From: Phycisphaera mikurensis NBRC 102666
GTDB lineage: Bacteria; Planctomycetota; Phycisphaerae; Phycisphaerales; Phycisphaeraceae
Assembly (NCBI RefSeq): GCF_000284115.1
Contig: NC_017080.1
Span: 1,440,001 to 1,472,000 of the forward strand
Reading direction: 5' to 3'
DNA: 32,000 nt
In this document: positions 1-32,000 of the stretch, in pieces
Numbering within the stretch: position 1 is the first letter of the stretch
Layout: each line of letters begins with the position of its first letter
Program-made: the position numbers and the translations under genes
The notes under the pieces: generated by a model
What the model saw: the letters and a program-made list of their open reading frames with translations, nothing else
What the model was told of the DNA's origin: nothing
Databases searched by the model: none

Positions 1-91
1 CTTTCCGACAGCCACCACGCTTCCCGGCCTCCTGGTCGGAGACTGTCCCGCGCGAAGACGGACCCGCGCAGAACCCCGGAACCCAGACTCC

Positions 92-1378
92 ATGCAACGC
101 CGCCCCTTCCTCCGCCTCGCCGCCGCCGCGGCCCTCGCCCTGCCGTTCACCGGTGCCTTCGCGCCCCACGCCTCCGCGGAGGACGGCCCGAAGGTCAAGA
201 TCGGCGTGCTCCACTCGCTCTCGGGAACGATGGCGATCTCGGAGACCTCCCTCCGCGACGTCGTGCTCATGGCCGCCGAGGAGATCAACGAGGCCGGCGG
301 CGTCGAGGTCGGCGGGGAGTCTCACATGATCGAGCCGGTCGTCGTCGACCCCGCGTCGGACTGGCCGCTCTTCGCGGAGAAGGCCAAGGAGCTGATCGAC
401 CAGGACGTCGCGGCGATCTTCGGCTGCTGGACCAGCGTGTCCCGCAAGTCGGTCCTCCCGGTGATCGAGGAGGAGAACGCGCTGCTGTTCTACCCCGTGC
501 AGTACGAGGGCGAGGAGCAGAGCCTCAACGTCTTCTACACGGCGGCCTCGCCCAACCAGCAGCTCGTCCCGGCGGCGCAGTACGCGATCGACGAGCTGGG
601 CAGCAAGAAGTTCTACCTGCTGGGCACCGACTACGTCTTCCCGCGGACGGCGAACAAGGTGCTCAAGGCGTTCCTGCTGAAGGAGGGCGTGCCCGAGGAG
701 AACATCATGGAGGAGTACACGCCCTTCCACCACCAGGACTACCAGACGATCGTCTCGAAGATCAAGCAGTTCGGGGCGTCCGGTGACGCGGTCGTTCTCT
801 CGACGATCAACGGCGACTCCAACGTGCCCTTCTACACCGAGTTCGCGAACCAGGGCCTCACCTCCAGCGACGTGCCGATCATCGCCTTCTCGGTCGCCGA
901 GGACGAGCTCCGCTCGATGGACACCTCCAAGCTGGTCGGCCACCTCGCGGCGTGGAACTACTTCCAGTCGCTGCCCGGCGAAGCCAACGAGGCCTTCGTG
1001 GAGGCTTTCAAGGCGTACTGCCAGGAGAACAACCTGCCCGGCGGCGACGCCCGGGTGACCGGCGACCCGATCGAGGCCGCCTACTACGGCGTGTACGTCT
1101 GGAAGATGGCGGCCGAGAAGGCGGACAGCTTCGACGTGGACAAGGTGCGCGAAGCGGTCTATGGCATGGAGTTCGAGGCCCCCGGCGGCACGAAGAAGAT
1201 GCACGAGAGCAACCAGCACACCTACAAGCCCGTCTACATCGGCGAGATCCGCGCCGACGGGCAGTTCGACATCGTCTGGGAGTCCGACGGCCTGGTCGAG
1301 CCCGACAGCTACTCCAGCCTGCTGCACAGCCCCGAAGAGCTCGCCGCCATCGAGCCCACCGGCGGCCCGAAGAAGTGA
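92..1378 (+). CDS. urtA: Urea ABC transporter substrate-binding protein UrtA
   Basis: 428-aa ORF with ATG at 92. The N-terminus MQRRPFLRLAAAAALALPF...ASA looks like an export signal with a twin-arginine motif. UrtA-type blocks are present: KIGVLHSLSGTMAISE, FGCWTSVSRKSVLPVIEE, LLFYPVQYEGEE, SPNQQ. It is followed by urtB/C/D/E homologues. Confidence 0.9.
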   Translation: MQRRPFLRLAAAAALALPFTGAFAPHASAEDGPKVKIGVLHSLSGTMAISETSLRDVVLMAAEEINEAGGVEVGGESHMIEPVVVDPASDWPLFAEKAKELIDQDVAAIFGCWTSVSRKSVLPVIEEENALLFYPVQYEGEEQSLNVFYTAASPNQQLVPAAQYAIDELGSKKFYLLGTDYVFPRTANKVLKAFLLKEGVPEENIMEEYTPFHHQDYQTIVSKIKQFGASGDAVVLSTINGDSNVPFYTEFANQGLTSSDVPIIAFSVAEDELRSMDTSKLVGHLAAWNYFQSLPGEANEAFVEAFKAYCQENNLPGGDARVTGDPIEAAYYGVYVWKMAAEKADSFDVDKVREAVYGMEFEAPGGTKKMHESNQHTYKPVYIGEIRADGQFDIVWESDGLVEPDSYSSLLHSPEELAAIEPTGGPKK

Positions 1379-1430
1379 GGCGCTACATGAGCCGCTCGCA
1401 CGGAAGCGCTCGGTGACCGCGCCTTTGAAC

Positions 1431-1568
1431 GAGCAGCGCTTCGCTTGAACACAGAGGGCACAGAGGCACAGAGGCACAGAGAGAGGCACAGGGCAAGGCG
1501 GAGAGAGTCCGCTCCCCCCTTGGGCCTCCGTGCCTCTTCTCCCTCCGTGTTTCAGAGAAGCGTTGCTC
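1431..1568. repeat. Intercistronic palindromic element, family A copy 1 (arms of tandem octamer CACAGAGG)
   Basis: Left end is GAGCAGCGCTTCGCTTGAACACAGAGGG followed by CACAGAGG units (1450-1489). The reverse complement of the right end reads GAGCAACGCTTCTCTGAAACACGGAGGG...AGAAGAGGCAC. It lies between the urtA stop and the urtBC start. Boundaries are approximate (+/- 5 nt). Confidence 0.75.
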
Positions 1569-1627
1569 GGGATCACACCGAGGTGCACACGCTTCTTGGG
1601 ATGATCTGAACTTCTGCCACCGGGTCC

Positions 1628-4600
1628 ATGCGCGACAGGGTCATGAGAGTTCACCTTCCGCTGCTCATGGCGACGCTCCTCGCCCTGCCGATCGGGGCGC
1701 AGGAGAATCCGCGGACCGTGGGGGTTTCGGGCGAAAAGGAGGCACGGTCCGCGGATCTGATCGTGGGGCCGGGCGTGGCCGAGGTGCCGGAGTCAGCGGC
1801 GGCGGTTCCCGAAGCGGAGGAAGAGCAAGCCGACGCGGTGGGGCGGGTGATCCTGGCGGCGGTGCCGGAGCTGGGGGAGCGGAAGACGGCCGAGGACGCG
1901 GTCGATCGGCTCATCGGTCTCAAGGACGTCCGCGTGAAGCGGCTGTTCGAGCGGCTGGTGGCCTCGGAGGTCTACGAGCGCGGCGACGAAGCCGGAATCG
2001 TGTGGGCACCGGTCATCGCCGACGCCGAGGACGGCTCCGGGATGCAAGCCAGCCTCTACCCGCTGCTCGCGGAGGGGGAGGCGGCGGCCTCGGAGGGGGA
2101 GACGGCGCTGCCGGCGGCACCGCCCTCCGCCGTGGTGCCCTTCGACGAGCTCAAACGCTTCCGCGTCTTCCGGCCGGCGCTCAACCGGATCCGCGATTCG
2201 CTGGCGCTCATCGGGCTCGAGCTCGACGACCCCGCCGAGCGGGAGCGGGCGGCGATCGACACCGGGAACAAGCGGCAGAGCGAGGCCGTCCCGCTGCTGG
2301 TCGAACTCGCGGAGGAGGACCCGGACGCCGGCGTCCGCCGGGCCGCGGCGGAGAGCCTCGCACTGATCCGGGCGTCCGGCGGCGACCCCGCCGCGACGCC
2401 CGGGCAGGTCGTCGCCGCCGTCGAGCAGATCGGGACGCTCAAGAGCATCCGCGGGCTGGACCTGCTCGACCGGCTGGCCGCCGACGAGGAAGCAACGCCG
2501 GCGGTGCGTTCCGCGGCCGCCGCCGCCGCGGCGCAGGTCCAGCGGCACATCACCGCCACCAACTGGATCAAGAACGCGTTCTTCGGGCTCTCGCTGGGCT
2601 CGATCCTCGTGCTGATGGCGCTGGGCCTGGCCATCACCTTCGGGCTGATGGGCGTCATCAACATGGCCCACGGCGAGATGCTGATGATCGGGGCGGTGGG
2701 CACCTGGGCCACGTTCACCTGCCTCTCCGGCGGGCAGCTGTTCTCCTGGCTCCCGGGGCTGGACACCGGCCTCTCGGCCGGCTGGCTCTACGCGGTCGCG
2801 CTGCCGGTGTCGTTCCTCGTCGCCGCCGCGGCGGGCTGGCTGGTGGAGGCGACGATCGTCCGCTTCCTCTACAAGCGGCCGCTGGACTCGCTGCTGGCGA
2901 CGATCGGCGTGAGCTTCGTGCTCATCCAGCTGGTGCGGAACTGGAAGGGCGACAACCTCCCGCTGGTGCGGCCGGCGTGGGCGGGCGGGTCGATCGAGCT
3001 GATGCAGGACGTGTCCTTCTCGACCGCCCGGCTGTTCATCATCGCCCTGTCGATCGCCTGCGTCGTCGCCGTCGCGGCGATCTTCCGGTTCACCAAGGCC
3101 GGCCTGCTGGTGCGGGCGACCTCGCAGAACCGGGACATGGCCCGGGCGCTCGGCGTGAACACCCGCCGGGTGGACGCGCTGACCTTTGCCTTCGGCTCGG
3201 GGCTCGCGGGCATCGCCGGCTACGGGCTGTACCTCATCGCGAGCGTCTCGCCGCAGATGGGCCAGGGCTACATCGTCGACAGCTTCCTGGTCGTCGTCGT
3301 CGGCGGCGTCGGCCAGCTCGCCGGCGTGGTGCTGAGCGGCTTCGGCATCGGCTTCGCCCAGAAGATGCTCGAGCCGCTGGAGCTGATCACCGAGCCCATC
3401 CGCCTCTTCGACGCGACGTGGGCGAACGTGGCGGTGCTCGCGGGCGTGGTGCTGTTCATCCAGCGGCGGCCCGGCGGGCTGTTCCCCGAGCGCGGCCGGC
3501 AGGCGAACCTGGCGACCGGCGACGAAGCGCCGTGGGCGTCGCGGCCGAGCGGGTGGACCGACGCGCTGATGATGTCGCTGCTGGTCGGCCTCGGCCTCGT
3601 GCTCGTGCCGATCCTCTACGGCAGCGGCACGCTGTCGATCGACGACGTGAACCGCTACGGCTACTTCGCCACCTACGCGATCTGCGCCGTCGGGCTCGAT
3701 CTCCTGTGGGGCTACGTCGGCGTGCTGAGCCTGTGCCAGTTCCTGTTCTTCGCCTTCGGGGCGTACGCGGCCGGCTTCTACCTCATCAACCACGGGCCGA
3801 AGATCAACGGCATCCCCGAGTGCCTGTACTACGTGATGAGCGGGACCGGCGACCTCACGGCCCCCGCGTACCTGTCGCTCTTTGAGAACGGCTTCGTCTC
3901 GCTGCTGCTCGCGCTGCTCATCCCCGGGGCGGTGGCGTTCGCGCTGGGCGTGGTGATGTTCCGCAGCCGGGTGAAGGGCGTGTACTTCGCCATCCTCACG
4001 CAGACCTTCACGGTGATCGCGCTCCGCGTGTTCCAGAAGAACGAGCTGGGGATGGGCGGCACCAACGGCATCCGCATCACCTTCACCGAGACGCTCTTCG
4101 GCCACCCGATCATGACCACCGAGGGGCTCGGCCCCTTCGAGCAGACCCGCTTCCGGCTGTACGCGATCTCGGTGGTCGCGCTGATCCTCTCGGTCGTCGT
4201 CGCGAAGCTGATCACCCGCTCCCGCTACGGCCGCGTGCTGCTGGCGATCCGCGACGACGAGACGCGGCTGCGCTTCGGCGGCTACCGGACGTGGTTGTTC
4301 AAGGCCGGCGTCTTCGCGGTCGCCGGCGTGATGGCCGGGCTCGGCGGGGCGCTGTACCTGCCGCAGAAGGGCATCATCACCCCCGGCGACATGGCTCCCT
4401 ACTGGTCCATCCTCGTCGTCGCCTGGGTCGCGGTCGGCGGCCGCGGCACGGTCTGGGGCGCCGTGATCGGCGCCATCGGCGTCTCGGCGATGTACGCGTG
4501 GATGACCTCGAACCACCCCGCCTACTGGATGTTCGCTTTGGGCGCCCTGTTCATCCTGACGCCGCTGCTCCTGCCCGGCGGGGTGATGAGCCTGCCGGCG

Positions 4601-4639
4601 ATGCTCGGTGGGCGGTTGCGGAAGGCGGGTGGGGCGTGA
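1628..4639 (+). CDS. urtBC: Fused urea ABC transporter permease UrtB-UrtC with N-terminal signal peptide and HEAT-like repeat domain
   Basis: Single uninterrupted 1003-aa frame. Residues 1-~310 carry a signal-like segment (MRVHLPLLMATLLALPIGAQ; the alternative ATG is at 1643) and a HEAT/PBS-lyase-like repeat (PLLVELAEEDPDAGVRRAAAESLALI). The middle part is UrtB/LivH-like (GLSLGSILVLMALGLAITFGLMGVINMAHGE ... VLFIQRRPGGLF). The last ~360 aa are UrtC/LivM-like (AICAVGLDLLWGYVGVLSLCQFLFFAFGAYAAGFYL). Confidence 0.85.
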   Translation: MRDRVMRVHLPLLMATLLALPIGAQENPRTVGVSGEKEARSADLIVGPGVAEVPESAAAVPEAEEEQADAVGRVILAAVPELGERKTAEDAVDRLIGLKDVRVKRLFERLVASEVYERGDEAGIVWAPVIADAEDGSGMQASLYPLLAEGEAAASEGETALPAAPPSAVVPFDELKRFRVFRPALNRIRDSLALIGLELDDPAERERAAIDTGNKRQSEAVPLLVELAEEDPDAGVRRAAAESLALIRASGGDPAATPGQVVAAVEQIGTLKSIRGLDLLDRLAADEEATPAVRSAAAAAAAQVQRHITATNWIKNAFFGLSLGSILVLMALGLAITFGLMGVINMAHGEMLMIGAVGTWATFTCLSGGQLFSWLPGLDTGLSAGWLYAVALPVSFLVAAAAGWLVEATIVRFLYKRPLDSLLATIGVSFVLIQLVRNWKGDNLPLVRPAWAGGSIELMQDVSFSTARLFIIALSIACVVAVAAIFRFTKAGLLVRATSQNRDMARALGVNTRRVDALTFAFGSGLAGIAGYGLYLIASVSPQMGQGYIVDSFLVVVVGGVGQLAGVVLSGFGIGFAQKMLEPLELITEPIRLFDATWANVAVLAGVVLFIQRRPGGLFPERGRQANLATGDEAPWASRPSGWTDALMMSLLVGLGLVLVPILYGSGTLSIDDVNRYGYFATYAICAVGLDLLWGYVGVLSLCQFLFFAFGAYAAGFYLINHGPKINGIPECLYYVMSGTGDLTAPAYLSLFENGFVSLLLALLIPGAVAFALGVVMFRSRVKGVYFAILTQTFTVIALRVFQKNELGMGGTNGIRITFTETLFGHPIMTTEGLGPFEQTRFRLYAISVVALILSVVVAKLITRSRYGRVLLAIRDDETRLRFGGYRTWLFKAGVFAVAGVMAGLGGALYLPQKGIITPGDMAPYWSILVVAWVAVGGRGTVWGAVIGAIGVSAMYAWMTSNHPAYWMFALGALFILTPLLLPGGVMSLPAMLGGRLRKAGGA

Positions 4640-4684
4640 GGGCCCGTTTCTCGACCTGCGGTGTCCGGGGACCGGAAGCATCGC

Positions 4685-4835
4685 GGGCACCGCTGCGCGG
4701 AACACGGAGGGCACGGAGGCACAGAGGCACGGAGAGAGGCACCGAGGTGGAGCGAGCGAGTTCCTGCTTGCCTCTGTGTCCTCCTCCGTGCCTCTGTGCC
4801 TCCTCTTCCTCTGTGATGGAGCGAAGCGACTGCCC
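4685..4835. repeat. Intercistronic palindromic element, family A copy 2
   Basis: Left end is GGGCACCGCTGCGCGGAACACGGAGGGCACGGAGGCACAGAGGCACGGAGAGAGGCAC. The reverse complement of the right end reads GGGCAGTCGCTTCGCTCCATCACAGAGGAAGAGGAGGCACAGAGGCACGGAGG. It lies between the urtBC stop (4639) and the urtD start (4857). The ORF-track extension 4608-4856 is read through this element. Confidence 0.8.
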
Positions 4836-4856
4836 GGGTGCGGGAGGCCACGAGTG

Positions 4857-5738
4857 ATGAACGACCCGAAGCAGTACGACTACAGGGTCGAGGGCCCGCG
4901 GCAGAGCCAGCTCTGGGCGAGCCGGTACCTGCTGTTCCTGCAGGACGTGACGGCGGTGTTCGACGGCTTCAAGGCGCTCGACATCGAGGACCTGGGCCTC
5001 GGGCACAACGAGCTGCGCGTGGTGGTGGGGCCCAACGGGGCGGGCAAGACGACGATGTGCGACGTGATCTCGGGGATGACCCGGCCGACCACCGGCAAGG
5101 TGTACTTCGGCGGCGAGGACGTAACCGGCCTCCAGGAGGCCGAGATCGCCCGCCGCGGCGTGGGTCGGAAGTTCCAGGTGCCCAACGTGTTCGACTCGCT
5201 GACCGTCCGCGAGAACATGCTGCTCGCGCTGCCCGAGGACGGCCCCCGGATCGGCGGCAAGGAGCACCGCCGGACCAGCGACCCGAGGACGCACGGCCGC
5301 GGGGGCCTGGCCTTGCACGCGGCCTGGAGGTCGCTGAAGCACGCGGGCGGACGCGAGACCTCCGCAACACGCGACCGCATCGACGCGCTGCTCTCCCGCG
5401 TCCGCCTGCTCGACGATGCCGACACCCCCGCTCGCGGCCTGAGCCACGGCCAGCGGCAGTGGCTCGCGATCTCCTCGCTGATCCTCAAGAAGCCGCGGCT
5501 GCTGCTGGTGGACGAGCCGGCGGCGGGACTCACCGACGCCGAGACCGCGCTGACCGCGGAGCTGCTGCTGGAACTCCGGAGCGACCACGCGATCGTCTGC
5601 ATCGAGCACGACATGGAGTTCGTCCGCCTCCTCGACGCCCGCGTCACCGTTCTCAACGAGGGCCGGGTCCTCGCGGAGGGCCCGCTCGCCGAGATCCAGG
5701 CCGACGCGGCGGTCATCGAGGCGTACCTGGGACGATGA
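4857..5738 (+). CDS. urtD: Urea ABC transporter ATP-binding protein UrtD
   Basis: ATG at 4857 (GTG at 4854 is also possible), preceded by GGGAGG at 4842-4847. Walker A is GPNGAGKTT, the signature-like motif is LSHGQRQWL, and Walker B is LLLVDEPAAGL. The UrtD-like end is AVIEAYLGR. It contains an extra ~28-aa basic segment (aa ~126-168). Confidence 0.85.
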   Translation: MNDPKQYDYRVEGPRQSQLWASRYLLFLQDVTAVFDGFKALDIEDLGLGHNELRVVVGPNGAGKTTMCDVISGMTRPTTGKVYFGGEDVTGLQEAEIARRGVGRKFQVPNVFDSLTVRENMLLALPEDGPRIGGKEHRRTSDPRTHGRGGLALHAAWRSLKHAGGRETSATRDRIDALLSRVRLLDDADTPARGLSHGQRQWLAISSLILKKPRLLLVDEPAAGLTDAETALTAELLLELRSDHAIVCIEHDMEFVRLLDARVTVLNEGRVLAEGPLAEIQADAAVIEAYLGR

Positions 5739-5784
5739 GCTTGTCTCGGATCCGTCCGGCCTTCGCGACCCGGAACGATGCACC

Positions 5785-6477
5785 ATGCTTGAAGCCACCG
5801 ACATCGACTTCTCCTACGGCGGCGTCCGGGCGCTCTCGGGGGTGAGCCTCGCGGCGCGGGCCGGCGAGATCCTCTGCGTGACCGGCCGCAACGGCGTGGG
5901 CAAGACCACGCTCATGCGCTGCGTGATGGGGCTGGAGAAGGCCGCCGGCGGGAGCGTCACGCTCGACGGCGTCGACGTGACGAAGCTGGCCGCCGAGAAG
6001 CGGGCGGCCGCGGGGGTCGCGCTGGTGCCGCAGGGCCGCATGATCTTCCCAAAGCTGACGGTCGAGGAGAACCTCCGCATCGGGCTGCAGGCCCGCCGCG
6101 ACGGCGTGAAGAAGATCCCGGCGGAGATCTACGACACGTTCCCGATCCTCCGCGACTTCCTGAAGCGCAAGGGCGGCGACCTCTCCGGCGGCCAGCAGCA
6201 GCAGCTGGCGATCGGCCGGGCGATGGCGGGCGGCCCGAAGGCGATGCTCCTCGACGAGCCGACCGAGGGGATCCAGCCCAACATCATCCAGGAGATCGGC
6301 CGCGTGCTCCAGCGGCTCGCCGCGGGCGGCATGGCGGTCGTGCTCGTCGAGCAGTACCTGGACTTCGTGAAGGAGATCGGCGACCGGGTCGCGGTGATGA
6401 ACCGCGGGTCGGTGGTCGCCTCGGGCGACATGAGCGTGCTCACGCCGGAGCTGGAGCGGGAGTACCTGGGGGTTTGA
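5785..6477 (+). CDS. urtE: Urea ABC transporter ATP-binding protein UrtE
   Basis: 230 aa. Motifs: GRNGVGKTTLMR (Walker A), LVPQGRMIFPKLTVEENL, GGDLSGGQQQQLAIGRA (signature), LLDEPTEGIQPNII (Walker B). This is the last gene of the urtABCDE order. Confidence 0.9.
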   Translation: MLEATDIDFSYGGVRALSGVSLAARAGEILCVTGRNGVGKTTLMRCVMGLEKAAGGSVTLDGVDVTKLAAEKRAAAGVALVPQGRMIFPKLTVEENLRIGLQARRDGVKKIPAEIYDTFPILRDFLKRKGGDLSGGQQQQLAIGRAMAGGPKAMLLDEPTEGIQPNIIQEIGRVLQRLAAGGMAVVLVEQYLDFVKEIGDRVAVMNRGSVVASGDMSVLTPELEREYLGV

Positions 6478-6503
6478 GATTCCGGTGGCGGTAGACTGAA
6501 ACC

Positions 6504-7090
6504 ATGTCGCACCCCGGCACCCTCGCCCCCCCGATGACGGTGGAGCACTTCGAGCGGCTCTCCGCCGCCAGCGACGAACGGATGGAACTCATCCGCGGAA
6601 AGGTGATTGCCGCGTCTCCAGCCGGAGTCCATCACGGACTCGTCACCCAACGCCTCGCTCGGATCATCTCCAACTTCGTCTACGAGAACGCTCTGGGCGA
6701 CGTTGCGGCCGCCGAAACCGGCTTCCGGCTGTCGCTGCCGGACGACGACCCCGCGGAGCCGACGGTCCGCGCCCCCGACATCGCCTTCCTGCGGAAGGCC
6801 GGGTCCGCGCGGCCCTGACGGCATCCTTCTGCCCGATCCCGCCGGACCTGGCCGTGGAGACGCTTTCGCCCGGTGACGGCGCGGCCGAAGTCGCGGAGAA
6901 GGTGGCGTGGTGGCTCGCCACCGGCACGCCGGAGGTGTGGTCGGTCGATCCCGCCAACCGCACGCTGACCCGGCACCTGCCCGACCGCACCAGCCGCACG
7001 TTCACGCGCGAGGAGGGCGTCGAAGCGGCGCCGGTGTTCCCGGGGCTCCGCGTGGAGCTGGCGGGGCTCTTCGCCTTCCCCGCCGGCTGA
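6504..7090 (+). pseudogene. Uma2-family (DUF820) putative endonuclease, split by a frameshift
   Basis: ORF 6504-6818 encodes the N-terminal half (MELIRGKVIAASPAGVHHGLV ... RAPDIAFL). ORF 6854-7090 plus its upstream stop-free in-frame sequence, in a different frame, encodes the C-terminal half (PPDLAVETLSPGDGAAEVAEKVAWWLATGTPEVWSVDP). Together they give the typical Uma2 layout. The frame change lies around 6790-6850. Confidence 0.6.
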
Positions 7091-7096
7091 TCCGCG

Positions 7097-7142
7097 CCGC
7101 GGACCGCGGGCGATCGGCGGCGACGCGGCCCGCGGTCCGCGG
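7097..7142. repeat. Inverted pair of the 13-mer CCGCGGACCGCGG / CCGCGGTCCGCGG (hairpin after the Uma2 stop)
   Basis: CCGCGGACCGCGGG at 7097-7110 and its complement CCCGCGGTCCGCGG at 7129-7142, separated by 18 nt. It starts 7 nt after the TGA at 7088-7090. Confidence 0.7.
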
Positions 7143-7179
7143 GCGCGACGCCGCGGTTCGGATCTGCCATGCTCCCGGC

Positions 7180-8028
7180 GTGCACGCCACGCCGCGGATC
7201 CCGAGCACCGCCGGCACCGGCCGCGCCCGCGTCGAGCGGGTGGCGGGGCGGTCGGTCGTCACCTCGTCGTACGCGACGAGCCCGATGAAGCTGCTGACGC
7301 CGCGGACCGCGGGCGGCGGTGCGGCGTCGGTCGTGGTCAGCGGCTTCGGCGGCGGGATCCTCAGCGGGGACACGCTGAGCCTGGACCTCGACGTCGGCCC
7401 GGCCGCCGTCGCGACGCTCGGCACGCAGGCGAGCACCAAGATCTTCCACGCCGACGCGGAGGGCCGACCGGCAACGCAGCGGCTCGGCGCCCGCGTCGCG
7501 GCGGAGGGCTTCCTCGCCGTCCTGCCCGATCCGGTGGTCTGCTTCGCCGACGCGGCCTACGAGCAGCGGCAACGCTTCGACCTGGAGGACGGGGCGGGCC
7601 TCGTGCTGCTCGACGCCTTCACCGCCGGCCGCGTGGCCCGGAGCGAGCGCTGGCGCTTCCGCCGCTTCGCGTCACGCAACGAGGTCTTCCTCCGCGGCAG
7701 GCTTCTCCTGCACGAGGCGCTGGAGCTGCGCGGCGAAGACGCCGCCGACGAGCTCGTGACCGGCGGCTTCGACGCGTTCGCCACGCTCGCCTTCGCGGGC
7801 TCGGCGGCCGCCGATCCGGAAGTCGCCGGGTGGCTCGGGGCGGTTTCTGGCCGCCGCCCGCGGCGCGGCGACGCCGTCCGCGTTTCCGCCGGCCGCGTCG
7901 GGGACCGCCCGCTGGTGACCGCCCGCTTCGCGGGGCCCTCGGCCGAGCACGTTCACGCCGAGCTCCGCGCCGCGCTCGGCTGCGTCGCCACCCGCACCGG
8001 CACCGCCTTCGGCGACCGCCGCTTCTGA
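7180..8028 (+). CDS. ureD: Urease accessory protein UreD
   Basis: UreD-like pattern: SGFGGGILSGDTLSLDLDVGPAAVATLGTQASTKIF ... LAVLPDPVVCFADAAYEQRQRFDL ... LLDAFTAGRVARSERWRF. The start is uncertain. GTG at 7180 is the first plausible in-frame start after the preceding gene; the track ORF begins at 6907, overlapping the Uma2 gene. Confidence 0.75.
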   Translation: MHATPRIPSTAGTGRARVERVAGRSVVTSSYATSPMKLLTPRTAGGGAASVVVSGFGGGILSGDTLSLDLDVGPAAVATLGTQASTKIFHADAEGRPATQRLGARVAAEGFLAVLPDPVVCFADAAYEQRQRFDLEDGAGLVLLDAFTAGRVARSERWRFRRFASRNEVFLRGRLLLHEALELRGEDAADELVTGGFDAFATLAFAGSAAADPEVAGWLGAVSGRRPRRGDAVRVSAGRVGDRPLVTARFAGPSAEHVHAELRAALGCVATRTGTAFGDRRF

Positions 8029-8045
8029 TCCGAGCCTTCGTGGTG

Positions 8046-8993
8046 TCAGCCTCCCACGCCGCTGCCCTTCTGGAAGGTCAGCGTCCGGCCCGGCCGCCCG
8101 CGGGGCGGCACCGGCTGCACGATGGCCCGTTGGGCCTCGGTCAGCCTCGCGAGGAACTCGTCGCTGGGGATGTAGTTCAGGCGGTTGGCGAGCAGCTGGG
8201 GCGAGTAGCGGTAGACCATGATGCGGCGCTCGCCGGGGTTGGTCCGCGGCATCGAGCCGTGGCAGATGCCGTCGGTGAACATCACCGCGTCGCCGGCGTT
8301 GAGATTCACCTCGCACATGCCCAGGGTGTCGACGCCGCTGGCGCCGAGGTCCCACATCGACTTGCCGCTCTCGGTGGCGAGCGGGTGGCCGAAGCGCTGC
8401 TTGTGGCTACCGGGGATGAGCGTGGTCCCGCCGTCGCCGGGGCCGATGTCGTCGAGGGCCATGAGGATGTTGATCTGCCCGACCGCCCACTTGCCGTTGA
8501 GCCATTGGAACAGGCCGGTGAAGCGGACGCTGTCGCCGCCGGAGTGGGTGGGGATGAAGCCCCCGCCGCGGCGGAGGTTCAGGAAGCACTCGTCGATGCT
8601 CAGCCTGTGCTGCGTGCTGTCGCCGACGATGTAGCGGCGGACCTGGTCGATCCACGCCGGCTGGTCGATCAGCTCCTGGAAGACCGGGTTGTCGGCTTCC
8701 ATGATGTTCTGAAAGTTCAGGCCGTCCTTGGAGCCGTAGGTGTGGACCTCAACGTCACCCACCCAGTCGCCGGATTCGAGGCGGTCGGTGTCTTGGCGGT
8801 CGACCCAGCCGTTGATCTTTTCGAGCTGCAGGGGCGAGAGCACGTTGCGCAGGATCCGGTAGCCCTGCACGTCGAAGAGGTAGTCTGCCTCGGCGTCGGA
8901 GAGGTCTCGGCCGTTGGCCGGATCGGGGGCGAGGGGGAGCGTGACGGGTGCATCGGGGCTGGAGGGGGGCGATTGGGGGGCGAGGGCGGTCAT
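8046..8993 (-). CDS. Phytanoyl-CoA dioxygenase (PhyH) family Fe(II)/2-oxoglutarate oxygenase-like protein
   Basis: ATG at 8993 (MTALAPQ...). The PhyH-like N-terminal block is [21 protein letters not shown]. His/Asp-containing segments IPTHSGGDS and DGICHGSMP are consistent with a double-stranded beta-helix oxygenase. It is convergent with ureD and divergent from the AraC gene. Confidence 0.55.
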
Positions 8994-9157
8994 GGGCGGT
9001 GGGGGGAGAGAGAAACGACGAACGACCGTCCAGCATGCCACCCGCCGCCGGGCGCGTCCTTGCTCCGCTCGCCGCAATGTGTTCAATTTGTGCCGTGACG
9101 CCGCCTCCGCCTCCCGATTCTTCGCCTCCCGCTCCAGCGCTCCCACGGGCTCTGCCG

Positions 9158-10006
9158 GTGCCGGCGGAGCGCAGCGGCTGGGCCGGGCACCGCGTGGCCG
9201 GGACCGCGCCGCGGATGAGCCAGAGCCACCGGCACGACGAGCTGGAGCTGAACCTGGTGACCGCGGGCCGCGCCGCCTACGTCGTGGACGGCCGCCGCGT
9301 GGAGCTCAATCCCGACGCGGCGCTGTGGTTGTGGCCGGACCAGGAGCACCTGCTGATCCAGTCGTCGGAGGCGTTCGCGATGTGGGTCGTCGTCTGGCGG
9401 CAGGACGCGGTCCGGGCGGCGGCCGGCGGGGACGGGGACGGCTGCGTGCCGCTGGGGCCGGCGGCGTCGGACGCCGCGCTTCTGGCCCCCCGGGCGCTGT
9501 CCGAGCGTGTCGCCGCCGATCTGTGCGTGGTCGCGGCGGGGATCGCCCGGGCGCGTTCGCCCGGCCACGAGGCGGCCGGGCTGGCTTGGCTGCTCCGCGA
9601 GGCCTGGGGAGCCTTCCTCGCCGCCGAGGACGTGCCCTCGGGCTCGCGCCTGCACCCCGCGGTCGAGGGCGCCGCCCGCTGGCTCGGCGCGCACGCGCAC
9701 GAACCCGCCGCGGACGACCTCGACGCGCTGGCCGCCCGCTGCGGCCTCAGCCGCTCACGGCTCTCGCGCCTGTTCGCCGCCCAGGTCGGCGAGACGCTCG
9801 CCGCGCACCGGCAGCGCCGGCGCCTCGAGGCGGCGCTCCGCCACCTCGGCGCCGCCGGCCGCGACGGCACCCCCGGCCGGGCGACGATGCTCGACGCCGC
9901 CTTCGCCGGGGGTTTCGGCAGCTACCCCGCCTTCTACCGGGCCCACGTCGCGCACCTGGGCTGCGGGCCGGCGGAGGCGCGGCGTGCGGAGCGGGGGGGC
10001 CGCTGA
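9158..10006 (+). CDS. AraC-family transcriptional regulator (cupin-type N-terminal domain plus C-terminal HTH)
   Basis: The N-terminal cupin-like segment is [41 protein letters not shown]. The C-terminal AraC HTH is [40 protein letters not shown] ... [12 protein letters not shown]. The start is uncertain. GTG 9158 was chosen because third-position GC rises only from about 9150. Alternatives are ATG 9035, 9077 and 9215. Confidence 0.75.
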
Positions 10007-10117
10007 CCCACGCCCGCGCGTCCCTTTCGCCCCGACGCCCCCCGCGCACGCGCCGAGCACGCCGGCGCGGTTCCGCTGGCGGCCCAGCGCCCGCGGGTGG
10101 AGCGCGGCGGCGGGCTC

Positions 10118-10156
10118 CCGGGTCCTCGACGTCCTCCGCCGGGTCCTCGACGTCCT
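10118..10156 (+). promoter_or_regulatory. Two perfect 18-bp direct repeats (CCGGGTCCTCGACGTCCT) with 21-bp period; candidate activator site upstream of ureAB
   Basis: Copies lie at 10118-10135 and 10139-10156, ending 42 nt before the ureAB ATG (10198) and 112 nt after the AraC-family stop. The geometry (about 17-18 bp half sites, 21-bp spacing, direct orientation) is the classic AraC-family arrangement. Confidence 0.4.
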
Positions 10157-10197
10157 TTAAGGTCCGGCCAGCCCCGCCGCCGCCGCCGAGCCCGATC

Positions 10198-10968
10198 ATG
10201 AGACTCACCCCCCGCGAACTCGAAAAGCTCACGCTGCACAACGCGGGCTTCGTCGCCCAGAAGCGGCTCGCCCGCGGGCTGCGTCTGAATCACCCCGAGG
10301 CGGTGGCCCTCCTCGCGGCGGTCGTGCTGGAGATGATCCGGGATGGACGCCGCGTCGCCGAGCTGATGGAGGTCGGCCGCTCGCTCCTGGGCCGCCGGCA
10401 GGTGATGCCCGGCGTCGCGGAGATGCTGCACGACGTGCAGGTGGAGGGCACCTTCCCCGACGGCACGAAGCTGGTGACGATCCACCACCCGGTCAGCTCG
10501 CTCGACGGCGACCTGACGCTCGCCCTGCACGGCAGCTTCCTGCCGGTGCCCTCGCTGGACCTCTTCGGCGACGAGCCCACCGACGACGCCGCGGGCGACG
10601 CGCCGGGCGCCGTCACCCCCGCGAAGGGGATCCTGGAGATGAACGCCGGCCGCGACGCAATCGACCTCGCGGTGACCAACACCGGCGACCGGCCGGTGCA
10701 GGTCGGCAGCCACTACCCCTTCCTCGAGACCAACGCCGCCCTCCGCTTCGACCGCCGCGCGGGCTTCGGCCGCCGGCTCGACGTGCCCGCCGGCACCGCC
10801 GTCCGCTTCGAGCCGGGCGAAACCAAGACCGTCCGCCTCGTGGAGGTGGCCGGGAACCGCGTCGTCCGCGGCGGCAACGCCCTCACCGACGGCGGGGTCG
10901 GCGACGAGAACCGAGAGGCCGCGATGGCCCGCGTGGCCGCCGGCGGCTTCGCCGACGCCCCCGCCTGA
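10198..10968 (+). CDS. ureAB: Fused urease gamma-beta subunit (UreA-UreB)
   Basis: ATG at 10198. The N-terminal 100 aa are UreA ([39 protein letters not shown] ... [20 protein letters not shown]). The C-terminal part is UreB ([38 protein letters not shown] ... [15 protein letters not shown]). The track ORF 8914-10968 is a spurious upstream extension. Confidence 0.9.
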
Positions 10969-11297
10969 GCGATTGCGGACCATCGCCCACGGCCGCGGCC
11001 GCGGGCACACCCGGTGCGGCGGGCTCGCTTCGCCGCGGATCAAGAGGCGGGAGCGGCCCGGAGGCCCGCGGTCCGCGGATTTCGCTCCTGTCAGCTTGGC
11101 AGGCGCTCCCGGACGAGCCGGGGGGCTGGGCAGCGCCCCGGCGCCCTCACGGGGCCGCAGGAGGCTTCCGCGCGGCTCCACCGGCATGGCTCCCGAGCGG
11201 CACCGGCTTTGCACAAGCCCGGCGGTGGCGGCCGCTCCCCGCCCGCCGCCGACCCTTCCGGGTTCCACCACTCCACCCGCAACCTCAAGGAACAACC

Positions 11298-13190
11298 ATG
11301 TCCAAGACCATTGGAATCGACCTCGGCACCACCAACTCGGTCGTCGCCGTCATGGAAGCCGGCGCACCCAAGGTGCTGATCAACGCCTCCGGCAACCGCA
11401 CCACCCCCTCCATCGTCGCCTTCACCGACAAGGGCGACCGCCTCGTGGGCCAGCCGGCCCGCCAGCAGCAGGTGACCAACCCCAAGGGCACCGTCTACTC
11501 GATCAAGCGCTTCATGGGCCGCCGGGCCGGCGAGGTCGAGGAGGAGCAGAAGATGGTGCCCTACGGCATCCAGGGCTCCGGCGACGACCTCGTGAAGGTC
11601 GAGGTCAAGGGCAAGGAGTACACGCCGCAGGAGATCTCGGCGATGACGCTGGGGAACCTGAAGAAGACCGCCGAGGACTACCTCGGCGAGAGCGTGGACT
11701 CGGCCGTCATCACGGTGCCCGCCTACTTCAATGACTCGCAGCGCCAGGCGACCAAGGAGGCCGGGGAGATCGCCGGCCTCAAGGTCGAGCGGATCATCAA
11801 CGAGCCCACCGCCGCCGCGCTCGCCTACGGCCTCGACAAGAAGACCAACGAGAAGATCGCGGTGTTCGACCTCGGCGGCGGCACCTTCGACGTCTCGGTC
11901 CTCGACGTCGGTGACGGCGTCTTCGAGGTGCTCGCCACCAACGGCGACGGCCACCTCGGCGGCGACGACTGGGACGAGCGGCTCATCAACCACCTCGCCG
12001 ACGAGTTCAAGAAGAGCGACGGCATCGACCTCCGCAGCGACGCGATGGCGCTCCAGCGGCTGAAGGAAGCGGCCGAGAAGGCGAAGATCGAGCTCTCCCA
12101 GAGCCAGGAGACCACGGTCAACCTGCCCTTCATCACGGCGACGCAGGACGGCCCCAAGCACCTGATGATCACGCTGACGCGGACGAAGTTCGAGCAGATC
12201 TGCGACGACCTGTTCAGCCGCCTCCGGGGCCCGTGCGAGACGGCCCTCAAGGACGCCGGCCTCAAGGCCGGCGAGGTCGACGAGGTGGTGCTGGTCGGCG
12301 GGTCCTCGCGGATCCCCAAGGTGCAGAAGATGGCGAAGGAGATCTTCGGCAAGGAGCCCAACAAGAGCATCAACCCCGACGAGGTCGTCGCCATCGGCGC
12401 GGCCATCCAGGGCGGCGTGCTGCAGGGCGACGTGAAGGACGTGCTGCTGCTGGACGTGACCCCGCTCTCGCTGGGCATCGAGACCCGCGGCGGCGTGACC
12501 ACGCGGCTGATCGAGAAGAACACCACGATCCCCACCAGCAAGAAGGAGACCTTCTCCACCGCGGCCGACAACCAGACCGAGGTCACGATCCACGTGCTTC
12601 AGGGCGAGCGGGAGTTCGCCAACGACAACCGCACGCTGGGCCGCTTCAACCTCGAAGGCATCAAGCCGGCCCGCGCCGGCGAGCCGCAGATCGAGGTGGA
12701 ATTCGCCATCGACGCCAACGGCATCCTCAACGTCGCCGCCACCGACAAGGGCAGCGGCAAGACGCAAAACATCGAGATCAAGGGCTCCTCGGGCCTCTCC
12801 GAGGAGGAGATCGACCGGATGAAGAAGGATGCCGAGGCGCACGCCGCCGAGGACGCCAAGAAGCGGGAGCTGGTCGACCTGAAGAACCAGGCCGAGACGA
12901 TCGTCCACCAGGTGCGCAAGCAGATGGAAGAGGCGGGCGACAAGCTCGACGGCGACACCCGCGGCAAGGTCGAGAGCGCCCTCTCCAACGTGGACGAGAA
13001 GGTCAAGGGCGACGACGCCGACGCAATCAAGGCCGCGCTCACCGCGCTGCAGACCGAGGCCGCCGCGCTCGCGGGAGCCGGTGCGGCGGATGCCGGAGCC
13101 GGGGAGGCGTCGTCTTCGGAGTCGGCCTCTTCGTCGCCGGACAACGCGGACGACGACGTCATCGACGCCGAGTTTGAAGTCAAGAGCTAA
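11298..13190 (+). CDS. dnaK: Molecular chaperone DnaK (Hsp70)
   Basis: 630 aa. Motifs: [41 protein letters not shown] at 11287-11291 lies 6 nt before the ATG. Confidence 0.98.
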
Positions 13191-13220
13191 CGCCTGCAAC
13201 GGCCGGGCTGGATCCGCTCC

Positions 13221-13252
13221 GAGCCGTCGCCTCCGGGCGGCGGCTCTTCTCG
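13221..13252 (+). terminator. Possible intrinsic terminator after dnaK
   Basis: GAGCCGTCGCC-TCCG-GGCGGCGGCTC forms an 11-bp stem with one mismatch, followed by TTCTCG. It starts 31 nt after the dnaK stop. The U-tract is weak. Confidence 0.4.
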
Positions 13253-13345
13253 TGGGTGCCCGAAGCGGCCGCGCCGGGTCCCGCCCGAGCCCCGGCCGCC
13301 GGCGGCGTCGCGGGCCCGATCCGGACGAGTACGTAGCCTGTTCGG

Positions 13346-14776
13346 ATGGCCAGAGCCCGTTCGCAATTCGTCTGTTCCGCGTGCGGGTCGTCGTTCCCGA
13401 AGTGGCAAGGGCGGTGCCCCGATTGCGGAGCGTGGGACACCCTCGAGGAGGCCCGGGTGGACGCGTCTTCGGCCAAGGACGCACCCCGCGCGGGCGGCGG
13501 GGCGGGCGTCGGTGCCGGCGGAAACCCGGCGGAGGCGCGGCCGATCGGCGAGGTGGGCGAGGCGACGGAGGCGGAACGGCTCCCCAGCGGGATCGCGGAG
13601 TTCGACCGGGTGCTCGGGGCGGGGCTGGTGCCGGGGTCGGCGGTGCTCGTGGGCGGCGACCCCGGAATCGGCAAGAGCACGCTGATGCTGCAGGCGGCCC
13701 TGCGGCTGGCGGTCGGCGGCACGCGCGTGCTCTACGCGACCAGCGAGGAGTCGGCCGCGCAGCTGCGGATGCGGGCGGAGCGGCTGGCGCCCGCGAGCGG
13801 CGTGGCGGAGGGCGGTGGGCTGCCCGCGGAGCTGTTCGCGTTGGCGGACACGAACCTCGCCCGCATCACCGAGCAGGCCCGGCGGCTCAAGCCCCGGGTG
13901 GTGGTGATCGACTCGATCCAGATGGTCTACCGCGGCGACCTGGAGGCGGCGCCGGGCAGCGTCACGCAGCTGCGGGCCTGCACGCTGGAGCTGGTCTACG
14001 CGGCCAAGGAGGCCGGCTGGGCGGTGGTGCTGGTGGGCCACGTCACCAAGGCGGGCACCCTCGCGGGCCCCAAGCTGCTCGAGCACATGGTCGACGCGGT
14101 GCTCACCTTCGAGGGCGACCGCTACCACGCCCACCGCGTGGTGCGGGCGGTGAAGAACCGCTTCGGCAACACGCTGGAGGTGGGGCTGTTCCACATGACC
14201 GGCGCCGGCCTGGAGGAGGTGGCCGATGCGGGCGGGCTGCTGGCCGAAACCTATCAAGCGGGTCCGGGCAGCGTGGTGTGCCCGGTGCTCACCGGCTCGC
14301 GCTGCCTGATGGTGGAGCTGCAGGCGCTGACCGCGACGGGCTTTCTGGGCTCGGCGAAGCGGAAGGCCGCCGGCGTGGACGGCAACCGGCTGGCGATGCT
14401 GATCGCGGTGCTGGAGAAGCGGGCCGAGCTGCGGCTGGCGGATCAGGACGTCTTCACCTCCAGCGTCGGCGGGATGAAGGTGACCGAGCCGGCGTCGGAC
14501 CTGGCGCTGGCGATGGCGATCGCGGGGGCCCACCTCAACCGCGGCGTCGGCGGGCCGGGCCGGGGGGGCGAGGGCGGCGCCGTCGCGGCGGTCGGCGAGA
14601 TCGGCCTCGGCGGCGAGGTCCGCCACGTTGCGCAGCTGGATCGGCGGCTGGCGGAGGCGGGGCGGCTGGGCTTCGGGAAGGTGCTGACGCCGAAGGGCGG
14701 GAAGAAGGCGGCGCCGAGGGGCCTGGAGATCGTGGAGGTCGGATCGATCGAGGCGGCGCTGGCGCAGCTGGATTAG
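13346..14776 (+). CDS. radA: DNA repair protein RadA/Sms
   Basis: Motifs: N-terminal zinc ribbon CSACGSSFPKWQGRCPDCGAW, Walker A GGDPGIGKSTL, the KNRFG motif, and a C-terminal Lon-protease-like domain. Confidence 0.95.
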   Translation: MARARSQFVCSACGSSFPKWQGRCPDCGAWDTLEEARVDASSAKDAPRAGGGAGVGAGGNPAEARPIGEVGEATEAERLPSGIAEFDRVLGAGLVPGSAVLVGGDPGIGKSTLMLQAALRLAVGGTRVLYATSEESAAQLRMRAERLAPASGVAEGGGLPAELFALADTNLARITEQARRLKPRVVVIDSIQMVYRGDLEAAPGSVTQLRACTLELVYAAKEAGWAVVLVGHVTKAGTLAGPKLLEHMVDAVLTFEGDRYHAHRVVRAVKNRFGNTLEVGLFHMTGAGLEEVADAGGLLAETYQAGPGSVVCPVLTGSRCLMVELQALTATGFLGSAKRKAAGVDGNRLAMLIAVLEKRAELRLADQDVFTSSVGGMKVTEPASDLALAMAIAGAHLNRGVGGPGRGGEGGAVAAVGEIGLGGEVRHVAQLDRRLAEAGRLGFGKVLTPKGGKKAAPRGLEIVEVGSIEAALAQLD

Positions 14777-14786
14777 CGCCGGCCCG

Positions 14787-14832
14787 CCGCGGACCGCCGG
14801 CCCGGGCGACGCCCGCGGCCGGCGGTCCGCGG
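14787..14832 (+). terminator. Perfect 16-bp GC hairpin after radA (variant of the CCGCGGWCCGCGG motif)
   Basis: CCGCGGACCGCCGGCC (14787-14802) and GGCCGGCGGTCCGCGG (14817-14832) with a 14-nt loop. It starts 11 nt after the radA stop. There is no U-tract, so terminator function is an inference. Confidence 0.45.
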
Positions 14833-14966
14833 ATGCCGCGCAGGGCACCGGCTCGCCGGGCGGCCGGCGCCGGGCGGCGCGTCCGGATCGCCCGGCACTG
14901 CTCGCGGCAACGGCGGGCGACCCGCCCGCCCGGGTGCGGCGACGACCGATCTGGCAGGATGCCGCC

Positions 14967-16205
14967 ATGACCCGGTGGCTCGCGATTCTTTGCCTCGTGC
15001 TGGCCCCCGTCGCCCCCGTCGCCACCGCTCAGCTCGTCGCGGGGCCGTGGGTGGATCGGGCGGACGCGCGGATCGAGGCTCACCGCAAGGCGGACCTGGA
15101 GGTGCTCGTGCTGGGGCCGGGCGACCGGCCGGCGGCCGGGGTGGAGGTGCGGGTGCGGCAGCTCCGGCACGCATTCCCCTTCGGCGCGGTGCTGCCGGCG
15201 GACCGGCCGGAGCTGATCGATCGGGTGGGGGCCCCGGATCGAGCGGTCTGGCGGGGCCTGTCGGCGGTCTCGCTGGCACGCTTCGCCGCATGGTCCGTCC
15301 TGCAGAAGGAGCAAGCAGAGACCGACCCGGCCGCGGCGGCCACGCTCGTGGGCCTCCTCGACGCCGCCCGGGCCCGCGGGCTGCGGGTCCGCCTGGGCCC
15401 GCTGGCCCCCGGGGATCCGGCGGACCGGCCCGCCTGGGCCGCGGGCCTGCCGCCGGAGCGGCGGCTGCCGGCGGTGCTGTCCTTCCAGGCGTCGCTCGCG
15501 GGGCTCGCCGCGGGGCGGGTGCACGCCCTGGACCTGGTCTCCTCGGGCGCGTCCCACCCCTGGCTCGCGCCCGCGGGCGTGCGGACGCTCGGGCAGGCGG
15601 CGGCGGCCGCCCACGCCCCGGCGGACGCCGGCGGGGCAGGCCCGCAGGCCTGGCTCGGCCTGGGCTTCGAGGGGGCGGTCGACCTCGACCGCGGCGGGGC
15701 GGTGCTGGCCTCGGCCGAGGCGCTCTCGCTCGCGTTCGTCCCCGCCGACGGCGTCACCACCGGGCTGCGCCTCGCCCGGCCGGCCTCGCCGGAGGACCTC
15801 GAACGCGCGATCCAGCGGCTGGGCACCTTCGGGCTCGACGCCGCGATCCACCCCCTGGAGGCCGCGTCGGACGACCCCGAGCTGCCCTTCACGCTCGAGG
15901 CGGCGCTGACGCTGCTCTTCGCTGAGCCGCGGGTGCGCGAGATCCACCTCGCGGGCTTCGAGGCGGGCCTGCCGGGGGCGTTGCTCGACACGGCCGGGAA
16001 CCCGACGGCGGCGGGCGAGGGCGTGGACTACCTCCTGGCGCGACGCTGGTGGACGGACGCCGTGGCGACCACCGATGCCCTCGGCGTGGCCCGCTTCCGC
16101 GTCTTCGCCGGCCGCCACGAGGTGGAGGCGGGCGGCGGACCGGTGGAGGTGGCGATCGCCGCGGGCGACGCAGCGCGCGTGGTGGCCGCGACGGCGGTGC
16201 GCTGA
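14967..16205 (+). CDS. Secreted glycoside hydrolase family 10-like (TIM-barrel) protein, highly divergent
   Basis: The signal peptide is MTRWLAILCLVLAPVAPVATAQ (ATG 14967). The N-terminal block ARIEAHRKADLEVLVLGPGDRPAAGVEVRVRQLRHAFPFG and the tail WWTDAVATTDALGVARFRVFAGRHEV resemble the frame of bacterial GH10-like proteins. The canonical catalytic blocks are not recognisable. Confidence 0.4.
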   Translation: MTRWLAILCLVLAPVAPVATAQLVAGPWVDRADARIEAHRKADLEVLVLGPGDRPAAGVEVRVRQLRHAFPFGAVLPADRPELIDRVGAPDRAVWRGLSAVSLARFAAWSVLQKEQAETDPAAAATLVGLLDAARARGLRVRLGPLAPGDPADRPAWAAGLPPERRLPAVLSFQASLAGLAAGRVHALDLVSSGASHPWLAPAGVRTLGQAAAAAHAPADAGGAGPQAWLGLGFEGAVDLDRGGAVLASAEALSLAFVPADGVTTGLRLARPASPEDLERAIQRLGTFGLDAAIHPLEAASDDPELPFTLEAALTLLFAEPRVREIHLAGFEAGLPGALLDTAGNPTAAGEGVDYLLARRWWTDAVATTDALGVARFRVFAGRHEVEAGGGPVEVAIAAGDAARVVAATAVR

Positions 16206-16294
16206 CCCATGACCCCGAACGAAGCCGCAGCCTTCTTCTGGCCGGCCGCGACGGGACGCCCGCTGGACACGACGCTGCGGTCCCATGCGTGCCG

Positions 16295-17536
16295 CTAGGG
16301 GGCGCGGCGATCGGGCCGCAGGGCGGCCCGAGCCTGCCGCAGCACCGCCCCGGCCACCCCGGGCCTGCCGCTCTCGGCCTCGGTGTCCCGGCGGATCATC
16401 TCGAGGGCTCCGGCGGGCAGCAGGCCCAGCCGGACCAGGTGCCCCGCGGCCTCCGCGCTGTCGTGAACGAGAAAGGCCGGCGTGCCGGCGGCGCGGGCCG
16501 CGGCGAGGTGGGCCTCGGCGTCGCGGTCGCGGCGGCTGCGTTGGCCCGCGTCGACGTCGCGGATCAGAACGGCGGCGATCCGCCCGGGCCGCTCGCGCAC
16601 CAGCCTCTCGTACAGGTGCGGATCGGCCTGGCCGCTGTCTCCGATGAGCAGGAAGGGCAGGCCGGGGAACGCATCCACCAGGTCGCGGGCCTTGTCGAGC
16701 TTGTGCGTGTGGCCGGGCCGCTTGATGAACTTCGACCGGTCCAGCCCCAGGTCCTGCAGCAGCAGCGGGCCCACGGGCAGCCGGTTGAGCCGGAGGAAGT
16801 CGGTGAGCAGGTCGTGGAGGTTCCAGGCGGAACTCGAGACGTAGAAGAAGGGCGCGGGTTCCTCTCCCGCCGCCTCGAGCGCGGCGTAGAGCGCGGCGAC
16901 CCCGGGCAGCGGCTTCCGCGTCCGAGCGTTGTGCAGGAAGGTCAGCCTCGCCGCGGTGAGCAGGTTGGTGATGCCGGTGTGGATCACCGTGTCGTCGAGG
17001 TCGGAGACGACGCCGAAGGGCGCTCGAAGACCCGGCCGGATCACCGGCAGCTCGCTCTCTACCGCCGCGCCGCGGACCGCGGCCTCCCGGGCGGGATCGA
17101 CGCCGCGGTCCGCGGCGCTGTCGGCGACGAGCAGGCGGGCGAGCCCCGCGTCCGCCTCCGGCGGCGGCGAGATCCGGAACCACGCGTAGCCCTCCTCGTC
17201 GGCGGTCACGCTCTGGGCCTGCGTGCCCAGCGTGGCGGTCACCTCCGCGTGCGGCACCTCCTGCGTGTCCCACCGCCGGTAGGTGTTCCGCAGGTTGTCC
17301 CACCAGCGATCCTTCTCGCGCGGCCCCCCGCCCAGCGGCGTCGCCAGCACGCGGCACCCGAAGACCGCTCGCGCCTCACCGCCCGCGGCCGCGTGGTGCG
17401 TGTTGTCCCACCCGGTGAAGGGGATCACCGACCGCGGCTTGCCACCGCCCAACGCCCGGCGGAACACGTTCCACCAGCGGTCCAGGGACGCCTCGAGCTC
17501 GTGGAGCCAGGCGTGGAGGAAGCGGGGGAGAGGCAT
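16295..17536 (-). CDS. App1-family (DUF2183) phosphatidate phosphatase-like protein
   Basis: ATG at 17536 (MPLPRFLHAW...). The DxDxT motif is VVSDLDDTVIHTG, and FFYVSSSAWNLHDLLTDFL ... PVGPLLLQDLG ... LLIGDSGQADP is typical of the App1 catalytic domain. The track ORF extension to 17671 reads through an octamer repeat and is rejected. Confidence 0.65.
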   Translation of the reverse strand: MPLPRFLHAWLHELEASLDRWWNVFRRALGGGKPRSVIPFTGWDNTHHAAAGGEARAVFGCRVLATPLGGGPREKDRWWDNLRNTYRRWDTQEVPHAEVTATLGTQAQSVTADEEGYAWFRISPPPEADAGLARLLVADSAADRGVDPAREAAVRGAAVESELPVIRPGLRAPFGVVSDLDDTVIHTGITNLLTAARLTFLHNARTRKPLPGVAALYAALEAAGEEPAPFFYVSSSAWNLHDLLTDFLRLNRLPVGPLLLQDLGLDRSKFIKRPGHTHKLDKARDLVDAFPGLPFLLIGDSGQADPHLYERLVRERPGRIAAVLIRDVDAGQRSRRDRDAEAHLAAARAAGTPAFLVHDSAEAAGHLVRLGLLPAGALEMIRRDTEAESGRPGVAGAVLRQARAALRPDRRAP

Positions 17537-17749
17537 GGCTGCGCCAGGCAAGCGGAGAAGCGGAGAAGCGAAGAAGCGAAGAAGCGGAGAAGCGAAGAAG
17601 CGGAGAAGCGGAGAAGCGAAGGAGTCGAGAGCGAAGAAGTCAGGCCGGATGCGGCGGCTGCGCCATCTCAAACGAGCTTGTCGCTGCTTCTGCTGGCTTC
17701 TTCGCTTCCGGACTTCCCGGCTTCTTCGCTCGATCCGCGCAGCGGACGC
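17532..17749. repeat. Intercistronic palindromic element, family B copy 1, with 9 tandem octamers AAGCGRAG (17550-17621)
   Basis: The left terminus is GGCATGGCTGCGCCAGGCAAGCGGAGAAGCGG... The reverse complement of the right terminus reads GCGTCCGCTGCGCGGATCGAGCGAAGAAGCC... The arms are unequal. The element fills the whole gap between the glyQS stop (17750-17752) and the App1-like start (17534-17536). Confidence 0.8.
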
Positions 17750-19318
17750 TCAACACCCCTTCTCCGCCAGGAACGCCGCCACCCGATCGATTCCCACCCT
17801 CTCCTGCTGGGTCGTGTCGCGGTCGCGGATCGTGACGACGTTGTTCTCGAGGGTGTCACCGTCGACGGCGATGCAGAAGGGCGTGCCGATCTCGTCCATG
17901 CGGGCGTAACGCTTGCCGATGGTCTGCTTGGCGTCGTACTCGCAGGCGAACCTCTGGCGGAGCTCCATGTAGAGCTTGTGGGCGACCTCGGGCATCCCGT
18001 CCTTGTTCACGAGCGGGAAGACGCCGGCCTTCACCGGGGCGAACTTCGGCTTGAACTTCATGACGTAGTCCGAGCCGGATCGCTCGGGGCTCGGCGTGAA
18101 GGCCTCGCAGAGCAGCACGAGGACGGCCCGCGTGAGGCCGCTGGCGGGCTCGATGACGTGCGGCGTGTAGCGCGACCGCTCCTTGATCTCGTCCTTGCCG
18201 ACGCCCTCGGCTTTGAGCCGCAGCTGCAGCTCCTGGTCGAAGTAGTCGAGCTTCGCGTTGCTGGCGCGGGTGTGCGCCGTCAGGTCGAAGTTGCCGCGGT
18301 GCGCCACGCCCTCGAGCTCGCCGAAGCCCGGGGCGGTGAAGGGGTAGCGGTACTCGACGTCGACGCAGGCGGACGAGTAGTGGGCCAGCTCGTCGGACCC
18401 GTGGTCCCGGAAGCGCAGGTTCGCTTGGTCGATGCCCAGCGACTCCCACCAGCGCATCCGCTCGTGCTTCCAGAAGTCGTACCACTTGGGCGCCTCCTCC
18501 TCGCTGCAGAACCACTCCATCTCCATCTGCTCGAACTCGCGGGAGCGGAAGATGAAGTTCCGCGGCGTGACCTCGTTGCGGAAGCTCTTGCCGATCTGCG
18601 CGATCCCGAAGGGCACCTTCACCCGCATCGTGTTCAGCACGTTGAGGTAGTTGAGGAAGATGCCCTGCGCGGTCTCGGGCCGCAGGTAGGCCTTGTTCTC
18701 CTCGTTGCGGATGACACCGGGGTAGGTGTCGAGCATGAGGTTGAACTCACGCGGCGGGGTGAGCGTGCCGGCCTTGTCGGTGTCGGGGGCGACGATGGTG
18801 CCGTAGAGCGACTCGTCCACCTGGCTGAGGTTCTTCACCTCGCCGTCGTCGATCGTGACGCCGGCTTTCCTCAGCTTCTTCGCGATGGCGTCGGGCTTGT
18901 TCTCGGGGAAGGCCCAGGCTCCTCTGCCCTCGACGAAGAGCACCTCGACCTGGTCCTGCCGGTACCGGCCGTTGGTCTCGCGGCAGTCGACCATCGGATC
19001 GCTGAAGCCGCCGACGTGGCCGGAGGCCTCCCACACCTTCGGGTTCTGGATGATCGCCGAGTCCAGCCCGAGCACCGAGAGCGGCTCGCCGGAGTCGGGA
19101 TCCAGCGGCGGGCACTCCACCGTCTGGTGCCACCAGTGGTCGCGGACGTGGTTCTTCAGCGCCGTCCCCAGCGGGCCGTAGTCCCAGAAGCCGTTGATGC
19201 CGCCGTAGATCTCCGAGGCGGGAAAGACGAAGCCGCGCCGCTTGCAGAGCGACACGAGCGCCTCCATCGAGCGGGCGGCGTCGGCGGGCGGGGTCGGTCG
19301 CTGGGCGGGGGCGGTCAT
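17750..19318 (-). CDS. glyQS: Glycine--tRNA ligase (homodimeric class II GlyQS type)
   Basis: ATG at 19318 (MTAPAQRP...). Motifs: LCKRRGFVFPASEIYGGINGFWDYGPLG, IAQIGKSFRNEVTPRNFIFRSREFEQMEMEWF, and an anticodon-binding C-terminus. Confidence 0.95.
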   Translation of the reverse strand: MTAPAQRPTPPADAARSMEALVSLCKRRGFVFPASEIYGGINGFWDYGPLGTALKNHVRDHWWHQTVECPPLDPDSGEPLSVLGLDSAIIQNPKVWEASGHVGGFSDPMVDCRETNGRYRQDQVEVLFVEGRGAWAFPENKPDAIAKKLRKAGVTIDDGEVKNLSQVDESLYGTIVAPDTDKAGTLTPPREFNLMLDTYPGVIRNEENKAYLRPETAQGIFLNYLNVLNTMRVKVPFGIAQIGKSFRNEVTPRNFIFRSREFEQMEMEWFCSEEEAPKWYDFWKHERMRWWESLGIDQANLRFRDHGSDELAHYSSACVDVEYRYPFTAPGFGELEGVAHRGNFDLTAHTRASNAKLDYFDQELQLRLKAEGVGKDEIKERSRYTPHVIEPASGLTRAVLVLLCEAFTPSPERSGSDYVMKFKPKFAPVKAGVFPLVNKDGMPEVAHKLYMELRQRFACEYDAKQTIGKRYARMDEIGTPFCIAVDGDTLENNVVTIRDRDTTQQERVGIDRVAAFLAEKGC

Positions 19319-19421
19319 GGGGCGGGAACGATAAGGAACCCGCACGCGGGGCCCGGGGCCCGGATCCCGGGGCCCGGGCCGCACGGGTGGCGTGGGCCGC
19401 GCGGGATCCGCACCCGGATCT

Positions 19422-20240
19422 TCAGGCTTCGGGCACGGCGATCTGCGGGTCCGCGTCGCCGGGCACCAGGGTCCCCTCCCGGGCCGATCGCAGGATCTGC
19501 AGCCGCAGCGGGTGGTCGTAGCGGAGGAACTCGTCGAAGAAGGCCGCGAGACGCGCCGGGCCCAGCGGCGGGCCGGCGTCCGCGTCCGGCCCCTCCGCGG
19601 CCGTCAGCACGCGGAGCCACGGGGGCCCCACCACCCGCCCGGAGGTGTCGCGGAAGAGGCCCTCCCGGTTCACGATGAAGCGGAGGTGGGCGCCGCGGCC
19701 CTCGTCGTACAGCTGCCCGTCGAAGGCGGATTGGGGGAAGGCGGGATCCTCTCGGCGGCCCCGGGACAGGAGCAGCAGCGTCGTGCGGTCGCCTTCGGCG
19801 AGCACGCGGCCGCGGAGGTCGTCGAGGCTGAGCATCTCGCCGTCGATCGCGTGCTTCCGGTCGCTCCAGGCCGGGTTCCACGCCCGGGTGGGGTCGCCGT
19901 CCGACGAGCCGTCCCGCAGCCACGCCAGCAGCGCGAGGCCGTTGTGCGCGTTCGCGTAGAACGCGATCCGCTGCCGCGGGAAGCGGAACAGCGAGGGCCG
20001 CGTGCGGGGGCCGTGCCCGTCGAGGTGCTCGGCGAAGAGCTCCAGGGACGCGCGGTAGTGGCCGGTCAGCACGCGGTGGTTGAGGCGCCCGCGGTCCCAG
20101 GCGGGCTCGAGCGCCTCGTCGAGGAGCGCGGGGGTGTAGCGGTCCACGTCGCGCAGGGTCAGCCGCTCCGCGTCCGGATCGCAGGCGGAGACGCACGCGA
20201 GGAGCGAAAGCAGCAGGAGCGGGAGCCGGAAGGGGCGCAT
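19422..20240 (-). CDS. DUF547 domain-containing putative lipoprotein
   Basis: ATG at 20240. The signal with lipobox is MRPFRLPLLLLSLLAC. The DUF547-like pattern is IAFYANAHNGLALLAWL ... IDGEMLSLDDLRGRVL. Confidence 0.55.
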   Translation of the reverse strand: MRPFRLPLLLLSLLACVSACDPDAERLTLRDVDRYTPALLDEALEPAWDRGRLNHRVLTGHYRASLELFAEHLDGHGPRTRPSLFRFPRQRIAFYANAHNGLALLAWLRDGSSDGDPTRAWNPAWSDRKHAIDGEMLSLDDLRGRVLAEGDRTTLLLLSRGRREDPAFPQSAFDGQLYDEGRGAHLRFIVNREGLFRDTSGRVVGPPWLRVLTAAEGPDADAGPPLGPARLAAFFDEFLRYDHPLRLQILRSAREGTLVPGDADPQIAVPEA

Positions 20241-20297
20241 GACCCGCGAGCCTAAAGCCGCAGGAGCCGGCGCCAAGGCTTTTTCTTCGGGCTCGCT

Positions 20298-21095
20298 TCA
20301 GCCGCCGGTCGCGGCGGCCGCGCCCGCCCCGGCGAGGCGGCGGACCCGGCCGCGGGCGTCGAGCAGCTCCGCGAGCGCGGCCTGGAGAGCCTCGGCGGCG
20401 GGGCCGCAGGCATCGGCGGCCCGCCCGCGCTCCGCGCCGCCGCGGAGGCCGTCCCAGGCGGCGCCGTTGGCGTCGCGGAGGCGCCCGGCGGCCGCGAGGA
20501 GATCGAGCATCGGAGCGTGCCACGCGTCCTCCTCCTGGCAGCCGAGCCAGGCCGCCTCGGGCGAGGTCAGGAGCGCCGCCAGGTCGCCCTCGAGCAGCTC
20601 GAAGGAGGCGGCGAAGATGGCGGGGTCGGGCAGCTGGAACCTCCGCGCCGAGACCTGCCGGATCAACACCTCCGCCGCTGGCACCGCGAGGTCGCAGCGT
20701 CCCAGCACCGACGAGCGGGTCGCCGCCCAGCGTCCTGGTTGCGGCGGTCCCTCCGCCCCCGTCCGCGCGGGCCCAACCTCCGCGTGCTCCCCCATCGCGG
20801 CCGCTCGATCATCTGCCGGAGCGGCTTCGGGGAAGTCGGGGTCTCCGGCGAGCAGGCCCCCGAGCGGGACGTTCAGGACCGCGGCCACCCGCTCCGCGAC
20901 CTCCCGCGACAGCTGCACGCGCCCGCTCTCGTAGGCGTAGATCGCGTGCTCGGTGACGTCGCTGCCGGCGGTGCGGTCGTTGATGCGCTCCACCAGCCGC
21001 CGCGCGGACAGGCCCGCCGCATTGCGGGTGGCCTTGAGCGCCGCCCCGCGTCGGCGACGGATCTCGACGGCAGAATGTGTGGAAAGTTGCTGCAA
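20298..21095 (-). CDS. XRE-family helix-turn-helix regulator with uncharacterised C-terminal domain
   Basis: The N-terminal HTH is LKATRNAAGLSARRLVERIN ... EHAIYAYESGRVQLSREVAERVAAVLNVPLGGLL. The start codon is TTG (plus-strand CAA at 21093-21095), preceded by AAGGA. The ~170-aa Ala/Leu-rich C-terminal part is not recognised. Confidence 0.6.
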   Translation of the reverse strand: MQQLSTHSAVEIRRRRGAALKATRNAAGLSARRLVERINDRTAGSDVTEHAIYAYESGRVQLSREVAERVAAVLNVPLGGLLAGDPDFPEAAPADDRAAAMGEHAEVGPARTGAEGPPQPGRWAATRSSVLGRCDLAVPAAEVLIRQVSARRFQLPDPAIFAASFELLEGDLAALLTSPEAAWLGCQEEDAWHAPMLDLLAAAGRLRDANGAAWDGLRGGAERGRAADACGPAAEALQAALAELLDARGRVRRLAGAGAAAATGG

Positions 21096-21423
21096 AATGT
21101 CCTTGTGACGTCAGGGTTCCCGCGACCTCGGCCGTGGGAGGGCATCCCCATCGTACATCCGACGGATTTGCAACAGCCGATGCGCCTCGATCCGGTCCGA
21201 TAACGGGGTCCTGTCAGATTTTCGACGGGCCGGTTGCACATTTTGACGAAACCTCTACAGTGTCCGCACGCCCCACGGAAGGGGCGACCCTCCCGATCGA
21301 CGCCTCGCCGGACACGGGGCCGAGCGGACAGGGGAACACAGAGAGGTCCATGGCAGGCCGCCACCGCGTTCCAGGACGGAAATGCAGGGCCTTTCTGTGT
21401 GCGCGCCCGGCCTCGGCTTCGGG

Positions 21424-22395
21424 TCATCTTGGGGCGTTCGGTGCGGACGCGGCGGCGAAGCCGCGGAGCTTGGCGGACCGGCTGCGCGGGTTGGCGGCGG
21501 CTTCGTCGTCGGCCGCGGTGAGGGGCTTCCGGGTGAGCCGCCGGCCGAGGTCCTGCTGCTGGAAGCGGAGGAAGGCCCGCTTCACCGGGCGGTCCTCCAG
21601 CGAGTGGAAGGAGATCACGGCGGCGTGCCCGCCGGGGCGGAGCAGGCGCGGGATCGCGTCGAGCAGGCTTGCCAGCGCGTCCAGCTCGCCGTTCACGGCG
21701 ATCCGCAGGGCCTGGAAGGTGCGGGTGGCGGGGTGGACCGGGTGGCGCGGCGGCCCGCCGCCGCGGCGCTTCGGCGGCGGGTAGCAGCGGAAGACGAGCT
21801 CGGCGAGGCGGAGCGTGGTCTCGATCGGCGCTTGCTGCCGGGCCTCCACGATCCGGCGGGCGATGCGGCGGGAGAGGCGCTCCTCGCCGTGGAGGTAGAT
21901 GAGGTCCGCGAGCTCGTCTTGGCCGAGCGTGTTCACGAGATCGGCGGCGGTGGGGCGGCCGGCATCGCCGGCGTCGAGCCGCATGTCCAGGGGGCCGTCG
22001 TGGCGGAACGAGAAGCCGCGGGCGGGATCGTCCACCTGGTTGCTGGCGAAGCCCAGGTCGGCGAGGAGGGCGTCGACGCCGCCGGGGGCTTCATTTGCCA
22101 CGACGGCTTCCGCTCCGGCAAAGGAGCCGTGGTGGAGGATCAGCCGCACGCCGTGCGCCTCCGCGATCGGGCGGAGCCGATCGCCCGCGTGGGCGAGGTT
22201 CCCGGCGTCGAGGTCGAAGCCGATCACCGTCCCGCCGGGGAGCAGCGGGAGCAGCCGGCGGGCGTGCCCGCCCCGGCCCAGCGTGGCGTCGAGCAGCACC
22301 GCTCCGGGGCCCAAGGCGGGGGCGAGCAGGTTCTCCACCTCCGCCGGCAGCACCGGGACGTGCCCGTCGGGCGTGGGGGGGAGGGCGTCGCTCAA
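21424..22395 (-). CDS. rsmH: 16S rRNA (cytosine1402-N4)-methyltransferase RsmH
   Basis: Motifs: HVPVLPAEV, LDATLGRGGHARRLL, ADLGFASNQVDDPARGFSFRHDGPLDMRLD, ISFHSLEDRPVK. The start codon appears to be TTG (plus-strand CAA at 22393-22395). Confidence 0.9.
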   Translation of the reverse strand: MSDALPPTPDGHVPVLPAEVENLLAPALGPGAVLLDATLGRGGHARRLLPLLPGGTVIGFDLDAGNLAHAGDRLRPIAEAHGVRLILHHGSFAGAEAVVANEAPGGVDALLADLGFASNQVDDPARGFSFRHDGPLDMRLDAGDAGRPTAADLVNTLGQDELADLIYLHGEERLSRRIARRIVEARQQAPIETTLRLAELVFRCYPPPKRRGGGPPRHPVHPATRTFQALRIAVNGELDALASLLDAIPRLLRPGGHAAVISFHSLEDRPVKRAFLRFQQQDLGRRLTRKPLTAADDEAAANPRSRSAKLRGFAAASAPNAPR

Positions 22396-22415
22396 GGTGC
22401 GAACGTAGCGGCGGC

Positions 22416-22443
22416 TTGCGGCGGCCGCGGGTGCTGCTATCGT
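22416..22443 (+). promoter_or_regulatory. Candidate sigma70-like promoter for the tRNA cluster
   Basis: TTGCGG (22416-22421), 16 nt, then TATCGT (22438-22443), 15 nt before the first tRNA. The call rests on a pattern match only. Confidence 0.3.
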
Positions 22444-22458
22444 TCTCGCCGCAACGCG

Positions 22459-22542
22459 GCCCGCGTGGCGGAATTGGCAGACGCGCCGTCTTCAGGTGGC
22501 GGTTCCTTCACCGGAGTACAGGTTCGACTCCTGTCGCGGGCA
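22459..22542 (+). tRNA. tRNA-Leu (anticodon CAG)
   Basis: Manual cloverleaf: acceptor GCCCGCG/CGCGGGC, D-arm GCGGAATTGGCAGACGC, anticodon stem CCGTC/GGCGG with loop TTCAGGT, a long variable arm, T-arm ACAGG-TTCGACT-CCTGT, discriminator A. No CCA is encoded. Confidence 0.92.
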
Positions 22543-22615
22543 TACGAGACGGCCCGGCACGTGGTGCCGGGCGGTCGCGTGCGCCGAGCGCGGCGGGGTA
22601 CGCTGCGGGCTCGCC

Positions 22616-22699
22616 GCGGGCGTGGCGGAACTGGCAGACGCGCGAGATTTAGGTTCTCGTTCCAGCGATGGAGTGCAGGTTCGATCCCTGTCGCCCGCA
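22616..22699 (+). tRNA. tRNA-Leu (anticodon TAG)
   Basis: Acceptor GCGGGCG/CGCCCGC, D-arm GCGGAACTGGCAGACGC, anticodon stem CGAGA/TCTCG with loop TTTAGGT, a long variable arm, and a T-loop TTCGATC. Confidence 0.92.
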
Positions 22700-22806
22700 A
22701 GCACCTCCGGGGCCCCCCGCGTGTGGAGGCGGACGCGCCGCTGCGGGTGCGGGGCGGTGCCTGCGGGCCGTGCGGCGCTTCGCTAGAGTGGCCGCCCAGC
22801 GACTGA

Positions 22807-22879
22807 GGCCAGATAGCTCAGTTGGTAGAGCACAGCATTGAAAATGCTGGGGTCGCCGGTTCGAGCCCGGCTCTGGCCA
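22807..22879 (+). tRNA. tRNA-Phe (anticodon GAA)
   Basis: GGCCAGATAGCTCAGTTGGTAGAGCACAGCATTGAAAATGCTGGGGTCGCCGGTTCGAGCCCGGCTCTGGCCA folds as a canonical 73-nt cloverleaf with anticodon loop TTGAAAA. Confidence 0.95.
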
Positions 22880-22880
22880 C

Positions 22881-22918
22881 GAAACAAGCTCCGGGCCCCC
22901 GGGCCCGGAGCTTGTTTC
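22881..22918 (+). terminator. Intrinsic terminator after the tRNA cluster
   Basis: A perfect 17-bp stem, GAAACAAGCTCCGGGCC-CCCG-GGCCCGGAGCTTGTTTC, starts directly after tRNA-Phe. The 3' arm ends in TTTC. Confidence 0.75.
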
Positions 22919-23009
22919 GTGCGGCGGGCCGGCGGTGGTCGGCGGCCCCGGACCGCCCGCGCGCGTCTGCGACCGGTGGTGCCGGTGCGGTGCCCGGTAG
23001 CGTCCGCCC

Positions 23010-23861
23010 ATGGCCGCCCCCGCACCCGCTTCCTCTTTTGCCACGCGGCTCGCCGCCGCCGTCGATCGACGCGGTGGCGCCGCCTGCGTCGGGCTCGATC
23101 CGGTCCTCGAGAAGGTCCCCCACCGCAACGGCGGCGACCCGGTGGCCGCCATCGAGGCCTTCAGCCTCCGCGTCGTCGAGGCCGTCGCGGGCCTGGTCCC
23201 CGCGGTGAAGCTCCAGATGGCCTGCTTCGAGCGGTACGGGAGCCGGGGTGTCGCGGCCGCCGAGCGGGTGCTCGGGGCGGCCGGGGAGGCGGAGCTGCTG
23301 ACCATCGCCGACGCCAAGCGCGGCGACATCGGCGTGTCCGCCGCGCACTACGCCGCGGCCTTCACCGCCGGGCCCCTCGCCGCCGACGCGGTGACCGTCA
23401 GCCCCTACCTGGGCTTCGACACGCTCGTGCCCTTCCGGGAGGCGGCCGCCGCGGCGGGCACCGGCGTGTTCGTGCTCGTGCGGACGAGCAACCCCGGCGG
23501 CGACGACCTGCAGTCGCTGCGGACGCCCGGCGGCGGCGTTGCGGAGGTCGTCGCGGCCGGCATCGAGCGGATGAACGGCGGGCTCCAAGCGGGCGAGGCC
23601 TACGGGCCGGTGGGCGCCGTGGTCGGTGCCACGCGGCCGGCGGTGGCCGAGGCGCTGCGGGTCCGGATGCCGCGGTCGATCCTGCTCGTGCCCGGCATCG
23701 GAGCCCAGGGCGGCGACCCCGCGGCGCTTTCGGCCCTCTTCGACGCGAGAGGCCACGGGGCGCTGCTCACCGCGAGCCGGTCGGTCATCTACGCCGAAGA
23801 CCCCGCCGAGGGCGCACGGCGGCTGGTGGCCGCCGCCGCGCAGGCCGCGGACCGCGGCTGA
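23010..23861 (+). CDS. pyrF: Orotidine 5'-phosphate decarboxylase (type 2)
   Basis: Motifs: ACVGLDP, AVKLQMACFERYG, TIADAKRGDIGVSAAHYA, DAVTVSPYLG, VFVLVRTSNPG, VPGIGAQGG. Confidence 0.9.
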   Translation: MAAPAPASSFATRLAAAVDRRGGAACVGLDPVLEKVPHRNGGDPVAAIEAFSLRVVEAVAGLVPAVKLQMACFERYGSRGVAAAERVLGAAGEAELLTIADAKRGDIGVSAAHYAAAFTAGPLAADAVTVSPYLGFDTLVPFREAAAAAGTGVFVLVRTSNPGGDDLQSLRTPGGGVAEVVAAGIERMNGGLQAGEAYGPVGAVVGATRPAVAEALRVRMPRSILLVPGIGAQGGDPAALSALFDARGHGALLTASRSVIYAEDPAEGARRLVAAAAQAADRG

Positions 23862-23892
23862 ATCGGCCCGGCGCGGCCCCCGATCCGCGGTT

Positions 23893-24882
23893 TCACCCCC
23901 GGCCGTTGATCTTCAACAGCCGCTCCGGCGACTCCGGCTGGTTGGTCCGCGAGGAGAGGCGCATCGCCTCGACGCAGGCGAGCGCGGCGGCGTCGTGGCC
24001 GGGCCCGGGGCCGGGGGCCCGGGGGTGGTGGAGGTGGCGACGCCAGCGACCGGCGACCTGGTCGACGAAAGCCGTGGCGGCGGGCGGCTCGGCGGCGTCG
24101 ACGGCGACGGCGGCGTCCTCTCCTCGGAGGACCAGCCGCTCGTACCCGCCGTCGTGGATCTCCAGCTGCGCGTCGGCCCCCAAGAGCCGCAGGCTCCGGA
24201 CCGAGCGGGCGGCGTCGGCGGCGACGTCGAGGCTGACGGTGCTGCCGTCGCGGCCGCGGGCGAGCACGGCGACCCGCCCGCCGGCGGCGCGTGCGTCAAC
24301 GTCCACCGGCGGCGGGCTCCAGGCGGCGAGCAGGTTCTCGGGCATCTCCACGAAGCGGAGCACCGTGCGCCAGGCGTCGACGAGCCGCGCGAGCAGGCTG
24401 CCCTCGTCCGGCCGCCCGTGCGACACCAGCCGGATCTGCGGCGGGCCGGTCACCTCGACGAGCGGGTCCAGCGCCGCCTCCACGCCGAGGCTGCGGTCGA
24501 AGCGGGGCACCTCCAAGAGGTGCGGGGCGACCCTCGTCAACCACGGCGCCGCGAGCTCCTGGAGGCCGGCCGCGGGCGGCTCGGTGGTCACCACCAGCGT
24601 GCCCTGATCCGCCGCGGCCTGGATCAGCTCCGGCGGGAGCCCGCCGCGGACCGCCACGAGCAGGCACGCCGCCGACCGCTCGATCAGCATCCGCCGCAGG
24701 TCGGGCGAGGGGTCGAGCCGGCCCCCCGCGACGCGCGCCAGATCGGCAGCCGCGGCGTCGGGACCGCCGATCCCGATGACCTCGATGGCGTCGCCCATGA
24801 CGTCCAGCAGCGAACCCGCGTAGCGGGCGTGGGCGGCGTCCACCCAGGTGGTGACCTCGTGGGGCAGAGAGGCGTCGCTCAC
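23893..24882 (-). CDS. Hypothetical protein with degenerate Gfo/Idh/MocA-like architecture
   Basis: High third-position GC runs from GTG 24882; the alternative ATG is at 24798 (MGDAIEVIGIGGPD). The layout resembles Gfo/Idh/MocA oxidoreductases (IEVIGIGG ... LLVAVRGGLPPELIQAAADQGTLVVTTEPPA ... PRFDRS), but the dinucleotide-binding motif is degenerate. The track extension to 25125 is rejected. Confidence 0.45.
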   Translation of the reverse strand: MSDASLPHEVTTWVDAAHARYAGSLLDVMGDAIEVIGIGGPDAAAADLARVAGGRLDPSPDLRRMLIERSAACLLVAVRGGLPPELIQAAADQGTLVVTTEPPAAGLQELAAPWLTRVAPHLLEVPRFDRSLGVEAALDPLVEVTGPPQIRLVSHGRPDEGSLLARLVDAWRTVLRFVEMPENLLAAWSPPPVDVDARAAGGRVAVLARGRDGSTVSLDVAADAARSVRSLRLLGADAQLEIHDGGYERLVLRGEDAAVAVDAAEPPAATAFVDQVAGRWRRHLHHPRAPGPGPGHDAAALACVEAMRLSSRTNQPESPERLLKINGRG

Positions 24883-24950
24883 GGACGAAGCGTACGGAGC
24901 GGCGTCGGCGGCGCTGCCGCTCCTGCCCCGGGCCGACGCTCTTAGCGCAC

Positions 24951-25092
24951 CGTGCGCAATTTTCCGATCGCCTCTGCGGGCGAGTCGTGCCCCTCGCTTC
25001 ATCGGCTGCATCGCCCTGCAGGGGCAGGGCTGCTTCGCCTCCTCACGAGGAACACGACGCGCGGACGCAGGCCGATCGGAAAATTGCGCACG
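24951..25092. mobile_element. MITE-like element with perfect 20-bp terminal inverted repeats (CGTGCGCAATTTTCCGATCG)
   Basis: The left TIR is at 24951-24970 and the right TIR (CGATCGGAAAATTGCGCACG) at 25073-25092. The 102-bp interior is itself an imperfect palindrome centred on GCCCTGCAGGGGCAGGGC. CTTAG lies on both flanks (24941-24945 and 25096-25100). There is no coding capacity. Confidence 0.65.
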
Positions 25093-25096
25093 ATGC

Positions 25097-25897
25097 TTAG
25101 GCCCTTCTGTCGGCGTCGCGGCCACGCTTGCCCGGCACGAGCACGCCCCGCGCGGCCGCGGTCTCCTCCACCAGCCGGCCGCCCTCGAGCACCACCACCC
25201 GCTCCGCGGCTCTGGCCACCTTGTCGTCGTGGGTCACCAGCACCAGCGTCTGCCCGGCCCGGTGCAGGCCCAGGAACAGGTCGAGCACCTCGCGGCCCGT
25301 GGTCGCGTCGAGGTTGCCGGTGGGCTCGTCCGCGAGCAGGATGGCCGGCTCGTTGACGAGGGCCCGGGCGATCGCCACCCGCTGACGCTCGCCGCCGGAG
25401 AGCTTGCCCGGCCGGTGGTGGAGCCGATCCCCGAGGCCGACGCGGCCGAGCAGGTCGGCCGCGCGGGCCTTCGCCTCGCGCCGCGTCGACGGCCACCGGG
25501 TGAGCGGCGTGGCCACCCGGGCCGCGAGCAGCACGTTCTGCAGGGCGGACAGCTCCCCGATGAGGTGGTAGCTCTGGAAGACCAGGCCGATGGAGCTGCG
25601 GCGGTAGCGGTCCAGCCGCCGCTCGCTCCCGCCGTAGACGTTCTCGCCGCGGAAGAACAGACCGCCCCCCGCGGGCGTGCCCGCGGCCGTCGGGTCGGGG
25701 CGGTCGAGCCCGGCGAGCAGGTGCAGGAGCGTGCTCTTGCCCGAGCCCGAGCGGCCGAGGATCGCCAGGCAGTCGCCGGCGTCGACCGCGAGGCCGAGCC
25801 CGTCGAGCACGCGGAGGTCGCGGCCGCCTTCGCGGAAGGTGCGGGAGACCGCCTTGGCGACGAGCAGGCCGGCGGTGGGGGGGGCGGCGTCGCTCAC
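25097..25897 (-). CDS. ABC transporter ATP-binding protein, LolD/MacB type
   Basis: The GTG start at 25897 overlaps the permease stop (GTGA overlap). Motifs: GRSGSGKSTLLHLLAGLD (Walker A), LSGGERQRVAIARAL (signature), ILLADEPTGNLD (Walker B), LVLVTHD. The rest of track ORF 25097-27628 is an alternate frame of the permease and is rejected. Confidence 0.85.
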   Translation of the reverse strand: MSDAAPPTAGLLVAKAVSRTFREGGRDLRVLDGLGLAVDAGDCLAILGRSGSGKSTLLHLLAGLDRPDPTAAGTPAGGGLFFRGENVYGGSERRLDRYRRSSIGLVFQSYHLIGELSALQNVLLAARVATPLTRWPSTRREAKARAADLLGRVGLGDRLHHRPGKLSGGERQRVAIARALVNEPAILLADEPTGNLDATTGREVLDLFLGLHRAGQTLVLVTHDDKVARAAERVVVLEGGRLVEETAAARGVLVPGKRGRDADRRA

Positions 25898-27612
25898 TCG
25901 GCCCTCAGCGCCTCCACCGGGTCCTCGGCCGACGCCCGCAGCGCCGGCACCACCGCACCCAGCACGCTGGAGACCACCGCGCCCAGCGCGATCAGCACCA
26001 CCTCGGCGGCGTCCAGGTTCGTGGGGATCGTGTCGAAGAAGTAGGTCTTGGGGTCCCACATCACGAAGCGGTACGCGGCGTTGAGCCGCTGGGCGTACCC
26101 CCCGCGGAAGAGCACGAGCCCCAGCGCCGGGAGGAAGAGCAGCAGCGCCCCGCCGGGCACCAGCCGCCGCAGCCACCACGCCATCGCCTGGCGGACGAAG
26201 CCGATCGCCACCGCCAGCGTCCCGCCCGCCGCGGCCCCGACCCCCAGCGCCCCCACGAGCAGCCCGGTGACGCCCAGGTACGTCGCGAGGAAGTGCTGGA
26301 TCGCGTTGAGCTGCAGCACGACCGCGACCGCCAGCGCCACGCCCGCGGCCGCCCCGACCACACCCACCGCCAGGCCGTAGCCCAGGAACAGCCCGAGGAC
26401 GCCCGAGCGGGCCGCCCCGATGGCGCGGAGCACGCCGATGTCGCGGGTCTTGGCGAGCACGATCATGTAGAAGGTCGTCGCGACCATCACCACGGCCACG
26501 CCGCTGATGACGACGAACAAGAAGGTGACCATGCCCTTCTCGTTCTGCACCGCGCCGATGAGCTGGCCGTGCATCTCGACCCAGGTGTAGGTGAGCGGGG
26601 GCACCCCGGCGTCCCGCTCGCGGCGGAGCGCATCCCAATGGTCCCCGACGAGCTCGGCGACGCGGCGGCGTGCCCCGCCGAGCTCGGCGTCGTCGTCGGT
26701 GTCGATCGCGTCGGCGAGCTTCACGATCACCTGCGTCACGCGGCCGGACACCCGCACCCGCTCGCCGCCGAGCCCGGTCAGCGGGTCGAAGCCGGCGACG
26801 CCCTCGAACGGGGCCATCTGCAGGGCCCGCTGCAGCACGCCCAGCGGCACCATGACCGTGCCGGAGTCCACCTCGTACAGCCCGCTCTTGAAGTCGTTGG
26901 CGACCGCCAGCGGCACGCGGACCGGCTCGTAGCTGCCCGGCGTGCCGCGCTCGTTGAGCGGGACGAGCGTGAGCGTGAATTCGCGACCGACCCAGCTGGT
27001 GCCGAAGCCGTACACGCCCGCGTCGTCGCGCCGGTTCCCGCCGTGGACCTCCACCCCGGTGATCGCGCCGGCCACCGGCGCGGGCGCGTCCGCGGTCGCC
27101 GGACCCGGGTCGGTCGGGAAGGGCGGGTCCAGCGCCCCGCCGAGCCCCGCCGGCGCCGGCGGCTCGTAGAAGCCGTATGAAGCGAGTTCCTCCCGCCGCT
27201 GCTGGACCTCCTCCTCGCTCCAGACCAGCCGCTCCTCCAGCCCCACCACCTCGTCGAAGGCGGGGAAGTCGACGCCTTGGACCTGCACGGGCTTGAAGAC
27301 GCCGCCGAGGTTCAGCAGCCCGAACCAGCGGATCGAAGGCGTCGCGCTCGCGACGATCTCGTCCTCCTCCAGCGCCTCGATCAGCCCCTCGTACCCGCTG
27401 AAACCGCCGTAGGGGTTGTACGCCTCGATCACCAGGTCGCCGGTGATCGCGTGGGCCGCCCGCTTCAGCTCCGTCAGGAACCCGCCCATCACCGAGATGA
27501 CGATGATCACCATCGCCGTGCACAGCGTCACCGCCAGCGCCGCCAGCAGCGGCGCGAGCTGGCGGCGGAGGTAGGCGAAGATGAGGGCGAGGAGGTACAT
27601 GGGGCGGGGCAT
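25894..27612 (-). CDS. ABC transporter permease, FtsX/MacB/LolC-E family with large extracytoplasmic domain
   Basis: 572 aa. The N-terminal TM is LAPLLAALAVTLCTAMVIIVISVMGGF, followed by a ~280-aa loop. The C-terminal FtsX-type module is VVISGVAVVMVATTFYMIVLAKTRDIGVLRAIGAARSGVLGLFLGYG. The ATG at 27612 lies inside the terminus of a repeat element; the second Met at 27600 (MYLLALIF) is an alternative start. Confidence 0.8.
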   Translation of the reverse strand: MPRPMYLLALIFAYLRRQLAPLLAALAVTLCTAMVIIVISVMGGFLTELKRAAHAITGDLVIEAYNPYGGFSGYEGLIEALEEDEIVASATPSIRWFGLLNLGGVFKPVQVQGVDFPAFDEVVGLEERLVWSEEEVQQRREELASYGFYEPPAPAGLGGALDPPFPTDPGPATADAPAPVAGAITGVEVHGGNRRDDAGVYGFGTSWVGREFTLTLVPLNERGTPGSYEPVRVPLAVANDFKSGLYEVDSGTVMVPLGVLQRALQMAPFEGVAGFDPLTGLGGERVRVSGRVTQVIVKLADAIDTDDDAELGGARRRVAELVGDHWDALRRERDAGVPPLTYTWVEMHGQLIGAVQNEKGMVTFLFVVISGVAVVMVATTFYMIVLAKTRDIGVLRAIGAARSGVLGLFLGYGLAVGVVGAAAGVALAVAVVLQLNAIQHFLATYLGVTGLLVGALGVGAAAGGTLAVAIGFVRQAMAWWLRRLVPGGALLLFLPALGLVLFRGGYAQRLNAAYRFVMWDPKTYFFDTIPTNLDAAEVVLIALGAVVSSVLGAVVPALRASAEDPVEALRAE

Positions 27613-27786
27613 CCGCTGCGCGGATCAAGCAAAGAAGCGAGGAAGCGAAGAAGAGGGAGAGTCAGACAAGCCGTCGGGGCTTCGCCTGCCACACCGAGGA
27701 GACGCTACCGGTGCCGACTGCTTCACTTGCTGACTTCTTCGCTTCTTCGCTTCTCCGCTTCCTCGCTCGATCCGCGCAGCGGATGC
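27609..27786. repeat. Intercistronic palindromic element, family B copy 2
   Basis: The left end is GCATCCGCTGCGCGGATCAAGCAAAGAAGCGAGGAAGCGAAGAAG. The reverse complement of the right end reads GCATCCGCTGCGCGGATCGAGCGAGGAAGCGGAGAAGCGAAGAAGCGAAGAAG. It overlaps the last 64 nt of lysS and the permease start codon. Confidence 0.85.
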
Positions 27787-29405
27787 GTCCCCACCGGCTT
27801 CATCAGCGGAAACGCCAGTACATCCCGGATCGAGCTCTTGTTCGTCAGCAGCATCACCAGGCGGTCGATGCCGATGCCCAGGCCGCCGGCGGGCGGCATG
27901 CCGACCTTCAGGGCGTCGAGGAAGTCCAGGTCCAGGTTGCGGAAGGTGTTCTCCTCCGCATCGCCGCCGAGCTGCTCGCGGAAGTTCGCTTCCTGCACGT
28001 CGGGGTCGTTGAGCTCGGTGTAGGCGTTGGCGAGCTCCATGCCGGCGACGAACAGCTCGAAGCGCTCGGCGATCGTCGGGTCGTCGGGCTTCCGCTTCGT
28101 CAGCGGGCACAGGCTGGCGGGGTACTCCACGACGAAGGTCGGCTGGATGAGGTGCTTCTCGACGGTCTCCTCCCACAGCGCGTTGAGCAGCACGTCGGGG
28201 TGGACGCCGCCGGTCTGCAGGCCCAGGGCTCTGGCCTTGGCCAGGACGCGGGCGGCGCCCTTCTCGCCGCGGGCGTCCCAGCCGTTGTGCTCGGCGAAGA
28301 GGTCGTGGTAGCTCGCCCGGCGGAAGGCGCCGAAGTCGATCTCGTGGTCGCCGTAGGGCCGCTTCAGCGAGCCGAGCACCTCGCCGGCGAGGTGCTCGAC
28401 GAGGCCCTGGGTGTGGTGGAGGATGCTTTCGAGGTCGCCGTAGGCCTCGTAGAGCTCGAGCATCGTGAACTCGGGGTTGTGGCTGCGGTCCACGCCCTCG
28501 TTGCGGAAGTTGCGGTTGATCTCGAAGACCCTCGGCAGGCCGCCCACGAGCAGGCGCTTGAGGTACAGCTCCGGGGCGATCCGCAGGAACAGCTCCAGGT
28601 CCAGCGCGTTGTGGTGGGTGACGAAGGGCCGGGCCGCGGCGCCGCCGGGCACGGGCTGCATCATCGGGGTCTCGACCTCGAGGAAGCCGCGGCCCTCGAA
28701 GAAGTCGCGGGTCGCCTTGATGAGCCTCGACCGCGTCTGCAGCGTCGCGAGGCCCTCGGGGTTGCTCCAGAGGTCGACGTGCCGGCGCCGGTACCGCTGC
28801 TCGGGATCGGTGAGGCCGTGGAACTTGCCCGGCGGGAGCGCGAGGCTCTTGGTGAGCAGGCGGAAGGTGAGCCCGCCGGTGGGGTCCTCCCGGTGCTCGA
28901 TGCCGACGGAGGACGCGTCCGGATCGGCGGAGGGGTCGCCGCCGGGCCCGGCCCAGACCGTCACCTCGCCGGTCTTGGTCTGCGCCAGCGGACCCCGCGC
29001 CGCGACGAGGTCCGCGAGGTCGACCAGCTTCGCGACCTTGAAGGCCTCCGGCCCGACCGCCTTCTTCGAGACCGCCACCTGCAGGTCCACCCCGGAGTGG
29101 TCCCGCAGCGACAGGAAGAGCAGGTTGCCCATCAGCCGCTGCTGCACCACGCGGCCCGCGACGGCGACGATCGGCCGGTCGTCGCCGGAGGCGGGATCCT
29201 CCTTGAACCAGCGATCGGCCTCGGCGTCGTACAGCGCCCGGGCGGCGGCGAGCGAGACGAGCCCGTCCTGCCGCGTGCCGAAGGGGTCGATCCCGTGCTC
29301 GCTCCGGAGCTTGTCGAGCTTGGCCCGCCGGGCGGCCAGCAGCTCCTCGGTGGAAGCGGAGGAGGCGTTGGGCGGCGGAGCGGTTCTCGGGGGGTCGGGG
29401 TTCAT
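27723..29405 (-). CDS. lysS: Lysine--tRNA ligase (class II)
   Basis: 560 aa with ATG at 29405. Class II motifs: FLEVETPMMQ, LYLRIAPELYLKRLLVGG-like (FLRIAPELYLKRLLVGGL), VFEINRNFRNEG, GGLGIGIDRLVMLL. The C-terminal ~21 aa after FPLMKP are encoded by the repeat element. Confidence 0.95.
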   Translation of the reverse strand: MNPDPPRTAPPPNASSASTEELLAARRAKLDKLRSEHGIDPFGTRQDGLVSLAAARALYDAEADRWFKEDPASGDDRPIVAVAGRVVQQRLMGNLLFLSLRDHSGVDLQVAVSKKAVGPEAFKVAKLVDLADLVAARGPLAQTKTGEVTVWAGPGGDPSADPDASSVGIEHREDPTGGLTFRLLTKSLALPPGKFHGLTDPEQRYRRRHVDLWSNPEGLATLQTRSRLIKATRDFFEGRGFLEVETPMMQPVPGGAAARPFVTHHNALDLELFLRIAPELYLKRLLVGGLPRVFEINRNFRNEGVDRSHNPEFTMLELYEAYGDLESILHHTQGLVEHLAGEVLGSLKRPYGDHEIDFGAFRRASYHDLFAEHNGWDARGEKGAARVLAKARALGLQTGGVHPDVLLNALWEETVEKHLIQPTFVVEYPASLCPLTKRKPDDPTIAERFELFVAGMELANAYTELNDPDVQEANFREQLGGDAEENTFRNLDLDFLDALKVGMPPAGGLGIGIDRLVMLLTNKSSIRDVLAFPLMKPVGTHPLRGSSEEAEKRRSEEVSK

Positions 29406-29454
29406 GAGGCTCTCGGGGCGGCGCAGGGCGCAGCAGAACGGGCCCGGCGGTCAC

Positions 29455-29502
29455 GCCGCGGACCGAGCCGGATTCCGTCGGATTCCGTCGACGGTCCGCG
29501 GC
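29455..29502. repeat. Hairpin built on the CCGCGGACC motif, with tandem GGATTCCGTC x2 in the loop
   Basis: GCCGCGGACCG (29455-29465) pairs with CGGTCCGCGGC (29492-29502), an 11-bp perfect stem. The loop contains GGATTCCGTCGGATTCCGTC. It lies between the rplS stop and the lysS start. Confidence 0.6.
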
Positions 29503-29531
29503 CGAGCGACCGCGGGCGTCCCGCCACGCGG

Positions 29532-29966
29532 TCAGGCGTTGGGCGTGCCGGTCGCGGCGTGCTCGCCGGCACCGACGGACTCCTTCTGGCCCGGGTTCGG
29601 GCCCGGACGCAGGCCCAGGTTCCGCCGCTTGTCCCGCAGGCGACGCTTCTTGCCGAGCCGGTCGCGGAGGTAGTACAGGCGGGCCCGGCGGGTGTCGCCG
29701 CTGCGGACGACCTCGACCTTGGCGATCTTCGGCGAGTGCATCGGGAAGATCCGCTCGACCCCCTCGTTGGCGACGATGCGGCGGACCAGCATGGTGCGGG
29801 TGAGACCGCGGCCCTGGATCTTCATCACCACGCCCTGGAAGACCTGGATCCGCTCCTTGCCCTCGATGATGCGGACGTGGACGTCGATCGTGTCGCCGAC
29901 GGAGATCTCCGGGAGGTCGGTCCGCAGCTGGGACTTCTCGACGGCGGCGAGGAGGGCATCGCTCAT
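29532..29966 (-). CDS. rplS: 50S ribosomal protein L19
   Basis: Blocks: PEISVGDTIDVHVRIIEGKERIQVFQGVVMKIQGRG ... FPMHSPKIAKVEVVRSGDTRRARLYYLR. It carries an extra ~30-aa C-terminal tail compared with the usual ~115-aa protein. Confidence 0.95.
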   Translation of the reverse strand: MSDALLAAVEKSQLRTDLPEISVGDTIDVHVRIIEGKERIQVFQGVVMKIQGRGLTRTMLVRRIVANEGVERIFPMHSPKIAKVEVVRSGDTRRARLYYLRDRLGKKRRLRDKRRNLGLRPGPNPGQKESVGAGEHAATGTPNA

Positions 29967-30185
29967 GGTGCGCTTCGGGGTGGGGGCCGTCGTCGCGACG
30001 ACCGGTCGGGGGGGTCAGAAAAGCCGCGTCGCGCCTTGGAGGCCGCGTCGGGGGCGAGAGGATACAGCAAGAGCGTCGGCACTGCACCGGCCGCCTCCTG
30101 CGAAGGTGTCAGGTACATTCACCGCGACGCCGCGGCGCGCCCGACGTCCTGGAGGACGCTCCTTCCCTCCGCCCGGGTGGTGGCT

Positions 30186-30968
30186 TCAGCCGCCGGTCAT
30201 GAAGCTGGGGTAGCAGGTCATCCCGCCGTCCACGTAGACGCTGGTTCCCGCGACGTAGTCGCCCGCGGGGGAGCAGAGCGCGACGACCATGTCGCCGACC
30301 TCTTCGGCGTTGCCGACGCGCCCGCTGGGGATCTTGGACAGGAGGTCGTTGTGGGCCGCCTCGTCGAGGTGTTTGTGGCTCTTCGTGTTGGTCTTGATGG
30401 CGCCCGGGGCGATGCAGAAGGCGCGGACGCCCGAGTCGGCCAGCTCCAGGGTCATCGACTGCGTCATCGCGGCGACCGCCGCCTTCGCGGCGCAGTAGGG
30501 CGTGTAGCCGGACCAGGGCACCTTGTCGTGGACGCTGGTGATGTTGCAGATCACGCCGTGGCCGCGGCCGATCATCCGCGGCACCGCGGAGCGGCAGGCG
30601 TGGATGACGCCGTGGAAGTTGATGTCGAGCACCCGGCGGATCTCCGCGGGATCCATCTCCCAGAGCAGCCCCCGGTGGCCGTCGACGCCGGCGTTGTTCA
30701 CGAGGATGTCGATCCCGCCCCAGGCTTCGTCGAGCTTCCGGAACATCGCGATCACCTGCGCCTCCTCCGCGATGTCGCTGCTCTCGTGCCAGCACCGGCG
30801 CCCGAAGCCCTCGATGAGGTCCGCGGTCTCGGCGGCGCCCGCGTCGTCGCCGAGGTGGTTGAAGGCGACGTCGGCGCCGGCGCGGGCGGCGGAGCGGGCG
30901 ATGGCCTGGCCGATCCCGGCGCTGCCGCCGGTGACGAGGACCCTTCGGTTCTTCAGCGAGGTATGCAC
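30186..30968 (-). CDS. Short-chain dehydrogenase/reductase (SDR) family oxidoreductase
   Basis: GTG start at 30968. Motifs: TGGSAGIG cofactor motif, NNAG, and the catalytic YxxxK (YCAAK) with an upstream Ser (ITSV). The tail is SVYVDGGMT. Confidence 0.85.
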   Translation of the reverse strand: MHTSLKNRRVLVTGGSAGIGQAIARSAARAGADVAFNHLGDDAGAAETADLIEGFGRRCWHESSDIAEEAQVIAMFRKLDEAWGGIDILVNNAGVDGHRGLLWEMDPAEIRRVLDINFHGVIHACRSAVPRMIGRGHGVICNITSVHDKVPWSGYTPYCAAKAAVAAMTQSMTLELADSGVRAFCIAPGAIKTNTKSHKHLDEAAHNDLLSKIPSGRVGNAEEVGDMVVALCSPAGDYVAGTSVYVDGGMTCYPSFMTGG

Positions 30969-31222
30969 GGGCGCACTAAAGGCGGGGGAGCGGGCCGCGC
31001 GTGCCCTGCCGCCGGCGGGCGGAGCGGGTCGGGCGAGGCGGGGGCGGGCTCAAGCCGCCCGGTGTGCGGTTCCCTCCGCGTCGACCCGCCGCCGTCCGGC
31101 TCCACTTGACGCGGCTCCCGCTTTCGGGGAGCCTCCCTGCGCGCCGCCCGGTGTTCCGGGCGGCGTCGCGCACTGGAGGCTCCTCCGCGGCACCCGCCGC
31201 GGCCATCGCGGTGCGACCTCCC

Positions 31223-32000
31223 ATGCGGCGGGCGGGCCGGTCGGCCCGCGCGTCGCCGCACCCAAGGACCGCCTTGCGCTTCGACGACTTCGCCCTGTCC
31301 CCCGCCCTCCTGAGGAACGTGGCGGAGGCCGGCTACCAGACGCCCTCGCCCATCCAGGCCGAGGCCATCCCGCACGTGCTCGGCGGCCGCGACGTGCTCG
31401 GCTGCGCCCAGACCGGGACGGGGAAGACCGCCGCGTTCGCGCTGCCGATCATCCACCGCATCACCTCCGCGGAGCGGCACGGCGGCAAGCGGACCCGCTG
31501 CCTCGTGCTCTGCCCCACCCGGGAGCTCGCCGTGCAGATCGCCGACGGCTTCCTCGGCTACGCCCGCGGGATGGACCTCTCCGGCGCGCTGGTCTTCGGC
31601 GGCGTCGGCCCCAACCCGCAGATCGCCAAGCTCAAGCGCGGGGCCGAGGTGGTGGTCGCCACGCCGGGCCGGCTGCTGGACCTCATGAACCAGGGCTTCG
31701 CCGACCTCTCCGCGGTCGAGACGCTGGTCCTCGACGAGGCCGACCGCATGCTGGACATGGGCTTCATCCACGACATCCGCAGAATCGTCAAGGAGCTGCC
31801 CGGCAAGCGGCAGACGCTGCTGTTCTCGGCGACGGTCCCCACCGAGATCCGCACGCTGGCGCGGAAGCTCCTGCACGACCCGGTGACGATCACCATCGAG
31901 CCGGATGCGCCCGCGGCCGAGAAGGTCGACCAGAGCGTCCGCTTCGTGGAGCACGGCGGCAAGGCGGACCTGCTCGCCGGGCTCATCCGGGGCAGCGCGG
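31223..32000 (+). CDS. DEAD-box ATP-dependent RNA helicase (RhlE-like), 3' end outside the window
   Basis: It is absent from the ORF track because no stop lies in the window. Translating by hand from ATG 31223 (alternative TTG 31274) gives FDDFALSP, GYQTPSPIQAEAIP (Q motif), AQTGTGKT (motif I), PTRELA (Ia), VLDEADRMLDMGF (II) and LLFSAT (III). Confidence 0.9.
   Translation, partial: MRRAGRSARASPHPRTALRFDDFALSPALLRNVAEAGYQTPSPIQAEAIPHVLGGRDVLGCAQTGTGKTAAFALPIIHRITSAERHGGKRTRCLVLCPTRELAVQIADGFLGYARGMDLSGALVFGGVGPNPQIAKLKRGAEVVVATPGRLLDLMNQGFADLSAVETLVLDEADRMLDMGFIHDIRRIVKELPGKRQTLLFSATVPTEIRTLARKLLHDPVTITIEPDAPAAEKVDQSVRFVEHGGKADLLAGLIRGSA

What the first reader, a model, noticed from the sequence alone, without database searches (positions are those of the whole stretch)
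4685..4701. Families A and B share the same outer terminus but have different octamer arms, a modular repeat superfamily
The outer end of A copy 2 (GGGCAC-CGCTGCGCGGA, 4685-4701) is nearly identical to that of B copy 2 (GGGCATCCGCTGCGCGGA, 27607-27624). The right ends of both B copies carry the same CCGCTGCGCGGATCGAGCGA core, while the left end of B copy 1 keeps only GGCAT and GCTGCGC. Inside this terminus the two families diverge completely, to (CACRGAGG)n versus (GAAGCGRA)n, yet both use an 8-nt period. A conserved terminus with interchangeable microsatellite-like arms is not the architecture of classical REP, ERIC or Correia elements as I know them. It suggests that one trans-acting recognition activity (transposase, nuclease or RNA-binding protein) acts on the termini. 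No such gene is present in this window.
Basis: seen in the sequence. Interest (0 to 1): 0.75.

Follow-up and report, generated by a model that had tools for sequence, protein, structure and literature searches.

The report
Modular foldback repeats with hairpin caps
The flagged 17 bases are a small GC-rich hairpin "cap" at the end of one of many non-coding foldback repeats in Phycisphaera mikurensis, built from interchangeable modules (cap, 8-base tandem-repeat arms, apex) that also turn up in distant bacterial phyla and match no repeat or RNA family I could find.

Summary
The exact 12-mer CCGCTGCGCGGA occurs four times in the window (0.04 expected). Every copy sits at the outer edge of an A- or B-type hairpin, and a fifth copy lies 2 kb upstream.

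The source is Phycisphaera mikurensis. It carries 8 such elements in 49 kb, all intergenic. All have a purine-rich 5' arm and a pyrimidine-rich 3' arm. Relatives show none in 64 kb, and in them urtBC and urtD overlap where A2 now sits.

The "conserved terminus, interchangeable arms" reading is only partly right, because the modularity runs both ways.
- The cap bounds unrelated palindromic elements in at least six phyla.
- The A-type arm (CACRGAGG)n occurs in more than 120 metagenome contigs and 47 predicted viral contigs, almost always without that cap.
- An orthologous hisF-hisA spacer shows arms changing unit sequence in situ, array-wide, while the outer flank stays the same.

The arm types also share a CGRAG core at 8-nt phase.

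I found no transposase, no GTAG/CGTC tag, no Rfam family and no literature match.

Best reading: an undescribed class of REPIN/MITE-like foldback repeats whose arms evolve like microsatellites. How they spread and what they do remain inferred.

The parts
4685..4701 (.). The finding itself: the left cap of element A2. GGGCA + CCGC-TGC-GCGG + A, a 4-bp GC stem with a TGC loop. The opposite strand reads CCGC-GCA-GCGG.
   Evidence: The exact 12-mer is at 4690-4701.
4685..4835 (.). Element A2. Cap, then a 5' arm of degenerate CACRGAGG octamers (4703-4747), a 23-nt loop, a 3' arm of CCTCYGTG (4771-4815), and a non-matching right end ATGGAGCGAAGCGACTGCC of the A1 type. It lies between urtBC (stop 4637-4639) and urtD (ATG 4857).
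   Evidence: I13; DNA fold -53.5 kcal/mol, z -7.6. Relatives have a 4-nt (Algisphaera: 1-nt) urtBC/urtD overlap at this site.
1430..1569 (.). Element A1. Ends are CGAGCAGCGCTTCGCTTGAA / TTTCAGAGAAGCGTTGCTCG with no CCGCTGCGCGGA. The 5' arm is 1447-1491 and the 3' arm 1521-1553. It lies between urtA and urtBC.
   Evidence: D13, I5; I2; z -6.7. It shares the arm irregularities of A2 (an extra G after unit 1, GAGAGAGG in unit 4), so the two are true copies.
17534..17749 (.). Element B1. Left cap variant TGGC-TGC-GCCA (17536-17546), a long 5' arm (AAGCGRAG)n 17550-17639, an internal GCGGCGGCTGCGCC module 17651-17664, a short 3' arm 17691-17730 and a right cap TCCGCGCAGCGGA at 17734-17746. It directly follows the proS stop codon (17750-17752, minus strand).
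   Evidence: (RNA fold z -3.6; arms are unequal at 90 vs 40 nt).
27607..27790 (.). Element B2. It has both caps (27613-27624 and 27771-27782), arms at 27627-27665 and 27730-27768, and a 64-nt centre. It lies between lysS and a MacB/FtsX-like permease gene, both on the minus strand.
   Evidence: I2, 57-nt arms 82% complementary; RNA fold -130.8 kcal/mol, z -11.4.

Best explanation
The 17-mer is the outer 'cap' of a foldback repeat. The window comes from Phycisphaera mikurensis. Its intergenic spacers hold many 140-270-nt imperfect palindromes assembled from a small set of modules:
- a GC-rich mini-hairpin (CCGC-TGC-GCGG, or GGC-TGC-GCC), placed at the outer ends or at the apex;
- arms made of degenerate tandem octamers, always purine-rich on the 5' side and pyrimidine-rich on the 3' side;
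- short inner spacers and an apex.

Shown: they are non-coding additions that close relatives lack. Copies are related by descent (A1/A2 and B1/B2 share non-repeat irregularities). The same arm type and the same cap each occur, independently of one another, in distant phyla. Arm units turn over in situ across a whole array while the flanks stay put.

Inferred: the elements spread as selfish REPIN/MITE-like DNA, either through an enzyme that recognises hairpin ends or through template switching at hairpins. The arms evolve by replication slippage with concerted evolution, under selection to keep pairing, which is why one end can carry different arms. The cap serves as a very stable nucleation point or clamp that fixes the register of otherwise slippery arms, and possibly as the recognition site. 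When transcribed inside operons (urtA-urtBC-urtD, proS, lysS) they form very stable RNA hairpins that the cell tolerates. I suggest the purine-first polarity is kept because the C-rich arm then emerges only after its partner and is never exposed.
For: Cap enrichment:
- 4 exact 12-mers versus 0.04 expected, all at arm boundaries, plus a fifth in the flank.
- 9 of 18 TGC/GCA mini-hairpins with a stem of at least 4 bp in 49 kb lie in or directly abut elements that occupy about 3% of the sequence.

Density and lineage specificity:
- 8 elements in 49 kb.
- None in 64 kb from four relatives whose UrtBC is 62-79% identical. In all four, urtBC and urtD overlap where A2 now sits.

Copy relationship:
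- A1 and A2 share arm irregularities.
- B1 and B2 share TCGAGCGARGAAGC and the inner CAGCA...GCAG tail.
- Cross-family shared 12-mers: 5 pairs versus 1.45 expected, reached by 18 of 1000 controls, and they sit at matching positions.

Hairpin strength: z -11.4, -7.6, -6.7 and -3.6.

Polarity: 8 of 8 are purine-first. Among metagenome copies of the A arm the count is 50 to 5.

Breadth:
- The cap pair bounds palindromic elements in Streptomyces, Bacteroidia, Gemmataceae, Tepidisphaeraceae, Alphaproteobacteria, Puniceicoccales and Acidobacteriota. Two or three of these have 7-nt tandem arms (L116, L134, L118).
- The A arm is in more than 120 metagenome loci and 47 viral loci. One of the metagenome loci is probably Vicinamibacterales, from one named HisF hit at 87% identity.
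- Two viral copies have CCGC-GCA-GCGG or CCGC-GAA-GCGG at the apex.

In-situ arm turnover and presence/absence: L198, L282 (identical to L284) and L283 at the hisF-hisA spacer.

In several families homology starts exactly at CCGC while the outside flank varies.
Against: - No transposase, Y1/HUH enzyme or recombinase was found in 49 kb of P. mikurensis, nor between distant cap pairs in other genomes.
- No target-site duplication is visible at any copy.
- Only about a third of element ends carry the exact cap.
- The cross-phylum recurrence of the cap was found with a pattern that demanded it. I could not run control 12-mers, so convergence on a stable hairpin is not excluded.
- A handful of the 52 hits look like chance (L106, L110, L120, L151).
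- Mobility is inferred from absence in relatives that are only 62-79% identical, not from strain-level polymorphism.
- There are no expression data.
Confidence: 0.55

Rival explanations
1. These are host-functional RNA structures. Intercistronic or 3'-UTR hairpins that stabilise upstream mRNA segments, serve as RNase III processing sites, or bring a stop codon and the next start codon together. They would be selected for function rather than spreading selfishly.
For: - All 8 are intergenic and most lie between co-directional genes.
- The RNA folds are very stable.
- Metagenome copies mostly start 10-40 nt after a stop codon.
- The purine-first polarity is a single-strand property.
- The MacB-like start codon lies 0-10 nt after B2 and the urtD start 21 nt after A2.
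Against: - They are dispensable. They are absent at orthologous sites in relatives and in L283.
- Arm lengths are grossly unequal (B1 90 vs 40 nt, and B3).
- They disrupt gene ends: lysS reads 26 codons into B2, and the ancestral urtBC/urtD overlap is lost.
- 9 of 64 metagenome copies lie between divergent genes.
- No Rfam family matches.
Confidence: 0.22
2. No dedicated machinery is involved. The hairpins arise and grow locally through replication slippage and template switching at quasi-palindromes. The shared 12-mer and the shared arm types are convergent outcomes: an unusually stable GNA-triloop mini-hairpin, and slippage-prone purine-rich units.
For: - Arm unit turnover in situ.
- Unequal arms.
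- Many different 7-9-nt tandem modules in the same contigs.
- Apex mini-hairpins use GCA, GAA, TGC or TTC loops, which points to structure rather than sequence being what matters.
- B1's left cap keeps the hairpin with a changed stem.
- From my own knowledge, d(GC-GNA-GC) mini-hairpins are exceptionally stable.
Against: - A1/A2 and B1/B2 share non-repeat irregularities at different loci, so sequence has been copied between sites.
- Bacteroidia elements share a 25-nt inverted end around completely different interiors.
- An exact 23-mer of the A arm recurs across phyla and in viral contigs.
Confidence: 0.18
3. The match between the A2 and B2 ends is a chance coincidence of GC-rich words.
For: The genome is about 72% G+C, and shared 10-mers between random segments are common (control, mean 13.8).
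Against: - 4 exact 12-mers versus 0.04 expected, all at arm boundaries.
- A fifth copy caps another arm.
- The same motif bounds palindromes in many genomes.
- 100 unrelated viral occurrences of the 15-mer carry no arms.
Confidence: 0.02

Closest known systems
REP / BIME elements and REPINs (REP doublets forming hairpins, mobilised by RAYT tyrosine transposases)
   Same: High-copy extragenic palindromes. Small GC-rich hairpin units occur in inverted pairs that can fold into a larger hairpin. Composition is mosaic (BIME). They sit mostly between co-directional or convergent genes and are lineage-specific in abundance. A true GTAG-tagged REPIN family exists in a related Tepidisphaeraceae MAG, and one copy there encloses an octamer-armed hairpin.
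   Different: No GTAG or CGTC tag next to the cap. The cap stem is only 4-6 bp, against 5-13 bp (GTAG) or 8-9 bp (CGTC) for those families (PMC3733652). 100-190 nt of tandem-octamer arms lie between the caps instead of a short spacer. No RAYT gene was found.
Bacterial MITEs (Correia/NEMIS, ERIC/IRU, RPE and others)
   Same: Size of 100-300 nt, terminal inverted repeats, intergenic, transcribed with neighbouring genes, sometimes extending ORFs (lysS here, as with Rickettsia RPE).
   Different: No target-site duplication is seen and no parent insertion sequence with the same ends is known. The arms are tandem short-period repeats rather than unique sequence. Both the ends and the arms recombine into different combinations.
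Eukaryotic Foldback (FB) transposons of Drosophila and similar elements (own knowledge)
   Same: Long inverted arms built from short tandem repeats, arm lengths that vary between copies, and a conserved outermost end.
   Different: Different domain of life and scale (kilobases versus about 200 nt). FB elements can carry coding sequence. No evolutionary link is implied.
Short tandem intergenic heptamers: cyanobacterial STRR sequences (own knowledge) and TAACTGA repeats of Beggiatoaceae, Cyanobacteria and Bacteroidetes (PMC4679880)
   Same: 7-8-nt tandem units in intergenic DNA, with a patchy cross-phylum distribution and no known spreading mechanism.
   Different: Those are direct arrays, not paired into foldback arms and not capped by a mini-hairpin.
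Acido-Lenti-1 RNA motif (Rfam RF01687)
   Same: In one Acidobacteriota MAG the cap CCGCUGCGCGG forms the second hairpin of inverted Acido-Lenti-1 copies.
   Different: The family consensus for that hairpin is GUgC-CUUCG-GcAC, and its main signal is another hairpin that the window lacks. There is no hit in the window, even at E <= 10.

Membership tests
REP (GTAG- or CGTC-tagged) / REPIN | A conserved unpaired GTAG or CGTC tetranucleotide at one foot of the hairpin | tested here: not met
   The 5' flanks of the five caps are GGGCA, GGGCAT, GACGCAT, GAGCGT and GGGGAT. The 3' flanks are AACA, ATCA, ATCG, ATCG and AGGC. There is no common tag. Definition taken from PMC3733652.
REP (GTAG- or CGTC-tagged) / REPIN | A short imperfect palindrome, high copy number, extragenic | tested here: met
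   Five exact caps in 49 kb, all intergenic. The stem is 4-6 bp, at the low end of or below the published ranges.
REP (GTAG- or CGTC-tagged) / REPIN | An associated RAYT (Y1 transposase) gene flanked by the repeats | not testable with these tools
   None among the genes of the 49 kb. The rest of the genome could not be fetched, since the source genome is absent from genome contigs and from the plasmid collection.
REP (GTAG- or CGTC-tagged) / REPIN | Two REPs in inverted orientation that fold together | tested here: met
   B2 carries both caps 146 nt apart and folds at -130.8 kcal/mol. The other copies have one cap or a variant.
MITE | Terminal inverted repeats and a size of 100-400 nt | tested here: met
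   arms of 29-57 nt at 72-86% complementarity; elements of 130-270 nt.
MITE | Target-site duplication flanking the element | tested here: inconclusive
   No direct repeat is evident at the A1, A2, B1 or B2 boundaries. The empty site in relatives is too diverged to define exact junctions.
MITE | A parent insertion sequence with the same ends that encodes a transposase | tested here: not met
   Distant cap pairs in L108, L114 and L146 enclose housekeeping genes (PNP, NlpC/P60, ribonucleotide reductase). None is present in the window.
Intrinsic (Rho-independent) terminator | A GC-rich hairpin followed by a run of T | tested here: not met
   None of the 13 distinct terminator-like sites in the window coincides with A1, A2, B1 or B2.
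Any Rfam RNA family | A score at or above the family's gathering threshold | tested here: not met
   Only 3 tRNAs in the window. Relaxed scans of A2 and B2 give generic miRNA-precursor hairpin matches far below threshold. No hit falls on the A-arm hairpins in 20 metagenome loci.

The most novel reading that the evidence does not exclude
The cap and the tandem-repeat arms belong to a cross-phylum, horizontally spreading class of prokaryotic foldback transposons. An as yet unidentified enzyme that recognises the CCGC-TGC-GCGG (GNA-triloop) hairpin end would mobilise them. Phage-like contigs would act as vehicles, and arm arrays would serve as reiterated binding sites. This would be the first bacterial counterpart of eukaryotic Foldback elements.
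Probability: 0.2. Interest if true: 0.85.

Novelty: new variant of a known kind. Interest (0 to 1): 0.62.

Why it matters
If this reading is right, some Planctomycetota, Acidobacteriota and other environmental bacteria carry an abundant class of intergenic repeats that I could not find described. In this class a stable mini-hairpin and microsatellite-like arms combine freely. That would give three things:
- a natural system for studying how long palindromes are created, kept paired and tolerated inside operons;
- a probable cause of assembly breaks and mis-called gene ends in these genomes (lysS and the permease start here);
- a concrete handle, the 12-mer cap, for hunting the enzyme or host factor that acts on hairpin ends.

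The hisF-hisA example shows concerted evolution of hairpin arms directly, which is rarely documented in bacteria.

Tried and rejected
1. Orientation relative to transcription. I first scored 8 of 8 elements as 'purine-rich arm first in the direction of the flanking genes'. This is an artefact, because a palindrome reads the same way on both strands. The metagenome control showed 21 (+,+) against 21 (-,-) contexts. Only the strand-symmetric polarity class (purine-first versus pyrimidine-first) is real.
2. Shared 10-mers between families as evidence of modules. These are not significant in this GC-rich DNA: 7 observed against a control mean of 13.8. Only 12-mers and longer, with matching positions, carry weight.
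3. Start codon of the APP1-like gene flush with B1. I dropped this because another palindrome (17065-17115) lies inside the supposed N-terminus, so the start at 17536 is doubtful.
4. Known families. Rfam, sequence strings in the literature and concept searches gave no match. GTAG/CGTC REPs were rejected for lack of the tag.
5. More of the source genome. It is absent from genome contigs (B2 should have matched). BLAST of B2 against plasmids found nothing. The plasmid accessions I guessed are not held.
6. An autonomous element between distant caps: only housekeeping genes.
7. Intrinsic terminators: no overlap with the elements.
8. The cap as part of a group II intron. One hit (L125) lies in domain IV of an ORF-less intron, but this is an isolated case.
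9. B-type arm in viral contigs. There are three hits. None is a capped hairpin, and two look like coding sequence.

Full report
**What is at the site.** Positions 4685-4701 read GGGCACCGCTGCGCGGA, and 27607-27624 read GGGCATCCGCTGCGCGGA. The shared core CCGCTGCGCGGA is a mini-hairpin: CCGC, a TGC loop, then GCGG. It occurs exactly four times in the window (4690, 17734 minus strand, 27613, 27771 minus strand) against 0.04 expected, and no shuffle reached four. Each copy sits at the outer edge of a tandem-octamer arm. Tandem Repeats Finder confirms period 8 for both arm types. The B1 left end, TGGC-TGC-GCCA, keeps the hairpin and its loop with a changed stem. As a negative control, 100 occurrences of the 15-mer TCCGCTGCGCGGATC in unrelated viral contigs have no such arms.

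**Source and context.** The window is identical to contig JACHEL010000003.1 of assembly GCA_014207395.1. A database name for the UrtB protein identifies the organism as Phycisphaera mikurensis.
- A1 lies between urtA and a fused urtBC gene, and A2 between urtBC and urtD.
- B1 follows the proS stop codon.
- B2 lies between lysS and a MacB/FtsX-like permease gene.
- The lysS reading frame runs 26 codons into the B2 arm before it reaches a stop.

Fetching 17 kb of flanks revealed four more elements:
- B3, with a long (GAAGYGRA)n arm and the exact cap.
- C1, with (AAGAGACG)n arms and a CGGC-TGC-GCCG end.
- C2, with (GAAGAGAC)n and (AG)n arms and a GGCGGC-GCA-GCCGCC apex.
- D1, with CACGGATG-type arms.

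That makes eight elements in 49 kb, all intergenic. They fold strongly: B2 RNA at -130.8 kcal/mol with z -11.4, and A2 and A1 as DNA with z -7.6 and -6.7. Half of all TGC/GCA mini-hairpins with a stem of at least 4 bp in the 49 kb lie in or directly abut these elements, which occupy about 3% of the sequence.

**They are added DNA, and copies are related.** Four relatives have UrtBC 79, 70, 67 and 62% identical to the window's; the last is Algisphaera agarilytica. In all four, urtBC and urtD overlap by 1-4 nt, whereas P. mikurensis has a 217-nt spacer holding A2. No comparable foldback element occurs in 64 kb of their DNA. A1 and A2 share irregularities of the arm (an extra G after the first unit, GAGAGAGG in the fourth). 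B1 and B2 share non-repeat stretches. Sequence has therefore been copied between loci. Between families, 12-mers or longer are shared by five pairs against 1.45 expected (18 of 1000 controls reach five). These shared stretches sit at matching positions: the cap at the outer end, GGCGCAGCCGCCGC at the centre of B1 and C2, and GAAGTCAGCAAG at the inner end of the purine arm of B2 and C2.

**A correction to my own analysis.** I first thought all eight elements were oriented with the purine-rich arm first relative to transcription. That is meaningless for a palindrome, which reads the same on both strands, and the metagenome sample confirmed there is no orientation bias. What is real is a polarity class: all eight elements are 5'-purine-rich and 3'-pyrimidine-rich. 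Among metagenome copies of the A arm the count is 50 purine-first to 5 pyrimidine-first. This is a property of the single strand, RNA or DNA. My suggestion is an inference only: a C-rich arm that emerges second is immediately paired and so never offers a Rho loading site.

**The cap elsewhere.** I scanned one genome per species for CCGCTGCGCGGA, then 125-185 nt, then TCCGCGCAGCGG. This returned 52 loci. A few look like chance (L106, L110, L120, L151). The rest are palindromic elements:
- a large Streptomyces family, some of whose members carry TGCCGC-TGC-GCGGCA at the apex;
- a Bacteroidia family with a 25-nt inverted end around completely different interiors;
- Gemmataceae and Tepidisphaeraceae elements whose arms are tandem heptamers (AAATCCG, AAATTCG);
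- alphaproteobacterial, Puniceicoccales and Acidobacteriota hairpins in which the lower stem differs while CCGC-TGC-GCGG is kept.

In most families homology begins exactly at CCGC and the outside flank varies, as at a transposon end. Because the pattern demanded the motif and I could not run control motifs, I cannot say how much of this is common recognition and how much is convergence on a very stable hairpin. From my own knowledge, the complementary strand reads GC-GCA-GC, a GNA triloop of the kind known to give exceptionally stable DNA mini-hairpins. The folding tool, which has no special term for such loops, gives both strands -5 kcal/mol.

- Most hits are hairpins of the form TTCAC-(CACRGAGG)n-variable loop-(CCTCYGTG)n-GTGAA, with other short inverted flanks as well (TGAAC, TTAAC, TCTCA). 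Sometimes they sit inside much longer palindromes.
- The cap is essentially absent from these loci: three occurrences in 694 kb, one of them next to another tandem arm.
- Two viral copies have GCGCCGC-GCA-GCGGCGC or GCGCCGC-GAA-GCGGCGC at the apex, and three metagenome/viral copies (L194, L232, L303) have GC-only mini-hairpins with TGC/GCA or TTC loops; a sixth (L266) has a GAG/CTC loop, which is not of the GNA class.
- The same contigs carry other tandem modules, including CACGGATGG, which resembles D1.
- One locus is probably from Vicinamibacterales (Acidobacteriota). This rests on a single named HisF hit at 87% identity.
- The hairpins usually start 10-40 nt after a stop codon.

Modularity therefore runs in both directions. 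The same cap goes with many arms, and the same arm goes with many outer ends.

**How different arms can share one end.** The hisF-hisA spacer of four related contigs, whose HisF is about 89% identical to that of L198, is decisive.
- L283 has a 10-nt spacer and no hairpin.
- L198 has arms CACGGAGT/CACGGCAG on one side and three units of CCTCTGTG on the other.
- L282 and L284 have CACGGAAT/CACGGAAG and three units of TTTCCGTG.
- In the three contigs that carry the hairpin, the outer flank GACGRACGGGCCACGG ... CCGTGGCT(T)CGTACGT is the same.

Whole arrays have switched unit sequence in place. This is what slippage with concerted evolution does, while the flank stayed and pairing was roughly kept. 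The grossly unequal arms of B1 (90 versus 40 nt) and B3 point the same way. Read in phase from the cap, the P. mikurensis units are CGGAGGCA (A), CGGAGAAG (B), CGAAGAGA (C) and CGGATGAA (D). They share a core, and I read them as diverged arrays of one element type rather than unrelated cassettes.

**What it is not.**
- No Rfam family reaches threshold in the window or on the A-arm hairpins of 20 metagenome loci.
- Relaxed scans give only generic long-hairpin (miRNA precursor) matches.
- The Acido-Lenti-1 motif uses the cap as its second hairpin in one acidobacterial MAG, but that is not the family consensus.
- There is no GTAG or CGTC tag, so these are not the REP superfamilies of PMC3733652. 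A genuine GTAG-tagged REPIN family does exist in a Tepidisphaeraceae MAG, and one copy of it encloses an octamer-armed hairpin.
- No hairpin-plus-T-run terminator coincides with any element.
- No transposase was found in the 49 kb or between distant caps in other genomes.
- No paper in the searchable library contains the cap or arm sequences in this context.

**Verdict.** There is a modular superfamily and it is much wider than the window, but the cap is one optional module rather than the universal recognition end. Different arms on one end are explained at least in part by in-situ array turnover.

I commit to a selfish REPIN/MITE-like foldback repeat class with microsatellite-like arms (confidence 0.55). 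A host RNA function (0.22) and enzyme-free local generation (0.18) are the live rivals. I class it as a new variant of a known kind. The most novel reading, a cross-phylum prokaryotic foldback transposon with a hairpin-end-specific enzyme, is not excluded (about 0.2).

Noticed in passing
window 7092-7142, 11028-11078, 14782-14832, 17065-17115, 23840-23890; L155 1279-1420: A second, unrelated palindromic repeat family: about 51 nt with ends GCCGCGGACCGCGG ... CCGCGGTCCGCGG and a variable centre. There are five copies in the window and a double copy in the flank, mostly just after gene ends. It resembles REP elements or terminators without a T run.
   Followed up: partly
window 27723-27803 (minus strand): The lysS reading frame continues about 26 codons past the end of the conserved synthetase domain, through the B2 cap and purine-rich arm (...HPLRGSSEEAEKRRSEEVSK*). 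The element has apparently replaced the original stop codon.
   Followed up: partly
window 1628-4639: urtB and urtC are fused into one gene of about 1000 aa with N-terminal HEAT repeats. The fusion is shared with Algisphaera, Tepidisphaeraceae and many Planctomycetota MAGs.
   Followed up: no
window 17536 / 16295-17536 (minus strand): The longest ATG-started ORF for the APP1-like phosphatase starts inside the B1 left cap. However, the Pfam domain begins only at residue 174, and a CCGCGGACCGCGG palindrome lies inside the supposed N-terminus. The true start is probably about 450 nt further downstream.
   Followed up: no
window 22459-22879: A cluster of three tRNA genes. The first two are 74% identical long-arm tRNAs 157 nt apart.
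   Followed up: no
L161 13916-14467, 15339-15478, 7365-7545: A Tepidisphaeraceae MAG carries REPIN-like inverted pairs of GT(A/G)G-CATGGGCG-TCTC-GCCCATG hairpins inside the urtD-urtE spacer. These are classical GTAG-tagged REPs. One pair encloses an (AAGACGCC)n-armed hairpin.
   Followed up: partly
L112, L138, L146, L148, L127, L109 (Bacteroidia MAGs): The same inverted end of about 25 nt, TTTACCGCTGCGCGGAACGCTTC, encloses interiors of 130-160 nt that are unrelated to one another. The outer flanks are T-rich, often just after a terminator-like hairpin.
   Followed up: partly
L125 1984-2671 (minus strand): In a Cyanobium genome the cap pair forms the closing stem of a region of about 200 nt between the D1-D4 and D5-D6 parts of an apparently ORF-less group II intron.
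   Followed up: no
L114 5183-5600: In one Streptomyces genome, half-elements ending in GCTCCGCGCAGCGG are repeated head to tail five times at about 100-nt spacing.
   Followed up: no
L209 9446-9530; L172; L186; L297: Some A-arm hairpins contain a second, inner foldback made of other tandem units, such as ATTTGCG heptamers or AGGAGTT/AGTAGGA units. The palindromes are built in concentric layers.
   Followed up: no

What the first reader, a model, noticed from the sequence alone, without database searches (positions are those of the whole stretch)
17532..17749. Second family-B copy: nine tandem octamers next to a start codon, with the same ATG-in-terminus arrangement
The entire glyQS to App1-like gap is one element. 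Its left arm holds nine head-to-tail AAGCGRAG units (17550-17621, period 8, so not codon-phased), far more than the right arm, which makes the hairpin asymmetric. As in the other B copy, the outer terminus (GGCATGGCTGCGCC...) contains the start codon of the downstream gene. Both downstream proteins begin MP.P (MPLP and MPRP) from similar G-rich flanks (GGGGAGAGGCAT and GGGGCGGGGCAT). The glyQS stop codon abuts the other terminus. Either the element carries an outward-facing ATG, or it targets start-codon regions. The octamer array 14 nt from the ATG is also a plausible slipped-strand length-variable tract.
Basis: seen in the sequence. Interest (0 to 1): 0.7.

Follow-up and report, generated by a model that had tools for sequence, protein, structure and literature searches.

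The report
Octamer-armed hairpin repeat abutting a start codon
The glyQS–APP1 spacer of Phycisphaera mikurensis is one copy of an apparently undescribed family of non-coding hairpin repeats with arms made of tandem 8-base units; its outermost three bases coincide with the APP1 start codon, but the family neither supplies nor targets start codons as a rule.

Summary
Window 17537-17749 is a single 213-nt non-coding element. It has nine exact AAGCGRAG units at 17550-17621, against two exact and four degenerate units in the opposite arm. It runs flush from the glyQS stop codon to the APP1 start codon.

The window is Phycisphaera mikurensis. The element belongs to a multi-copy foldback family. Each copy has a terminal GC stem-loop around a GCTGCGC core, usually tagged CAT on the outside, then purine-octamer arm, loop and pyrimidine arm. 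At least three B-type copies lie within about 40 kb, and sister families use other octamers.

- The outward ATG is part of the conserved terminal block. A relative carries the same 22-nt terminus in the same spacer, inverted, where it starts nothing.
- The APP1 ATG sits at the ancestral start position.
- In the other B copy the terminal ATG is not the lolE start. The native start (MYLL...) lies 12 nt downstream, so "MPRP" is an annotation extension.
- Other copies end 10-57 nt from start codons, so there is no start-codon targeting.

Array number and unit sequence differ between copies and species, and one-arm expansions recur. That shows slippage over evolutionary time. Present-day phase variation could not be tested.

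Verdict: a new variant of MITE/REPIN-like repeats, of moderate interest.

The parts
17534..17536 (-). APP1-like start codon (ATG on the minus strand). It is also the outermost three bases of the element's left terminal block.
   Evidence: Close homologues start at the same aligned position, M[RP][ILV]P. The cross-species 22-mer identity begins exactly at this CAT.
17534..17549 (.). Left terminal block CATGGCTGCGCCAGGC. It contains a small stem-loop TGGC-TGC-GCCA (17536-17546) around the family core GCTGCGC.
   Evidence: The same block occurs in L197/L196. The terminal-hairpin set is 92% paired, with 5 of 6 pairs showing double changes.
17550..17621 (.). Nine exact head-to-tail AAGCGRAG octamers. 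On the sense (minus) strand this is the pyrimidine-rich 3' arm CTYCGCTT.
17622..17645 (.). Two degenerate octamers and the loop-edge motif AAGTCAGG.
   Evidence: The motif AAGTCAG(C)A recurs at the loop edge of related elements.
17646..17686 (.). Central loop. It contains an internal copy of the terminal motif GGCTGCGCCA (17656-17665).
   Evidence: (direct repeat D5).
17687..17731 (.). Right arm with degenerate CTTCGCTT-type units (2 canonical, about 4 degenerate). On the sense strand this is the purine-rich 5' arm.
17732..17749 (.). Right terminal block GATCCGCGCAGCGGACGC with stem-loop TCCGC-GCA-GCGGA. The outer tag here is CGT instead of CAT.
   Evidence: 16 of 17 positions match the terminus of the other B copy.
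17750..17752 (-). glyQS stop codon (TGA), immediately adjacent to the element.
27610..27786 (.). Sister copy B1 in the lysS-lolE spacer. It has a 57-nt inverted repeat including a perfect 17-nt terminal inverted repeat (CATCCGCTGCGCGGATC / GATCCGCGCAGCGGATG) and 3-4 octamers per arm.
   Evidence: (-124.5 kcal/mol, z = -11).
27598..27600 (-). Native lolE-like start codon (MYLL...), 12 nt outside the terminal ATG of B1 at 27610-27612.
1430..1571 (.). Sister-family copy A1 (CACAGAGG octamers), same hairpin architecture.
   Evidence: z = -7.7.
4684..4822 (.). Sister-family copy A2 (CACGGAGG/CACAGAGG octamers). Its 5' terminus is CCGCTGCGCGGA.
   Evidence: z = -7.4.

Best explanation
The spacer is one degenerate copy (B2) of a multi-copy, non-coding, foldback-type palindromic repeat family of Phycisphaera genomes.

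A copy is built from five parts:
1. A terminal block: a 4-6 bp GC stem around the core GCTGCGC, usually tagged CAT on its outer side.
2. An arm of tandem purine-rich octamers.
3. A loop.
4. The complementary pyrimidine arm.
5. A second terminal block.

Copies spread or are homogenised within a genome. The arrays turn over quickly by replication slippage. I infer that the two arms are kept complementary by templated correction between them.

B2 has undergone a one-arm expansion to nine exact units. It sits inside the glyQS-to-APP1 transcription unit (co-transcription is inferred, not shown). Its RNA would fold into a hairpin of roughly -96 to -99 kcal/mol. The base of that hairpin brings the glyQS stop codon next to the APP1 AUG.

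The APP1 start codon is at its ancestral position and at the same time is the outermost CAT of the terminal block. This is a flush junction at this locus, not a general property of the family. The family does not normally donate or target start codons.
For: **Identity and non-coding nature**
- The organism and genes were identified.
- The element is 63% GC with flat GC3 of 0.59-0.65 in all frames. The flanking genes have GC3 of 0.94-0.97.
- Nothing reaches any Rfam family's gathering score.

**Multi-copy family**
- Two B copies lie in the window. A third sits at the start of L199, about 2 kb left of the window.
- Sister families with other octamers occur in P. mikurensis and in five related metagenome genomes.

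**Within-genome similarity exceeds orthologous similarity**
- The 5' halves of B1 and B2 are near-identical.
- The same spacers in relatives carry other octamers, or a GTAG-tagged repeat doublet instead.
- The same 22-nt terminus lies in the opposite orientation in the orthologous spacer of L197. That requires re-insertion, not simple descent.

**Hairpin**
- B2 folds at -99.3 kcal/mol, z = -2.8 against dinucleotide shuffles and z = -5.7 against mononucleotide shuffles. B1 has z = -11.
- Terminal stem-loops show compensatory changes.

**Slippage**
- Unit number and sequence vary among copies.
- An independent one-arm expansion, 4 versus about 20 units, occurs in L193.

**Start codons**
- The APP1 ATG is ancestral.
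- The lolE native start is 12 nt beyond the B1 terminus.
Against: - No transposase, no target-site duplication and no empty orthologous site were found. Mobility is therefore inferred from distribution only.
- All 12 orthologous spacers examined (glyQS-APP1, lysS-lolE, lolD-next gene) are occupied by some long hairpin. That fits a selected structure as well as it fits a safe haven for insertions.
- Only about 40 kb of the P. mikurensis genome could be read, so the genome-wide copy number is unknown.
- The set of terminal hairpins was picked by eye, so it is partly circular.
- B2's termini are not a matched inverted repeat.
Confidence: 0.7

Rival explanations
1. Selected RNA-level punctuation. 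The hairpin is kept at operon junctions because, in the polycistronic mRNA, it acts as a processing site (for example for RNase III), a 3'-end stabiliser or U-tract-less terminator, or a device that couples or masks translation of the downstream gene. Which sequence forms the stem would be irrelevant.
For: - All 12 orthologous spacers examined are occupied by a strong hairpin despite complete sequence turnover.
- The hairpin base juxtaposes the glyQS stop and the APP1 AUG. The AUG is predicted mostly paired, with P(unpaired) = 0.14.
- In B1 the lysS reading frame runs 21 codons into the 5' arm, so a terminating ribosome would open the stem.
- The genome lacks Shine-Dalgarno motifs.
Against: - There is no strand bias in stability. 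The sense RNA is more stable than the antisense in only 8 of 18 elements, and G-U pairs are not enriched on the sense strand. This fits a DNA-level palindrome better.
- The APP1 AUG accessibility is within the range of other genes.
- No U-tract terminator signature is present.
- There are no expression data.
Confidence: 0.25
2. Contingency locus. The nine-unit octamer tract changes length at high frequency by slipped-strand mispairing and thereby switches or tunes APP1 expression.
For: - A tandem array of 9 units lies 13 nt from the start codon.
- Arrays of this class range from 3 to about 20 units among loci and species.
- Short-read assemblies break inside such arrays.
Against: - The units are a mixture of two variants in an irregular order, not a homogeneous tract.
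- There is no promoter-spacer or in-frame logic, because period 8 lies in a non-coding spacer.
- APP1 is a housekeeping-type lipid phosphatase, not a surface antigen.
- The only independent data set, a Logan contig covering the other B copy, is identical to the window.
Confidence: 0.08
3. The family regularly donates or targets start codons. Its outward ATG would be used as the initiation codon of whatever gene lies downstream, or insertion would be directed to ATG start sites.
For: - The terminal block begins with CAT in most copies.
- In B2 it is the APP1 start.
- In B1 it is in frame with lolE.
Against: - The lolE native start is 12 nt downstream, and the terminal ATG is fully paired.
- In L193 and L194 the terminal ATG lies 16 and 25 nt upstream of the lolE start and is out of frame.
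- In L197 the same terminus faces a stop codon.
- The third B copy ends GGATCC.
- Other copies end 10-57 nt from start codons.
Confidence: 0.1
4. The tract is protein-coding: an N-terminal extension of APP1, or a glyQS-APP1 read-through linker. The frame is open from the glyQS stop to the APP1 ATG.
For: The frame is open for 71 codons, and a TTG at 17671 gives a 458-aa ORF.
Against: - GC3 is 0.65 versus 0.94-0.97 in the neighbouring genes.
- All close homologues start at the ATG.
- An open frame of 71 codons is unremarkable at this GC content. My estimate from base composition is a chance of about 0.3.
- The repeat period is 8.
Confidence: 0.02

Closest known systems
REPINs (doublets of REP sequences mobilised by RAYT transposases; Bertels & Rainey 2011, PMC3116915; Di Nocera et al. 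2013, PMC3733652)
   Same: - Short GC-rich terminal stem-loops with a conserved unpaired tag.
- Two such units in inverted orientation folding into a larger hairpin.
- Intergenic location, mostly downstream of coding regions between co-directional genes.
- Multi-copy and genome-specific sequence types.
   Different: - The tag is CAT (or CGT/GAT), not GTAG.
- Stems are 4-6 bp.
- The two terminal units are separated by about 150-180 nt made of tandem octamer arrays rather than a short spacer.
- No RAYT transposase was identified.
- True GTAG-tagged doublets do occupy the same spacer in relatives L100, L102 and L198, which shows the two kinds are distinct.
Bacterial MITEs such as the Correia/NEMIS elements of Neisseria (from my own knowledge)
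   Same: Small, non-coding and palindromic. They are inserted next to genes, co-transcribed, and fold into long RNA hairpins. They can overlap gene ends.
   Different: No target-site duplication was seen, no related insertion sequence is known, and the arms are tandem-repeat arrays.
Eukaryotic foldback (FB) transposons (from my own knowledge)
   Same: Long inverted arms built from short tandem repeats. Copy number of the units varies between arms and between copies.
   Different: This is a bacterial host and the element is an order of magnitude smaller. The resemblance is one of architecture only.
Tandem heptamer repeats of cyanobacteria (STRR-type), e.g. (GACYAAT)x8 overlapping the recO start codon in Nostoc PCC7120 (bioRxiv 10.1101/2022.06.06.494920)
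   Same: Tandem 7-8 nt units in non-coding DNA within 100 nt of start codons, sometimes overlapping them. A regulatory role is suspected.
   Different: Those arrays are not described as the arms of a hairpin with terminal stem-loops. The period is 7, not 8.
Simple-sequence contingency loci and MIRU-type intercistronic repeats (from my own knowledge)
   Same: A tandem repeat close to a start codon (contingency loci). Repeats filling an intercistronic gap flush with the stop and start codons (MIRU).
   Different: The units are heterogeneous, polymorphism has not been shown, and the whole forms a hairpin.

Membership tests
MITE | Small (<600 bp) and non-coding | tested here: met
   213 nt. GC3 is 0.59-0.65 in all frames versus 0.94-0.97 in the neighbouring genes.
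MITE | Matched terminal inverted repeats | tested here: inconclusive
   B1 has a perfect 17-nt terminal inverted repeat inside a 57-nt inverted repeat. B2's two termini are different variants of the same motif, CGTCCGCTGCGCGGATC versus CCTGGCGCAGCCATG.
MITE | Target-site duplication flanking the element | tested here: not met
   No direct repeat flanks B1 or B2. The flanks are gagagg/ctcaac for B2 and ggcgggg/cgtcccc for B1.
MITE | Many dispersed copies in one genome | tested here: met
   At least 3 B-type and at least 4 other octamer-armed copies lie in about 40 kb. The whole-genome count is not available.
MITE | A parent insertion sequence or transposase with the same ends | not testable with these tools
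None was found in the 40 kb read.
REP / REPIN | A 20-40 nt imperfect palindrome with a conserved GTAG (or CGTC) tag at one end | tested here: not met
   Terminal stem-loops are about 15 nt and are tagged CAT in most copies. One terminus reads CGTC. However, the CGTC families are described with 8-9 bp stems (PMC3733652).
REP / REPIN | Two units in inverted orientation, close together, folding into one hairpin | tested here: inconclusive
   The units are inverted and the whole folds. But they lie about 150-180 nt apart, separated by the octamer arrays.
REP / REPIN | A cognate RAYT gene flanked by the repeats | not testable with these tools
Phase-variable simple-sequence contingency locus | A homogeneous tandem tract | tested here: not met
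   Two unit variants occur in the irregular order GGAAGAGGA.
Phase-variable simple-sequence contingency locus | Copy-number polymorphism within a strain or population | not testable with these tools
   No reads are available. The second assembly of the same strain is not retrievable. The Logan contig L195 covers B1 only and is identical to the window.
Known RNA families (Rfam 15) | A match at the family's gathering score | tested here: not met
   Only three tRNAs in the window pass. The spacer gives far sub-threshold matches to long-hairpin miRNA precursor models.

The most novel reading that the evidence does not exclude
Phycisphaera genomes maintain a self-renewing class of intercistronic hairpins. 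The arms would be generated by octamer slippage and kept complementary by templated (quasipalindrome) correction. The hairpins would persist at the same operon junctions across species because they punctuate polycistronic mRNAs, through processing, 3'-end protection, or stop-to-start juxtaposition that couples translation in a lineage without Shine-Dalgarno sites. The CAUG-tagged terminal stem-loop would occasionally be co-opted as, or mask, the downstream start codon, as at APP1.
Probability: 0.2. Interest if true: 0.7.

Novelty: new variant of a known kind. Interest (0 to 1): 0.42.

Why it matters
If confirmed genome-wide, this would add a structurally distinct class to the catalogue of bacterial intergenic repeats: a foldback element with tandem-octamer arms and CAT-tagged GCTGCGC stem-loops. 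It would come from a phylum, Planctomycetota, where such repeats are hardly described.

It has practical consequences for annotation:
- The elements extend or replace gene ends. The lysS tail is one example, and the lolE 'MPRP' start is another.
- Pyrimidine arms can be read as signal peptides.
- Short-read assemblies break inside the arrays.

It also offers a natural system for studying how slippage and arm-to-arm correction shape long palindromes. And it poses a question about translation: how does APP1 initiate at an AUG buried at the foot of a ~-100 kcal/mol hairpin in an organism without Shine-Dalgarno sites?

Tried and rejected
1. **Genome-contig scan** with the terminus GCTYGATCCGCGCAGCGGA. 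All 97 hits were coding-sequence noise, many from the penicillin-binding-protein motif LDPRSGE. P. mikurensis itself was not returned.
2. **Protein search with the peptide encoded by the pyrimidine arm**, intended to fish out gene calls that run into other copies. It gave six unrelated hits (Burkholderia, Treponema) and none from Phycisphaera.
3. **PLSDB plasmid search** with B1. No match.
4. **Metagenome scan** for AGCGAAGAAG-N70-100-CTTCTTCGCT.
   - Most of the 90 loci are chance matches or palindromic assembly chimeras.
   - A few are genuine octamer- or nonamer-armed hairpins (L105, L153/L177, L137, L163, and the L122 group).
   - L153 has a TGCTGCGCAGCA stem-loop next to about 20 AAGCGAAG-like units.
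5. **Rfam.** Nothing reaches any family's gathering score.
6. **'Purine arm always 5' of the downstream gene' as an orientation bias.** Rejected, because an inverted repeat reads purine-then-pyrimidine on both strands. It is a family property (14 elements purine-first, 0 the other way), not an orientation.
7. **Sense versus antisense RNA stability** as a test for RNA-level selection. No bias: 8 of 18.
8. **Independent-strain comparison.** The Logan contigs L195 and L199 come from the same sequencing run. L195 is 100% identical to the window.
9. **CGTC-tagged REP membership** was considered because one terminus reads CGTC. Rejected on stem length.
10. **Literature searches** found no description of these repeats.
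Full report
**Source and genes**

The window is from Phycisphaera mikurensis. The APP1-like protein encoded at 16295-17536 (minus strand) is 100% identical to 'App1 family protein [Phycisphaera mikurensis]'. It lies on GCA_014207395.1 contig JACHEL010000003.1 and on a 3,803,225-bp contig.

Pfam confirms an APP1 catalytic domain downstream of the finding and a single-chain glycyl-tRNA synthetase upstream. Both are on the minus strand. The other B copy lies between lysS and a LolE/FtsX-type permease.

**The observation**

- Tandem Repeats Finder gives period 8, 8.6 copies and 93% matches at 17550-17618, plus a period-24 super-repeat.
- Cutting the tract gives nine exact AAGCGRAG units, then two degenerate ones.
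- A three-unit pattern is never seen in shuffled windows.
- The opposite arm has only two canonical and about four degenerate units.
- The element fills the 213-nt gap. The glyQS TGA (17752-17750) is directly followed by GCGTCCGCTGCGCGGATC, and the other end runs ...GCCTGGCGCAGCC-ATG into APP1.
- It is not coding. It is 63% GC, with GC3 of 0.59-0.65 in all frames against 0.94-0.97 in the neighbouring genes.
- The frame from the glyQS stop to the APP1 ATG is open. That is unremarkable at this GC content.
- Folded as the sense RNA it gives -99.3 kcal/mol. The z-score is -2.8 against dinucleotide shuffles and -5.7 against mononucleotide shuffles.
- The symmetric sister copy B1 gives -124.5 kcal/mol, z = -11.
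- Nothing reaches any Rfam family's gathering score.

**A family, not a singleton**

B1 and B2 share a highly similar 5' ~70 nt in sense orientation: terminus, first units and loop edge. A third B-type end (...CTTCGCTTGCCTCCGCGCAGCGGATCC) lies about 11 nt from the ureF stop, roughly 2 kb left of the window. A short-read contig breaks inside its array.

The same architecture with other octamers occurs in these places:
- CACAGAGG at window 1430-1571 and 4684-4822.
- AAGAGACG and (AG)n/CGTCTCTT just right of the window.
- GGGGAAGA, GAAAGAGA and AAAGNNAC in five related metagenome genomes.

In all 14 elements detected by a purine-run/pyrimidine-run scan, the purine arm comes first and never the reverse. 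Because an inverted repeat reads the same on both strands, this is a property of the family, not an orientation relative to genes.

The termini are small GC stem-loops around the core GCTGCGC. In a hand-collected set of 15, 92% of cells are paired. Five of six pairs show changes on both sides, and 0 of 500 shuffles reach the observed covariation. The set was chosen by eye, so this is indicative only.

**Comparison of orthologous spacers**

Close APP1 homologues (75-82% identity) keep the glyQS-APP1 gene order. Their spacers differ:
- L100, L102 and L198 carry a doublet of GTAG-tagged palindromes, which is REPIN-like. In L198 the glyQS stop codon TAG lies inside the tag.
- L101 and L197 carry octamer-armed hairpins with GAGAGAAA-type units.

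The L197 element begins on the glyQS side, on the sense strand, with CATGGCTGCGCCAGGCAAGCGG. This is 22/22 identical to the left terminus of B2, which in P. mikurensis lies on the antisense strand at the APP1 side. The identity starts exactly at the C of CAT, and the flanks are unrelated. So the same terminus sits in the same spacer in opposite orientation. That cannot be produced by inverting the loop. It implies re-insertion or replacement.

The lysS-lolE and lolD-next-gene spacers show the same pattern:
- Every species examined has a long hairpin there, but with different arms.
- L193 shows an independent one-arm expansion, 4 purine units against about 20 pyrimidine units.

Within a genome, copies resemble each other more than they resemble their orthologous counterparts. 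That is the signature of duplicative spread or homogenisation.

**The start codons**

*APP1.* All close homologues start M[RP][ILV]P at the same aligned codon. The coding sequence downstream is conserved and the upstream sequence is not. The ATG at 17536-17534 is therefore the ancestral start. By the L197 comparison it is also the first three bases of the element's terminal block. Whether the native ATG was retained or replaced cannot be decided.

*lolE.* About twenty homologues, from 100% down to 45% identity, start MY[KLV]xLLI..YLRR. One of them is the same protein called from MYLL in another assembly.
- The native start is 27600-27598, preceded by gccccgcccc.
- That is the C-rich, Shine-Dalgarno-free leader seen at most starts in this region.
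- The terminal ATG of B1 (27612-27610) lies 12 nt upstream. It is predicted to be fully base-paired, whereas the native AUG is about 50% unpaired.
- In L193 and L194 the homologous terminal ...GCGGCATG lies 16 and 25 nt upstream of the lolE start and is out of frame.

So the outward ATG is a conserved tag of the terminus. It is present at 4 of the 5 P. mikurensis B-family termini seen and in L101, L193, L194 and L197. It is used as a start only where it happens to coincide with one.

The 'MP.P / G-rich flank' resemblance is explained by the C-rich leader next to lolE and by ancestral Leu-Pro-Arg codons in APP1.

**Mechanism**

Shown:
- A non-coding palindromic repeat.
- A multi-copy family.
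- Different occupants, or a flipped orientation, at orthologous sites.
- Arrays that differ in unit and number while termini are conserved.
- Recurrent one-arm expansions.

Inferred:
- Copies spread by transposition or gene conversion. No transposase or target-site duplication was seen.
- Arrays grow by replication slippage.
- Arms are kept complementary by templated correction between them.
- The element is co-transcribed and folds, so that the glyQS stop and the APP1 AUG sit at the foot of one helix.

The APP1 AUG is predicted to be mostly paired, with P(unpaired) = 0.14. That is within the range of other genes here.

A test for RNA-level selection gave no bias. Sense RNA was more stable than antisense in only 8 of 18 elements. 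This favours a DNA-level palindrome over a strand-specific RNA structure. On the other side, constant occupancy of the same spacers keeps a functional role open.

**What is known**

The held literature contains no description of these repeats in Phycisphaera or other Planctomycetes. The nearest described kinds are:
- GTAG/CGTC-tagged REPs and REPINs (PMC3733652, PMC3116915).
- Bacterial MITEs.
- Eukaryotic foldback transposons, by architecture only.
- Tandem heptamers next to cyanobacterial start codons.

Membership of the REP families fails on tag and stem length. MITE membership fails on target-site duplication.

A metagenome scan shows genuine octamer-armed hairpins in other uncultured organisms. 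One has a TGCTGCGCAGCA stem-loop beside about 20 AAGCGAAG-like units. The kind is therefore probably wider than this genus.

**Verdict**

The element is a new variant of a known kind of intergenic repeat, of moderate interest.

The most informative open points are the genome-wide distribution of termini relative to codons, read-level octamer counts, and transcript mapping across the hairpin.

Noticed in passing
window 27723-27790 (lysS 3' end): The annotated LysS (560 aa) reads about 21 codons into the purine arm of B1 (...MKPVGT-HPLRGSSEEAEKRRSEEVSK*). Relatives end with different tails right after FPLM[KR]P. The element therefore supplies the C-terminal tail and stop codon of lysS.
   Followed up: partly
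window 24883-25096: A different hairpin element has a 24-nt terminal inverted repeat (GCACCGTGCGCAATTTTCCGATCG), -138 kcal/mol and z = -7.5. It starts directly after the lolD stop codon. The orthologous spacer in L101, L193 and L194 holds octamer-armed hairpins instead.
   Followed up: partly
L099 1515-1715 (= about 35899-36100 in extended window coordinates): The annotated start of the 332-aa gene after pgk lies in the loop of an AAGAGACG-type element. Its N-terminus MKPTRSLLNPSLRLFVSLSLALCGAAGAPASAQ is encoded by the pyrimidine arm plus the terminal stem-loop and looks like a signal peptide. A similar case is L101 2498 (MTVARRLTLLSFSLSLFFAFSL...). This is either exaptation or a mis-called start.
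   Followed up: no
L100 9777-10000, L102 9781-10000, L198 3002-3297: The glyQS-APP1 spacer of three relatives holds a doublet of GTAG-tagged palindromes (CGTAGGGCAGGC...GCCTGCCCTACG), which is REPIN-like. In L198 the glyQS stop codon TAG is part of the GTAG tag.
   Followed up: partly
window 7091-7179, 14777-14966, 29406-29531, 10969-11297, 17067-17118: A recurrent GC-rich palindrome built on CCGCGGACCG / CGGTCCGCGG occurs in several spacers and once inside the APP1 gene. It may be another REP-like family or U-tract-less terminators.
   Followed up: no
window-wide start sites: Start codons in this region lack Shine-Dalgarno motifs. They are typically preceded by a C-rich run, for example ccgcccc-ATG.
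   Followed up: partly
L193 12420-12690: An extreme one-arm expansion: about 4 purine octamers face about 20 pyrimidine octamers (CCCTCTTY). These are followed by a CGGC-GCA-GCCG stem-loop just before the next gene's GTG.
   Followed up: partly
L099 3040-3175 (divergent pgk/gcvT spacer): This element combines an (AG)19 run with five CGTCTCTY octamers. It has a GGCGGC-GCA-GCCGCC stem-loop at its centre rather than at its ends. A short-read contig breaks inside it.
   Followed up: no
metagenome loci L105, L153, L177, L137, L163, L122/L155/L164/L172/L185: Uncultured organisms with 52-61% GC carry hairpins with arms of tandem octamers or nonamers (AAGCGAAG, AGCGAAAT, CACAAAAGG). Many other hits of that scan are palindromic assembly chimeras.
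   Followed up: partly
window 22459-22879 and 22867-22932: Three tRNA genes lie here. The last is followed by a near-perfect 32-nt palindrome that overlaps its 3' end, which looks like a terminator.
   Followed up: no
window 17537-17752: The glyQS TGA is in frame with APP1, with no further stop between them. Read-through of the stop codon would fuse the two proteins through a 71-residue linker. This is probably a chance feature.
   Followed up: partly

Follow-up and report, generated by a model that had tools for sequence, protein, structure and literature searches.

The window, by which we mean the whole 32,000-nt stretch of the Phycisphaera mikurensis genome that was analysed, carries on its minus strand lysS and, downstream of it, the gene of an FtsX/MacB-type permease. 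A 178-bp palindromic element occupies nearly the entire spacer between these two genes. The features of the junction, in gene order, are these:

27723..29405, minus strand: lysS, class II lysyl-tRNA synthetase (LysRS), 560 aa (ORF; Pfam PF01336/PF00152; 100% identity to P. mikurensis LysRS)
27609..27786, no strand: palindromic element, a family A copy (inverted repeat, RNA fold, family alignment)
27730..27786, minus strand: 5′ arm of the element in gene sense, purine-rich, read as the LysRS tail in the ORF
27769..27786, no strand: terminal small palindrome GATCCGC-GCA-GCGGATGC, exact 18-mer, one of two inverted copies
27666..27729, no strand: 64-nt loop region; in gene sense, its 5′ edge holds the lysS stop TGA (27725-27723)
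27609..27665, minus strand: 3′ arm of the element in gene sense, pyrimidine-rich
27609..27626, no strand: terminal small palindrome GCATCCGC-TGC-GCGGATC, exact 18-mer, the other inverted copy
25894..27600, minus strand: FtsX/MacB-type (LolE-like) permease, 568 aa from the conserved start (Pfam FtsX and MacB_PCD; comparison of starts at seven junctions)

The first-pass annotation of this DNA had described a 178-bp palindrome with inverted termini filling the junction, and both points were confirmed. An inverted-repeat search placed the arms at 27609-27665 and 27730-27786, each 57 nt long and 82% complementary to the other, with 64 nt between them, and the 18-nt terminus GCATCCGCTGCGCGGATC lies at both ends of the element, in inverted orientation, with a further copy at 17732-17749 that carries one mismatch. 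This 18-mer has 3 matches in the window against 0.29 expected, a number that none of 100 shuffles reached. In gene sense, the 5′ arm is composed of the small terminal hairpin, the units AGCGAGG-AAGCGGAG-AAGCGAAG-AAGCGAAG and then GTCAG; the tandem-unit pattern was matched on the plus strand at 27738-27762, in the right arm of the element, and the left arm is degenerate (AAGCAAAG, AAGCGAGG, AAGCGAAG). The 3′ arm ends, also in gene sense, with the small hairpin ATCCGC-GCA-GCGGAT and a following G, which gives the ATG at 27612-27610. Since two independent assemblies (NCBI GCA_014207395.1 and the Logan assembly of SRR12223476) contain the identical element sequence, an assembly artefact was ruled out.

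Folding of the junction RNA, as had been suggested, gave for the element in the transcript sense a single long hairpin of -130.8 kcal/mol, compared to -80.7 +/- 4.4 kcal/mol for the shuffles (z = -11.5). The predicted stem reaches to within 2 nt of the conserved permease AUG, and the 3′ part without the 5′ arm has a predicted fold of only -36 kcal/mol. An intrinsic (Rho-independent) terminator was rejected, because a promoter and terminator scan of 27300-28000 returned no terminator-like site (and no promoter), and the G+C-rich hairpin is followed by CCCCGCCCCATG, with no U-tract. At the gathering score, Rfam matched three tRNAs in the whole window and no family on the element. Target-site duplications were likewise absent from this copy, as its flanks (GGGGAC and CCCGCC) are not direct repeats.

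The conserved LysRS core ends at the Pro codon 27797-27795. The lysS frame meets no stop before it enters the element and therefore crosses the 5′ arm to the TGA near the loop. The element thus holds codons 27788-27726 as well as this TGA, and 64 nt of the ORF, counted with the stop codon, fall within its boundaries, in agreement with what had been read at first sight. After FPLMKP the protein continues with VG and then THPLRGSSEEAEKRRSEEVSK. Judged from the reading frame, the annotated lysS ORF thus gets its last ~21 codons and its stop codon from the repeat. The codons of this tail are atypical, with rare codons and a GC3 of 0.667 vs 0.972 in the remainder of lysS. LysRS proteins of the Phycisphaerae mostly end 1-3 residues past FPLMRP, and the tails differ in all the close relatives: those of the orthologues without the element (L014 and L016) are unlike it, AAPTQPPPTAGPRPA and VRGADAPDEAGSA, and the tails differ again in orthologues that carry other elements. 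Comparison of the LysRS ends therefore revealed no repeat-less orthologue with the P. mikurensis tail, because the orthologues do not share it, and the earlier proposal of about 21 element-encoded residues is supported both by this and by the GC3 difference. By these comparisons the tail is species-specific, codon-atypical and non-conserved, and it is most likely a tolerated by-product. A protein search with the concatenated six-frame peptides of the element found no other proteins with repeat-derived ends at E <= 10.

At the other end of the element the situation is different from what had been proposed. The minus-strand terminus, which reads GCGGATGCCCCGCCCCATGTAC, does contain the first ATG of the permease (27612-27610), and this codon opens the annotated, longer ORF of 572 aa (MPRPMYLL...). 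A second ATG, however, lies at 27600-27598, 9 nt outside the element, and all seven orthologous permeases align from this (M)YLL/(M)YKT codon. The two relatives that lack the element, L014 and L016, have TTG at the (M)YLL position and no in-frame start upstream, while in L010 and L011 the ATG at the end of the element is out of frame with the permease. A second gene caller (L002) also puts the P. mikurensis start at the second Met, giving 568 aa. The permease therefore probably starts at the conserved Met 27600-27598, outside the element, and MPRP is most likely an annotation artefact that comes from the longest-ORF rule. The idea that a non-coding repeat rewrites both protein termini can be kept as regards the non-coding repeat and the C-terminus of lysS, but not as regards the N-terminus of the permease.

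A long hairpin is present at the lysS–permease junction of P. mikurensis, L009, L010, L011, L015 and L097 (6 of the 8 relatives compared), with arm sequences that are wholly turned over. In the three Phycisphaera relatives (L009, L010 and L011) the arm sequences of the hairpin differ in each, and each has its own LysRS tail; that of L011, SPAKRAKQSEEERE, is likewise encoded by an arm of the element, and L009 carries the element as a tandem duplicate. L014 and L016 have spacers of 42 and 102 nt, respectively, and L016 shows at the position of the element a lone small palindrome, GTCCGC-GGC-GCGGAC. In the more distant L015 (whose LysRS is 69% identical to that of P. mikurensis) and L097, the order is lysS, an inverted repeat, a GxxExxY gene, a second inverted repeat and the permease. 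The left arm encodes the LysRS tail, the right arm adjoins the permease ATG, and the cargo gene overlaps lysS through TTGA. No GxxExxY gene was found in 51 kb of P. mikurensis sequence, nor in L009-L011, L014 or L016. That six of the eight have an element here might alternatively be due to selection for a structured spacer.

The same 51 kb of P. mikurensis were examined for copies of the repeat. Besides the lysS-junction copy, the following elements belong to the window:

17537..17749, no strand: second family A copy, with ~9 tandem AAGCGRAG units in one arm
1430..1569, no strand: family B hairpin element between two ABC-transporter genes (nhmmer E = 0.012, common-form arm profile)
4703..4815, no strand: second family B hairpin element, between ABC-transporter genes (nhmmer E = 0.065, common-form arm profile)

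A family A copy is built from a small palindrome at the terminus, one arm in which a purine-rich 8-nt unit (AAGCGRAG) repeats in tandem, a second arm complementary to it, and a short loop between the arms; the arm length varies with the unit copy number. Five family A arms, from three unrelated loci in the 51 kb, align with a mean column identity of 77%; away from the lysS junction, their consensus is seen in the ureF spacer, in the aaRS-APP1 spacer and at a second junction in L009 and L011. The second family A copy, whose terminus reads CGTC-CGC, is adjoined by the stop of a class II aaRS gene (17750-17752), and at its other end lies the first ATG of a downstream APP1-like ORF (17536-17534). 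The arms of the family B element at 1430..1569 (TGAAC-ACAGAG-GGCACAGAG-GCACAGAG) have a unit type that is shared with GxxExxY-flanking arms elsewhere. In total, ~7 hairpin elements of three unit types lie within the 51 kb, where the tandem-unit pattern occurs 4+2 times vs ~0.1 in shuffles. The segment at the lysS junction thus belongs, as one copy, to a palindromic repeat that is dispersed in Phycisphaera genomes and carries no gene, and from this dispersal and from its presence or absence across species we infer that the element is mobile. A scan of genome contigs with the 22-nt terminus returned 6 matches, all in coding sequences (two or three orthologous genes in Vicinamibacterales, Cupriavidus and Novosphingobium) and judged to be chance; P. 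mikurensis was not among the contigs returned. A plasmid collection gave no match to the element.

In L015 and L097, the gene carried by the full-length element encodes a GxxExxY protein (TIGR04256; Pfam PF13366, PDDEXK_3), a PD-(D/E)XK nuclease of 130 aa. The family is listed as of unknown function in a PD-(D/E)XK census (PMC3424549). Flanking inverted repeats scoring at least 30 were found at 56 of 74 metagenomic GxxExxY loci, compared to none of 85 shifted controls, and the flanking arms are tandem purine-rich 8-9-mers (59 and 61 pattern matches vs 0.35 and 0.15 in shuffles). These loci also contain gene-less short forms with loops of 18-125 nt, some in tandem arrays, and the stops of the upstream genes cluster within ~10 nt of the element boundary. 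Target-site duplications of at least 3 nt were not above chance in any of 40 common-form elements. In Rfam, no family was matched on the 95 related loci, including the elements of L009-L011 and L015 and those of 76 metagenomic loci, and neither L015 nor any of these 76 GxxExxY loci is located in an rRNA gene. A sequence search of the PDB with the GxxExxY profile gave no match; in a fold search, lambda exonuclease, LHK-Exo and the Cas4 protein SSO0001 came out as only weakly similar (TM ~0.5), which confirms a nuclease core but no specific mechanism. A tblastn search of the plasmid collection with GxxExxY returned unrelated organisms only. In the literature on GxxExxY/PDDEXK_3/PF13366 or on the arm sequences, no description of the hairpin flanks was found; the class is widespread and seemingly undescribed.

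We defined this class by two arms: one is purine-rich and contains 3 or more tandem units of 8-9 nt that end in C-N-R-A-G, and the other lies downstream and is complementary to it. The lysS-junction element has such a purine-rich arm (the right one, 27738-27762), and GCGGAG and GCGAAG, the cores of the units, are found in common-form arms too, as in L036 and L072. Its position is also that of the class: it lies in a short spacer and has the stop of the upstream, co-directional gene inside, as the aaRS stop adjoins the second copy. The TTNACC...GGTNAA termini of the common form are absent from family A, which ends in ...GGATC-GAGCG... preceded by an extra small palindrome; family B has TGAAC-ACAGAG. 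An nhmmer search with a common-form profile built from 119 arms matched both family B elements and L009 8792-8969, and did not match the family A copies at 27609-27786 and 17537-17749, so no sequence-level homology is claimed for these. Because family A has longer arms and extra terminal palindromes compared to the common form, its place in the class is based on architecture, unit grammar and locus instead of sequence homology. On that basis, the lysS-junction element is probably a gene-less (cargo-less, MITE-like) member of the GxxExxY hairpin class.

The best explanation of these results, which we hold with reasonable confidence, is that a dispersed, gene-less palindrome extends lysS, that the permease starts outside it, and that the palindrome is probably a miniature of the GxxExxY class and may act as a coupling hairpin. 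The element would be a cargo-less member of a class with arms made of 8-9-nt units that repeat in tandem and end in CNRAG. Full-length members of this class have a GxxExxY PD-(D/E)XK nuclease gene in the loop, and the two more distant relatives have such an element at this very junction. The elements would probably spread by means of the GxxExxY nuclease, or of another enzyme acting in trans, without making a target-site duplication. In the mRNA, the element is predicted to form a very stable hairpin that would bury the region just upstream of the permease start, and this hairpin would be opened by a ribosome that completes the translation of lysS within the 5′ arm; translational coupling of the permease to lysS is therefore predicted.

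More tentatively, and with somewhat less than even confidence, we propose that the GxxExxY proteins (~125-aa PD-(D/E)XK proteins, a large family) may be the enzymes of undescribed, phylum-spanning selfish hairpin elements, of which the Phycisphaera palindromes would be derivatives. Such elements would sit in operons, between a stop codon and the next start, would have arms of tandem 8-9-nt units, would make no target-site duplication and would spawn gene-less miniature derivatives, including the palindrome of the LysRS tail. Ribosomes and polymerases have to pass through such elements, and host operons could for this reason be subjected to translational coupling or to processing.

Another explanation, which we consider unlikely, is that the hairpin is a regulatory structure selected by the host (an mRNA stabiliser, an RNase III site, an attenuator or a coupling device) that evolves in place, its repeat-like look being secondary. 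The retention of a long hairpin at the junction in P. mikurensis and the five other genomes despite the turnover of the arms, the extension of the stem to 2 nt before the conserved permease start codon, and the translational overlap of the cargo gene with lysS in L015 and L097 are what such a structure would predict. However, the arm consensus recurs at unrelated junctions, the close relatives L014 and L016 manage without the element, and L009 has it in tandem duplicate; moreover, the hairpin lacks the U-tract of a terminator and matches no Rfam family, and its arm length varies by unit copy number, as for unconstrained repeats.

It is even less probable that the element is a REPIN, an inverted doublet of REPs mobilised in trans by a single-copy RAYT (an IS200-like tyrosine transposase) and unrelated to the GxxExxY elements. 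REPINs are laid out as inverted small palindromes in one long hairpin (PMC3116915, PMC3337134), and the lysS-junction element shares this design: its termini are small imperfect palindromes (ATCCGC-NNN-GCGGAT) present twice, inverted, in a whole that folds as one hairpin. As in REPINs and BIMEs, it is a dispersed extragenic palindrome between co-directional genes, with copies that are long-lived at orthologous positions; L016 keeps a lone palindrome at the same place, and the terminus of the second copy recalls the CGTC-tagged REPs (PMC3733652). But the tags do not fit, as there is no GTAG in the element and the lysS copy reads CATC (GCATCCGC) instead of CGTC, only the second copy reading GCGTCCGC. 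CGTC REPs have 8-9-bp stems and 4-5-nt loops (PMC3733652), whereas here 3-nt loops are closed by stems of 5-6 bp. Unlike a REPIN, the element consists for the most part of tandem 8-mers, the purine-rich units that dominate the P. mikurensis arms, and the related full-length elements carry a PD-(D/E)XK nuclease and not a tyrosine transposase. A classical MITE, that is, a deletion derivative of a DDE-transposase insertion sequence sharing its terminal inverted repeats, would also be small, non-coding and multi-copy with terminal inverted repeats, but it is highly improbable: it was rejected because no target-site duplication was seen at the lysS-junction copy or in the 40 common-form elements, and the only full-length relatives found carry the 130-aa nuclease and no transposase.

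In the 23S rRNA intervening sequences, the loop of a long stem contains an ORF, which encodes a four-helix-bundle IVS protein. The full-length relatives described here (in L015, L097 and the metagenomic loci) similarly enclose a small ORF in an inverted-repeat stem within a transcribed region, but L015 and the 76 metagenomic loci scanned lie outside rRNA genes, and the cargo is a PD-(D/E)XK nuclease; the lysS-junction element of P. mikurensis, unlike them, has no nuclease gene. Rickettsia palindromic elements (RPE) are repeats fused to ORFs, internally and in frame. Addition of codons to an annotated protein by a palindromic repeat also occurs with ERIC/RU (Delihas 2007, PMC2759123) and with intragenic REP units (Di Nocera 2013, PMC3733652). 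Here, the contribution of the element is the C-terminal tail and the stop codon of an essential enzyme, LysRS. The sequences differ from those of ERIC/RU, REP units and RPE, and lysS is fused to the element by read-through at its 3′ end; such a fusion is found at one junction in different species, with different element variants.

These results imply that the annotated boundaries of the 560-aa LysRS and the 572-aa permease of P. mikurensis are probably wrong, with a repeat-derived tail in the former and a start placed 4 codons early in the latter, and the same is to be expected at other copies of these repeats. An essential aminoacyl-tRNA synthetase appears to tolerate different repeat-encoded tails at one junction across species, which makes the lysS junction a clean natural example of protein termini being created and replaced by repeats. 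The link to the hairpin class could give a role to the abundant, uncharacterised GxxExxY nuclease family, and the arm-enclosed GxxExxY genes and the gene-less miniatures found near them might together constitute a new type of small mobile element.

The gene order at the locus is rplS, lysS, permease and ABC ATPase. The lysS-permease junction is also present in GCA_014207395.1 (contig JACHEL010000003.1) and in an independent Logan assembly, and the LysRS of the window is 100% identical to that of Phycisphaera mikurensis.

Features at the junction
25894..27612, minus strand, FtsX/MacB-type permease, 572 aa as longest ORF
27609-27786, 178-bp palindrome (the element), arms 27609-27665 and 27730-27786
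27723..29405, minus strand, lysS, 560 aa

The inverted-repeat search gave arms of 57 nt each, 82% complementary, with 64 nt in between. Both ends carry the small palindrome GCATCCGC-TGC-GCGGATC, and the exact terminal 18-mer occurs as two inverted copies, one per end, with a third copy (1 mismatch) at 17732-17749; 0.29 matches were expected, and three were not attained in any shuffle. The first-pass annotation was correct in all its sequence statements, namely the palindrome, the lysS frame running into it and the ATG in its terminus, and the folding of the junction transcript that it proposed produced one hairpin, at -130.8 kcal/mol (shuffles -80.7 +/- 4.4; z = -11.5). No Rfam family covers the element. 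An intrinsic terminator was rejected, there being no U-tract, and the element is not a classical MITE because a target-site duplication is absent.

The lysS TGA (27725-27723) lies 64 nt into the element, and the LysRS sequence continues beyond FPLMKP as VG-THPLRGSSEEAEKRRSEEVSK. Most of the 60 Phycisphaerae LysRS compared stop 1-3 residues past FPLMRP, and a minority have unrelated tails. We also retrieved and compared the orthologous lysS-permease junctions of the closest relatives.

LysRS tails at the junction in P. mikurensis and five close-relative loci (LysRS identity in brackets)
P. mikurensis (100%): hairpin, family A; tail VGTHPLRGSSEEAEKRRSEEVSK; stop inside 5' arm
L009 (90%): hairpin, other arms; tail KAGEEGK; stop before the arms found by inverted-repeat search
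L010 (87%): hairpin, other arms; tail KAEWAGGSG; stop before the arms found by inverted-repeat search
L011 (82%): hairpin, other arms; tail SPAKRAKQSEEERE; stop inside arm
L014 (84%): no element at junction; tail AAPTQPPPTAGPRPA
L016 (84%): no element at junction; tail VRGADAPDEAGSA

No element-free orthologue bears the P. mikurensis tail. In this tail GC3 is 0.667, versus 0.972 in the remaining gene, and several of its codons are rare ones for this genome (CAT, GAA three times, GGA, CGA, AGA). Together with the differing orthologue tails, these features show that the repeat supplies both the tail and the stop codon of the predicted LysRS ORF, as had been claimed for the C-terminus, and that the tail is unconserved and without codon adaptation; at the level of the ORF, the claim holds. 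Note that L016, which has no long element, carries a lone small palindrome (GTCCGC-GGC-GCGGAC, ~2250-2275) inside its tail-coding region, where the terminal palindrome sits in P. mikurensis; it could be an element remnant or an independent REP-like unit. In L009 the junction element is a tandem duplicate (11640-11910), two copies of ~135 nt each closing with GCCGC-GAA-GCGGCATG. The L009 assembly is from long reads, and gene calling split its permease into several short ORFs, probably through frameshift errors.

The element had also been claimed to add MPRP to the permease, and this was not borne out. The ATG at 27612-27610 falls within the element terminus GCGGATGC, and a second ATG follows 12 nt further downstream (27600-27598). 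All the orthologous permeases (7/7) align from the P. mikurensis second-Met codon (MYLLALIFAYLRRQ...; MYKTLLISKYLRRK in the more distant L015), and L014 and L016 have TTG at this position; in both, the frame contains no further start codon back to the upstream stop. The element-closing ATG (GCGGCATG) shares the permease frame only in L009 and P. mikurensis, and in L010 and L011 it lies in another frame. Another gene caller begins the P. mikurensis permease at the second Met (568 aa). Given this call and the start-codon comparison across orthologues, MPRP is best read as an artefact of longest-ORF choice. The first-pass interpretation was thus half right: the C-terminus of the predicted LysRS is repeat-encoded, and the N-terminal residues added to the permease almost certainly stem from annotation.

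The reading of the element as a repeat was confirmed. With the window extended by 10 kb on either side, the 51 kb examined contained about seven hairpin elements with tandem 8-nt purine-rich arm units.

Hairpin families in the 51 kb (window-equivalent positions)
Family A, unit AAGCGRAG: -2117; 17537-17749; 27609-27786
Family B, unit GGCACRGAG: 1430-1569; 4703-4815
Family C, unit GAGACGRA: 34448-34567; 36041-36083

Across five family-A arms, taken from three unrelated spacers, mean column identity is 77% (consensus GCATCCGCTGCGCGGATCAAGCGAAGAAGCGGAGAAGCGAAGAAGCGAAGAAGTCAG); the element is a dispersed repeat. Arm length varies with unit number, and the copy at 17537-17749 has one arm with about nine AAGCGRAG units in tandem and a degenerate opposite arm. 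One terminus of this copy adjoins the stop codon (TGA) of a class II aaRS gene (tRNA-synt_2b + HGTP_anticodon; 17750..19384, minus strand) and the other (GGCGCAGCCATG) holds the first ATG (17536) of a downstream APP1-like phosphatase ORF, a gene-end geometry that matches that at lysS. The two family-B hairpins fill ABC-transporter gene spacers (Peripla_BP_6 / permease / ATPase), and each has an additional outer inverted segment with the small palindrome AGCG-CTT-CGCT. In L012, a flank of the window, the family-C pyrimidine arm at 4886-4928 (window-equivalent 36041-36083) lies in the first ~70 nt of an annotated 332-aa ORF and encodes a hydrophobic stretch resembling a signal peptide (MKPTRSLLNPSLRLFVSLSLALCGAAGA...), possibly a repeat-derived N-terminal leader.

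Other repeats and features were seen nearby. Family D2, a separate repeat, consists of five ~51-nt palindromes (CCGCGGACCGCGG...CCGCGGTCCGCGG) at 7092-7142, 11028-11078, 14782-14832, 17065-17115 and 23840-23890. A tRNA cluster at 22459-22880, with tRNA-Leu(CAG), tRNA-Leu(TAG) and tRNA-Phe(GAA), is kept in L009-L011. A palindrome of another kind with 19-nt arms (GTGCGCAATTTTCCGATCG ... CGATCGGAAAATTGCGCAC), at 24952-25091, fills the spacer that follows the ABC ATPase gene; the orthologous spacers hold purine/pyrimidine hairpins instead (L009 14344-14656, L010 14267-14507, L011 14513-14667). In two of them the pyrimidine arm, (CCTCTTYC)n, has grown to ~170-190 nt, with a purine arm of ~45-100 nt (L009 14466-14656, L010 14341-14507), and in one transcript orientation it would give a long G-free, C/U-rich single strand, a candidate Rho-binding site.

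A larger structure occupies the lysS-permease junction in two more distant relatives, L015 (GCA_038758265.1, LysRS 69% identical) and L097 (GCA_038747525.1). A purine-rich inverted repeat of ~30 bp (GGGCCGCCAAGACGCGGAGGACGCCAAG) lies on both sides of a 130-aa gene encoding a GxxExxY protein (TIGR04256, E = 8e-43; PDDEXK_3 PF13366, E = 3e-41). In both, the left arm encodes the LysRS tail (L015 EGGRQDAEDAKGGES, L097 ESGHQDAEDAKGEKP), the nuclease gene starts with a TTG that overlaps the lysS TGA (TTGA), and the permease ATG stands directly at the end of the right arm.

We aligned 34 GxxExxY proteins and retrieved 80 metagenomic loci with relatives. In the 74 loci with sufficient flank (73 metagenomic plus L015), the upstream/downstream inverted repeat scored at least 30 in 56 and at least 40 in 39, compared with none at 30 or above among 85 control windows shifted 800 nt in the same loci. 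The build of these common-form arms is uniform: a TTNACC terminus, then about three 8-9-nt units in tandem, each with CNRAG at its end (for example ACCACAGAG-GCACAGAG-ACACAGAG, ACCGCAGAG-ACGCAGAG-GACGCAGAG, CACGAAG repeats or CGCCAAG repeats), and the complement beyond the gene. The pattern with at least three units had 59 forward and 61 reverse matches in 192 kb, against 0.35 and 0.15 in shuffles. The stops of upstream co-directional ORFs cluster ~10 nt or less from the left boundary, several inside it. Common-form elements showed no target-site duplication, and their arms match no Rfam family. The loci also hold short forms that lack the gene, their arms 18-125 nt apart, partly in tandem arrays (three in succession at L071 1882-2378). 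Among L022, L063, L065, L071 and L095, several have the GxxExxY gene between two whole short hairpins, not single arms.

A PD-(D/E)XK census listed PF13366 with multiple transfers and among families of unknown function (PMC3424549). In our alignment the nuclease motif D...E-x-K is intact (D72, E82, K84), and G29, E32 and Y35 are also kept. Sequence search detected no solved structure; the AlphaFold model, a confident one (pLDDT 94), had as top, weak fold matches lambda exonuclease, LHK-Exo and the Cas4 protein SSO0001 (TM ~0.5), which supports no more than a predicted minimal nuclease core.

Do the Phycisphaera elements belong to this class? Family B agrees with the common form in both unit and terminus (TGAAC-ACAGAG-GGCACAGAG), and a profile of 119 common-form arms matches it with E = 0.012 and 0.065. 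Family A follows the same grammar, with a period of 8, the purine arm first, unit cores GCGGAG and GCGAAG and a place at a stop codon, but has no match to this profile, lacks the TTNACC terminus and bears an additional outer palindrome, so that membership of the window element is plausible, the case standing evenly balanced.

We propose that the element would be a selfish or neutral occupant of operon spacers, its gene-less copies relying on an enzyme supplied in trans. GxxExxY is the sole candidate that our data offer for this enzyme; a RAYT may play this role instead. Unit slippage and replacement between copies would drive arm turnover, which could explain the species-specific arms at one junction. 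In the predicted fold, the mRNA stem stops 2 nt short of the conserved permease AUG; without the 5' arm, the remainder folds at only -36 kcal/mol and leaves the AUG unpaired. A ribosome finishing lysS would take up the 5' arm and free this AUG, and the fold therefore predicts that the permease would be translationally coupled to lysS.

Rickettsia palindromic elements likewise give codons to annotated proteins, and some rRNA intervening sequences bear an ORF within their loop. The full-length relatives are like the latter, but none of the examined GxxExxY loci lies within an rRNA gene. REPINs are similar in layout; however, the window element lacks their defining tag and its arms differ. Intragenic REP units (PMC3733652) and ERIC-like RU elements (PMC2759123) also give codons to annotated proteins. 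The element represents a new family within a general kind that is already known, dispersed palindromic repeats overlapping gene ends. We found no account of GxxExxY hairpin flanks or arm sequences in the literature, which was covered in part, and an earlier description is possible. If the link is true, the element would belong to a widespread, apparently undescribed class of hairpins tied to a small PD-(D/E)XK nuclease.
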